Shown piece after piece: positions 1-49,221 of a DNA stretch of 49,221 nucleotides (positions within the stretch are counted from its first letter, which is position 1; each line of letters starts with the position of its first letter). Below the pieces are notes generated by a model. The model had not been told where the DNA came from and did not search any database. It worked only from the letters and a program-made list of their open reading frames with translations. The translations under genes were made by a program, and so were the position numbers. The stretch is taken from NCBI GenBank assembly GCA_049512315.1, contig JBEKXF010000008.1, forward strand, positions 62,001 to 111,221. Reading direction: 5' to 3'. The stretch comes from Candidatus Aminicenantales bacterium (lineage in GTDB: Bacteria > Acidobacteriota > Aminicenantia > Aminicenantales > Saccharicenantaceae).

Positions 1-2
1 AC

Positions 3-356
3 ACCACAGAGACCGTCAAGATCCTCCGGGACAAGGGCATCGACGAGGCCATTATCCAGGCCGTCCAGGCCCATGCCGGCAAGGTGCCCTGCCTGACGCC
101 GATGGACTGGGCCATTTTTTCCATCGACCCTCTGACCGGGCTGATCATCGCCGCGACCCTGATGCATCCCGATAAAAAGCTCAAGGGGATCGACCTTGAG
201 TTCGTCAAGCGGCGCTACAAGGAGAAAAGCTTCGCCCGGGGAGCGCGGCGCGAGGAGATCGAACAGTGTGTCAACCTCGGCCTCGGCCTGGACGAGTTCA
301 TCTCCATCGCCATCGCGGCCATGCAGGGGATCGACCAGGACCTCGGCCTGGCCTAG
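3..356 (+). CDS. HD-domain (HDIG-type) metal-dependent hydrolase, 5'-partial
   Basis: Frame open from position 3 (TTETVKILRDKGIDEAIIQAVQAHAG...DPLTGLIIAATL...KSFARGARREEI), typical of the C-terminal half of this family; start lies outside the window. Confidence 0.8.
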   Translation, partial: TTETVKILRDKGIDEAIIQAVQAHAGKVPCLTPMDWAIFSIDPLTGLIIAATLMHPDKKLKGIDLEFVKRRYKEKSFARGARREEIEQCVNLGLGLDEFISIAIAAMQGIDQDLGLA

Positions 357-2311
357 AACAGCCCCGCTTTGAGCCCCACCTCAAGGAACCTCCCCCTCCA
401 GGGGAAGCCCAGTTCCGTGTAGAAATAGTGGTTGAAGACGTTGGTGACGCGGATGAAGGGCTCGAAATCCCCGACGGCATAGCTCAGGACGGCGTCGAGG
501 CTGAAATAACTGGGGATGGTCAGGAGCGCCGACGTGCTCGAGTTCCAGTACCATGACTCGGAAGCCAGGATGCCGGTCAGGCCGAGGCGCAGGCGGCTCA
601 GGGCCCTGAATCCTACCTCGAACGTCCCGTTATGCTTCGGGAGGGCATCGAGCGGCCGGTTGTCCGTCTCGTCCCTGTGGTCGAGGAATGTATAGTTCAG
701 CAGGGTGTCGAGCCCGAACCCTCCGCAGGTCCATGCCCTCTGGGCCTGGAGCTCGAAGCCGTTGATCCGGGCTTTGTTGATGTTGTAATACCGCCGCGTT
801 CCGTCGGGCAGCAGGACTGTATTGATGAAGTCGCGGAGCGTGTTCAGGAAGAACGACCCGGTCAGGAAGAATCCCTTGTTGTAGGTCGCCGAGAGCTCAA
901 AACTCCGGCCGAACTCGCTCTTGAGGTCGGGGTTCCCGCTCGAAAAGGAATAGAGCGACCGCATCGAGGGGAACTTGGATTTCGTGGCATAGGAGATATG
1001 GATGTCCAGGGCGTCGATCGGCGAATACTTGAGGCCCACCAGGGGATTGACCTTCGTCGTCGTCCCGCCGATGAACTTGCGGAGGCTGTCGACGCTGGCG
1101 CCCACGATGAGCTTCCAGTCCTCGAGGAAGCTGATGTGGTCCTCGAGCCCGACCGAGAACATCTTCTGCTGGTACCCGTACCAGGGCAGGGCCGTATCGT
1201 CTTGCTGGCGGGTCTTGTCGGCCTCATAATAGACGCTAGCCTTCAGGGAATTCCACGACGCCGGCGAGTACTCGCCGAGCCCGAAGAAACCATAGATGGG
1301 GTTATCATAGGTGCTCTCGGCCGAGAGGGCGGCCATCGAGCCGTTGGCGTACTGGTCCAGGACGTTGTAATAACTCACGTAGTAGCCCCGGAAGCGGACG
1401 AAGGCCTTGTCCCCGATCGATGTGTACCCGCCCGCGCTGACCGAGGTCCGGTCCCAGTCCTTGAAGCGCCAGTAGCGGGCCCGCCCGAAGAGGGTCGGTG
1501 GAATGCCGTAGGCCGAATGATAGCGATCGGCGTTGATCATGATCTCACTCGTGCTCGAGGGGTTGTAGATGACTTTGCCGCTCAGGTTGAACCGCTGGTA
1601 GTCGCTCAGGAGACGGTCCTGCTTGACGCCGGAGGGGTCCGTGTAGCGAAAGCCGCCGGAGTCCTGATAGAGGGCGGAGGCCACAACTCCCACCTTGCCG
1701 AGCTGGAGGGCCGTATCGGCCCCGGCGCCCCGGGTGTTCTGGTTGCCCATCGCCAGCGTGAGGTAGACCCTCGGGTCTGAGGTCGGGCGCCGGGTGATGA
1801 CATTGACGATCCCGCCCAGGGTGTTCGGGCCGTAGAGGACCGAGGACGGGCCCTTGGTGATCTGCATGGACTGGACGCCGCCCGTGGAGACGGTCTTGAG
1901 GTCGAAGGTCCCGAAATAGGGCTCGACGATGGGGACCCCGTCGACGAGCAGGGCGATCCGCCCCGAGTCGATCCCGCGGAGCTTCAGGGTGTATTCACCT
2001 TTCCCCCCGAGGGTGACCGTAGCTCCCGGGGCGTAATTAAGGACCTCCGACAGGTCCAGGGGCCTCAGCTGCTGGATGGTCGTGGCTTCGATCGTGGTGA
2101 CGGTCGCCAACGGTATTTCCCGGGGCGCCTTGCCGATGACCTGGATCTCTTCCGTGATCCTGACCGGCTTTTCCTGTTCTTTTTCCTGCTCTTTTTTCGT
2201 CTTCTCCGGGGTTTGTTCCTGGCCGGCGAGGACGATCGGGCTCAGGCAGAGCCCGAAAGCGACCAGGACCAAAGCGAGGATCGCGAGGGGGGAGGAAACC
2301 GGACGCTTCAT
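353..2311 (-). CDS. TonB-dependent outer-membrane receptor (metal-chelate/cofactor type)
   Basis: Signal peptide, TonB-box-like EEIQVIG, plug motif GPSSVLYGPNTLGGIVNVIT, GNPDLKSE barrel motif, C-terminal Phe; SD AAGGAG. Confidence 0.92.
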   Translation of the reverse strand: MKRPVSSPLAILALVLVAFGLCLSPIVLAGQEQTPEKTKKEQEKEQEKPVRITEEIQVIGKAPREIPLATVTTIEATTIQQLRPLDLSEVLNYAPGATVTLGGKGEYTLKLRGIDSGRIALLVDGVPIVEPYFGTFDLKTVSTGGVQSMQITKGPSSVLYGPNTLGGIVNVITRRPTSDPRVYLTLAMGNQNTRGAGADTALQLGKVGVVASALYQDSGGFRYTDPSGVKQDRLLSDYQRFNLSGKVIYNPSSTSEIMINADRYHSAYGIPPTLFGRARYWRFKDWDRTSVSAGGYTSIGDKAFVRFRGYYVSYYNVLDQYANGSMAALSAESTYDNPIYGFFGLGEYSPASWNSLKASVYYEADKTRQQDDTALPWYGYQQKMFSVGLEDHISFLEDWKLIVGASVDSLRKFIGGTTTKVNPLVGLKYSPIDALDIHISYATKSKFPSMRSLYSFSSGNPDLKSEFGRSFELSATYNKGFFLTGSFFLNTLRDFINTVLLPDGTRRYYNINKARINGFELQAQRAWTCGGFGLDTLLNYTFLDHRDETDNRPLDALPKHNGTFEVGFRALSRLRLGLTGILASESWYWNSSTSALLTIPSYFSLDAVLSYAVGDFEPFIRVTNVFNHYFYTELGFPWRGRFLEVGLKAGLF

Positions 2312-2315
2312 GACG

Positions 2316-2414
2316 TTCTCCTTTTCGAGAAGGGGAGGAAAAACCGTTTCCCGTTTTTCCCTATCGGTCGGAGGGCGTGGCCACTGAGGGCGTTAGCGCC
2401 TCGGACTCGGAGAC
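2316..2414 (-). ncRNA. Moco/Tuco RNA motif (molybdenum/tungsten-cofactor riboswitch candidate)
   Basis: Minus strand reads UCUCCGAG...CUAA...GAUAGGG-AAAAACGG-GAAA-CGGUUUUU-CCUCCC...GAAAAGGAGA: conserved Moco-motif blocks, a GAAA-tetraloop stem, and a P1 (UCUCC/GGAGA) that covers the receptor's SD. Confidence 0.78.
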
Positions 2415-2421
2415 GCGGCGT

Positions 2422-2450
2422 ATCATAGCAAGAGTTTGGGACCAGGTCAA
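2422..2450 (-). promoter_or_regulatory. sigma70-type promoter for riboswitch + TonB receptor
   Basis: TTGACC-N17-TATGAT with extended TG, directly upstream of the RNA motif. Confidence 0.75.
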
Positions 2451-2512
2451 CTTTATTCCGTGCCGGACCCGGCCTTCTCAGCCCCGGACAATACGTCCGG
2501 CCCGAGCCCGGG

Positions 2513-3928
2513 CTATTTCGCCGGCCGCACCTGGAGCTTGCTGTGGCGGACGCCGTAGAGGAAGTAGATCAGGAGCCCGACCAAGAGCCAGACGCCGAAG
2601 CGGATCCAGGTGATCTTCGGCAGGCTGTACATCAGGTAGAAGCAGAAGGCGACCGTGACGAGCGGGGTGAAAGGGACGCCCGGCGTCCTGAACTTCCGCT
2701 CGACCTCGGGCCGCGTCTTCCTCAGGACAATGACGCCCACGGAGACGAGGACGAAGGCGAAGAGAGTCCCGATGTTGCAGAGGTCGATGATCATCGGCAG
2801 CGGGAAGAGGCCGGCGATGACCGCCGTCGCGACGCCCGTGATCCAGGTGCAGATGTGGGGCGTCTTGTGCACCGGATGGACCCTGGAGAACCCGGCGGGC
2901 AGGAGCCCGTCGCGGGCCATGACCATGAAAATCCGGATCTGGCCGTAGAGGGTGACGAGCAGGGTCGAGATCATGCCGATGATGGCTCCCGTGGCGACAA
3001 TCGCCCCTCCCCACTGAATCCCGATCCGGGCCAGAGCGGCCGGCAGCGCGTTGCCGACGTCGATCAGTTTGTAGGGGACGATCCCCGTCAGGACGAAGGC
3101 CACCGAGACATAGAGGATGATGACGACGCCCAGGCAGAGCATGAGGCCCAGGGGGACGTCCTTTTTAGGGTTCTTGGTTTCCTCGGCCGCCGTGGAGACC
3201 GCGTCGAAGCCGATATAGGCGAAGAAGATGATGGCCGCCCCGGCCATGATGCCCTTCCAGCCGAACGGCATCATGGGTTGGAGGTTGGAGAGGCTCACGT
3301 GCCGGACGCCGAGGAAGACGAAGAGCAGGATGACGATGATCTTGACGAGGACGATGATATTGTTGATCTTGGCGCTCTCCTTGATCCCGATGTAGAGGAT
3401 CCAGGTGATGAGCAGGGTGATGACGATGGCCGGAACGTCCACGACGCCGCCCGAGAGGACGATCTTGCCGGCGGCATTGGTGGTGATGGGCGGCGTGAGC
3501 AGGGCCTTCGGCAGTTTGACGCCGGCGCTCTGGATGAGCCCGATGAACGTCGTCGACCAGCCCGAGGCCACGGCGCTCGCGGCGACCAGGTATTCGAGCA
3601 TCAGGTCCCAGCCGATGATCCAGGCGATGACCTCGCCGAAAGCGACGTAGGAATAGGAGTAGGTGCTGCCCGCGACCGGGAACATGCAGGCGAGCTCGGA
3701 ATAAGTCAGGGCGCAGAACCCGCAGGTGACGGCGGCGATGATGAACGACAGGAGGACGCCCGGGCCCGCCAGCTGGGCCCCCTGGCCCGTGGCGACGAAG
3801 ATGCCCGTCCCGACGACCGATCCGATGCCCAGGGCGGCCAGGTCGATCGCCCTCAGGTTCTTCTTGAGTTGCGAGTGCTCCGAGGCCTCGTCGATCTGCG
3901 CCGGGGTTTTGGTGATCCAGATATTCAT
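2513..3928 (-). CDS. APC-superfamily amino acid permease
   Basis: GIGSVVGTGIF, GSTYSYSY and FFAYIGFDAVSTAAEE motifs; many TM helices. Confidence 0.95.
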   Translation of the reverse strand: MNIWITKTPAQIDEASEHSQLKKNLRAIDLAALGIGSVVGTGIFVATGQGAQLAGPGVLLSFIIAAVTCGFCALTYSELACMFPVAGSTYSYSYVAFGEVIAWIIGWDLMLEYLVAASAVASGWSTTFIGLIQSAGVKLPKALLTPPITTNAAGKIVLSGGVVDVPAIVITLLITWILYIGIKESAKINNIIVLVKIIVILLFVFLGVRHVSLSNLQPMMPFGWKGIMAGAAIIFFAYIGFDAVSTAAEETKNPKKDVPLGLMLCLGVVIILYVSVAFVLTGIVPYKLIDVGNALPAALARIGIQWGGAIVATGAIIGMISTLLVTLYGQIRIFMVMARDGLLPAGFSRVHPVHKTPHICTWITGVATAVIAGLFPLPMIIDLCNIGTLFAFVLVSVGVIVLRKTRPEVERKFRTPGVPFTPLVTVAFCFYLMYSLPKITWIRFGVWLLVGLLIYFLYGVRHSKLQVRPAK

Positions 3929-4010
3929 GATGGACCTCTTTGCGGATGGGATGGTCTTGGGGCCATGAAACGGGGATTATATCGAAACGCCGGAATAATT
4001 CAAACCGTTT

Positions 4011-4039
4011 TTGACTTGCTCCCGGCCGTATGCTATAAA
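4011..4039 (+). promoter_or_regulatory. sigma70-type promoter of mobB-thiF-ppnP
   Basis: TTGACT-N17-TATAAA with extended TG. Confidence 0.7.
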
Positions 4040-4077
4040 TTGCGCGGACAAACAATCGGAAACAGGGTGCGGACAGG

Positions 4078-4746
4078 ATGAGGATCGTCGCCGCCGTGGG
4101 TCTTTCCGAGACGGGGAAGACCCTTCTTCTCACCGGGCTCATCAGCGAGTTCAAGCGGAGGGGTCTGCGGACGTTCGCCGTCAAGCACTGCGCCCACGGG
4201 TTCATGCTGGACACGGAGGGCAAGGACACCTGGAAGTACGCCCGGGCGGGGGCCGACGGGGTGGCCATGGTCTCGTCCGAGGAGTGGGCCGTCCTTCAAC
4301 GGGCGAGGGACGTCGGCCTGCGGGCCCTGGCCGGAAAGGCGTTCGACGGAGCGGACATCGTCCTCCTCGAAGGCGGGAAAGAGGCGCGCGGGATCAGGAA
4401 GATCGAAGTCCTGCGCTCCGGCGTCTCTGACATCGTCCAGACGCCTCCGGACGAGCTCCTGGCCGTCGTCTCGGACCGCGGCGCCCCGCCGGGGACGGCC
4501 GTCCCCGTTTTCACGCTGTCGCAGACGGCCGAGATCTGCGACCTGATCCTGTCCCAGGGGGAGGACGCGATGCCGGAAATCAAGCTGGAAGTGGATGGCC
4601 GGGAAGTCATCCTGAATCCGTTCGTCCGGACCTTCATCGAGAGAACGGTCCTGGGCATGGTCACGTCCCTGAGCGGAATCGACCCGGACCCGAGAAAGAT
4701 CTCTCTCGTCATCGACCGGGACGGGCCGTCCCCGAAGAAACCCTGA
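4078..4746 (+). CDS. mobB: Molybdopterin-guanine dinucleotide biosynthesis protein B with C-terminal extension
   Basis: P-loop GLSETGKT, VKHCAHGF.LD.EGKDTWKY..AGA, DIVLLEG; C-terminal LEVDGREVILNPFV domain. Confidence 0.88.
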   Translation: MRIVAAVGLSETGKTLLLTGLISEFKRRGLRTFAVKHCAHGFMLDTEGKDTWKYARAGADGVAMVSSEEWAVLQRARDVGLRALAGKAFDGADIVLLEGGKEARGIRKIEVLRSGVSDIVQTPPDELLAVVSDRGAPPGTAVPVFTLSQTAEICDLILSQGEDAMPEIKLEVDGREVILNPFVRTFIERTVLGMVTSLSGIDPDPRKISLVIDRDGPSPKKP

Positions 4747-4770
4747 GGACGGCCTTCGGAGGAGGGCGCC

Positions 4771-5418
4771 GTGACGGAATCGTCTCTCAAGTTCGCCAAG
4801 GATTATTTTTCGCGGCGGGACCCCGCCGTCCTGGACATCCTCCGCCGGAGCTCGGTCGGGATTGCGGGGGCCGGGGGGCTGGGGTCCAACGTGGCGATCT
4901 CGCTGGCCCGGGCCGGGGTCGGCCGCCTCGTGATCGCCGACTTCGATCGGATCGAGCCCTCGAATCTCAACCGGCAGCAGTATTACGTCGACCAGGTCGG
5001 ACGGGTCAAGGTCGAGGCCCTCATGGAGAACCTCCTCAGGGTCAACCCGTTCTCCGTCTATGAAATCCACAACGTCAGGATCACCCGGAGAAACGCGGCC
5101 GGGATCTTCCGCTCGGTCGACGTCCTGGTCGAGGCCTTCGACAAGGCCGGGGCCAAGGAGATGCTGATCGAGGCCTGCCTCGGCCGCTTCCCGGGCCGGC
5201 CGATTGTGGCGGCTTCGGGCCTCGCGGGGTACGGGAAAAACCGGAAGCTCCGGGCCCGCCGGCTGGGGAACCTCTATATCTGCGGCGACGAGGAAAGCCA
5301 GTGCCCGGCAGGCGTCAGTCCGATGGCGCCGCGGGTAGGCATTGTCGCTAACATGCAGGCCAACCTGGTCGTGGAACTGCTTGTCAAAATGAGAGGTCAT
5401 CATGTTCAAGGTCAATGA
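4771..5418 (+). CDS. thiF: Sulfur-carrier protein adenylyltransferase (ThiF/MoeB/E1 family)
   Basis: [29 protein letters not shown]-terminus [14 protein letters not shown] of short ThiF proteins. Confidence 0.85.
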
Positions 5419-5683
5419 GTATTTCGACGGCAAGGTCAAGTCGCTGGCTTTCGAGACAGCCGAGGGCCCGGCGACGATCGGCGTCATGGCCCCGGGTGAG
5501 TACGAATTCGGGACCTCGACGGTCGAGATCATGACGGTCATCACAGGCAAGCTCACGGTCAAGCTGCCGGGAAGCGACGCCTGGAAGGACTACGGCCCCG
5601 GAGCCAGCTTCACGGTCGAGGCCAAGGAAAAATTCCAGCTCAAGGTCGCGGCCGACACGTCTTACCTCTGCCTCTATCGCTAG
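5402..5683 (+). CDS. ppnP: Pyrimidine/purine nucleoside phosphorylase (YaiE-type cupin)
   Basis: [17 protein letters not shown]...[15 protein letters not shown]...YLCLY. Confidence 0.93.
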
Positions 5684-5710
5684 GACAAAAAAAGGGACGC
5701 TCAGGAGGAT

Positions 5711-5806
5711 TCAGTATCTCCAGCCCATGACCGCCCGGGCGAAGATGTTCATGAGGATGGGGACGATCTAGATCAGCGCAACCGCCAGGATCCGCTTCGG
5801 AAGCCG
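5711..5806 (-). pseudogene. Remnant 3' end of a membrane-protein gene
   Basis: Reads RLPKRILAVALI*IVPILMNIFARAVMGWRY* with host-typical codons and an in-frame TAG at 5768-5770. Confidence 0.4.
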
Positions 5807-5829
5807 GAGAATAATAAAAATGTCCCCTT

Positions 5830-7410
5830 TTAGAGGCTTTTCTGCGTCCAGTCGCCATCGATCAGCCGCCACATTTTTCCAGTGGGGTTTTCGTCGCGCA
5901 ATTCCACGGGCAGACGGCCCGGTCGCACGTGATCGTAGCACTGAAGGGCGGCGAACCTGAGGATCGAGGCCGGAAAACCAACCGCAGTGAACCCCGGGTG
6001 CCCGGTGGCGGGGTAGGGGCCGCCGTGGTTCATGGCTGGCGAGACGGCGACGCCCGTGGGCATCCGGTCGTTCAGCAGCCGGCCGGACTTCCGCCGGAGA
6101 AAGGGCTCGATCGCATCATGGACGGCGTCATCATGGCCGCCGCTGTGGCTATAAATCGTCGCCGTCAGCTGACCTTCCAGGCTGGACGCGATCTCCTTTA
6201 ACTCGCCGATGTCCCGCGCCAGGACGATCAAGGACAGGGTTCCGAAGGATTCGACCTGGAAATACCTCGGGTTCCGGAGAAATCCGGCGCCTGAAAGGAG
6301 GAAAAGCGTAGGCTGGAACCTGAATCCCGGGCCGCCAGCTTCTCGCCCTCCTGTGACGAGCTCGGCTCCCGACCGGGCGAGCCGGGCCGAGGCCTCCTTG
6401 AGCCCTTCGAGGACTTGCGGCCCAAGGAGAATTCCAGGCTCCGAGCTCACGTACAAATCCTTCACCTGCCCGATCAAGGCTCGACTCCCGGGACTGTCGA
6501 CGAGAACCACGAGCCCCGGCCTCGTGCACATCTGACCCGAGCCGAGGAGGCAGGAATTGAAAAGCTCTCCGGCGATATCCGCCGCCCGTTCCTCGATCGC
6601 CCCAGGAAGAATGAAGACCGGGTTGGCGCTCGACATCTCGACGTAGATGGGTTTTCCCGCCCGGTCGGCGGCCTCCTTGAGCTTCATCCCGGCCGCGCGG
6701 CTGCCGGTGAACGCCGTCGCCCCCACGGAAGGATGAGACACGAGCCGCAGGCCCTCCTCTGCGGCGAAATGATAGAGAACCTGGACGGCCGCTCCGGGCA
6801 ATCCCGAAGCCTTGAGGGATTCGGGGGCCGCCCCGGCGAGGATCCGCGTTGTCCCGGGATGCCCCGGGTTCGCTTTGGCGATCACGGGGTTTCCGGCGGC
6901 CAGCGCGGCCGCAAAATCTCCGCCGGCGACGGCGTTGAAGGCGAAGGGAAAATTGTTCGGGCTGAAGATGATGACCGGGCCGCCGAGCGGGGCGTATTTC
7001 GAACGGATGTCGAGCTTCGTGTCGATGGTGGCCCGGCACCAGGAACGGTCACGGCAGGCCTGGGCCGCTTGACGGAGCTGATCGACCAGGCGGGGGAACT
7101 CCACGGACCTGAGACGCGGTTCAACCGGGAGGGCCGTTTCGAGATGGGCCATCGCCACGAGTTCCTCGCGGCGGCCATCGACCTTTTCGGCGAACGCCTC
7201 GAGAAACGCGGCGATCCGGTCCGGGCCGGCCCGGGCAAGCTCATCGACGGCCTGGGCCGCGGCTTCAAGAGCGTCCTTGATGTCCGTCCATGTGGAAATC
7301 GGGTAGGCGCCGGGAAGATGCTTCCCGGTCCCAGGGTCGATCGTACTGAAAGACCCGGCGGGATGGGAGGCCTGCCGCCATTCTCCGTCGATCAGGATTT
7401 CATGAATCAT
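5830..7410 (-). CDS. NAD(P)+-dependent aldehyde dehydrogenase (alpha-ketoglutarate semialdehyde dehydrogenase-like)
   Basis: PNNFPFAF, FTGS, EMSSANP, GQMCTRPG (catalytic Cys), HGGPYPAT; likely start ATG 7410, next to the moaD stop. Confidence 0.9.
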   Translation of the reverse strand: MIHEILIDGEWRQASHPAGSFSTIDPGTGKHLPGAYPISTWTDIKDALEAAAQAVDELARAGPDRIAAFLEAFAEKVDGRREELVAMAHLETALPVEPRLRSVEFPRLVDQLRQAAQACRDRSWCRATIDTKLDIRSKYAPLGGPVIIFSPNNFPFAFNAVAGGDFAAALAAGNPVIAKANPGHPGTTRILAGAAPESLKASGLPGAAVQVLYHFAAEEGLRLVSHPSVGATAFTGSRAAGMKLKEAADRAGKPIYVEMSSANPVFILPGAIEERAADIAGELFNSCLLGSGQMCTRPGLVVLVDSPGSRALIGQVKDLYVSSEPGILLGPQVLEGLKEASARLARSGAELVTGGREAGGPGFRFQPTLFLLSGAGFLRNPRYFQVESFGTLSLIVLARDIGELKEIASSLEGQLTATIYSHSGGHDDAVHDAIEPFLRRKSGRLLNDRMPTGVAVSPAMNHGGPYPATGHPGFTAVGFPASILRFAALQCYDHVRPGRLPVELRDENPTGKMWRLIDGDWTQKSL

Positions 7411-7411
7411 C

Positions 7412-7639
7412 TCATCCCCCCGAGTAGAGAGGAGAGATGACGATCCGGTCGCCCTCACGGACCTCTTCGCCCGGGGCGACGGCCCGGCCGTTCCGGGTGA
7501 CGATCCGAGGCCGGGCTTTGTCGATGCCCACCAGAGCCAGGAGCCCCTCGACCGTCGACGACAGGGCGACCTCCATCTCCTTTTCGCTGAAGCCGAGCTG
7601 GTTGACGAACGGCCCGATCAGCTTGACGGTGATCTTCAT
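7412..7639 (-). CDS. MoaD/ThiS-family ubiquitin-like sulfur carrier
   Basis: 75 aa ending EGDRIVISPLYSGG (C-terminal GG); directly after aor. Confidence 0.9.
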   Translation of the reverse strand: MKITVKLIGPFVNQLGFSEKEMEVALSSTVEGLLALVGIDKARPRIVTRNGRAVAPGEEVREGDRIVISPLYSGG

Positions 7640-7683
7640 CGCTCTCTCCCGGGATGACCCTCGGGCTCTTCCCCGTCGCGATC

Positions 7684-9522
7684 TCAGGTCAGGGACCCGA
7701 ACTTTTCCGCCGCCTTGGCTTCCGCGGCCAGCCCGAGCCGTTCGAGCGTGGCCCGGGTCGGGATGCCGCGACGGTCGTAGCCGCGGATATCGTAGTAATG
7801 CAGGAGCAGCCCGTCGTACTTGTCATATTCGAGGTGCTGGCCGGCGATCGGTCCTTCCGTGTCGACGTTGGCCGGGTCGAACCAGACGGCCGGCGGGTAG
7901 TCGAGCTTCCGGTCGGTCTGGGGGTATTCCCTGAGCCAGAAAAGCTTGATCATGGCGTACACCCGGTCGGAGACCGTCCAGAAATCGTCCAGCGTCCAGT
8001 TGAGGCCGCTGACGGCGTTGAAATACTTCGGGTAGTTCTCGAGGCCCCAGCCGAGCTCGATCCAGGGGAAGCGGCAGGCCACGATGTACTCGAAGAGGCC
8101 GCCCCGGATCCGCTGAAGGTCGATAACTTTCTGGGCCTTCTCGGGTCCGTAGGACTCGCGGGAGGTCTGCTTGAGCTCAAAGGTGATGACCCAGGACTCC
8201 TTGTGATGGGCGCCGATCGGGCTGACCCCGAAGGCCAGGGCCATGCCCGGGATGAACTTGCAGTTATAGGCCGCGACTTCGAGGCCCTTGACCTGCATGG
8301 CGTAGGCTTCCGAGCCCTTGCCGATCTTCCTGGCAGCCCGGAGCGAGCCCTCGGCCAGGAGGTTGCCCACCTCGCCCTGACGAAGGGCGATGGCGGTCAG
8401 GATCTTCTTGAACTTCTCGGCCTCCCCGAACCTGATATCGCCGGCGACGGCGCCGTGGTCGACGGCGTCGGCGTAGAAGCTGAGGACGCAGCCGCCCGAC
8501 ATCGTGTCGATCCCGTAGTCGTCGCACATGTAGTTCAGGGCGGCGACCTGGGGCAGGTCGAAGATCTCCAGGTTGGGGCCGAGAAGCCCGACGTTCTCGT
8601 AGTCGAGCTCGGACTCGCGGCCTGCGTCGTCGTGGATGGTGATGCCGCAGCGCATGGTGCAGTTCGGGCAGCCGTAGGTGGCGATCCGGGCGTTGTTCAG
8701 CCTCTCACCGTCCACCTTCCAGGCGTCGGGATGGTGCGTTTTCCGGAAGTTCCGGACGGGGAGGGCCGCGACTTCGTTGCACCAGGCGAGGACCCCGGTC
8801 GTGCTCTGGATGGACCAGCCGGACTGCTTGTCGATCTCATGGACCTTCTTCAGGTCGTCATGGCCGAGCTTTTTCATCCCGGCCGGGTCCGCCTGGGGAA
8901 TAGGTTTCGTCCCCTTGGCGACGATGGCCTTGAGCCGCTTGGAGCCCATGACCGCGCCCATGCCGGGCCGGCCGCCCGCCCGGCCCTCCAGGCTGCGGAT
9001 GACGGCGTACCGGACCAGGTTCTCGCCGCCCTGGCCGATGTTGAGGACGCCGACCCCCTTGCCGTACTTGGCATAGATCCAGTCGTTCGTTGCATAGGTC
9101 CCTTTTCCCCAGACCTCATCGGCCGGGAGGAACTCGACCTTATCGTCCTCGATGTAGAGCATGGTCGGCCGGTCGGCCCGGCCCTCGACGATCAGGGCAT
9201 CGTAACCGCACCTGCGCAGGTGCTCGGTGATGCGGGTCCCGAGGTTGCCGTCTCCGTAGCCTCCCGTGATGGGGGACTTGGCGGCCACGACCGTTTTCCC
9301 TGTGTTCGGGGCGGGGATGCCGGCGATGGGGCCGACGGCCACGATGAGCTTGTTGTCGGGGCCCAGGGGATCGATGCCGGGCTTGAGCTCGTCGTAAAGG
9401 ATCTTGACGGCGAAACCGCGTCCGCCGATCCACTTGCGGGCGAATTCCTCGGAAAAGGTCTCGATCTTGGACGTTTTCGTCGTCAGGTTGACTCTCAGGA
9501 TCTGCCCGGTCCAGCCGTTCAT
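7684..9522 (-). CDS. aor: Aldehyde:ferredoxin oxidoreductase (tungstopterin family)
   Basis: GQILRVNLT, WIGGRG, KSPITGG, GMGAVMGSKRLKA, CPNC...C, DDYGIDT, VACRF, YYDIRGYD..GIP. Confidence 0.95.
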   Translation of the reverse strand: MNGWTGQILRVNLTTKTSKIETFSEEFARKWIGGRGFAVKILYDELKPGIDPLGPDNKLIVAVGPIAGIPAPNTGKTVVAAKSPITGGYGDGNLGTRITEHLRRCGYDALIVEGRADRPTMLYIEDDKVEFLPADEVWGKGTYATNDWIYAKYGKGVGVLNIGQGGENLVRYAVIRSLEGRAGGRPGMGAVMGSKRLKAIVAKGTKPIPQADPAGMKKLGHDDLKKVHEIDKQSGWSIQSTTGVLAWCNEVAALPVRNFRKTHHPDAWKVDGERLNNARIATYGCPNCTMRCGITIHDDAGRESELDYENVGLLGPNLEIFDLPQVAALNYMCDDYGIDTMSGGCVLSFYADAVDHGAVAGDIRFGEAEKFKKILTAIALRQGEVGNLLAEGSLRAARKIGKGSEAYAMQVKGLEVAAYNCKFIPGMALAFGVSPIGAHHKESWVITFELKQTSRESYGPEKAQKVIDLQRIRGGLFEYIVACRFPWIELGWGLENYPKYFNAVSGLNWTLDDFWTVSDRVYAMIKLFWLREYPQTDRKLDYPPAVWFDPANVDTEGPIAGQHLEYDKYDGLLLHYYDIRGYDRRGIPTRATLERLGLAAEAKAAEKFGSLT

Positions 9523-9558
9523 GATGAACTCCTCCGCGGATGGATGATTCCGCTTCCC

Positions 9559-9587
9559 ATCCTAAACGGACGGCCGGTTCGAGTCAA
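9559..9587 (-). promoter_or_regulatory. sigma70-type promoter of aor operon
   Basis: TTGACT-N17-TAGGAT on the minus strand; SD GGAGG before ATG 9522. Confidence 0.6.
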
Positions 9588-9699
9588 GGGGAATGCCTGG
9601 CCGTTTTCCCGTCTCGCGGGCCGAATGAGGGCGAAAAAAGCAGAAATTTCGTATAATAGAGTGGACCCGGGACCCAACTCGGTGAAAGGAGCTCACGAC

Positions 9700-9900
9700 A
9701 TGCCCAAGAAGCTTTATCGGTCCGTGACCCAGAAGATGCTGGGTGGAGTCTGCGGCGGCCTGGCCGAGTATTTCGACATGGACGTCTCGCTCGTCCGGCT
9801 GATCTTCGTCGCTGTCTGCCTGGTCACGGCTGTTTTGCCGATGACCCTCTTCTACATGATCGCCTGGATCGTTGTGCCCATGGAGAAGCCCAAGCCCTAG
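9700..9900 (+). CDS. pspC: PspC-domain membrane protein
   Basis: KKLYRS...MLGGVCGGLAEYF..D.SLVRL...YMIAWIVVP; SD AAGGAG. Confidence 0.92.
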   Translation: MPKKLYRSVTQKMLGGVCGGLAEYFDMDVSLVRLIFVAVCLVTAVLPMTLFYMIAWIVVPMEKPKP

Positions 9901-9918
9901 GGATGGGGGAATTTCCCG

Positions 9919-9947
9919 TTGACTTGCCGGACCTTATCCGGTATAAC
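9919..9947 (+). promoter_or_regulatory. sigma70-type promoter of kinase-pan genes
   Basis: TTGACT-N17-TATAAC. Confidence 0.65.
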
Positions 9948-9970
9948 CAAGGCGGTTTTCCGAGATGGGT

Positions 9971-10642
9971 ATGAAAAGCGCCCTTGAAATTCCGTTCAAG
10001 CACATCGCGATCGAGGGCGTTTTCAGGTCGCGGAAGACCCAGCTGGCCAATATCCTGGCCCAGCGGATCGGGGGCAAGGTCGTCTTCGACCACGTCGGCA
10101 ACCCCTATCTCAAGGATTTCTACAACGAGAAGGAAGGGTCGTCCTTCCTGACCCAGCTCGTCTTCCTGGCCAACCGCTACAACCAGCAGGTCCGCCTCCT
10201 CCAGAGGGACCTCTTCGTCGACCGGATCATCTGCGATTATCTCTTCGAAAAGGACAAGATCTACGCCTACCAGACCCTGTCGGACGACGAGCTCCTGGTC
10301 TACGAGAAGATCTACGGCATCCTCTCCGAGAGGGTCTCCAAGCCGGACCTCGTCATCTACCTCCAGATCTCCCTGTCCACGCTCGCCCGGCGGATCGCCA
10401 AGGAGGGCGACGCCCTCGAGAAAAACATCTCCGAAAAGTACCTCGAGGACATCGTCGAGGCCTTCGACTACTTTTTCTTCAACTATCAGGCGGCGCCGCT
10501 CCTGGTCATCAAGGCGGACGACCTCGATTTCAACCGCGAAGACGACGTCCAGGACCTGATCGGTCAGATCCGGGACATGAAAAAGAGCTCGCTCTATTAT
10601 GTCCCCCAGAGCTACGGAGGAAAAGGAGCGAAAAAAGGATAG
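9971..10642 (+). CDS. Deoxynucleoside kinase family protein (atypical P-loop)
   Basis: IAIEG....KT, NPYLKDFY, QLVFLANRY, DYLFEKDKIYA, KPDLVIYL; start 9965 or 9971. Confidence 0.85.
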   Translation: MKSALEIPFKHIAIEGVFRSRKTQLANILAQRIGGKVVFDHVGNPYLKDFYNEKEGSSFLTQLVFLANRYNQQVRLLQRDLFVDRIICDYLFEKDKIYAYQTLSDDELLVYEKIYGILSERVSKPDLVIYLQISLSTLARRIAKEGDALEKNISEKYLEDIVEAFDYFFFNYQAAPLLVIKADDLDFNREDDVQDLIGQIRDMKKSSLYYVPQSYGGKGAKKG

Positions 10643-10750
10643 GCGACGCGGCCCGGAGGCCTCCGGCCACGGAACCGGACTCACCGGACGGTGAATATGG
10701 ACTTTACCTCAATCCCGCGGCGGAGGCGGGATGGGGAGAAAGGACGGAAC

Positions 10751-11629
10751 ATGCCGGACCAGCCAGCAGTCAAAATCACGGTTCCCTTGATCATGGCTCG
10801 GAAAACCGCGGGCCCGAAGATCGTCTGCCTGACGGCCTACGATTTTCCCACAGCGAAGATCCTGGACGAGGCCGGGGTCGATCTAATCTTAGTCGGGGAT
10901 TCCCTGGGGATGGTCGTCCTCGGGTATGAGAACACGGTCCCGGTGACCATGGACGAGATGATCCACCATACGAAGGCCGTGACGCGGGCCGTGAAACGGG
11001 CCCTGGTCGTGGGCGATATGCCTTATTTCTCGTTCCACCTGAGCACCGACGAAACCATCCGTAACGCCTCTCGCTTCCTCAAGGAGGCTGGGGCTTCTGC
11101 GGTTAAGATCGAGGGGGCCTCAAAAAAGAGGCTGAAGATCGTGAGAGCCATGGTTGAGGCGGAGATCCCGGTCATGGGCCACGTCGGCCTGACCCCGCAG
11201 TCGATCCACCGCCTGGGGCAGTACAGGGTCAAGGGAGCGGCATCGGAAGAAGCCCGAATGATCATCGACGGGGCCAGGGGATTGGAGAAAGCCGGGGCGT
11301 TCTCGGTCGTCCTCGAGTCCGTGCCCATGGAGGTCGCGAAGATCGTCACGGACGAGGTCGGGATCCCCACGATCGGGATCGGGGCCGGGCCGGCCTGCGA
11401 CGGCCAGGTCCTCGTTTTCCACGATCTGGTCGGCTATTCGAGCGGGTATCTCCCGAAATTCGTCCGGAAATACGCCGACCTCCATGGGACGATCAGCCGG
11501 GCGGTCGGCTCTTACGCCGCCGATGTCAGGGCCGGCCGGTTTCCGGACGACCGGACGTCCTACCATCTCAAGCCGGAAGCGGCCTCGGAGATCGCCCCCC
11601 GGAAGGGCAGGGAAGGGCGGGCGAAATGA
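10751..11629 (+). CDS. panB: 3-methyl-2-oxobutanoate hydroxymethyltransferase
   Basis: LTAYD, LVGDSLGM, GHVGLTPQS, GIGAG..CDGQVLV. Confidence 0.97.
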   Translation: MPDQPAVKITVPLIMARKTAGPKIVCLTAYDFPTAKILDEAGVDLILVGDSLGMVVLGYENTVPVTMDEMIHHTKAVTRAVKRALVVGDMPYFSFHLSTDETIRNASRFLKEAGASAVKIEGASKKRLKIVRAMVEAEIPVMGHVGLTPQSIHRLGQYRVKGAASEEARMIIDGARGLEKAGAFSVVLESVPMEVAKIVTDEVGIPTIGIGAGPACDGQVLVFHDLVGYSSGYLPKFVRKYADLHGTISRAVGSYAADVRAGRFPDDRTSYHLKPEAASEIAPRKGREGRAK

Positions 11630-12471
11630 TCACGGTCAAGACCGTCGGCGAGATGAAGAGTCTCGTCCGGCGGTGGAAAATGGACAAGAAGAGGATCGGC
11701 CTCGTCCCGACCATGGGCTATCTCCACGAGGGGCACCTCAGCCTCGTCCGGGAGTCCAAGAAGCGGACCGGCGTCACAGTCGTCAGCATCTTCGTCAACC
11801 CCGCCCAGTTCGGGCCCGGGGAGGACTTCAATAAATACCCGCGAGACCTCGTGAAGGACTCGGCGTTCCTGGAGAGCGGGGGCGTCGACTGCCTCTTTTA
11901 CCCCGACGCAGGCGACATCTATCCCCCCGGCTTTAGAACCTACGTCGAGGTCCACGGCCTCCAGGACCGGCTCTGCGGAAAGTCCAGGCCCGGCCATTTC
12001 CGGGGAGTGGCGACCGTTGTCCTCAAGCTCTTCAACATCGTCAGCCCCGACCTCGCTTTTTTCGGCGCGAAGGACGCCCAGCAGGTCTTGATCATCAAGA
12101 GGATGGCCGCCGATCTCGATCTGGATGTCGAGGTCGTGACCTATCCGATCGTCCGCGAGCCCGAGGGGCTGGCTTTGAGTTCAAGGAACACCTACTTGTC
12201 TCCTGACGAACGGCGGGCGGCCCTCGTCCTCTCCAGGAGCCTTTGGCAAGCGGAGAGTGCGATACGGACAGGGGAGAGGGACACAGAAAAGGTGATCGCC
12301 GGCATCCGGTCCATGATCGAAGCCGAGCCGCACGCGCGCATCGATTACGTCGAAGCCGTCGACCCGGCGAATCTCGAGCCGGTTGTCGAGATCCGGGGCG
12401 ATGTCCTCATCGCCCTGGCCGTCTTCATCGGCTCGACCCGCCTCATCGACAACATCCGCGTTCGCGTCTGA
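11626..12471 (+). CDS. panC: Pantoate--beta-alanine ligase
   Basis: VPTMGYLHEGH, SIFVNPAQF, RPGHFRGV, GLALSSRN, RLIDN. Confidence 0.97.
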   Translation: MITVKTVGEMKSLVRRWKMDKKRIGLVPTMGYLHEGHLSLVRESKKRTGVTVVSIFVNPAQFGPGEDFNKYPRDLVKDSAFLESGGVDCLFYPDAGDIYPPGFRTYVEVHGLQDRLCGKSRPGHFRGVATVVLKLFNIVSPDLAFFGAKDAQQVLIIKRMAADLDLDVEVVTYPIVREPEGLALSSRNTYLSPDERRAALVLSRSLWQAESAIRTGERDTEKVIAGIRSMIEAEPHARIDYVEAVDPANLEPVVEIRGDVLIALAVFIGSTRLIDNIRVRV

Positions 12472-12483
12472 GGAGAACCCCCC

Positions 12484-12840
12484 ATGATCAGAGCTTTTCT
12501 GCGTTCGAAAATCCATCGGGCCACCGTGACCCACGTCGACGTCGAATACGAAGGGAGCCTGTCCCTGGACGAGGACCTGATGAAGGTCGCCGGCCTCGCG
12601 CCTTACGAGAGGATCGATGTCTGGAACGTTGCCAACGGCGAGCGTTTTTCAACCTACATCATCCAGGGGAAAAAGGGATCCCGCCAGGTCGGGGTCTACG
12701 GCGCCGCCGGCCGCAAGGTCCGGGTCGGCGACACGATCATCATCGCCGCCTACGCCTATCTCGAGGACTCCGAGGTCGAGTTTTTCACTCCGAAGATCGT
12801 GGTCCTCGAGGAAGGGAACAGGGTCAAAGAGGTCCGCTGA
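12484..12840 (+). CDS. panD: Aspartate 1-decarboxylase
   Basis: KIHRATVT...YEGS pyruvoyl cleavage site, NGERFSTY; after panC. Confidence 0.95.
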   Translation: MIRAFLRSKIHRATVTHVDVEYEGSLSLDEDLMKVAGLAPYERIDVWNVANGERFSTYIIQGKKGSRQVGVYGAAGRKVRVGDTIIIAAYAYLEDSEVEFFTPKIVVLEEGNRVKEVR

Positions 12841-12855
12841 GGAGCGGCCCCCAGT

Positions 12856-13275
12856 CTATTCGAGGGCCCCGCCGCGCAGGAAAAAGTAGCCCGCCGTGAT
12901 CAGGAAAATGACCACGGTCAGAGTGAAGATGGCCATCCCCAGCCCGGGCGCGTATTTCAGGAACTGCTTGTAGACGCGGACGACGAGGAGCTTGAGGATG
13001 ACGAGGGCCAGGAGAAGGGCCGCCAGGACGAAGTGAATGACCGCCCTCACGGAGATCCCCTCGCCAAGGTCGGCCAGAAAAGTGGCCCCGAAATAGATGA
13101 GGGGGACGAGCAGGACGAGGTAGGCGAACCCGGCGGCGCGATGGAGCCTGCGGAGCTTCACGGGATCGGCTTTCCGCTCCGCCTTTCCCATCACCGCCAT
13201 CATGCTGAGGAAGGACGTCAGGCCAACCCCCAGGAAAACCGTGGCGATCAGAGTCTTTAAAAGGTAGCTGGACAT
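12856..13275 (-). CDS. Four-TM membrane protein with conserved His (DUF6529/cytochrome b-like)
   Basis: Hydrophobic helices, LHRAAG and IHFVLA...LKLLVVR; SD AAGGAGG. Confidence 0.65.
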   Translation of the reverse strand: MSSYLLKTLIATVFLGVGLTSFLSMMAVMGKAERKADPVKLRRLHRAAGFAYLVLLVPLIYFGATFLADLGEGISVRAVIHFVLAALLLALVILKLLVVRVYKQFLKYAPGLGMAIFTLTVVIFLITAGYFFLRGGALE

Positions 13276-13341
13276 GCCCGCCCCTCCTTCCGGTTCGTTG
13301 CCGCGTTCCTGCGCCCCGGGCCGGACGCGGATATCCTCATC

Positions 13342-14808
13342 TCAATCGAGATGGTAGTTCGGGGCCTCCTGGGTGATGACCACGTCGTGGACGTGGCTTT
13401 CCTTGAGGCTGGCCTGGGTGATCTTGATGAACTTGGCCCGCTCCTTGAGCTCGTCGATGGTCCGGCAGCCGGCGTAACCCATGCCCGCCTTGAGGCCGCC
13501 CACGAGCATCTGGACGATGGCCATGGCGCTGCCCTTGTACGGGACGCGGCCCTCGATCCCCTCGGGGACGAGCTTGTTCGTGCCGGCCTGGAGGTCCTGC
13601 ATGTAGCGGTCGCTGCTTTTCCCTTCCTTCATGACCGAGAGGGACCCCATGCCCCGGTAGATCTTGTAGGCCCGGCCCTGGTACATGACGACCTCGCCGG
13701 GGGACTCCTCCGTGCCCGCCAGCAGGTTGCCGAGCATGACGGTGTCCGCGCCGGCCGCGATGGCCTTGGTGATGTCCCCGGAATACTTGATCCCGCCGTC
13801 GGCGATGAGGGGGATGGCGGCCTTGCTCGTGACCTTGTAGACGTCGGCGATGGCCGTGACTTGGGGGATCCCGGCTCCCGTGATGATCCGGGTCGTGCAG
13901 ATGCTCCCGGGGCCGACGCCGACCTTGACCGCGTCGACGCCGAGGTCGATGAGCTCTTCGGCCGCCCGGGCCGTCCCGATGTTGCCGGCGATGAGCCCCT
14001 GGCCCGGGAACTCCCTCCGCAGCAGCTTGACGGTCTCCAGGACCCTCTCGGAGTGGCCGTGGGCGTTGTCGATGACGAGGACGTCGCACTTGGCGGCGAC
14101 CAGGGCCCGGGCCCGGTCGAGCCGGTCGGCCCCGACGCCGACGGCCGCGCCGACCCTCAGCCGGCCCAGGCCGTCCTTGGCCGCGTCGGGATATTGGATC
14201 TTCTTCAGGATGTCCTTGTACGTGATGAGCCCCTTGAGATGGAAGGTCTCGTCGACGACGAGGAGTTTTTCGATCTTGTGCTGATGGAAGACCTTTTCGG
14301 CGTCCTCGAACGACGTCCCCACGGGGACGGTCACGAGGTTCTTGGTCATGATCTTTTCGATGGGCAGGTTGAGCCGGCTCTCGAACCGGATGTCCCGGTT
14401 GGTCAGGATGCCGACGAGCTTATTAGTCTCGTCCGTGATGGGCAGCCCCGAGATCCGGTGCTCGCGCATGACCTCGAGGGCCTTGCTGATCTTGTCCTGG
14501 GGGCGGAGGGTGATGGGCTCGACGATCATCCCGCTCTCGTGACGCTTGACCTTGTCCACCTCCTCGGCCTGGGCTTCGATCGACAGGTTGCGGTGGATGA
14601 ATCCGATCCCGCCCTGCTGGGCGAGGGCGATGGCCATTCGGGACATGGTCACGGTGTCCATGGCCGAGCTGACGACCGGGATGTGGAGCGGGATGTTGCG
14701 GCAGAGCCTCGTCGCGACGCGGGCGTCGGCGGGGATGACGCCGGACCTGTCCGGAACGATGAGAACGTCATCGAACGTCAGGGCTTCACGGATCTTTTCT
14801 TCGAGCAT
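13342..14808 (-). CDS. guaB: IMP dehydrogenase (with CBS pair)
   Basis: [42 protein letters not shown]. Confidence 0.98.
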
Positions 14809-14821
14809 GGTCTCTCCTCCC

Positions 14822-17413
14822 TCACCGTTTCTTCCGCTTGCCGGGGATCATGGACCGGGCCTGCCTGGCCCTCTGCCCGGACGGGCCCTGGGGCTGCTGG
14901 TAATAGACCGGGGCCTGCCGCCGTTCCGGGACCGGCTGCTCGAGGACGGGCTGGATCAGGAAGAGGTAGCGGACGGCGTCCTCCTCGATCCGGTCGAGCA
15001 TGGACTGGAACATCTCGAAGCTCTCCTTCTTGTATTCGATCAGGGGGTCCCGCTGCCCGTAGCCGCGGAGGCCGATGCCCTCCTTCAGGTGGTCCATCTC
15101 GAGGAGGTGATCCTTCCATTGGGAATCGATGACCTGGAGGAGGATCATTCGCTCGAATTCCCGCATGAACGGCCCCAGAGTTTTCTCTTTTTCCTCGTAG
15201 AGGGCGCGGAGGGCGTTGACGAGCGTTTCCTGGAGCCCTTCGTGGACGACCACCGCCCAGTCGATCTTGAGCGATTCCGTGTTGAGCCCGAACTGGGCCA
15301 GGACCGCTTTGGCCAGGGCTTCACGGTCCCAATCGTCGGGCGATTTTTCCTTGTTGGCGTAGCTGTCGAGCATCCATTCGATGAGAGTGTCGATGAGGTT
15401 GAAGAAGTACTCCCTCAGGTCCTTCCCCTGGAGGATCTCCTTCCGCTGGGTGTAGATCGTCTCCCTCTGCTTGTTCATGACGTCGTCGTACTCGAGGAGG
15501 TGCTTGCGGATGGTGAAGTTCTGGCCTTCGACCTGTTTCTGGGCGCGCTCGATGGCCCGGGTGATCATCCGGTGCTCGATGGGGACGCCCTCGCCCATGC
15601 CGATCCTAGCCATCAGGCCCGAGATGCGCTCGCTACCGAAGATCCGCATCAGGTCGTCCTCGAGGGACATATAGAAGCGCGATGAGCCCGGGTCGCCCTG
15701 ACGGCCGGCCCGGCCCCGGAGTTGATTGTCGATCCGGCGCGATTCGTGGCGCTCGGTGCCGATGACGTGGAGCCCGGTGAGGGCGACGACCTTCTCGTGC
15801 TCCTCCTGGGTCGTTTTGGCGACGTCGGCCGTGACTTTCTCGAGCTGCTCGGGCGTCGCTTTGGCCGGGTCGATGCCGGATTTCTTGAGCTGCTCGCGGG
15901 CCAGGTATTCCGGGTTCCCGCCGAGGAGGATGTCCACGCCGCGGCCGGCCATGTTGGTGGCGATGGTCACGGCCCCGAGCCGCCCGGCCTGGGCGATGAT
16001 CTGGGCCTCCATCTCGTGGTACTTGGCGTTGAGGACGACGTGCCGGACGTTCTTCTTGTGGAGGATATTGCTCAGGTGCTCGGACTTCTCGATCGAGATC
16101 GTCCCGACCAGGACGGGCCGGCCCTTCTCGTTGCTCTCGGTGATCTCCTGGGCGACGGCCTCCCATTTCTCCTTGGCGGTCCGGTAGATGATGTCGGTAT
16201 ACTCGTAGCGGATGAGGGTCTTGTTCGTCGGGATCTCGAGGACGTCGAGGCCGTAGATGTGCGCGAACTCCTCGGCCTCGGTGGCCGCGGTGCCCGTCAT
16301 GCCGGCCAGCTTCTTGTACATCCGGAAATAGTTCTGGAAGGTGATCTGGGCCAGGGTCTGGTACTCCTCCTCGACCCGGACGCGTTCTTTGGCTTCCAGG
16401 GCCTGGTGGAGCCCGTCGCTGTAGCGGCGGCCGGGCATCAGGCGCCCCGTGAACTCGTCGACGATGACGACCTTGCCGTCCTGGATCATGTAATCGACAT
16501 CGCGCTTGAAAAGGTGGTGGGCCTTGAGGGAGGTGTTGACGGCGTGGACGAGGTCCATGTTGGAGAGGTCGTAGAGATTGGTGACGCCCAGGATGCGCTC
16601 CGCCTCGGTGACGCCCTCCTCGATGATGGAGACAGTCCGGGTTTTCTCGTCGACCGTGAAGTGCTTGTCTTTGTGGAGACGGCGGACGAGGCTGTCGACC
16701 TTGTAGTAAAGCGCCGTCGATTCCTGGGTCGGCCCCGAAATGATAAGCGGTGTCCTGGCCTCGTCGATGAGGATCGAGTCCACCTCGTCGACGATGGCGT
16801 AGTTGAACTCGCGTTGGACGAGGTCGGAGAGCCGGAACTTCATGTTGTCCCGGAGATAATCGAAACCGAACTCGTTGTTCGTGCCGTAGGTGATGTCCGC
16901 GCGGTAGGCGGCATGACGCTCGGCGTCGCCCAGGTCGTGCTGGATCGTCCCGACCGTCAGGCCGAGGAACCGGTAGATCGCGCCCATCCATTCCGTGTCG
17001 CGCTTGGCCAGGTAATCGTTGACGGTGACGATGTGGACGCCCTTGCCGCCGAGGGCGTTGAGGTAGGCGGGGAGAGTCGCGACCAGCGTTTTTCCTTCAC
17101 CGGTCTTCATCTCGGCGATCTTTCCCTGGTGGAGGACGACTCCGCCGACGAGCTGGACGTCGAAGTGGCGCATTTGGGTCGTCCGGCGGGAGGCCTCGCG
17201 GACGACGGCGAAGGCCTCGACGAGGATGTCGTCGAGGGAGGCGCCCTGGGCGAGCTTCTCCCGGAATTCCGCGGTCTTGGCCAGAAGTTCCGCGTCGGAA
17301 AGGGGCTGGATGCGGTGTTCGAGGTCGTTGGCGGCCGCGACGAGCGGCTGGATCCTCTTCAGGGTCCGTTCGGCATAGCTCCCGAAGAGCTTGCGGGAAA
17401 TCCACTTGTACAT
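14822..17413 (-). CDS. secA: Preprotein translocase ATPase SecA
   Basis: [61 protein letters not shown]. Confidence 0.98.
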
Positions 17414-17420
17414 TTACTAT

Positions 17421-17449
17421 CTTTTATCAGAAACCCCCCCGGAAGTCAA
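17421..17449 (-). promoter_or_regulatory. secA promoter, probably leaderless
   Basis: TTGACT-N17-TAAAAG (extended TG) ending 7 nt before the ATG; no SD. Confidence 0.55.
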
Positions 17450-17468
17450 TTTGCCGGACGCCGCTCCC

Positions 17469-17497
17469 TTGACCGCGGCCCCGGGCGGGGATATAGT
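17469..17497 (+). promoter_or_regulatory. sigma70-type promoter
   Basis: TTGACC-N17-TATAGT upstream of the 17568 gene. Confidence 0.55.
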
Positions 17498-17567
17498 CAT
17501 TTCAGGATGCAAAAAGCCCTCCTGGCTGGCGCGCAAGCTTCATCAATCTTGAATAAGGAGAAGACCC

Positions 17568-18788
17568 ATGCCCGGGAATAAAAGGATCTCGGCACCGGCC
17601 GCCGTCGTGGCCATTTTGGCCTTCGTTCTTTCCCCCGCCTTCTCCCAGGAGAAGGCTTCCGCCCCGGTGACCGTCGCGGTGCGGGTTTTCGACGGCCGAC
17701 AATTCGTCGACGGGCTCGCCCTTCGGGATTTCGAGCTCCTGGAGGGCGGCGTTCCCCAGAAGATCGACGCGCTCTTCAAGGTCGACAAGAACGCGGTCAC
17801 CCGCCAGGAAGGTGAGGGTCCCGCCTTGCCCGTCACGGCCAGACGGTTTTATTTGCTCTTTCAGATGTATGCATACAATCCCAAGATCTCCGAGGCCCTC
17901 CGCTATTTCTTCAACAACGCCCTCCTTCCCGGCGACACTCTGGAGATCCAGACGACGATCCGGAATTACATGCTCACGCCCGCGGCCTTCGCCAAGAAGC
18001 CCAAGGACGTCCTGGCCAAGGAGATGGACGAGATCGTCCGGAAAGACATCAACCAGGGGAATTTCGTCTACACCGGCCTGGTGCGGGAGCTCAGACAGCT
18101 TGTCCAGGGCATCGAGGGCTTGAATCCCATCGCCGGCGGCGACGAAGCCGCCGGTGGGATGGTCTCCTATTTCGGGCTGGAACAGCGCATGAGCCAATAC
18201 CGGGAGTCCCTGACTAAGTTGGAGGCCCTGCAGAGCATCGACCAAAACAAGATCATCGCTTTCGCCCAGGCGCTCAAGCGGCAGGACGGGCGGAAATTCC
18301 TTTTCTTTTTCTACCAGCAGGAATACCGGCCGGAAATCAGCCCCCAGATGCTCAACACCCTCATCGACATCAACCAGGAGAACCAAACCATCCTCGCCGA
18401 CCTCCACGAGCTCTTCCAGGTCTACCACCGGAATATCTCTTATGACGTCAAGACGATCGTCCAGGCCTATTGCGACTCCGGCGCCGACGTCAACTTTCTC
18501 TTCATGAAAAGGACGCCGGAGAAATTCGGCGGCATCACCATGCGGGAGCAGTCCGAGGACGTGTTCAAGCTCTTTTCGCAGATCTCCGCGACCACGGGCG
18601 GCATCTCCGAAACCACGCAAAATCCAGTCGCCGAAGTCGGAGACGCCCTCAAAGCCGCGGAAACGTATTACCTTCTCTCCTATACGCCGACCCCGGGCGC
18701 CGGCGCCGGCACGTTCAAGACAATCTCCGTCAAGGTGAAAGAGAAAGACTATAAGGTCTTGAATCGGCGGGGCTACATCACGAGTTGA
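17568..18788 (+). CDS. Exported protein resembling acidobacterial VWA-associated proteins
   Basis: Signal peptide; FVDGLALRDFELLEGGVPQKI near N-terminus, ISATTGG and YYLLSYTP...FKTISVKV...RRGY C-terminus; SD AAGGAG. Confidence 0.7.
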   Translation: MPGNKRISAPAAVVAILAFVLSPAFSQEKASAPVTVAVRVFDGRQFVDGLALRDFELLEGGVPQKIDALFKVDKNAVTRQEGEGPALPVTARRFYLLFQMYAYNPKISEALRYFFNNALLPGDTLEIQTTIRNYMLTPAAFAKKPKDVLAKEMDEIVRKDINQGNFVYTGLVRELRQLVQGIEGLNPIAGGDEAAGGMVSYFGLEQRMSQYRESLTKLEALQSIDQNKIIAFAQALKRQDGRKFLFFFYQQEYRPEISPQMLNTLIDINQENQTILADLHELFQVYHRNISYDVKTIVQAYCDSGADVNFLFMKRTPEKFGGITMREQSEDVFKLFSQISATTGGISETTQNPVAEVGDALKAAETYYLLSYTPTPGAGAGTFKTISVKVKEKDYKVLNRRGYITS

Positions 18789-18895
18789 GCTTCGGTCCGC
18801 CCGCCGCCCGAACGACGTCCCGAGAATTGAGGTCAAGGAGCTACCCCCTGGGCAAAGGTCGCTATGGGGAAAATGGGCTATTTCCCTTCGGAATT

Positions 18896-18944
18896 TTGGA
18901 TAATATCCAATTTATTGGATTCCCATCCGTCGCGGAAAATTTCC
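18896..18944. promoter_or_regulatory. Dyad cluster, candidate enhancer for the sigma54 promoter
   Basis: TTGGATA-A-TATCCAA overlapping ATCCAA-TTTA-TTGGAT, plus GGAAA-A-TTTCC, 60-110 bp upstream of the -24 box. Confidence 0.45.
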
Positions 18945-19004
18945 ACGCCCCCATAAGTATCTGATATTTCACAATTTGGCCTCACTAACCTGACTAATCT
19001 CGCA

Positions 19005-19020
19005 TGGCACGAATATTGCT
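19005..19020 (+). promoter_or_regulatory. sigma54 (RpoN) -24/-12 promoter
   Basis: TGGCACG-AATA-TTGCT matches TGGCACG-N4-TTGCW exactly, in AT-rich intergenic DNA. Confidence 0.85.
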
Positions 19021-19161
19021 TATTATGGTAAAATGTATTTTCCTAATTCCAATGAAGAAAAGGAGGTGAGAATGATTTCTATCCCCGGTGCACATGGAGG
19101 GGAATAGGAGGAGTGGACAACCACTCCAGGATAAGGTAGCAATCTTCCTATAGGAGGAAAT

Positions 19162-22100
19162 GTGAAAAAGAGCCTCATCGTACTTTCAATCTTGCTTCTT
19201 TCCGTTTCTCTCATGGCTCAGGTGAGAACCGGCACCATTTATGGGCATATCACTGATACGCAGGGCGCGCCTCTTCCGGGCGTCTCCGTAACTCTGATTT
19301 CGCCGGCCGGCGCCCCTATCACCTCCGTCACCGACGACCAGGGCATCTTCAGGTTCCCGTCCCTAGACCCGAGCCCGAAGTATGCGTTGACGGCCGAGCT
19401 GCAGGGATTCAAGAAGCAGGAAAAGACCGGTATCATAGTCGCCTTGGGAACGCAATCCAAGATCGACCTGACAATGGAGCAGGGTAAGCTCGAAGAAGAA
19501 GTGACGGTCGTCGCCGTGACACCGACGGTCGACGCCAAGAAGACCTCGGTCGGCAAGAACGTCACCCAGGAAATCCTGCAATCCCTGCCGACGGCCAGAG
19601 ACCCCTGGCAAATCATGCAGCTGTCGCCGTCCATCATCATGGACCGCGAGAACGTCGGCGGCACCGAGTCCGGCCAGCAGGCGGTCTACGTCGCCAAGGG
19701 CGGCGGGAGCGGCAACAACGTCTGGTCCGTTGACGGCGTCGTCGTCACCGACCCGGCGGCCATCGGCTCATCCCCCATTTATTGGGACTTCGACTCGTTC
19801 GAGGAAATGAACATCGTCACCGGTGGCGCGGACGTCAGCATCCAGACAGGCGGCATCGCCCTGAACATGGTCACCAAACGCGGCGGCAACAAGGTCGCCT
19901 TCGGCGGCCGCTTCTACCTGACCGACAGCGCGTTGCAGGCCAGCAACCTGACCGACGCCCTGAGAACACAAGGCGTCACAGCCATCAATAAGATCAACCA
20001 GATCAAGGACTACGGTTTCAACGTCGGCGGTCCGGTCATCAAGGATAAGCTCTGGCTCTGGGGGTCTTACGGCGTCCAGGATATCAATGAACTCGCGATC
20101 ACCGGCACGCCCCTCAAGCCGCTCATCACGGATTACAACTTCAAGCTGAACGCCCAGATCATTCCCTCGAACCGGTTCGAAGCGCTGTACACAGCGGGCG
20201 CCAAGGTGTTCATCGGGCGGGACGCCAGCCAGTCCTTCCCCGAAGGGCGCGACCAGGACAGCCCCTACCACTGGGGCGACCCCATCTGGAAGATCCAGGA
20301 CGAGCAGATGATCGGCAACGACCTCCTGATCTCCGCCAAGGTCGCTTTCATGGACGCCTCGTTCGAGCTGCTCCCCCACAGCGACCACAGCTTGACGAGC
20401 CTCCTGAACTATGACGCCACCAACGACATCTATCGGGACTACTGGTACTACATCACGACGCGGCCGATGCACGACTATAACCTCAACCTCCAGTACTTCA
20501 ACGACAAGCTGTTCGGCGTCAGCCACGAGATCAAGATGGGTGTGGAGTACTCTAACCGCCGCGTGACCACGGACTCTTCGACCCCCGGGAACCTCGAGAA
20601 ATTCTACAACCTGAACTGGCAGGATATCGACCCGGCGGGGACGGGCAACCCGAAGTACACCCCGAATATGCAAGAATGGCAGATCTACTCCCAGTACAAT
20701 CTCGACTACAAAGTCAAGCAATTGGCCGCCTTCTTCCAGGACACGGTCACGACCGGCCGGTTCAACTTCCTCCTGGGCCTCCGCTACGACCACCAGGTGC
20801 CTGGAATCAATTCGACCACTTCCTCGACCATCACTAGCAACCCGCTCTGGACGCAATACTTCGATTCGTCGGTCGTGGCCGCGCTCAAGGCCTTCATGCC
20901 CGGCGTTAACCAACCCGCCGTCTCGCCCAACTACAGGTGGAATGTCTTTTCTCCGCGCATCGGCATCACCTATGACCTCTTCGGCACGGGCAAGACCATC
21001 CTCAAGCTGAGCGGCTCCATGTACGGCGACTTCATGGGCACGGGCTCTGCGTCCGGCTTGTTTACTTCCTACGGAGTGTTCGGCGCCTGGATGGATTGGT
21101 ATTGGCTGGACGGCTTTTCAGGTTTCAATCCCGACGGCACTCCCATTATAGGTGCGACGGACGGCAAAATGCAGGCCGGCGAGATGATGGTCCCCGACCC
21201 CAGCACTAGCGCTCCCGTACCTTTATTTACCGGCAGCGGGTCGACCCTCGCTGTGAATCCGGTCGTCGCCGACCCGACGGGCCCGTACAACGGCAACATG
21301 TGGGCCAATTTCACTCCCGGTAATACGGTTCCCGGGGTTTCACGCTACACCGTGAATTCGGATGCCACTTCGTCCCGGACCTGGGAACTCCTGGCCACGG
21401 TCGATCACGAGCTCCTGCCGGACTTCAGCGTCGGCCTGAACGCGACCTACAGGAAGTACAACCATTTCAGCTGGAATCCCGCCTATTATACCAACGGCGC
21501 TTATGGTGACTACACGGTCGGTGGCCAGAACGTCGTCAGGGATTTCAACCTGTACGGGGTTGCCGGCCAGATTCCGACGTCCTACCAGGGTATCGACTTT
21601 GGCGCCGGGGCCGGGCGTGATTATTACCTCCTGAATGTCGGCTACGGCAATACTCCGTACCTCATCCACGAGCTCAACACGAACTACGAGACCTATTGGG
21701 GCCTCGACCTGGTCTTCAACAAGCGGCTCACCAACAGGTGGATGTTTGACGGCTCCTTGTCCTACATGGACCAGAAGTATCATTACGGCAACGGCTACAC
21801 CAACCCGTCGAACCTCTGGGCCCAGCAAGACCAGCTCTATGCGCCTGCGTTAGGCCTTGCCTCGGGCAAGATCAACCAGTACATTTTCTCCCATTGGATG
21901 GCCAAGTTCGAAGGCCTCTACCAGCTGCCCTTAGACTTCAACGTCTCCTTCACCTTCAATGCTCGCGCCGGCCATGTCATCCCCCAGTACATCTCCATCA
22001 CCGACCGTCGGTGGGCCAACGCCTACAACCGAAGCACCGGCTCTCTCTATCTAAACGTTTTCGGCAAGCAGACGCTCCCTGTCTTTTACCAGCTGAACAT

Positions 22101-22329
22101 GCGCCTCGAGAAGATGGTCAAGCTTGGTGAGGGACGTATCTACCTCATGGCCGACTGCTTCAACTTGCTCAACAGCTCCATCGTCAACAGGCGATACGAC
22201 AAGAACTATGGAACTTACAGCATCTCCGCGACTGGCGTCATATCCTATTCTCCCTATGCCAACAATTACAACATCAACGAGATCCTGAACCCCCGCATCG
22301 CCCGGCTTGGAGTCCGGTTCCAGTTCTAA
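19162..22329 (+). CDS. Large TonB-dependent receptor with N-terminal carboxypeptidase-regulatory-like domain (Oar-like)
   Basis: GTG start with SD AGGAGG, signal peptide, GAPLPGVSVT, EEVTVVA TonB box, GLRYD, FSPRIGITYDLFG.GKTILK, C-terminal LGVRFQF. Confidence 0.92.
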   Translation: MKKSLIVLSILLLSVSLMAQVRTGTIYGHITDTQGAPLPGVSVTLISPAGAPITSVTDDQGIFRFPSLDPSPKYALTAELQGFKKQEKTGIIVALGTQSKIDLTMEQGKLEEEVTVVAVTPTVDAKKTSVGKNVTQEILQSLPTARDPWQIMQLSPSIIMDRENVGGTESGQQAVYVAKGGGSGNNVWSVDGVVVTDPAAIGSSPIYWDFDSFEEMNIVTGGADVSIQTGGIALNMVTKRGGNKVAFGGRFYLTDSALQASNLTDALRTQGVTAINKINQIKDYGFNVGGPVIKDKLWLWGSYGVQDINELAITGTPLKPLITDYNFKLNAQIIPSNRFEALYTAGAKVFIGRDASQSFPEGRDQDSPYHWGDPIWKIQDEQMIGNDLLISAKVAFMDASFELLPHSDHSLTSLLNYDATNDIYRDYWYYITTRPMHDYNLNLQYFNDKLFGVSHEIKMGVEYSNRRVTTDSSTPGNLEKFYNLNWQDIDPAGTGNPKYTPNMQEWQIYSQYNLDYKVKQLAAFFQDTVTTGRFNFLLGLRYDHQVPGINSTTSSTITSNPLWTQYFDSSVVAALKAFMPGVNQPAVSPNYRWNVFSPRIGITYDLFGTGKTILKLSGSMYGDFMGTGSASGLFTSYGVFGAWMDWYWLDGFSGFNPDGTPIIGATDGKMQAGEMMVPDPSTSAPVPLFTGSGSTLAVNPVVADPTGPYNGNMWANFTPGNTVPGVSRYTVNSDATSSRTWELLATVDHELLPDFSVGLNATYRKYNHFSWNPAYYTNGAYGDYTVGGQNVVRDFNLYGVAGQIPTSYQGIDFGAGAGRDYYLLNVGYGNTPYLIHELNTNYETYWGLDLVFNKRLTNRWMFDGSLSYMDQKYHYGNGYTNPSNLWAQQDQLYAPALGLASGKINQYIFSHWMAKFEGLYQLPLDFNVSFTFNARAGHVIPQYISITDRRWANAYNRSTGSLYLNVFGKQTLPVFYQLNMRLEKMVKLGEGRIYLMADCFNLLNSSIVNRRYDKNYGTYSISATGVISYSPYANNYNINEILNPRIARLGVRFQF

Positions 22330-22357
22330 GCTGACCCCGCAAAGAAAGCACATGCTC

Positions 22358-22396
22358 AAAGCCCCTCCCCCCGCCGGGGGGGAGGGGCTTTTTTTT
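22358..22396 (+). terminator. Rho-independent terminator
   Basis: AAAGCCCCTCCCCCC-GCC-GGGGGGGAGGGGC followed by a T8 run. Confidence 0.9.
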
Positions 22397-22446
22397 GCCC
22401 CTGCTTCCCCCGCCGTGATAGAATGGATCTCTCGAGAGGAGGTCCC

Positions 22447-24570
22447 ATGGGCCCGTCCATGACGCGCCGCGCCGCGGGAATCGGTCTCGTCGTCGCCACC
22501 CTGGCCCTGTTCTCCGGCCTGCCCTTGAAAGCAGCTCCGCCGCGGCCGAACCTGCTCCTGGTCACGATCGATACGCTGCGGCCGGACCGGCTGAGCTGCT
22601 ACGGGTCCTCGCACCTGAAGACCCCGGGCATCGACCGCCTGGCCGCGTCGGGCGTCGTCTTTGGCCGCGCCTTCGCCCACACGCCGCTGACCCTCCCTTC
22701 CCATACCAACATCCTGCTCGGGACGACCCCGCTCCGGCACGGCGTCCACGACAACGGCAACTTCAAGGTCCCGGAAAGCCTCCCCAACCTGGCCACGTTC
22801 TTGAAGGAAAACGGCTATGTCACGGGCGCTTTCATCGGCGCCTTCCCGCTCGACGCGCGCTTCGGGCTCAACCGCGGGTTCGACGTCTATGATGAAAACT
22901 ACGGGTCCGGGACGGGCCTGGACTTCCAGTTCGTCGAGAGAAAAGCGGAGGCCGTCGTCGCTGGCGCCCTGGCCTGGCTCGAAGGACGGCCGGGGCCCTG
23001 GTTCCTGTGGATCCACCTCTTCGATCCCCACCAGCCCTACGAGCCCCCCGCGCCGTTCTCGGACCGGTTCAAGGACGACCCCTACAGCGGCGAGGTGGCT
23101 TACGTGGATTCCGCGCTGGCCAAGCTTTTCGGCTTTCTCGAGGATTCGCGCCAGGCCGGTTCGACGGTCGTCGTCTTCACCGGCGATCACGGCCAGTCGC
23201 TGGGCGAGCACGGCGAGACGACCCACGGCTATTTCGCCTACAACTCGACGCTCTGGGTGCCTTTGATCGTCTCCGGCCCCGGCGTCAAGCCGGGCCGGGT
23301 GGAGGAGAACGTCTGCCACATCGACATCTTCCCGACCGTCTGCGACCTCCTGGGCCTGCCCCGGCCGGCTTATCTCGAGGGCGTGTCGCTCCTGCCGGTT
23401 CTGCAGGGAAAGGGCTTGACGTCCCTGGCGCTGCGGCCGATCTACTTCGAGTCGCTTTACGCCTACTACCGGCGCGGCTGGGCGCCCCTCCGGGGATTTA
23501 TCAGGGGCTCGAAAAAATTCATCGATTCGCCCATTCCGGAGGTCTATGACCTCAAGACTGATTTCAATGAATCGAGGAACCTGGCTGGAAAAGACGTCGC
23601 CCGGGAGAAGGCCGAACTGGCCGACCTCATCCAGTCCGAATCCGGAACTGCGGCCGCCTCGAGACCCCGGCTGGACGCCGCGGCCCGGGAAAAGCTCCAG
23701 AGCCTCGGTTACGTGGGCGGGTTCCAGCCGCCCGCCAAGGATAAGTTCGGGCCCCCGGACGACTTGAAAACGCTTCTTCCTTACAACCGCAAGTTCGAGG
23801 AAGCCCAGGACCTTTATTTCCGGGGGGAGGCCGAGAAGAGCATCACCCTCCTCCGGGAGCTCCTCCGGGAGCGACCGGACTTCGACAACCCTTACCTTTT
23901 CCTGGTGACGGTTTATGAAAAGCAGCGCCGGCTGGCCGGGGCCGAGGCCGTCCTGGAGACGGGCGTGGAGGCCAATCCACGCAACTACAAGCTGGCCATC
24001 GAATACGGCATTGTCCTGGCCGAGAGGGGCAGGAACGACGAGGCCATTGGAGTCCTCCAGAAGGCCTCGGGCATGATCGACTGGGACCCGGAGCTGTGGA
24101 ACTATCTGGGCGTGGCTTACTGGAACAAGGGCGACCTCGCGAACGCCGTCACGGCCTACGAGCATGCCCTCTCCCTCGACCCCAAGTATGCCGTTGTCCT
24201 GTCGAACCTCGGAACGGTCCAGGCCTCTCTGGCCATGAAAAAAAAGGACGTGACCACCCTCCGTCGGGCCATGGATTATTTCAAGCGGGCCATCGAATCC
24301 GACCCGCGGGACGCCTCCGCCTATAACGGCCTGGGAGCGGCCTACCTCATGCTCGGGAACGTGGACGCGGCCATCTCCTGCTGGGGCCAGGCCATCGAGA
24401 TCGACCCCGGACACAGGTTCGCCCTCTACAACCTGGGGACGGCCTACCTTGACAAGGGCGACAAGGCCAAGGCCTTGAAGGTCCTGACCAGGTACAAGGA
24501 GCGTTATTACAAGGCCCTGCCGCCCCGGGAAAAATCGTCGCTCGACGCTCTCCTCGAAAAGTGCCGCTGA
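22447..24570 (+). CDS. Sulfatase-like hydrolase/transferase fused to TPR repeats
   Basis: NLLLVTIDTLRPD, TLPSH, HLFDPHQPY, GDHGQSLGEHGE; C-terminal TPRs; SD GGAGG before ATG 22447. Confidence 0.9.
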   Translation: MGPSMTRRAAGIGLVVATLALFSGLPLKAAPPRPNLLLVTIDTLRPDRLSCYGSSHLKTPGIDRLAASGVVFGRAFAHTPLTLPSHTNILLGTTPLRHGVHDNGNFKVPESLPNLATFLKENGYVTGAFIGAFPLDARFGLNRGFDVYDENYGSGTGLDFQFVERKAEAVVAGALAWLEGRPGPWFLWIHLFDPHQPYEPPAPFSDRFKDDPYSGEVAYVDSALAKLFGFLEDSRQAGSTVVVFTGDHGQSLGEHGETTHGYFAYNSTLWVPLIVSGPGVKPGRVEENVCHIDIFPTVCDLLGLPRPAYLEGVSLLPVLQGKGLTSLALRPIYFESLYAYYRRGWAPLRGFIRGSKKFIDSPIPEVYDLKTDFNESRNLAGKDVAREKAELADLIQSESGTAAASRPRLDAAAREKLQSLGYVGGFQPPAKDKFGPPDDLKTLLPYNRKFEEAQDLYFRGEAEKSITLLRELLRERPDFDNPYLFLVTVYEKQRRLAGAEAVLETGVEANPRNYKLAIEYGIVLAERGRNDEAIGVLQKASGMIDWDPELWNYLGVAYWNKGDLANAVTAYEHALSLDPKYAVVLSNLGTVQASLAMKKKDVTTLRRAMDYFKRAIESDPRDASAYNGLGAAYLMLGNVDAAISCWGQAIEIDPGHRFALYNLGTAYLDKGDKAKALKVLTRYKERYYKALPPREKSSLDALLEKCR

Positions 24571-24633
24571 GTCTTTGCTTTCGTCCCGCCCTATGCTAAA
24601 ATAATCAATACGAGTGTCATCCGGAGGTCGGAT

Positions 24634-25548
24634 ATGAAAAAATTCCTGTTGATCACGCTTTGCGCCCTGACGGCCACGTCCCTTTTACCCGCCCAGGAAT
24701 GGAAAGGCCAGGGACGGCTCCCCGGGATTGTTCTCGACGAGCAAGGCCGGCCCATCGAGGGGGTCCGGGTGAAACTGTCCTGCCCGAAATGGGGAGGCGG
24801 CTTCGATACGAAGACGGACAAGGATGGGAAATGGCTTGGCGCCTGGATGCGCACCGGGTTGTGGAACATCGATTTCGATAAGATCGGCTACACGCCGCTC
24901 CACAAGTCGCTGCAAATGAACCAGTTCGAAAAATATAAGGAAATGAAGGTCGTCATGAAGAAGGTCGAAGGGCTGGTCGTCAGCGATGACATGAAGAAAG
25001 ACCTCACGGCGGCCAACGACCTCTTTGATAAGAAAGACTATGGCGCGGCCATCGATGCTTATAAGGCCTTCCTGGTCAAGTACCCCGACGCCTATTTCAT
25101 CTGGAGGAATATCGGCAACAGCTATTTCCTCCAGGAGAAATACGACGAGGCCGAGGCGGCCTACAAGCAGATCCTGACCAAGGAGCCGAACGATGTTGAA
25201 GCCAATATCAGCATCGGCAACTGCTATGCCAACCGCAAGAACACGGAAGCGGCCATGGAATGGTACGGCAAGGTCGCCCTGGAGAAGATCACGGATTCGA
25301 ACCTCCTGTATTCGGTCGGCCTGGCCTATTTCAAAACGTCGCGGCTCGAGGACGCCCGAGACTATTTCGAGAAGGCGGTCGAGCTCGATGAGACCCAAAC
25401 CGACGCCCTTTATCAGCTGGGAATAACGTATACAGCCCTGCAAAACAAGGAGAAGGCCATCGCGACGTTCGAGAAGTATCTCAAGGCCGACCCCGATTCG
25501 GAAAGGGCCGGCCAGGTCAAGGGCTTCCTGGACTACCTGAAAAAATAA
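24634..25548 (+). CDS. Exported carboxypeptidase-regulatory-like domain + TPR protein
   Basis: Signal peptide, VLDEQGRPIEGVRV...TDKDGKW, several TPRs; SD GGAGG. Confidence 0.85.
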   Translation: MKKFLLITLCALTATSLLPAQEWKGQGRLPGIVLDEQGRPIEGVRVKLSCPKWGGGFDTKTDKDGKWLGAWMRTGLWNIDFDKIGYTPLHKSLQMNQFEKYKEMKVVMKKVEGLVVSDDMKKDLTAANDLFDKKDYGAAIDAYKAFLVKYPDAYFIWRNIGNSYFLQEKYDEAEAAYKQILTKEPNDVEANISIGNCYANRKNTEAAMEWYGKVALEKITDSNLLYSVGLAYFKTSRLEDARDYFEKAVELDETQTDALYQLGITYTALQNKEKAIATFEKYLKADPDSERAGQVKGFLDYLKK

Positions 25549-25670
25549 CGGTTTCCCGGCGGAAAGATCGAACGAAATTCCGCCCGCCGGAGTTATCAGA
25601 AAGGCCCCTGAGCGGGCCGGCCGCCAGGCCGGACAGCTGAGGGAGCGAGTTTACCGTGAGGTTTGAGGCC

Positions 25671-27803
25671 ATGGACAAACGTATCCTGACCCTGACCCTG
25701 GCCCTCGGCTTGGCCCTCGTCACCGCTCCCGGGCCCCTCGCGGCCCAGAAGGAGCCCGCCCCTCCCGCCAAGCCCAAGACCGAAAAAAAACGGCCGGCTG
25801 GCGACGTCAAGAGCCTCGACCCTGTCTACCAGGAGTTTCTCAAACTCGTCACCTACATCATCAGCCCCAAGGAAAAGGAGGTTTTCCGGGAGCTTCCAGA
25901 TAACCGCGACCGCGACATCTTCATCGAGGACTTCTGGAAGATCCGCGACCCGACGCCCGGGACCCCGGCGAACGAATACAAGGAAGAGATCCTCAAGCGG
26001 TTCGAGCACGCCAACAAGTACTTCGCCGCCGGCCGGCCGGGCTGGATGACCGACCGCGGCCGGATCTGGATCATCCTGGGGGAACCGGTCAGCTACGACC
26101 GCTTCCCAGGGACAACGGGGATCGTCCCCTGCGAAGTCTGGTATTATTATACCGACGGGACCAAGAATCTCCCCACGCATTTCGGGCTGATCTTCTTTCA
26201 GAAAGGAGGTGCCGGGGAATACAAGCTTTACGACCCGTTCGTGGACGGGCCCAATAAGCTGCTCGAACCCTTGGCTAGCCTGCGAACCATCGACCCGGAC
26301 GATTACGAAACGATTCATAAGACGATCCAGCAGTTCGCTCCGACCCTGGCCAACATGGCGATCTCACTTATCCCGGGCGAGTTCGGCTACGGTTTCCAGC
26401 CCACCTCGCGGAGCACGGAGCTCCTCGCCGGCATCATAGAATCGCCCTATAAGGGCCTCAACCCGACCTATGCCACGCATTTCTTCGACTTCAAGGGCCT
26501 GGTCAGCACGGAATATATGACGAACTACATCGAGAACGACGGCCTGGCGACCGTCATCCGGGACCCCGGCCTCGACCTGCCCTTCGTCCATTTCAGCGTC
26601 GTCCCCCAGAAGCTCTCCGTGGATTACTACGAGGCCAAAGACCAGTATTACTGCAACTTCAAAGTCGATGTCAGCCTCCGGCGGGGAGAGGCGGTCGTCC
26701 TCCAATATTCCAAGGAATACGCGCTCTATTTCCCCGCGGCCGACATCGAGCGCGTCCGCCAGAACGGCATCGCCCTGGAAGACGCCTTCCCCGTCATTGA
26801 AGGGCAGTACAAGCTGACCGTCCTGGTCCAGAATGCCGTCGCCAAGGAATTCACCGTTATGGAACGGTCCCTCAGCGTCCCCAAGTCCGGCGGCCCTCCG
26901 TCCCTCAACGGCCCGTTCCTGGGCTACAAGCTGCGGACCTTCCCGCCCGACGTCCTCATCCCCTTCAAGACCGTGGACCGGAAGCTCGTCGTGGACCCCA
27001 AGATGAGCTTCGGGTCCGGCGATGAGATCGACGTCATGCTCTCCGTGGTCGACCTCCCCCGGGACCTCTGGCAGAGCGGGGAGGTCGAGCTGAGCCTGAA
27101 AGGCCTGGGCAAGACCCCGACCGTCCGGAATTACACCCTCCGCCTGGCCGAATCCCCGTACAACAAGGTCCTGTGCCTGACCCCGACTCTCGCCACCTCG
27201 GACCTCGTCCCGGACTATTATGAGCTCTCCGTGCGCCTAGTGGGAGCGGACAAGAAAGTCCTCGACGAGAGGAGCGCTCAGTTCGTCATCTCGGGCGAGA
27301 AGGCCATGGCCCATCCCATCGCCAACTCCAAGGGCTTTTCCCTGGCCAACGATTTCTACATCTATTACCAGCTGGCGCGCCAGTACGACAAGATGAATAT
27401 CAACGACCGGGCCGAAGCGAATTTCGCCAAGGGTCTGGCCAAGAATCCGGGCTACAAGGAGGGCGTCAGCGAGTACGCCCGCTTCCTGCTCAAGGTGGGC
27501 AAGTTCGACGAGGCCCTGACCGTCGTCGAGGGCCTCCAGGGCGTCGAGAAGGGCCGCTACGATTACTTCCTGATCAGGGGGCTGGCCGCGATGGGCAAGG
27601 GAGATTACGCGGCCGCCATCCAGGACCTCCTGGCGGCCAACAGGATCTACAACAGCGATACGGTCATGCTCAACGCCCTCGGGTCCTGCTTCCTCAAGAC
27701 CGGTCAAAAGGAGCAGGCCTTGAACGCCTTCCAGTCCTCCCTGAAGCTGAACGAGGCCCAGCCGGACATCAAGAAGACCGTTGAAGACCTGCTGAAGAAG
27801 TAG
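25671..27803 (+). CDS. GWxTD-domain protein with C-terminal TPRs
   Basis: FW..RDPTPGTPANEY...GWMTDRGRIWIILGEP; signal peptide; TPRs. Confidence 0.9.
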   Translation: MDKRILTLTLALGLALVTAPGPLAAQKEPAPPAKPKTEKKRPAGDVKSLDPVYQEFLKLVTYIISPKEKEVFRELPDNRDRDIFIEDFWKIRDPTPGTPANEYKEEILKRFEHANKYFAAGRPGWMTDRGRIWIILGEPVSYDRFPGTTGIVPCEVWYYYTDGTKNLPTHFGLIFFQKGGAGEYKLYDPFVDGPNKLLEPLASLRTIDPDDYETIHKTIQQFAPTLANMAISLIPGEFGYGFQPTSRSTELLAGIIESPYKGLNPTYATHFFDFKGLVSTEYMTNYIENDGLATVIRDPGLDLPFVHFSVVPQKLSVDYYEAKDQYYCNFKVDVSLRRGEAVVLQYSKEYALYFPAADIERVRQNGIALEDAFPVIEGQYKLTVLVQNAVAKEFTVMERSLSVPKSGGPPSLNGPFLGYKLRTFPPDVLIPFKTVDRKLVVDPKMSFGSGDEIDVMLSVVDLPRDLWQSGEVELSLKGLGKTPTVRNYTLRLAESPYNKVLCLTPTLATSDLVPDYYELSVRLVGADKKVLDERSAQFVISGEKAMAHPIANSKGFSLANDFYIYYQLARQYDKMNINDRAEANFAKGLAKNPGYKEGVSEYARFLLKVGKFDEALTVVEGLQGVEKGRYDYFLIRGLAAMGKGDYAAAIQDLLAANRIYNSDTVMLNALGSCFLKTGQKEQALNAFQSSLKLNEAQPDIKKTVEDLLKK

Positions 27804-27822
27804 GGCCGTCCGGTCCGGGCGC

Positions 27823-29904
27823 CTATCTCCTCCCCAGGATCTCGTCCACGAGCGGTTTCGCGTCGTAGATCTTGAGCAGCGCCTCGATGATCCCCTGGCC
27901 GTGGACCATGACCGACCGCGAGATCCTGTCCTCGTAGACGAACCGGGTTGGCAGGGACTGGATGTTGCCGTCGAAGAGGACCCCGACGAACTCCCCCTTC
28001 CGGTTGACGAGAGGCGAGCCCGAATTGCCGCCGATCGAGTCGCACGTCGAGACGAAGTTGATCGGCGTCGCGAGGTTGACGGCCTGTTTCTTCTTGAGGA
28101 AGCTCTCGGGCAGCTCGTAGGGGTTCTTGTTCCCGGCTTTCTGCGACTTCTCGTAGAGCCCGGCGAAGGTCGTTTCGTAGGGGACCTTCCTGCCGTTCTC
28201 GACATAGCTCTTGACGACCCCGAAACTCAGGCGCAGGGTCCCCGTGGCGTCGGGCGGGATGGACGTCCCCTCGAGCTTGAACATCGCCTGGGCGATCCGG
28301 GCGCCGTTCCGGGTTTCGACCGCATCAACCTCTTTTTCGTATTTCGCCCTGAGGCCGCGCGCGACGGGGTCGACGAGGAGGGCCAACTTGATCATAGGAT
28401 CCTGGCACTGATAGATCGCTTCGAGGCCGCCGTCCATGAGCTTTTTCCGGACCGAGACGTCCTTGAGCCTGGTCCCGGCGATGAGCTCGCGGGCCACGTC
28501 CTGAGGCGGGCGGCCGCCGAGGATCCATTTCGTCTCCTGCCAGTCGCCGAGCTCCTCCTGGAGCTGGGCCAGCGAGTCGGAGAGCTTCAGCGTCTCGAAC
28601 TCGTCATAGATGGGGGCGGGCGAGAGGATGCCCCGCACGACGGACGGCAACCCGGCGTCGCGGTACTCACGGAGCCGGTCGGCGTTCGGCTTGGGCTTTT
28701 CCATGGCCAGGCGAACGAGATTCCGGGCGATCGCGAAGTAGGTCGTGTAGAAGCCGTTGGCCCGCTCGAAGAAAACCATCGGCTTGTAGAACGAGGCATA
28801 GGCCTTCTCGGCCGCGGCGACCTCGTCCCAGGCGCCGCCGAACTGCTTCTCCAGGTCGGCGTTCTTGGCGACGGCCGCGCGCAGGGCCTGTTCGTCCTTG
28901 AACTTCTTGGCCATCAAGGACGCATCGAGCAGCCCCGACTGGTAGCCGATCGTCGCCTTGAGGCTGTTCTCGATGCCGAAGAGGTTCCGGAGGGCGATCC
29001 GGGCCTGCTCCTCGCCTTTCTTTCCGTATTCATGCATGTAGGCCTGGCGCCGCTTGTAGTTGGCGATGCTGAAGGGGTAGCTCGTGTCGCGGAGGAAATC
29101 GAGCTGGGCGGTGGTTAGGAGGCGGCCCGTCGAGCCGGGATGGCCGGAGCAGAAGACGAGGTCGCCCTCCCGGATCCCTTTCGTCGACCACTTGATGTAG
29201 TTGTCGCTCTTGAACGGCTGGCCGTTCTCGTAGATGCGGAAGAGGGTGATGTCGAGGTCGTAACGGGGGTAGGTGAAGTTATCCGGGTCTCCGCCGAAGA
29301 AAGCCGCGAGATATTCGGGGGCGAAGACGAGCCGGATATCGTTGTAGAGCTTGTACTTGTAGAGATGATACATCCCCCCGGCATAAAGCGTGACGACGAC
29401 GCCGCGAAGGCCGCTCTTCTCGGTCGTCTCCTTTTCCAGGGCCGCGATGACCTTGCCGCGGGCGTCAGCGGCTTCCGCAGGGGTCATGCCGGGCTTCTCG
29501 GTGCCGAGGATCCTGTCGGTGACGTCCTCGATATCCTGGAGGACCCGGAGCTCCATGCCCGGGACCTTGAGCTCCTCGGCCCTGGTCCGGGCGTAGAAGC
29601 CCGTCTTCATCAGGTCGCGGTCTTTCGTCGAAAGGTTCTGGACCGCGCCTTGTCCGACGTGGTGGTTGGTCAGGACCAGGCCGTCGGAAGAGATGAAGGA
29701 GCCGGACGCGCCCCCGAACGAGATCGAGGAGAGGCGGAGGTGGTCCATGAACTCCGGGGTCACGGCGAAGCCGTATTTTTTCTGGATCAGGTCCTTGGGC
29801 GGCTTGTTAAAGAGCCACATCCCCTCGTCGGCGAAGATCGGCAGGACGAGAAGGACGGCCAGAAAGAGGGCCGGGACGAAGCATCGGGTCGCGGGTTTTT
29901 TCAT
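27823..29904 (-). CDS. S46-family peptidase (dipeptidyl peptidase 7/11-like)
   Basis: ADEGMW, LTNHH, FGGDPDNF.YPR, PDATGTLRLSFG, DSIGGNSGSP. Confidence 0.95.
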   Translation of the reverse strand: MKKPATRCFVPALFLAVLLVLPIFADEGMWLFNKPPKDLIQKKYGFAVTPEFMDHLRLSSISFGGASGSFISSDGLVLTNHHVGQGAVQNLSTKDRDLMKTGFYARTRAEELKVPGMELRVLQDIEDVTDRILGTEKPGMTPAEAADARGKVIAALEKETTEKSGLRGVVVTLYAGGMYHLYKYKLYNDIRLVFAPEYLAAFFGGDPDNFTYPRYDLDITLFRIYENGQPFKSDNYIKWSTKGIREGDLVFCSGHPGSTGRLLTTAQLDFLRDTSYPFSIANYKRRQAYMHEYGKKGEEQARIALRNLFGIENSLKATIGYQSGLLDASLMAKKFKDEQALRAAVAKNADLEKQFGGAWDEVAAAEKAYASFYKPMVFFERANGFYTTYFAIARNLVRLAMEKPKPNADRLREYRDAGLPSVVRGILSPAPIYDEFETLKLSDSLAQLQEELGDWQETKWILGGRPPQDVARELIAGTRLKDVSVRKKLMDGGLEAIYQCQDPMIKLALLVDPVARGLRAKYEKEVDAVETRNGARIAQAMFKLEGTSIPPDATGTLRLSFGVVKSYVENGRKVPYETTFAGLYEKSQKAGNKNPYELPESFLKKKQAVNLATPINFVSTCDSIGGNSGSPLVNRKGEFVGVLFDGNIQSLPTRFVYEDRISRSVMVHGQGIIEALLKIYDAKPLVDEILGRR

Positions 29905-30002
29905 GCGGGTCGACTCCTTTCGAGGGACTGAAGGGGCTTATTATGCCCCAGTCGCCGGGAAAATTCAAAAGGGAATCCCGTGGGCGGGGTCCGGCTGACG
30001 AT

Positions 30003-31811
30003 TCAGGGCCGGCGGAGTTTTTCCAGGACCGCGTGGGCCGACTTTTTGCCGACGGCGTGTGCCAGATCCTCGGCCGCCGCCGCCCGGATCTCTTCCAGGC
30101 TTTTATATTTCGATAAGAGCGCCGACTTTTTCTTTGGCCCGAGGCCGGGGATGCCGTCGAGCTCGGAGGCGAAGCTCCGCTTCTCGCGGCGGCCGCGGTG
30201 GAAGGTGATGGCGAAGCGGTGGGCCTCGTCGCGGATGGCCTGGACAAGTTTGAGCGCGGGGGAGGTCCGAGCGAGCCGGATCCCTTCCTTGTGATCGGGG
30301 CTGAAAAGGATTTCCTCCCGCTTGGCGATCGAAACGAGAGGGACGCTGCTGATCCCGAGGTCCCCCAGAGCTTTCTCCGCGGCGGCCAGCTGGCCCTTCC
30401 CCCCGTCCACCATGATCAGGTCGGGGAGGGGCCGGCTTTCCTCGACGCGCCGCCGGTACCTCCGGCCGATGACTTCCTCCAGGCTGGCGACATCGTTCGG
30501 GCCCTCGACCGTCCGGACCTTGAATTTCCTGTACTCATCTGCGTCGGGACGGCCGTCCCTGAAGACGACCATGGAGCCGACGGGTTCCTCGCCGCCCGTG
30601 TTGGAGATGTCAAAACCCTCGATCCTCCGGGGCAGGGAAGCCAGGCCGAGGACGCGCTTCAATTCCTCGAGAGGCAGGAGGTCGCGGTCCCTCTTTTCGA
30701 GGAAGGCCTCCGCGTTCCGGTTGGCGAGGTCGATGAGCTTGCTGCCCTTGCCCGACAGGGGGACTGCAACTCGGGTCCCGCCGGCGGCTCGCGGCTGCCG
30801 GGCCCCGGCTTCTCTGACTCCTCCCAGAAAGACCTCGAGCTCGCCCTGCCCTTCGATCGGAAAGGGGAGGAGCAGGCGGGCCGGCCTCTCCCGCGATCCG
30901 TAGAATCCGGGCAGGAAACGACCCAGGATTTCCCCGTCTGCCGACCCGACCTCTGCCGCGAGCTGGGCGCTGACCGAATCCCGGATCTTGCCTTGGCGCA
31001 TGAAGAAGATGTAAACGGCGGCCTGGTCATCCTTCCGGGCATAGCCTACGACGTCCTGGTCTTCGAGGGCCACCGAAATGGCCCGTGGCCGTTCCTTGAT
31101 GTCCTCGATCGTCCTGAGGATATCGCGCCATCTGGCGGCCGCTTCGAAATTCTGGCCCGCGGCCGCCTCCTCCATTCTCTTCTTCAGGGCCCCGGCCAGC
31201 TCCCGGGTCCGGCCCTCGAGAAAGAGGCAGGCGTTCTCGACGTCGTTCCGGTAGTCCGCCTCGGAAATGCATCCGACGCACGGGGCCGAACAGAGTTTGA
31301 GGTCGTACTCGAGGCACGGCCGCTTCCTGCCCTGGAAGACCGCGTCCTCGCATCCCCGGACACCGAAATACTTGTTGACCAGGTGGATCGACGTCCGGGC
31401 CCGGTGGGCGGGGCTGAACGGGCCGAAATAGCGTGATCGCTTCTCGCCGACCTTCCGGCTGAAGTAGATCCCCGGGTATTTCTCTCCGGACGTCACCTTG
31501 AGGTAGGGGAAGCTCTTGTCGTCCTTGAGCCGGAGGTTGAACCGGGGCTGGTGCTGCTGGACGTAATTGTTCTCGAGGAAAGCGGCTTCCTTTTCCGACC
31601 CCGTCAGGATGTACTCGACATCGGTCGTTTCGCGGAGAATGTTCCGGACCTTGTCGTCCGGGTTTGGCAGGAAGTATGACCGGACCCTGTCGCGGAGGGA
31701 GCGGGCCTTGCCAATGTAAACGACCTCGCCGGCCGCATTCTTGAAAAAATAAATGCCCGGCTTGCCGGGGAGACCGGCCGCCTTCTCTCTCAATGTGTCG
31801 TGTTCGCTCAT
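30003..31811 (-). CDS. uvrC: Excinuclease ABC subunit C
   Basis: GIY-YIG (PGIYFFK...YIGKA), IEGFDIS, DGGKGQL, IRDEAHRFAI, HhH. Confidence 0.97.
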   Translation of the reverse strand: MSEHDTLREKAAGLPGKPGIYFFKNAAGEVVYIGKARSLRDRVRSYFLPNPDDKVRNILRETTDVEYILTGSEKEAAFLENNYVQQHQPRFNLRLKDDKSFPYLKVTSGEKYPGIYFSRKVGEKRSRYFGPFSPAHRARTSIHLVNKYFGVRGCEDAVFQGRKRPCLEYDLKLCSAPCVGCISEADYRNDVENACLFLEGRTRELAGALKKRMEEAAAGQNFEAAARWRDILRTIEDIKERPRAISVALEDQDVVGYARKDDQAAVYIFFMRQGKIRDSVSAQLAAEVGSADGEILGRFLPGFYGSRERPARLLLPFPIEGQGELEVFLGGVREAGARQPRAAGGTRVAVPLSGKGSKLIDLANRNAEAFLEKRDRDLLPLEELKRVLGLASLPRRIEGFDISNTGGEEPVGSMVVFRDGRPDADEYRKFKVRTVEGPNDVASLEEVIGRRYRRRVEESRPLPDLIMVDGGKGQLAAAEKALGDLGISSVPLVSIAKREEILFSPDHKEGIRLARTSPALKLVQAIRDEAHRFAITFHRGRREKRSFASELDGIPGLGPKKKSALLSKYKSLEEIRAAAAEDLAHAVGKKSAHAVLEKLRRP

Positions 31812-31839
31812 CCAAGGACCCTCAACATCCGGGGGGCCA

Positions 31840-33834
31840 TCACAGCCCGAGCTCCAGCTCGCGCTTCTTCAGCTTGTTGAGTTCATCGCGGAACTGCGCG
31901 GCCCTCTCAAAGTCGAGGGCCTTGGCCGCTTCCTTCATCAGCTTCTCGAGCTCCTCCATCCTCTTCTTTCTTTTCAACGGTGAGAGGTAGATATCCTTAT
32001 CCTCGGAGATCTTGGTGTAATCCAGGTAATCGCGCTCGTAGACGCTAGTCAGCAGCTCGTCGATGCCCTTGATGATCGTCTGGGGCGTGATGCCGTTCCG
32101 GCGGTTGTATTCCTCCTGGATCCCGCGGCGGCGGCCGGTCTCCTCGATGGCCGCCTTCATGGAGTCCGTCATCGTGTCGGCGTAAAGAATGGCCTTGCCG
32201 GCGACATTCCGGGCCGCCCGGCCGAAGGTCTGGATGAGGGACGTCCCGGACCGGAGGAACCCTTCCTTGTCGGCGTCGAGGATGGCGACGAGCGAAACCT
32301 CGGGCAGGTCCAGGCCCTCCCGAAGGAGGTTGATGCCGATGAGGGCGTCGAATTTCCCTTTCCGCAGGTCCCTCAAAATATTCACCCGGTCGAGGGTCTC
32401 GATCTCCGAATGGAGGTAGCGAACGCGCAGCCCGAGCTCATGATAGTGGCGGGTCAGGTCCTCGGCCATCTTCTTGGTCAAGGTCGTGACCAGTGTCCTC
32501 TCGCTTTTCTTCGCCCGGCCCCGGATCTCGCCCATGAGATCGTCGACCTGGCCCCTGATGGGCCGGATCTCGATCTCCGGGTCGGTCAGGCCGGTCGGCC
32601 GGATGAGCTGCTCCACGACATGCCCGGGTGATTTCTTGAGCTCGTAGACGCCGGGAGTGGCCGAAACGTAGATGGTCTGCTTGACCCGGCCCTCGAACTC
32701 GTCGAAGTTCAGGGGCCGGTTGTCGAGGGCCGAGGGCAGACGGAAGCCGTGTTCGAGGAGCGTCAGTTTCCGCGACCGGTCACCGAAGTACATGCCGCCG
32801 ATCTGGGGGACGGTGACGTGGGACTCGTCGATGATGGTCAGGAAGTCGGCTGGGAAATAATCGAGAAGCGTATACGGGGGCTCTCCGGGTTGGCGGCCGG
32901 TGAGATGGCGGGAATAGTTCTCGATGCCCGGGCAATAGCCGAACTCCCGGAGCATCTCCAAATCGTAGAGGGTGCGCTCCTCGATCCGCTCGGCCTCGAC
33001 GAACTGGCCCCGGCTGCGGAAATATCCGACCCGTTCGGCGAGCTCCTGCTCGATGCCGGCCACGGCGCCCCGGAGGGTTTCGATGGGCGTCGAGAAGAAC
33101 GTCCGGGGGTGGATCATGACTTTCTCGAGGCTTTCGCGCTTTTTCCCGAGCAGAGGGTCGACGGCGGTGATCTCCCTGACCCGGCCGTCCTCGAGCCCGA
33201 TCCGGTAGGCCGAGTCCTCGTAGCTCGGGAAAACCTCGATGATGTCGCCGCGGACGCGGAAGCTGCCGCGCTTGAATTCCCCCTCCGCGCGCTCGTACTG
33301 GATCGAGACCAGCTTCTTCAGGAGGGCCTTGCGGCCGATCGCTTCGTCCAGGGCCAGGCTGAAGCTCATGGAGTAGTAGGTTTCCGGCGCCCCGATGCCG
33401 TAGATGCAGGAGACCGAGGCGACGATGATCACGTCGCGGCGGGCAAAGAGCGAGTTGGTGGCGCAGAGGCGGAGGCGATCGATCTCGTCGTTGATGGTCG
33501 CTTCCTTGGCGATATAGGTGTTGGAGGCCGGGATGAAAGCCTCGGGCTGGTAGTAGTCGTAGTAGCTGACGAAGTATTCGACCGCGTTCTTCGGGAAGAA
33601 GCGCCGGAACTCCTGGTAGAGCTGGGCGGCGAGAGTCTTGTTGTGGGAGATGACGAGGACCGGCCGATTGACCTTTTCGATGATGTTGGCCATGGTGAAG
33701 GTCTTGCCGGAGCCGGTGACGCCCTTGAGGACCTGGTGGCGCTCGCCGGATTCCAGGCCCTGGGACAGCCGCTCGATCGCCTGGACCTGGTCCCCCTTGG
33801 GAGTGAAATCGGAAACGAGCTCGAAGCGGCGCAT
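31840..33834 (-). CDS. uvrB: Excinuclease ABC subunit B
   Basis: [40 protein letters not shown] domain. Confidence 0.98.
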
Positions 33835-33866
33835 CAGAGCCTATTATACCAGAGGAGCGGGAGGGC

Positions 33867-34241
33867 TCAGCCCTTTTCGATCTTGATGCCGCCCTTGAAG
33901 CGGGCGCCGTTCGAGATGCTGATCTTCGCCGTCTGGATGTCACCCCTCATCTGCGCGGTCTCGGAGATCATGACCCGCTCGGCGGCGGCGACGGGGCCGC
34001 TGAGCTCGCCGTGAACCGTCAGGCTGCGGACCCGGACTTCGGCCTCGACCTTGGCCCCCCGGGCAATGGTCAGGGAGCCGGAGGGAAGGGTGATCTTGCC
34101 CTGGAATCGTCCTTCGATGACCACGTCCTCGTGTCCCTCCAGGCTGCCCGTGAAAGAGAGGGTGGAGCCGAGCCGGGTTTCGCCCGGGTGGCGGGAATGG
34201 TCGGGGGACGCCGGATTGGACTGGTGATCTTCTTTGGCCAT
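33867..34241 (-). CDS. Bactofilin (polymer-forming cytoskeletal protein)
   Basis: LGSTLSFTGSL....DVVIEGRFQGKI...VHGELSG...MRGDIQT..ISISNGARFKG. Confidence 0.88.
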   Translation of the reverse strand: MAKEDHQSNPASPDHSRHPGETRLGSTLSFTGSLEGHEDVVIEGRFQGKITLPSGSLTIARGAKVEAEVRVRSLTVHGELSGPVAAAERVMISETAQMRGDIQTAKISISNGARFKGGIKIEKG

Positions 34242-34296
34242 GGCTTCATCCTTCCATTGGGCCCGATGGACCGGATTATAACGGCCCCGCGCGGTT

Positions 34297-34324
34297 TTGA
34301 CAAGATGGGGATTTATGCTAGAAT
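34297..34324 (+). promoter_or_regulatory. sigma70-type promoter of tRNA-Gly
   Basis: TTGACA-N16-TAGAAT with extended TG. Confidence 0.75.
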
Positions 34325-34349
34325 TCGGTCTCCATCGAGGAGCTCGAGA

Positions 34350-34424
34350 GCGGGCATAGCTCAATGGTAGAGTACCGGCTTCCCAAGCCGGGTGTTGTGG
34401 GTTCGAGTCCCATTGCCCGCTCCA
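34350..34424 (+). tRNA. tRNA-Gly (CCC)
   Basis: Acceptor GCGGGCA/TGCCCGC, anticodon loop TTCCCAA, TTCGAGT T-loop, encoded CCA. Confidence 0.97.
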
Positions 34425-34433
34425 TTTTTTTCC

Positions 34434-35255
34434 ATGACCATGAGACTCTGGAAGCTTCTGATCGAACCGGGACCCCTGGCAGGGGACTGGAACATGGCTG
34501 TGGACGAGTTCCTCTTCCGTCGCGTCGAGGCGGAACCCGCGACCTATCTGCGCTTTTATCAATGGGATAAGCCCACGGCCTCGCTGGGGTACTCCCAGGC
34601 CGTCCCCAAGGTCATCGACCTCGATTTCTGTCGGCGCCATGGGATCGGGGTCGTCCGCCGGATCACGGGCGGAAAGCTCGTCCTGCACGACCGTGAAGTG
34701 ACCTACGCCGTCGCTTCGTCGGACGCCGAGATCTTCACCGAAACGCTCCGCGATTCCTACCAGCTCATCTCCAAGGCGCTGATGAGGGGGCTCGAGCTCA
34801 TGGGCCTCGCCCCCGGGATGGCCGAGACCTCGCCGCCGGCCTACATCAGGGGTGTCATGCCCTGTTTCGCCCTCCCGGCCAGGGACGAGATCGAGATCGG
34901 GGGGAAAAAGATCATCGGCAGTGCCCAGAAGAGGACGGGTGCCGCCTTCCTCCAGCACGGATCGATCCCCCTCGAGAAAGACGATGGCCTCCTGGCCGCG
35001 GTTGCGGCGCCGGGGGCCAAGGCGCAGAAGGCGGCATCGCCTGCGGCGGGGGAGCCGGGCATGACCTCGCTTTCCGAAGCGCTGGGCCGGGCGGCTGATT
35101 TCAGCTGGGCCGTCGAGCACCTCTGCCGGGGTTTTTCGGACTTTTTCGGGGTCGCCTTCGAGCCGTTCGCGCTGGGCCCCGAGGACCGTGAGGCCGTGGC
35201 CGCGCTCCGGGACTCCCGTTACGCTAGTGATGCCTGGACCTTCCGGAATCCTTAA
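34434..35255 (+). CDS. Lipoate-protein ligase A family / LipM-like octanoyltransferase
   Basis: NMAVDE, LRFYQW..PTASLG, VRRITGG..VLH, KIIGSAQ, LQHGSI; start 34434 or 34440. Confidence 0.9.
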   Translation: MTMRLWKLLIEPGPLAGDWNMAVDEFLFRRVEAEPATYLRFYQWDKPTASLGYSQAVPKVIDLDFCRRHGIGVVRRITGGKLVLHDREVTYAVASSDAEIFTETLRDSYQLISKALMRGLELMGLAPGMAETSPPAYIRGVMPCFALPARDEIEIGGKKIIGSAQKRTGAAFLQHGSIPLEKDDGLLAAVAAPGAKAQKAASPAAGEPGMTSLSEALGRAADFSWAVEHLCRGFSDFFGVAFEPFALGPEDREAVAALRDSRYASDAWTFRNP

Positions 35256-35257
35256 AA

Positions 35258-35283
35258 TGGGGACACAATACTCATTTCCGAAT
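35258..35283 (+). repeat. REP-like repeat, left arm of inverted pair
   Basis: TGGGGACACAATACTCATTTCCGAAT; 24/26 identical to the reverse complement of 35745-35770. Confidence 0.85.
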
Positions 35284-35319
35284 ATTGGCCATCATCTGAT
35301 TCGCGGTTGAGAACATCTC

Positions 35320-35685
35320 ATGGAATTCGAAGAGCGGGTCAAGGGCTTTATTAAAATGATTCCACGAGGTAAGGTCGCGACTTACGCCCAGATCGCGGCC
35401 CTGGCCGGCAATTACCGGGCGGCCCGTCAGGTGGCTCGGGTCCTTCACGCGTCCTCCGGGAAAGACCGGCTCCCCTGGCAGCGGGTCATCAACAGTCGCG
35501 GCGGGGTCTCCCTCAAGCGCGGCCGGGGCTTCGAGGAGCAAAAGCGGCTCCTCGGGAGAGAGGGTGTGAGCGTCAACCGGAAGGGCAGGGTCGATCTGAC
35601 ATCATTTCAATGGGAGCCGCCCGGGCTTCCGTCTAAGGCCGCGAAGGAGTTTATTCGCAAGCTCACAGCAGAGCGGAAAAATTGA
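35320..35685 (+). CDS. Alkyltransferase-like (ATL) MGMT-family protein
   Basis: IPRGKVATYAQIA, PWQRV (Trp in place of the PCHR Cys), QKRLLGREGV. Confidence 0.9.
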   Translation: MEFEERVKGFIKMIPRGKVATYAQIAALAGNYRAARQVARVLHASSGKDRLPWQRVINSRGGVSLKRGRGFEEQKRLLGREGVSVNRKGRVDLTSFQWEPPGLPSKAAKEFIRKLTAERKN

Positions 35686-35744
35686 GCAGGTCAACTGCAG
35701 AAAAGAGCCAAGACGATCCCTATTATTCGAGCGGCAGGCCGTTA

Positions 35745-35770
35745 ATTCGGAAATGCGTATTATGTCCCCA
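35745..35770 (-). repeat. REP-like repeat, right arm of inverted pair
   Basis: Reverse complement TGGGGACATAATACGCATTTCCGAAT. Confidence 0.85.
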
Positions 35771-35772
35771 AA

Positions 35773-38004
35773 TTAGGGCCGGATCGACAGGGAGATCTTC
35801 AGGACGCCCCGCTGTTCCAGGGGATAAAAACGGCTCGTCGGGTCCCACCGCCTCTCCCAGTTCTTGTTATAAACGAGGTAGATGTCGTTGCCCGGAGAGA
35901 CCTGCCAACGGAGCCGGGCGCTCCATCCCAGCTGGTTCGAGATGTCGTCAAACTGGATGTAGTTCATCAGCCCCAGGTCCGGCGACAGAAAAAAATCGGC
36001 CTTGAGCTGATAGACGTTCTCGCTGAAGTTCCCCTGGAGCAGCCGGCCGCGGACGAGGTCGGCATTGAAGGTCAGGTTCGCGTAGCCTTTGACCTTGATC
36101 GTCAGCCCGGCCGTCGTCTCATTGTAATGACCGGAATAAAACTGGCCGAGCGACTCGCCCACCTGGAATGTCAGGGCCCGGTGGGTCGCCGAGTTGAAAT
36201 TGAGGCTGTAATTGGTGAAACGATAGGAGCCCGGCGGCAGGACGACACCCTTGGCGACCTCGAAATCCGCGGTCAGGACCTCCCGGTGGGGAGAGACATT
36301 GAAACTAAACTGTTCCCCGCCCGGGGTCCGGAAGGCGAGGGGAGAGAGGCTGATCTGACTGCTCTCGAGGTTCCCTGACAGGTCCCAGTAATAGTCCCCA
36401 CTGGCAGAAAAGAAGAACTGCCGGACGACCTTGGCCAGGAATCCGCCCATCGGCCTGGGCTGGAACGAAACGCTGAGGAAGCCGGTTTGCATGGCCTGCC
36501 GCATCATGTAGCCGAGCCCCGGGTCCAGGGCCTCGCCGTAATAGGCGTATGTGCTTTGGATGTTCCAGAGGTCGTTGGGGTAGCCCGCCCGGAAACCGAA
36601 GCCGTGATGGCGGCCCGGCTCCTCGTTCCAGTTGTAGGCGCCCCAGGCGGCCAGCATGATGTTCTTGTTCCCTTGGAACTTGGATGAGGAGTACTGGAAA
36701 TCCATACCGGCGAGGGAATTCTTCGCTCCCGTGGGACTCCCGTTCGTGAAGATCCAGCCCACCTTGCTCTCGGAAAAGACGTTCTGGGTCATCCGCGCGG
36801 CCAGGAAATTGCGTCCCGGGAGGTCGCCGAGCTTGTCGGTCTGGGCGTCGAGAACGGCGAGGTTGGTCTGACCGATCTTGCCGTAGAGCTTGGTCCCGAA
36901 GAGGACAGGGACCTGCTGGCCCTGGTACAGCCCGATCGAGCGGCTGACGAACGGCTGGAAGCTGACGCTCGAGCTGAAGCTGAAGGTCTCCGAACCCTCG
37001 AGGAAGAACATCCGCTTTTCCGGGTAGAACAGGGGAAAGCGGGTCAGGTTGATGCGGCGATCGTCGGCTTCGGTCTCGGCGAAGTCCATGTTGTAGCTGA
37101 CGACGCCGACCAGGTTGGGGGTGAAATTCTTGTAAACGTCGACGCCGCCGTCGAGCTTTTCTCCGTGGGCGCCGGCCTCGCTGTCTTTCCAAGCGCTGGC
37201 GAGGCCGTAGGGACGGACGGTGATGCCGTGCCCTTGTTTGATGCCTTCGATCCCCGTCAGGGCGGCCGCCTCCATGGGGTTATAGAAGTTGCTGTCCCGG
37301 TTGGTCCCGGAGATCCGGACGGTCTCCAGCTTGCGGGCGATGGTCCGCTCAACATTGAGGCCCCATGTCGTCAGCCCGGGCCGGAAGGAGATGGTCTTGA
37401 AAGGGATGGCGATCTCGGCGCTCCACCCGTCGGCGAGGAGCCGGGCCCGGGCCTCCCAAATGCCGTCCCAGTTGAGGCTGGACTGCCCTTCGGTGATCAG
37501 GCCCTCTCCCCGGGCGCCGCGCGGGTTGACGAAGAAGATATAGGCAGTGCGCTTGTTCTGGAACGGGTCGAGGAGGACGCGGACGACGTCGTCACTCGAG
37601 CTCTGAGACATGTGTCCATAGCCCCCATATCCCATGCCCTGGCTTTCCCCGCCGCTGTCGTGGGCCAGGGAATTGGCCGCGATCCGGCGCGGCTCGCTGT
37701 CGGAGCAGAGGACCCCGATGTAGAGGTTCGTGTCGTCGTAGAGCACCCGGAGCTCGGTCTTCTCCGTCGGTTCCTGGTTCGGCTGGGGCTCGGCCATCCG
37801 GAAACCGGAGAAGGGAGCGGCTTCGCGCCAGACGGGGTCCGAGAGGAGGCCGTCGATCTTCGGACCCTGGGCGACACGTACGGCCCGGACCTCGGCGGCC
37901 AGACCGAAAGAGGCGAGCCCGACCGATGACATCAGCATAAAGAGCAAGGCGTTCTTCGAGGCCTTCTGGATGAGCGACCTTGAGAACCGGGCTGATAGCT
38001 GCAT
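35773..38004 (-). CDS. CBM9-like domain + DUF5916-like outer-membrane protein
   Basis: PKIDGLL.DPVW, LYDDTNLYI, WSAEIAIPFKTI, DFAETEADD..INLTRFPLFYPEKR.FFLEG; start uncertain. Confidence 0.85.
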   Translation of the reverse strand: MQLSARFSRSLIQKASKNALLFMLMSSVGLASFGLAAEVRAVRVAQGPKIDGLLSDPVWREAAPFSGFRMAEPQPNQEPTEKTELRVLYDDTNLYIGVLCSDSEPRRIAANSLAHDSGGESQGMGYGGYGHMSQSSSDDVVRVLLDPFQNKRTAYIFFVNPRGARGEGLITEGQSSLNWDGIWEARARLLADGWSAEIAIPFKTISFRPGLTTWGLNVERTIARKLETVRISGTNRDSNFYNPMEAAALTGIEGIKQGHGITVRPYGLASAWKDSEAGAHGEKLDGGVDVYKNFTPNLVGVVSYNMDFAETEADDRRINLTRFPLFYPEKRMFFLEGSETFSFSSSVSFQPFVSRSIGLYQGQQVPVLFGTKLYGKIGQTNLAVLDAQTDKLGDLPGRNFLAARMTQNVFSESKVGWIFTNGSPTGAKNSLAGMDFQYSSSKFQGNKNIMLAAWGAYNWNEEPGRHHGFGFRAGYPNDLWNIQSTYAYYGEALDPGLGYMMRQAMQTGFLSVSFQPRPMGGFLAKVVRQFFFSASGDYYWDLSGNLESSQISLSPLAFRTPGGEQFSFNVSPHREVLTADFEVAKGVVLPPGSYRFTNYSLNFNSATHRALTFQVGESLGQFYSGHYNETTAGLTIKVKGYANLTFNADLVRGRLLQGNFSENVYQLKADFFLSPDLGLMNYIQFDDISNQLGWSARLRWQVSPGNDIYLVYNKNWERRWDPTSRFYPLEQRGVLKISLSIRP

Positions 38005-38134
38005 AATGACCGCTAATTCTAGACTTCCGGCCGGCTTTTTTCAACTCATTTCCCGTCATGATTTGAACCGGAGGGTGGACAAGAGCTACAATAGAAAAAA
38101 ACGGCATACGATGAGCGTTCGAGGAAGGTCAGGC

Positions 38135-39187
38135 ATGAAAACCGTCATGACGCTTTTCGCCTCAGGCTTGATGGTCGCGGCCCTGGCGGCCCAGGACACG
38201 CGGCCTGTCCGCGACGATGTCGGCTTCTGCTGGAATGCCGCCAGCATGCAGAAGCTTGTGGAGTATCTCGAGAGCCAGGAAAAGGAGCACTTCAGCGGCG
38301 AGAGGCTCGTCGCCGCCATCTCCCCCCACGACGATTATCTCTACGCCGGGCGGGTCTACTATCCGCTCTTCAAGATCCTCAGGGCCAAGGAAGTGGTCAT
38401 TTTCGGCGTCACACACGGCACCGTCCGGAAGGAGATCAGCGGCCTCGACAGCGTCCTCATCCTGGACGAATTCAAGTCCTGGCCCGGCCTGAGGACGCCG
38501 GTCGCCGTCTCGGGCTTGAGGCAGTATCTCAAGGGCCGGCTCGACAAGACTGTCTTCATCACGAACAACAAGGCCCATGAGCTCGAGCATTCGATCGAAG
38601 CGCTGTTGCCGTTCCTTCAATATTTCAACCCCGACATCAAAATCACGCCCATCATGGTCACGCCCATGCCGTTCGGCAGGATGGACGAGGTCTCGACGAA
38701 GCTGGCTGGCGTGATCGCGGACTACATGACGGAGAAGGGCCTCGCGGCCGGGAAGGACATTTTCTTCCTGATCTCGTCCGACGGCAACCATTACGGAAAG
38801 GATTTCAACAATTCGCCCTACGGCGAAGGGGAGAAAGCCTGGGACGCGGCCCGCGAGGTCGACCGGCGGCTGATCCGTTCCTACCTGACGGGGCCGCTGG
38901 ACAGCGGCAAGATCGAGGGGCTGACCCGGGAGCTTTGGGGCCAGACTTATCTCGATTATCGCAACACCTATTGGTGCGGCAAGTATTCCGTCCCCTTCGG
39001 CCTCCTGACCATGGAAAAGGTCATCGGCCGGACCAGCCATCGAAAAACGAGCGGCACGCTTTTCCGCTACTCGGACACCTACAGCGAGGGCGTCCTGCCG
39101 CTCAAAAAAATCGGCATGGGGACGACCGCGCCGTTCTCGCTCCGCCACTGGGTCAGCTTCTACTCGATCGGCTTCTACGTGGAGTGA
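38135..39187 (+). CDS. MEMO1-family (AmmeMemoRadiSam protein B-like) protein with probable signal peptide
   Basis: ISPHDDYLYAG, GVTH, EHSIE..LPFLQ, ISSDGNHYG, WCG, VSFYSI; start 38111 or 38135. Confidence 0.85.
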   Translation: MKTVMTLFASGLMVAALAAQDTRPVRDDVGFCWNAASMQKLVEYLESQEKEHFSGERLVAAISPHDDYLYAGRVYYPLFKILRAKEVVIFGVTHGTVRKEISGLDSVLILDEFKSWPGLRTPVAVSGLRQYLKGRLDKTVFITNNKAHELEHSIEALLPFLQYFNPDIKITPIMVTPMPFGRMDEVSTKLAGVIADYMTEKGLAAGKDIFFLISSDGNHYGKDFNNSPYGEGEKAWDAAREVDRRLIRSYLTGPLDSGKIEGLTRELWGQTYLDYRNTYWCGKYSVPFGLLTMEKVIGRTSHRKTSGTLFRYSDTYSEGVLPLKKIGMGTTAPFSLRHWVSFYSIGFYVE

Positions 39188-39227
39188 GCTCATCGGTGGG
39201 CCTCGGGGCATGACAAGGAGTAGACGA

Positions 39228-40226
39228 ATGGAGTACCGTTTTCTCGGAAGATCGGGGGTCAAGATCTCGGCGTTGTCCTTTGGCACCTGGGTGACGTTCG
39301 GCGACCAGCTCGGCGAGGAGAAGGCTGCGTCCTGCTTGAAGGCGGCCTACGAGGCCGGGGTGAATTTCTTTGACGCCGCCGAAGGGTATGCCCACGGCAA
39401 GGCGGAAGTCATGCTGGGCCGGATCATCCGGAGGTCCGGCTGGAACCGGAGCGACCTCGTCGTCTCGACCAAGATCTTCTGGGGCGGCTCCGGTCCCAAC
39501 GACAACGGCCTTTCCCGCAAGCACATCATCGAGGGAACAGAGGCCTCGCTTAAGCGGCTCCAGATGGACTACGTGGACCTCATTTTCTGCCATCGCCCCG
39601 ACAAGGATACCCCGATCGAGGAAACCGTCCGGGCCATGTCGCATCTCATCGGGCAGGGAAAGGCATTTTATTGGGGGACGAGCGAATGGCCGGCCGAGGA
39701 CATCCGGGACGCTTTCCACATCGCCCGCCGCGAGCGCCTCGTCCCGCCCACGATGGAGCAGCCCCAATACAACATGTTTCACAGGGACCGCGTCGAGCGC
39801 GAATACCGGCGGCTCTACGAGGACTTCGGCTTGGGCACGACGGTCTGGAGCCCCCTGGCGAGCGGCTTCCTGACCGGGAAATATGCCCATGGGATACCCG
39901 AGGGGTCCAGGCTTTCGCTCCGCGGCTACCAGTGGCTGAGGAAACGGTACGAAGGTCCCGAGGCCGAAGAGAAGCTCGAGAAAGTCCGGAAGCTGGGCCG
40001 CCTGGCGGCCGGTCTGAAAATCACCCTTCCCCAGATGGCGCTCGCCTGGTGCCTCAAGAACCCGCGGTTGAGCACGGTCATCACCGGGGCCTCACGTCCG
40101 GAACAGGTCGCGGAGAACATGAAGGCCGTCGACGCCGTGAAGCTCCTGACGGACGATGTGATGGACAAGATCGAGAAGATCCTGCGCAACAAGCCGCAAC
40201 CAGAGCCGGATTTTCGGGCTCAGTAA
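39228..40226 (+). CDS. Aldo/keto reductase (Kv-beta-like)
   Basis: MEYRFLGRSG.KIS.LSFGTW, FFDAAEGY, STKIFW, CHRPD, WSPLASGFLTGKY; SD AAGGAG. Confidence 0.95.
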   Translation: MEYRFLGRSGVKISALSFGTWVTFGDQLGEEKAASCLKAAYEAGVNFFDAAEGYAHGKAEVMLGRIIRRSGWNRSDLVVSTKIFWGGSGPNDNGLSRKHIIEGTEASLKRLQMDYVDLIFCHRPDKDTPIEETVRAMSHLIGQGKAFYWGTSEWPAEDIRDAFHIARRERLVPPTMEQPQYNMFHRDRVEREYRRLYEDFGLGTTVWSPLASGFLTGKYAHGIPEGSRLSLRGYQWLRKRYEGPEAEEKLEKVRKLGRLAAGLKITLPQMALAWCLKNPRLSTVITGASRPEQVAENMKAVDAVKLLTDDVMDKIEKILRNKPQPEPDFRAQ

Positions 40227-40240
40227 ATTTCGGGATTTCG

Positions 40241-40317
40241 ATTTCGGTGACACACAACTCATTGCCGAAATGGGCACAGATCCCTATTTGGTGAATGGAG
40301 TTATTTGTTACCGAAAT
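40241..40317. repeat. REP-like inverted pair (same family as 35258/35745)
   Basis: ATTTCGGTGACACACAACTCATT ... AATGGAGTTATTTGTTACCGAAAT imperfect IR; 20/24 match to the 35259 copy. Confidence 0.75.
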
Positions 40318-40376
40318 TAACCGTCATGATGCAGGACATCTCTTCGCTAACTTAAAGAAAACAGAGTAGTTAGATT

Positions 40377-40422
40377 GGGGTCAGGTCTAGAAAAAGTGCA
40401 AGAATGAAGATTTGACCCCTTC
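40377..40422. repeat. REP-like inverted pair (GGGGTCA family)
   Basis: GGGGTCAGGTCT...AGATTTGACCCC; 21-mer GAATGAAGATTTGACCCCTTC identical to 44893-44913. Confidence 0.8.
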
Positions 40423-40650
40423 GCGACGTGGGCGAGAGTGAGACCCGCGGCCGCCGCGGACGTCCATTAGGATAAGGAGATGATCACGAGGACGGCCGTT
40501 TTCAAGGAGGAATTAAGGGACATACTCCCCCTCCTTCTTGAAGCTCGCCTGATTCCCGACCTGGCCGGCGATTGCCGGCCGTCCCATGCCGGCCGGTTGA
40601 CTTTCGCTCCGGCCGGGTGCTACTATTTTCACGCGAGCGAGATCAGCCCC

Positions 40651-41550
40651 ATGAACGAAGTGGATGAGCTCTCCAAGATCGACCTCGGCGGCCTGCCGCC
40701 GCTCAGGCCCATGCTCCTCGACGATCTCTACCAGAACGTCCTCAAGAACCTCCACCTGGAGCTCGGCAGCGGCCCCGTCCTATACCTCATCTCCCCCAAT
40801 TATTCCGTCCTGAACCCGACTCCCGACGAGACCATCACCGACTTCATCGCCCGCAAGGAAAGCCTCCTCGATTACCTCAAGGAGGCCATCGTCCAGAACC
40901 TGGCCGTCTATTCCGTGCTCGTCGATGTCAGCAGCTACTTCATCGAGCAGAACAACGGCCTCGTCCTGGCCCGGCTCCGGGAGCGGGACTCCGAGGGGCG
41001 GCGCTTTGAGATTAAGTTCTACACCCACTCCCCCCAAGAGCTGACGACCCATTACGAGGACAAGATCTACATCGGCCGCGATTTCGTCGACCTCTTCAAC
41101 CCGGGCCGGAAGTACTTCGGGGTCAAGGACACCATCATCTCGCTCAAGACGCAGTACGAGAAGCTCCTCGCCCGGGCCGAGGCCAAGCTGAAGAAGCCCG
41201 CCGAGTTCAAATCCTACTTCCAGGAGATCGGCGAATCCGTCAACGAGCTCCACAACGAGAGCCTGCTCATCCTCCAGAGCCTGCCCCCGCACCTCGATTT
41301 CGCCAAGCTTGCCGGCAAGGACCTCATCGACGTCAACGCCCAGTACCGGGCCATCAATCATTTCGTCATCGAGCTCCACGACGAGGTCAGCGAGTTCGAG
41401 AACCTGCTCCGGGCCAAGCAGCGCTCCGATTTCGTGCGCTACGTCACGAAGTACAAGAAAGACGTGACGAACACGATCTCCTATTTCAACATCAAGGTCA
41501 ACGGCCTCATCACCCAGCGCATCTACCAGATGAAGTCCCGCCGCCCATAA
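40651..41550 (+). CDS. Hypothetical cytoplasmic protein
   Basis: Host-typical codon usage from ATG 40651; upstream TTGACT-N18-TACTAT (40597-40626); no recognised domain. Confidence 0.8.
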   Translation: MNEVDELSKIDLGGLPPLRPMLLDDLYQNVLKNLHLELGSGPVLYLISPNYSVLNPTPDETITDFIARKESLLDYLKEAIVQNLAVYSVLVDVSSYFIEQNNGLVLARLRERDSEGRRFEIKFYTHSPQELTTHYEDKIYIGRDFVDLFNPGRKYFGVKDTIISLKTQYEKLLARAEAKLKKPAEFKSYFQEIGESVNELHNESLLILQSLPPHLDFAKLAGKDLIDVNAQYRAINHFVIELHDEVSEFENLLRAKQRSDFVRYVTKYKKDVTNTISYFNIKVNGLITQRIYQMKSRRP

Positions 41551-41581
41551 AAAAACGGCCGGCCCCCGAGGGGACCGGCCG
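41549..41581 (-). terminator. Rho-independent terminator of the leftward ECF operon
   Basis: Minus strand CGGCCGGTCCCC-TC-GGGGGCCGGCCG followed by T7. Confidence 0.75.
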
Positions 41582-41615
41582 CCCCGACAATGTCCCTTCT
41601 CTTATGACGCGCGGC

Positions 41616-42929
41616 TCAGTGTTTCTCCTGGATGCGGATGTCGCCGTAGCTCGTCGAGAGGGAAACCCCCGGCCTGCCCGTGTTCTCGACGAACGCCTTG
41701 ATGAGGGACGTTCCGTTGCTCTTTTCGAGGGAGGGCTTGCCGGAGAGTCCCCAATGGACGGAGCCGCCCCTGGTTTGGGCCTCGAGCGGCGAGGCCTCGC
41801 CGGCCGGCCAGTAAAAATCGATGTCCCCGTATTCGTCCCGGACATCCACGGGGAATTTCAGGTCCGACGGGCGGAGGACGAGGCCGCCGTGCCGGAGAGA
41901 GACCTTCACGCTTGCCGAGAAATCCGCCAGTTCCACGTTCTCATAGGATGACGTGACGGAGATCTCTTGCCCTTTGATGAGCGAAGCCGTCACCCCGACG
42001 TTGTTTCCGGACACCTGGAGGTTCCCCTGGACGTTCATGGCCTTGACCGGCTCATACGTGGTCTCGACGTCGAGGTCTCCATGGATATCCTGGGCTTCGA
42101 CGGGGCAGTGGCGGGCCCGAAGCCGGGTCGCCCCGGCGTCGATGAGGGAGATCCGTTCATAAGAGGTTTCGACGGACACAGGCCCGCGGACCCGGCGCCC
42201 GTTGACCTTGGAGTGCGAGCCGATGATGTCGGCCTTCCCGCCGATGTCCTCAAACCTGACCTCGCCGTAAGAGTGGTCGACACTCAGATCCCCGGCGACG
42301 GAGAGGACCTTCACGTCGGCGTGCCTATCGATGACCCGGCAGCCGGCCTTGAGGTTCTCGGCCTCGATGTCCTCGTACGAGGATTCCAGGGTGCAGGCGC
42401 CTTCGATATCGGACGCGGACACCCGGCCGTGGCGGTTCCGGACGTCGGCCCCTTTGACGGCCGCCACCTTCACCAGGCCATAGGAATTATTGACCGTGAC
42501 CGTCATCCGCCGGGGGACGACGAGGATGAAGCCGGTCTCGAAGTTCCGCTTCGTGAATTCGTCCCGGTTCGTGGACAAGGACAGCCGGTCCGCCGTTTTC
42601 TTGAGGATGTAATGGAGCTTATCGGCGATCCCCCGTGCATCCGCCTCGTCCCGCCGCCAGACCTTTTTCTGGAACGTCACCTGGACGGTCTCCTGATCGG
42701 CCCCCCGGACCTCCACCCAGCCGTGGCTGTTCGTGACTTCGAGGCTCGAGGGAATGGGGGCCTCGATCGTCTGAGTTTCCTCGAATGGATATGCTTTCCC
42801 AAGGCCGAAGAACTCTCCGTCCTCATTGAATGTCCAACCCCATGTCGTCCAGTTGCCCGTCTGCACCTCGTAGACGACGACCCCCGCGACGAGGAGGACG
42901 ATGACGAGGAGGATCTCCCTAAATTTCAT
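41616..42929 (-). CDS. DUF4097-family beta-repeat (adhesin-like) membrane-anchored protein
   Basis: N-terminal TM, repeated V.xSYG.V/I beta motifs, ends LSTSYGDIRI. Confidence 0.85.
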   Translation of the reverse strand: MKFREILLVIVLLVAGVVVYEVQTGNWTTWGWTFNEDGEFFGLGKAYPFEETQTIEAPIPSSLEVTNSHGWVEVRGADQETVQVTFQKKVWRRDEADARGIADKLHYILKKTADRLSLSTNRDEFTKRNFETGFILVVPRRMTVTVNNSYGLVKVAAVKGADVRNRHGRVSASDIEGACTLESSYEDIEAENLKAGCRVIDRHADVKVLSVAGDLSVDHSYGEVRFEDIGGKADIIGSHSKVNGRRVRGPVSVETSYERISLIDAGATRLRARHCPVEAQDIHGDLDVETTYEPVKAMNVQGNLQVSGNNVGVTASLIKGQEISVTSSYENVELADFSASVKVSLRHGGLVLRPSDLKFPVDVRDEYGDIDFYWPAGEASPLEAQTRGGSVHWGLSGKPSLEKSNGTSLIKAFVENTGRPGVSLSTSYGDIRIQEKH

Positions 42930-43152
42930 GGCCTTTGTCCTGGGAAGGGGCGGGCGTCGCCGGCCCCTCTTTGCCCCTTTCCTTGAGCCCGTAGTAGAGC
43001 TTGTTGGCTCCCCAGACGATGAAGACCACGGGCCAGAGGCGCCAGACGTAGTGCCAGATACGGACATGCATGGTCTCGAGCAGGAAGATCCCGCCGATGA
43101 CGATGAGGATGATCCCCCAAATGCGCGAATCGCGATGTTTTTGGCTTGCCAT
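42919..43152 (-). CDS. Small LiaF/DUF5668-like membrane protein
   Basis: WGIILIVIGGIFLL...WRLWPVVFIVWG. Confidence 0.8.
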   Translation of the reverse strand: MASQKHRDSRIWGIILIVIGGIFLLETMHVRIWHYVWRLWPVVFIVWGANKLYYGLKERGKEGPATPAPSQDKGHEI

Positions 43153-43164
43153 TGTTGACCTCCG

Positions 43165-43659
43165 TTATTTGCCGTTCCTGGCCCTGACGATGGAGTCGAA
43201 AACGAGCTTCAGGCCGATGACGATGACCGCCACGGGCCAGAAGTTCCACAGGGTTTCCCAGGTGATGACGTCGAAATTAGCCAAGATGGACAGGGTGCCG
43301 ATCGCGATGAGGACGACCCCCCAGAAAACAGACCCGGAGGGAATGACCTGCGGCACGAAATCCACCTTGGCGGCCTCTTCCGGCTTTTGGCCGGCCGCCG
43401 CCAGGTTGAGGGCCTTAGCGTTGTTGACCGACTCGATGATCTGGAAGATGTAGAACCCGGCCAAGATCAGCGCCTTGAACGGCTGGCCTCCGGGCCCGTC
43501 CTGGATGCTGATGAGCCCGGCGAAAATCAAGATGTAGAGGACGCCCTTGGCGATCAGGCCGTTGTAGAGAGCTCCCGCGCCCGGAAAGATGGCGGACAGG
43601 ATGGCCGCCGCGGCCGGCGACTTGGTCGGCTTCGGCTGGATGACAATTTTTTCGTCCAT
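43165..43659 (-). CDS. Membrane protein with C-terminal LiaF/DUF5668-like domain
   Basis: KSP..AAILS.IFPGAG..YNG...KG and WGVVLIAIG...WNFWPVAVIVIG. Confidence 0.8.
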   Translation of the reverse strand: MDEKIVIQPKPTKSPAAAAILSAIFPGAGALYNGLIAKGVLYILIFAGLISIQDGPGGQPFKALILAGFYIFQIIESVNNAKALNLAAAGQKPEEAAKVDFVPQVIPSGSVFWGVVLIAIGTLSILANFDVITWETLWNFWPVAVIVIGLKLVFDSIVRARNGK

Positions 43660-43681
43660 GATGAACCTCCAATGGTTGCGA

Positions 43682-44185
43682 TTATTTCTTATCCTCTTGA
43701 CCCTTGATGGGGTTCAGAGTCTTGATAGAATCGACGACAGTGTTCTTGAGCGAGCTCAGCTCGTCCGTCACGGACCCCGCCTTGGCATAGAGCTTTTCGA
43801 CGTGGTCGTAGCCCAGGTGGAGCTGACGGTCGATGGCCTTCTGGATGCCGTGCCCCTGCGGGTGGAAGAAGACGAAGGACAGGGCGATGAACAGGACCGT
43901 GAAGGCCGCATAGACGGGCTGAAGCGACGGCCGGAGGACGAAATCGGATATCGTCCTGAAGAGACTCCTCTTCTCGGGGATGGCGTAGAGCTTGGCCATG
44001 AGGGCCGGGCCGGGCTCCAACTCGGGGAAGCCTGCCAGGGCTTCCTGCGTCTCCCGGAAGACAGAAAGGAGCTCAGCGCAGGCAGGGCAGAGGTCCAGAT
44101 GGCCGTCCATCTCCCGCTTTTCTTCGCCCGAAAGCTCGCCTTCGAGATACGCGGACAGAAGTTCCTCGAACCGTTCGCAGGTCAT
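43682..44185 (-). CDS. zf-HC2 (ZAS) anti-sigma factor
   Basis: C...LSAYLEGEL...HLDLCPAC (HxxxCxxC) and one TM; overlaps the sigma gene stop. Confidence 0.9.
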   Translation of the reverse strand: MTCERFEELLSAYLEGELSGEEKREMDGHLDLCPACAELLSVFRETQEALAGFPELEPGPALMAKLYAIPEKRSLFRTISDFVLRPSLQPVYAAFTVLFIALSFVFFHPQGHGIQKAIDRQLHLGYDHVEKLYAKAGSVTDELSSLKNTVVDSIKTLNPIKGQEDKK

Positions 44186-44736
44186 GAGGGCTCTCCTTTT
44201 TTCTCCTTCAGGACCTCGGCCAGGGCGATCCGCGCCCTGTTGACGCGGGACTTGACCGTCCCCAGTGGGAGGCCGAGGATCTCGGCCATCTCCTCATAGG
44301 TCCTCCCCTGGAGGTCCCTCAGGATGACGGCCATGCGCATCTCCGATGAAAGATGGTTGAGGCCTTCCCAGATGAGGGCCCGGATCTCTTTCCGGGCCAA
44401 GCTCTCCTCGGGACCGGAAACGGACGCCTGGGGAAGGACCCGTTCGTCGAACTCGTCCCGCTGGGTCCTTTCCCACTTTGTCTTCCGGTACTCGTCGATG
44501 AGGTGGTTCTTGGCCAGGGTCAGGAGCCAGGCGGTGAAGTTCCTCTGGAAGTCGAATTTGGCGAGCGAGCCGTAGAGCTTGAGGAAAATTTCCTGGGTCA
44601 TGTCCTCCGCCTCCTGGCGGCTGCCGGAGAACTGATAGGCCATGTTAAAGACCCTTTTAGCGTACGTGTTCATGAGCGTTTCCCAAGCTCCCTGCCTGCC
44701 TTCCAGGCATTCTCTGACGATCGCGTTCAAATCCAC
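44182..44736 (-). CDS. ECF RNA polymerase sigma factor
   Basis: EAEDMTQEIFLK, FTAWL..LAKN..ID, YEEMAEILGLPLGTVKSRVNRAR; GTG start. Confidence 0.95.
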   Translation of the reverse strand: MDLNAIVRECLEGRQGAWETLMNTYAKRVFNMAYQFSGSRQEAEDMTQEIFLKLYGSLAKFDFQRNFTAWLLTLAKNHLIDEYRKTKWERTQRDEFDERVLPQASVSGPEESLARKEIRALIWEGLNHLSSEMRMAVILRDLQGRTYEEMAEILGLPLGTVKSRVNRARIALAEVLKEKKGEPS

Positions 44737-44750
44737 TCAATTCACCCTGG

Positions 44751-44778
44751 TTGACGGAAATGGCCGGCTGAAAGTTCC
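44751..44778 (-). promoter_or_regulatory. ECF-type (sigmaE-like) promoter, probably autoregulatory
   Basis: GGAACT-N16-CGTCAA ending 14 nt before the sigma start. Confidence 0.75.
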
Positions 44779-44828
44779 ATTTTCGGGCCTATTTTCATAT
44801 AAAACGCCCCCCGTGGGCAACAAGAAGC

Positions 44829-44913
44829 GGTCAGATCTTCATTCCGTAACTTTCCTGGAGGTATCCCTCTTGAATCCAGGCCAAAAGCGACGGAATGAAG
44901 ATTTGACCCCTTC
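44829..44913. repeat. REP-like long hairpin between the divergent ECF genes
   Basis: GGTCAGATCTTCATTCCGT ... ACGGAATGAAGATTTGACC (18/19 IR) with inner CCTGGA/TCCAGG stem. Confidence 0.85.
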
Positions 44914-44986
44914 TTGATATAATAAGGGGAAGGGATGCCTGAAAACTGCAACGTTTCGGGCCCCGGACAGGTTTAAGAAATTGAGA

Positions 44987-45571
44987 ATGGACGAGCAAGA
45001 GCTGATCCGCCGGGTTCAGGACGGAGACGAGCGGGCGTTTGCCCAGATCATGGCTCTTTACAAGGACAAGATCGTGAACTACCTGTACCAATTCACGGGC
45101 GATTATCAGAAGGCCGTGGAATTGTCCCAGGAGACCTTCGTCCGGGTCTATTTCAAGGCCGACAAGTACCGGCCGATTGCGCCCCTGTCCTCCTGGATCT
45201 ACACCATCGCCTCCAACCTGGCCAAGACCGAGGCCAAGAGGGCGAAGCGGATGGCGACGGTCTCCATCGACGAGGTCGTCAACCATTATTCCGCCGGGAC
45301 CTATTACGAGGACCCCGCCGATCCCGGTCTCACCCGGAACCTCCGCGAGGCCCTGAAGACGCTCCACCCCCGCTACCGCGTCCCGGTCGTCCTCAAGGAC
45401 ATGGAGGGCTTCTCCCAGGAAGAGATCGCCCGGATCATCAAGCGTCCCGTGGGAACCGTCAAGGCCAGGATCAGCCGGGGACGCGAGCAGCTTAAAAAAC
45501 AGCTGGAGAAGGCCCTGGAGGGGAAGGGCTATCCGGCCAAACAAGAGGTGAACGAGAATGGAAGGGCATGA
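44987..45571 (+). CDS. ECF RNA polymerase sigma factor
   Basis: GDERAF, ELSQETFVRVY, SSWIYTIASN, SQEEIARIIKRPVGTVKARISRGRE. Confidence 0.95.
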   Translation: MDEQELIRRVQDGDERAFAQIMALYKDKIVNYLYQFTGDYQKAVELSQETFVRVYFKADKYRPIAPLSSWIYTIASNLAKTEAKRAKRMATVSIDEVVNHYSAGTYYEDPADPGLTRNLREALKTLHPRYRVPVVLKDMEGFSQEEIARIIKRPVGTVKARISRGREQLKKQLEKALEGKGYPAKQEVNENGRA

Positions 45572-45965
45572 ACTACTGGGCAAGATGGACAAGGTGAAGG
45601 CGCCCGCGGACTTCGACGAGGGAGCCTTCACGAAGCTCGGCGAGGCCAGGCGGGCGCGGGTGCGGCGACAAGCGGCCTTCCGTTATGCTTTCGCCGGGTC
45701 GGCGGCCGTTCTCCTGATCGGTTTCGTGCTCCTGAACGTCCACGTCGTGAATACCCGGGCCGTCGCCGACAAAGGCCCCTCTGAAGCTCTGGCGAACCAG
45801 ACCTCGTTCTCCGGCCGCGCCGGCGACGGCGCCCCCAGGACCTATCTTCCTGTCCTGGAGACCGTGGACTACTCGAACGAGTTCCGGAACGTCTCCAATC
45901 AGCCGCAGACGGTTTACATACTGGAGCAGGTTTCCGAAGTCAGACCTACGGAAATCAAGTATTAG
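45558..45965 (+). CDS. Putative single-TM anti-sigma factor
   Basis: Overlaps the sigma gene end; VKAPADF motif followed by one TM helix. Confidence 0.7.
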   Translation: MEGHELLGKMDKVKAPADFDEGAFTKLGEARRARVRRQAAFRYAFAGSAAVLLIGFVLLNVHVVNTRAVADKGPSEALANQTSFSGRAGDGAPRTYLPVLETVDYSNEFRNVSNQPQTVYILEQVSEVRPTEIKY

Positions 45966-45980
45966 GAGGTTTTTCGAGCC

Positions 45981-47642
45981 ATGAACAGGATTTTTAGACC
46001 GGCTCTCGTGGTCATGGCTGTCCTGCTGGTTTCGACCCTGACCCTCAGGGCGTCGCCGGCTGGGACGGGTGCAAGCGAAAGGGATATCGCGGAAATCGCC
46101 AAAAAGGCCTTTCCATCGGTGGTCCGTGTCGAGGTGCATAACCACATGCATCGGGTGGCGACCGGGGTCGTCATCGACAAGGACGGCTACGTCGTCACGA
46201 CGGCCTTGATGTCGCCCCGGAACGAGAAGATCACGATCACGACCTCTGACGGCAGGACCATGGACGCCGAGTTCCTGGGGTTCGACACCGAGACCCAGCT
46301 GGCCGTTCTCAAGGCCAAGGACAAGGGCCTGCCCGCGCTCCCCACGGGGAACGCCGATGACCTATCCGCCGGCTCCTGGATCTGCGTCGTCGGGATCTCC
46401 CCCGAACGAACGGCGGCCGTCACTCAGGGGATCGTGAGTTCGGTCGCCGAGGACAGGCTCCGCCTGAACATCTGGGTGACCCCGGGCTCGAGCGGAGGTC
46501 CCGTGGTCGATGAGAAGGGACAGATGGTCGGGCTCCTCCGCGGGATCTACACGGAGGAAAAACCCGTTGTCTTCCAGTTCCGGGACAGGGAGCAGGCCGG
46601 CTCCGGGTTCGTGATGAGCCGGGCCGAAGCGCCGTCCTCGGGGATGGCCATCGCCGTTCCCATCGACGTCGTCCGGAGCGTCGCGGCGGAAATCCGGGAG
46701 AAAGGCAAGGTCCAGAGGGGCTGGCTGGGCGTCGGCGTCGCCATGAACGAGGCCGGCAAGGTGGAGATCGGAGGGATTGACCCCGAGAGCCCCGCCGAGC
46801 TGGCCAAGCTCAGCGAGGGGGACGTCATTCTCGCACTCGACGGCAAGAATATCGCGAGCTCCGACATGCTGGGGGCCGAGATCCGCAAGATGAAACCCGG
46901 CCAGACCATCGTCCTCAAGATCGAGCGGGACGGAAAGCCCATGGACGTCAAGGTGAAGCTCGGGGAATATAGCGAGGATAATGCCCGGAAGGAGATGGAG
47001 CTCCGCTTCCCGGGGATTTTCCCGCCCATGGCCCCTCCGGGAGGGCCCGATAGACCGCAGCCGCAGCCGTCGCCCCCCGGCCAGCCGCCGTCGGCCGGGA
47101 AGCAGATGCCTTTTCCCTCCATGGAAATGCGGAAGTACATCGGCGTTTACTGCAGGGAACTCAATCCCGAGCTGGCCGCCTATTTCGGCGTTAAGGAAGG
47201 GACGGGGCTCATCGTCGCCCGGCTGACCGAAAACGGCCCGGCCCAGAAGGCCAAGCTCAAGGTCGGCGACGTCATCGTCCGCGCGGACGGAAAACCCATG
47301 GAGTCGGCCAACGACCTCATCGACCTCATCCAGGACAAGAAGAAAGGCGACAAGGTCAAGGTCGAGATCCTGCGAGAAAAGAAACCCATGACCCTGGACG
47401 TCGTGGTCGAAGAAGAGAAAGTGAGCGGAGGCGTCCCGGGTTCCGGAGATTTCCGGAGCTTCCTCCAGTCCTGGCAGGGCTACTCCGACGGGTTCCAGAA
47501 TGAGCTCAGGAAATGGCAGAACGAATATGGCCCGGAGCTCAGGGCTAGCATGAAAAAGATCGACGGGGACCTCGCCCAAAGGAGCAAGGAATCATTCAGG
47601 GAAATCAAAGGCCTATTTAAACCCGTGCTGAAAAAGGTCTGA
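45981..47642 (+). CDS. HtrA/DegP-like protein with two PDZ domains; catalytic triad incomplete
   Basis: Signal peptide, PSVVRV, TGVVID.DGYVVT, TQGIVS, PGSSGGP, RGWLGV, two PDZ (SPAELAKLSEGDVI; GPAQKAKLKVGDVI); SD AGGAGG. Confidence 0.9.
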   Translation: MNRIFRPALVVMAVLLVSTLTLRASPAGTGASERDIAEIAKKAFPSVVRVEVHNHMHRVATGVVIDKDGYVVTTALMSPRNEKITITTSDGRTMDAEFLGFDTETQLAVLKAKDKGLPALPTGNADDLSAGSWICVVGISPERTAAVTQGIVSSVAEDRLRLNIWVTPGSSGGPVVDEKGQMVGLLRGIYTEEKPVVFQFRDREQAGSGFVMSRAEAPSSGMAIAVPIDVVRSVAAEIREKGKVQRGWLGVGVAMNEAGKVEIGGIDPESPAELAKLSEGDVILALDGKNIASSDMLGAEIRKMKPGQTIVLKIERDGKPMDVKVKLGEYSEDNARKEMELRFPGIFPPMAPPGGPDRPQPQPSPPGQPPSAGKQMPFPSMEMRKYIGVYCRELNPELAAYFGVKEGTGLIVARLTENGPAQKAKLKVGDVIVRADGKPMESANDLIDLIQDKKKGDKVKVEILREKKPMTLDVVVEEEKVSGGVPGSGDFRSFLQSWQGYSDGFQNELRKWQNEYGPELRASMKKIDGDLAQRSKESFREIKGLFKPVLKKV

Positions 47643-47660
47643 GGACCTACTCCTGTCTTC

Positions 47661-47697
47661 AGGGGGCTGTCCCGTGGGGGACGCCCCCCCTTTTTTT
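47661..47697 (+). terminator. Rho-independent terminator
   Basis: GGGGGCTGTCCC-GTG-GGGGACGCCCCCCC followed by T7. Confidence 0.85.
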
Positions 47698-47763
47698 ATC
47701 ATCAGTCATCGCGAGGCGTCTCGGCCGCGGCGATCTCAACCTTATGAGAACTATCCCCCTCGG

Positions 47764-48354
47764 CTATTCCTGGGTCAGCTTGAGCCATTGTTTCCTGAGG
47801 CGTTCGAATTCCCCGCCCGGGAGCCGGGATTTTTTGAGGAAGCCTTTAGCCTCCCGCTGCCGCAGGGCCTCGTACAGGATGACCGCGACGGAAACCGAGA
47901 GGTTGAGGCTCTGGACCATGCCGAGCATGGGGATCCGGACGATCGTGTCGGCGAACGCGAGGGATTCCGCGGAGATGCCTTCGGCCTCGCTGCCGAACAC
48001 GAGGGCCAGGGGCTTGGTATAGTCGATGTCCGTGTAGGGAACAGCCTCGGCCTCGAGGTGGGTGGCGACGACCATGAATCCCGCCTCTTTGAGCGGGGCG
48101 AAGCATTCGGCCGCCGTCCCGTGGACCCCGATCTCGAGCCACTTGTCCGCCCGGGTCGTGATGGCCTCGTTGAACCGGAGGAGCTCGGGGTTGGGGGAGA
48201 TGAGGTCCAGATGGAGGATCCCGGCGGCGTCGCAGGTCCGGATGACGGCGCTGGCGTTGTGGGCGATGGTCACGCCCTCGAGGACGACGCGCAGGTCGGG
48301 CTGACGGAGAGAGAGGACGCGGTTGACCCTTTCGATCCTTTCGCGCGTCGGCAC
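47764..48354 (-). CDS. trmH: tRNA (guanosine-18-2'-O)-methyltransferase (SPOUT)
   Basis: HNASAVIRTCDAAG, LVFGSEAEGIS, IPMLGMVQSLNLSVS...LYEALRQR. Confidence 0.92.
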   Translation of the reverse strand: MPTRERIERVNRVLSLRQPDLRVVLEGVTIAHNASAVIRTCDAAGILHLDLISPNPELLRFNEAITTRADKWLEIGVHGTAAECFAPLKEAGFMVVATHLEAEAVPYTDIDYTKPLALVFGSEAEGISAESLAFADTIVRIPMLGMVQSLNLSVSVAVILYEALRQREAKGFLKKSRLPGGEFERLRKQWLKLTQE

Positions 48355-48360
48355 GGGCCG

Positions 48361-48389
48361 ACTATATCAGACTCCCGGGGGCGATTCAA
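48361..48389 (-). promoter_or_regulatory. trmH promoter, probably leaderless
   Basis: TTGAAT-N17-TATAGT (extended TG) ending 6 nt before the GTG. Confidence 0.6.
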
Positions 48390-48453
48390 TTTCTGGCCCG
48401 GGACCGGCGGATATAGAAACGGCTCCTTTTTTATTGTATATTTGACCCGCCGT

Positions 48454-48542
48454 GCCGGTGTGGCGGAACAGGCAGACGCGCGGGACTCAAAATCCCGTCC
48501 GGGGCAACTCGGGTGTGGGTTCGATTCCCTCCACCGGCACCA
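48454..48542 (+). tRNA. tRNA-Leu (CAA)
   Basis: Acceptor GCCGGTG/CACCGGC, anticodon loop CTCAAAA, long variable arm, TTCGATT T-loop, encoded CCA. Confidence 0.95.
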
Positions 48543-48582
48543 GGTTTCCTCTGAATTACCTCCAATTGGGGTTCGTTTTCCT

Positions 48583-48642
48583 TTAAGCACCATTAAGCCA
48601 GATTAAGCGGGTTTAAGCACTTTTTGTGACGTATTTGTGACG
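48583..48642. repeat. Phased direct repeats resembling an integrative-element att arm
   Basis: TTAAGC x4 at exact 10-bp period (48583, 48593, 48603, 48613) and TTTGTGACG x2 (48623, 48634). Confidence 0.75.
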
Positions 48643-48922
48643 CGGCGGAGAGGTCTGTCTTTGGACCTTTTCGCTTTCTAAGGCCAGTTTCAGGTCCTCA
48701 AAAACCGGCAACACCCGACACCCCCTTGCCGGTCCAGTCGGAGAATCAGGACATCTTCGTCATACCTACAATACGATATCTATAGCTTTTTTTGGTCTAA
48801 GCAATTAGACGATTGTATCGATGAAGCTTGACAAAGAGGGACTCCTATTACGGAGGCCATAGTTCCATCTGCTCAAGAGTTTTTGTGTATGGCTATGTTG
48901 CCTTGGCAAGAATACACGTGCT

Positions 48923-49221
48923 GTCCTGGTGGTCCAACGGCCGAGGCTCCTCAGCGACAACGGGGCCTGCTTCATCTCTCATGAGTTGAAGAAATATCTC
49001 GAGACTCATGAGATCCGTCATGTTCGGACGAAGGTATATCACCCCATGACCCAGGGGAAGATCGAACGCTACCACCGGTCGATGAAGAATCTGATCCTGT
49101 TGGACAATTACTATGCCCCCGCCGAGCTGACCGAAAGGATCCGGGAGTGGGTGGAATATTACAATCACCAGCGGTATCACGAGGCCATCGACAACGTGAC
49201 CCCCGCGGACAAGTATTACGG
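48923..49221 (+). mobile_element. 5'-truncated DDE (rve) transposase fragment, IS3/IS481-like; runs off the window end
   Basis: VVQRPRLLSDNG...YHPMTQGKIERYHRSMKN...YYNHQRYHEAIDNVTPADKYY; in-frame TAG at 48860 upstream and no first catalytic Asp region. Confidence 0.85.

Follow-up and report, generated by a model that had tools for sequence, protein, structure and literature searches.

A P3-less Moco/Tuco riboswitch ahead of a TonB-dependent receptor in Aminicenantales: a candidate route for uptake of the tungsten or molybdenum cofactor

In a 49,221-nt stretch of the genome of a Candidatus Aminicenantales bacterium (here called the window), the gene of a TonB-dependent receptor (353-2311, minus strand) stands directly behind a leader that, judged from its sequence, is a genuine riboswitch of the P3-less Moco/Tuco type; helix P1 of this leader is predicted to sequester the Shine-Dalgarno sequence of the receptor. 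This arrangement is best explained by a cofactor-gated OFF switch on a receptor importing ready-made metal-pterin cofactor, a reading to which we give a probability of about one half. Ready-made cofactor, or a close derivative of it, would be the most likely substrate.

With cmscan, the minus strand at 2303-2424 aligns end to end with the Rfam family RF01055 (model positions 1-135), scoring 52.0 bits where the gathering threshold is 36 (E 1.1e-9). The score was reproduced when the whole host genome was searched, and the leader is the sole non-tRNA Rfam match across the 49 kb window. A first-pass annotation of this DNA had proposed a Moco-motif leader, and this Infernal comparison with the Rfam model confirms it; the Rfam search found no cobalamin or TPP match on the leader, and no cobalamin riboswitch (RF00174) in the window. 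Helices P1, P2 with its CUAA bulge, P4 with its GAAA tetraloop, and P5 could be assigned from the Rfam match and covariation, of which the short P5 was taken from the Rfam alignment alone and was not predicted by RNAalifold. The lack of P3, also noticed earlier, is evident in the cmscan alignment, where the model positions of the P3 hairpin are deleted and just CCG-AU-AGGG lies between P2 and P4, and all 22 aligned leaders have 2-3 nt in place of P3. In P1, U2413-C2409 are paired with G2321-A2317 (read from the sequence and the cmscan alignment), and the Shine-Dalgarno GGAG (2321-2318) lies wholly inside the 3′ strand of this helix, 6 nt from the receptor ATG at 2311-2309; the first-pass annotation had noticed that P1 pairs with the Shine-Dalgarno. 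The AAAGGAG of this strand is invariant in 22/22 leaders, standing 5-8 nt ahead of the start codon, which falls in the final 6-12 nt of the RNA match at 19 of the 20 linked loci. Compensatory changes occur in 12 of 27 pairs in a MAFFT alignment of leaders and in 14 of 27 pairs among 74 metagenome leaders (95.3% of cells paired), and none of 500 shuffles reached the observed covariation for either set. The single-sequence fold energy of the leader is no better than that of shuffles (z = -0.25) and is uninformative here, hence the RNA call rests on the covariance-model score and the covariation.

The sigma70 promoter that the first-pass annotation had described as clean was recovered by a consensus scan on the minus strand, as a -35 hexamer TTGACC (2445-2450) and a -10 hexamer TATGAT (2422-2427, with TG upstream) with a 17-nt spacer between them. 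It matches the consensus at 10 of 12 positions and is the sole promoter-like site in 200-2700, where shuffles expect 0.4. Given the promoter spacing, the receptor transcript would begin at ~2414-2416, just ahead of P1, and the riboswitch would form the 5′ leader of a single-gene receptor mRNA. With ample pyranopterin cofactor of tungsten (or molybdenum) in the cell, this ligand would stabilise P1, and the stabilised P1 would hide the whole Shine-Dalgarno near the start codon and turn receptor translation off; with low cofactor, the ribosome site would open and the receptor would be made. The receptor would belong in this way to the cofactor-supply regulon, like BtuB under the cobalamin riboswitch, and would scavenge the finished metal-pterin cofactor, or a closely related compound, from anoxic surroundings by TonB-energised passage across the outer membrane. 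Telling against such import, the Mo/W cofactor is notoriously labile, and given this instability bacteria are generally thought to make their own; we know of no documented free extracellular pool of it.

The receptor gene is monocistronic and encodes 652 amino acids, arranged as signal peptide, Lys/Glu-rich linker, plug, 22-strand barrel and C-terminal Phe. A receptor downstream of the leader had been predicted, and the Pfam domains bear this out (Plug PF07715, 7.8e-20; TonB_dep_Rec_b-barrel PF00593, 2.2e-37). The AF2 model (pLDDT 83.6, pTM 0.83) has BtuB (1nqg) as its top Foldseek match (TM 0.75/0.84, identity 21%), and the search returned 276 matches at E <= 0.001, all of them TonB-dependent transporters among the matches listed. 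The small TonB-dependent transporters near the receptor by structure are BtuB, PqqU, OprC, and CirA, and the structure search points to no particular ligand. The receptor scores below the cut-offs of siderophore and haem receptor models such as TIGR01783 and TIGR01785, with 120.9 bits against 223.5 and 123 bits against 316.85. I52, T53, E54, E55, I56, V58, and G60 are invariant in the receptor family at the expected place of a TonB box, and ITEEIQV (residues 52-58) is our candidate for this element; TonB_C domains are present in the host genome. Comparison of specificity residues between 19 riboswitch-linked receptors and three non-riboswitch paralogues gave no substrate signal; the two groups have almost all family-invariant residues in common, the Arg/Trp-rich RYWxFxxWDR stretch among them.

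The pairing of riboswitch and receptor extends well beyond this genome. A survey of receptor homologues, as the first-pass annotation had recommended, located the RNA directly upstream of the receptor at 20 of 26 loci in species genomes and at 74 of 80 metagenome loci. Across 40 relatives, the receptor is the commonest target of Moco RNAs, with 27 of 58 matches, compared to 21 that precede a TupA-like protein. Within a 151-genome sample of the phylum, nine of the 29 best-scoring loci precede a receptor, eight of these outside the class, and two other families of the phylum have the pairing as well. All receptor loci without the RNA, six in genomes and six in metagenomes, were rechecked both with our own model (filters off) and with Rfam at E <= 0.1; at ten of these 12 the RNA is truly missing, and the other two (L045 and L060) are without upstream DNA. 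The few homologues that lack the leader were found by the neighbour survey to lie outside B12 and classical iron clusters, the settings that had been named beforehand as telling against a Mo/W role.

The host genome contains two Moco RNAs only, both P3-less, according to a genome search, and the second heads tupABC-moeA-moaC-MOSC-moaA-moaB. In 21 relatives, as in the host genome, a P3-less RNA precedes a TupA-like ABC operon to which moeA and the moa genes are fused. MoaE was found in none of the 41 genomes searched, nor hidden among the unnamed ORFs of the host tup-moa operon at E <= 1, and because of this lack even genomes with moaA, moaC, and moeA may partly depend on cofactor import. The mobB, thiF, moaD/thiS and aor genes reported near the receptor all lie at 4078-9522 of the window. 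Domain search and context assign MobB (4078-4746, plus strand), a ThiF/MoeB-type adenylyltransferase (4771-5418, plus strand), and a ThiS/MoaD-like sulfur carrier (7412-7639, minus strand), the last adjoining an aldehyde:ferredoxin oxidoreductase (AOR) of the tungstopterin enzyme family (7684-9522, minus strand; AFOR_N 4.6e-75, AFOR_C 3.3e-96). This AOR, one of three AFOR_N matches in the host genome, is a likely consumer of the cofactor.

The relatives without cofactor synthesis bear most directly on the substrate. The same 14 of 41 related genomes, which as kin are not independent and could stem from a handful of losses, are without MoaA, MoaC, MoeA, and any TupA-like protein, and three of the 14 are single-contig. 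Thirteen of them keep AFOR_N genes for AOR-type tungstoenzymes, and the one without AFOR_N has strong PF00384 matches instead. A receptor orthologue is likewise kept in 13, standing behind a P3-less riboswitch in ten; in G030 and G032 the receptor is present and the RNA absent. That genomes without Moa, Moe, and TupA keep both the receptor and tungstoenzymes argues against plain tungstate and favours ready-made cofactor as the substrate. In six of the 14, a second Moco RNA precedes an ABC importer of Peripla_BP_2/FecCD type (BtuF/BtuCD class), and P3 is visible in these RNAs, in contrast to the P3-less receptor leaders. The riboswitch-linked Peripla_BP_2 proteins match HI_1472 (E 8.9e-11), and FecCD or ABC ATPase genes lie downstream of them; since HI_1472 is a binder of the oxyanions molybdate and tungstate, the ligand of this system in the relatives is not necessarily large. 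The first-pass proposal that a large Mo/W species is taken up thus gains comparative support from the 14 genomes, but on the other side stands the host genome, which has tupABC and most cofactor biosynthesis genes, and in which no inner-membrane cofactor carrier was found: when the riboswitch-linked binding protein of G027 was compared with it, the top match had 24% identity.

It is also possible, with a clearly smaller likelihood, that the receptor takes metal, in the form of trace tungstate or molybdate, a thio-oxyanion or a metallophore-bound species, and hands it to the TupA-like protein for TupABC, in which case the riboswitch would provide end-product feedback. The outer- and inner-membrane steps would then make up one regulon with no part missing in the host genome and the 21 relatives, and tungstate delivery to TupABC would be a complete pathway in the host genome. 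The Foldseek neighbours of the receptor include metal receptors such as OprC, and the non-riboswitch paralogue clade adjoins an esterase of PF00756, a family with siderophore esterases among its members, a hint that ligands of chelate type may occur in the wider receptor family. In the 14 relatives with neither synthesis nor a TupA-like protein, however, imported tungstate would be without known use, and yet 13 of them retain the receptor, ten under riboswitch control; moreover, the receptors of these genomes are intermixed in the tree with those of the others and form no separate clade, and the receptor is never encoded beside an oxyanion binding protein, with no binding-protein neighbours in 26 loci. 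We consider it improbable that the receptor imports a siderophore or other iron complex and is tied to the tungsten cofactor through the iron-rich nature of tungstoenzymes. This would agree with the esterase beside the paralogue clade, with automatic homologue names such as “iron complex outermembrane receptor protein,” and with Eubacterium limosum, where a study describes five P3-less riboswitches, two of them before iron-annotated ABC systems (PMC11725836). But the names are generic family labels, the other half of the JGI names pointing to cobalamin, and the neighbour survey found no iron-uptake gene adjoining the receptor. Furthermore, a ribosome site in a ligand-stabilised P1 would make an OFF switch, so that iron import would fall at the very time at which cofactor abounds and iron-sulfur clusters are needed by apo-enzymes. 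In E. limosum, FetABC1 was seen to rise under tungsten limitation (PMC11725836); this suits a supply of metal or cofactor better than a demand for iron.

That an ordinary cobalamin receptor stands by chance behind a Moco-like leader is very improbable, and the identity of the window receptor as BtuB is close to refuted. BtuB is indeed the top NCBIfam, PDB sequence, and structural match, and many homologues are named “outer membrane cobalamin receptor” by JGI. However, the scores are far below the BtuB cut-offs (TIGR01779, 144.1 against 599.7 bits; NF007926, 99.7 against 836), identity to E. coli BtuB is 21%, the leader has no cobalamin riboswitch match, and the sole cobalamin riboswitch of the host genome precedes another receptor, which is 24% identical to the window receptor and separated from it in the tree by a split with support 99/99.

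If the receptor imports ready-made cofactor, as we prefer, its family may be the outer-membrane entry for the intact W/Mo cofactor, and many Aminicenantes and related anaerobes may be cofactor auxotrophs whose tungstoenzymes use cofactor set free by neighbouring cells in a B12-like sharing, with the riboswitch matching uptake to the internal pool; we regard this wider picture as plausible, though tentative. A receptor under a cofactor-sensing switch, kept after loss of both synthesis and the tungstate pump in genomes with several tungstoenzyme genes left, is a concrete candidate for a cofactor uptake route. If the substrate is tungstate or a chelate, it would still be the first TonB-dependent receptor with an assigned role in W/Mo acquisition, and with either substrate hundreds of database entries for a “cobalamin receptor” or “iron complex receptor” are probably misnamed. 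Our literature search, with subscription journals and bioRxiv supplements outside its scope, returned no paper in which a Moco/Tuco riboswitch stands ahead of a gene for a TonB-dependent receptor, and none on bacterial uptake of the Mo/W cofactor.

Among known systems, the Moco riboswitch of E. coli moaA and the Tuco variants without P3, as presented in the main text of Regulski et al. (2008), belong to the same RNA family as our leader and have the ribosome site in P1 (PMC2408646). The published P3-less group comes from tungsten-type hosts, and the window host likewise has an AOR and a TupA-like protein; the published targets, as far as that text covers them, are inner-membrane transporters, biosynthesis genes, and cofactor-using enzymes, in contrast to the outer-membrane receptor found here, and “TonB” and “outer membrane” have no mention in it (PMC2408646). 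Published work ties the loss of P3 to tungsten by correlation (PMC2408646; PMC11725836), and in the portions of the literature searched we found no in vitro ligand binding by P3-less RNAs. BtuB resembles the window receptor in being small, TonB-dependent and built on 22 strands, and a riboswitch that senses the finished cofactor turns off its translation, but it differs in sequence (~21% identity and a score below cut-off) and in riboswitch class, and the host genome has a separate receptor under cobalamin-riboswitch control. In E. limosum, according to the available text, P3-less riboswitches reach transporters without obvious tungsten annotation (“Fe ABC-type” and FocA), and some sequester the translation start; this organism, however, is Gram-positive, with no outer membrane and no TonB-dependent receptor, and its extra transporters were read as iron uptake (PMC11725836). 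The MolBC-A system (HI1470-72) of Haemophilus influenzae, a type II ABC importer (PDB 3psa/3psh for HI_1472) called a molybdate transporter in the text available (PMC4031551), resembles the Peripla_BP_2 systems of the relatives; the comparison concerns their inner-membrane system and not the window receptor, and the host genome is without a close orthologue.

A seeming precedent in Pelobacter carbinolicus was set aside. Here a BtuB-like receptor gene adjoins moaD-2 and a gene for a tungsten AOR that has a Moco riboswitch, but the receptor gene (Pcar_0454) is directly preceded by the cobalamin riboswitch Pcar_R0067, and it is aorA-2 that directly follows the Moco riboswitch Pcar_R0068, hence the receptor is not under Moco control.

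The host of the riboswitch-receptor unit is an uncultured anaerobe, one of a group of organisms that live in peat and sediment. In three of its relatives (G025, G027, and G033), MobB is divergent from this unit at a distance of ~110-120 nt.

The 652-aa receptor gene of the window (353-2311, minus strand; Plug and TonB-dependent barrel domains by domain search) is preceded by a sigma-70-type promoter, in which the -35 hexamer TTGACC (2450-2445, minus strand) and the -10 hexamer TATGAT (2427-2422, minus strand), with TG ahead of the latter, are separated by a 17-nt spacer and match at 10/12 positions, this being the sole such site found by the promoter scan in 200-2700 versus 0.4 expected. Directly 3′ of the promoter lies a Moco RNA (RF01055; 2303-2424, minus strand), matched by cmscan at full length (52.0 bits versus a gathering score of 36, E 1.1e-9), which together with two tRNAs makes up all Rfam matches in the 49 kb window. 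The cmscan alignment leaves out the model's P3 hairpin and retains both the GAAA tetraloop and the CUAA bulge, placing the RNA among the P3-less members of RF01055. The 5′ strand of helix P1 (U2413-C2409) pairs with G2321-A2317, as read from the sequence and this alignment, and the Shine-Dalgarno GGAG (2321-2318, minus strand), 6 nt ahead of the ATG at 2311-2309, lies wholly inside the latter strand. The clean sigma70 promoter, the Moco-motif leader, the absence of P3 between P2 and P4 and the pairing of P1 with the receptor's Shine-Dalgarno, all described in the first-pass annotation, are borne out by these features. Single-sequence folding of the leader was no better than shuffles (z = -0.25) and is uninformative, so that the case for the RNA was built on the model score and comparative data. 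A convergent HD-domain gene (L004:9472-10356) comes next downstream, which makes the receptor a unit of one gene.

The survey of receptor homologues for the same leader, suggested along with those claims, found the RNA directly ahead of the receptor in 20/26 genome loci (13/16 and 7/10 in two batches) and in 74/80 metagenome loci. The genome loci, of 40-79% identity and mostly derived from MAGs labelled Candidatus Aminicenantes, came from a scan in which each prokaryote species was represented by one genome. Of the 20 linked loci, 19 have their start codon inside the final 6-12 nt of the RNA match, and the 20th has a frame break. The remaining six had no Moco RNA even with a purpose-built model and filters off; absence in L016, L019 and L022 looks like loss, and a clade of their own is made up by L020, L021 and L023, whose operon is of the order esterase-GNAT-receptor-symporter. 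This operon is conserved (L020:1715-7386, L021, L023:1819-7502) and consists of an esterase (PF00756), a GNAT acetyltransferase, a receptor paralogue and a sodium:solute symporter. The metagenome loci, some of which duplicate one another or genome loci, were searched with a model built from 22 leaders, and among the six misses two have no upstream DNA and four gave no Rfam match at E <= 0.1, the upstream permease abutting the receptor in two of these four. P3 is missing from 22/22 aligned leaders, AAAGGAG lies 5-8 nt ahead of the start in all of them, and compensatory changes occur in 12/27 predicted pairs (MAFFT alignment). For 74 model-aligned leaders (67 distinct), an alignment biased toward the structure by being fitted to the model, 95.3% of cells are paired and 14/27 pairs compensatory, none of 500 shuffles attains any observed measure, and slid partners fall to 38-57% paired. 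Covariation of the leader is strong, and the regulatory interpretation, a Moco riboswitch controlling the receptor, is solid. Directly upstream of the riboswitch-receptor unit, L009 (234-782) and L026 (3215-3733) carry a small NTPase_1 gene (THEP1-type; DUF2478 in L026). Within the window's genus (G001-G007) there are two receptor clades, G004-G006 being 72-80% and G001-G003 53-55% identical to the window's, which hints at replacement or transfer.

The best family matches of the receptor are BtuB (TIGR01779, 144 bits versus a cut-off of 599.7) and generic siderophore/haem receptors, all far under cut-offs, and a profile search of solved structures ranks E. coli BtuB first (7e-34). An AlphaFold2 model from an 85-row alignment (pLDDT 83.6, pTM 0.83) gives a plug-in-barrel with short outer loops, for which the top Foldseek match is again BtuB (TM 0.75/0.84, 21% identity), ahead of PqqU, PhuR, PirA, Cir, OprC and FrpB in that order. 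Homologue names in databases are automatic, some reading "cobalamin receptor" and others "iron complex receptor," and no specificity signature was obtained because the family-invariant residues are common to non-riboswitch paralogues. The leader gave no cobalamin or TPP riboswitch match, RF01055 being the only non-tRNA Rfam match of the window, and the single cobalamin riboswitch of the own genome stands directly ahead of a different Plug-domain gene (L031:385-2633, contig C6, 661 aa), which is likely the true B12 receptor. The two proteins are 24% identical, and the receptor family stands apart from the cobalamin-riboswitch receptor in the tree (99/99 support).

Exactly two Moco RNAs occur in the own genome (96.6% complete), and the second, likewise P3-less, heads an operon of a TupA-like binding protein (sole NCBIfam match TupA, 218 bits, under the 400 cut-off), permease, ATPase, MoeA, MoaC, MOSC protein, MoaA and MoaB-like protein. 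Just past this operon lies a ParE toxin and ribbon-helix-helix antitoxin-like pair (L003:2453-2987, minus strand). Among relatives, RF01055 is present in 34/40 genomes, or 35/41 once the own genome is counted, and usually occurs twice in each. For all 58 matches in relatives the DNA that follows was read, and the first gene encodes a TonB-dependent receptor in 27, a PBP_like_2 (TupA-like) protein in 21 and a Peripla_BP_2 protein in six, the other four being an aldehyde dehydrogenase, an unnamed ORF, a contig-end cut and a target behind a sub-threshold RNA. Greater length and a P3 hairpin mark the six RNAs ahead of Peripla_BP_2 genes, after which FecCD or ABC ATPase genes come next wherever further DNA was read, and the best solved-structure matches of the proteins are 4ovk, 4hn9, 4pag and HI_1472. 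Such loci are L136, L139, L162, L164, L168 and L169 (operons L172, L173), in hosts lacking pterin synthesis. Phylum-wide, the RNA was found in 30/151 sampled genomes, and the RNAs of the 29 best-scoring loci precede nine receptors, 13 MoaA, and one each of MoeA, MoaC, ModA-like protein, xanthine-dehydrogenase-like, hydrogenase-like, aldehyde dehydrogenase and unnamed ORF. Eight of these nine receptors come from two families outside the class and are 37-43% identical to the window's over the ~500 residues compared. Moco RNA precedes an aldehyde dehydrogenase gene in L115 (G022) and L199 (G142).

One identical set of 27/41 genomes has MoaC, MoeA_N and the C-terminal domain of MoaA, and the TupA-like protein occurs in 26 of these 27 and none of the other 14. 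Those 14 span 11 genera, and three of them (G025, G027, G039) are single-contig genomes. MoaB/Mog-type protein is absent in G008, G025, G027 and G039, save one PF00994 match in a 434-472-aa frame. A search for MoaE (PF02391) that detects it in 11/14 known control genomes came up empty in all 41, so that the 27 have either an unrecognised substitute or an incomplete pathway. Tungstopterin enzymes (AFOR_N) are matched in 13 of the 14 synthesis-lacking genomes, the last (G038) having strong molybdopterin-oxidoreductase matches, and MobB is above cut-off in eight; in G025, G027 and G033 it lies divergent, some 110-120 nt away from the riboswitch. A receptor orthologue (E <= 1e-60) is kept in 13/14 synthesis-lacking versus 20/27 biosynthesis genomes, and the gene-content pattern as a whole may stem from few evolutionary events. 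It stands behind a P3-less riboswitch in 10/14, six of which add the P3-containing RNA ahead of a Peripla_BP_2 importer, and lacks the RNA in G030 and G032. When 24 complete riboswitch-linked receptors and the window's were placed in a FastTree (three partial receptors excluded), those of synthesis-lacking and biosynthesis genomes are intermixed, with at least three changes, and the window's clade is sister (support 98) to the receptors of G008, G025, G027 and G038.

In these anaerobes the receptor belongs to the system that supplies the tungsten/molybdenum cofactor. The platform would be an OFF switch by which a cofactor-sensing riboswitch governs an energised receptor importing the cofactor in complete or nearly complete form, and such import is the simplest explanation because riboswitch and receptor are kept without pterin synthesis, metal insertion or a tungstate pump. 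Of the candidate substrates, ready-made cofactor thus has the most support, with odds about even, and the uptake of a large Mo/W species proposed in the first-pass annotation stands in so far as the gene content of the 14 genomes favors it. What tells against it is that carriage of tungstate, handed to TupABC, would be a complete route in the own genome, whereas the cofactor route there is missing its step across the inner membrane: the riboswitch-linked binding protein of G027 has a best match of 24% identity. The tup operon and the receptor also share Moco RNA control, and the Peripla_BP_2 class behind P3-containing RNAs matches HI_1472, a molybdate/tungstate binder. MolBC-A is named a molybdate transporter (PMC4031551). 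Yet TupA-like protein, MoaA, MoaC and MoeA are together absent from 14 genomes, 13 of which have the receptor, and tungstate carriage appears less likely. In a study on E. limosum, P3-less riboswitches before "Fe ABC-type" transporters were read as iron-uptake control (PMC11725836), and the receptor could be controlled likewise, but we rank this low because its platform is a predicted OFF switch and the same authors state that FetABC1 goes up under tungsten limitation (PMC11725836).

In the literature searched we found no description of a Moco/Tuco riboswitch ahead of a TonB-dependent receptor, nor of cofactor uptake by bacteria. Regulski et al. tied the 58/176 Moco RNA examples without P3 to tungsten-cofactor genes, and TonB and outer membrane have zero mentions in the main text (PMC2408646). 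The P. carbinolicus genome paper places outer-membrane channels "near" molybdopterin riboswitches, and was rejected as precedent, as in its supplement the riboswitch listed immediately above the channel gene is a cobalamin one, and the Moco riboswitch is placed right above aorA-2. In Caldithrix, B12 and TPP riboswitches govern TonB receptors and Moco RNA precedes an MFS transporter. A 2025 paper describes a secreted P. aeruginosa ModA docking on the outer-membrane protein IcmP.

Upstream of the receptor lies a BcaP-like amino-acid permease (2513-3928, minus strand; 588 bits versus a cut-off of 690), found in the same orientation in many loci and abutting the receptor in L076 and L102, where the riboswitch is gone; this adjacency is probably mere synteny. 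Beyond it, within about 7 kb, domain matches bear out the reported proximity of mobB, thiF, moaD/thiS and aor, with MobB, ThiF, a nucleoside phosphorylase, an aldehyde dehydrogenase, a ThiS/MoaD-like protein and an AOR-family tungstoenzyme. The aldehyde dehydrogenase (5830-7458, minus strand), of one family with the Moco RNA targets in L115 and L199, is grouped with the ThiS-like gene and AOR. A 748-aa ORF (7654-9900, plus strand) runs antisense to the latter; its real gene is probably much shorter, since family matches are confined to a PspC domain at the C-terminus (residues 685-744).
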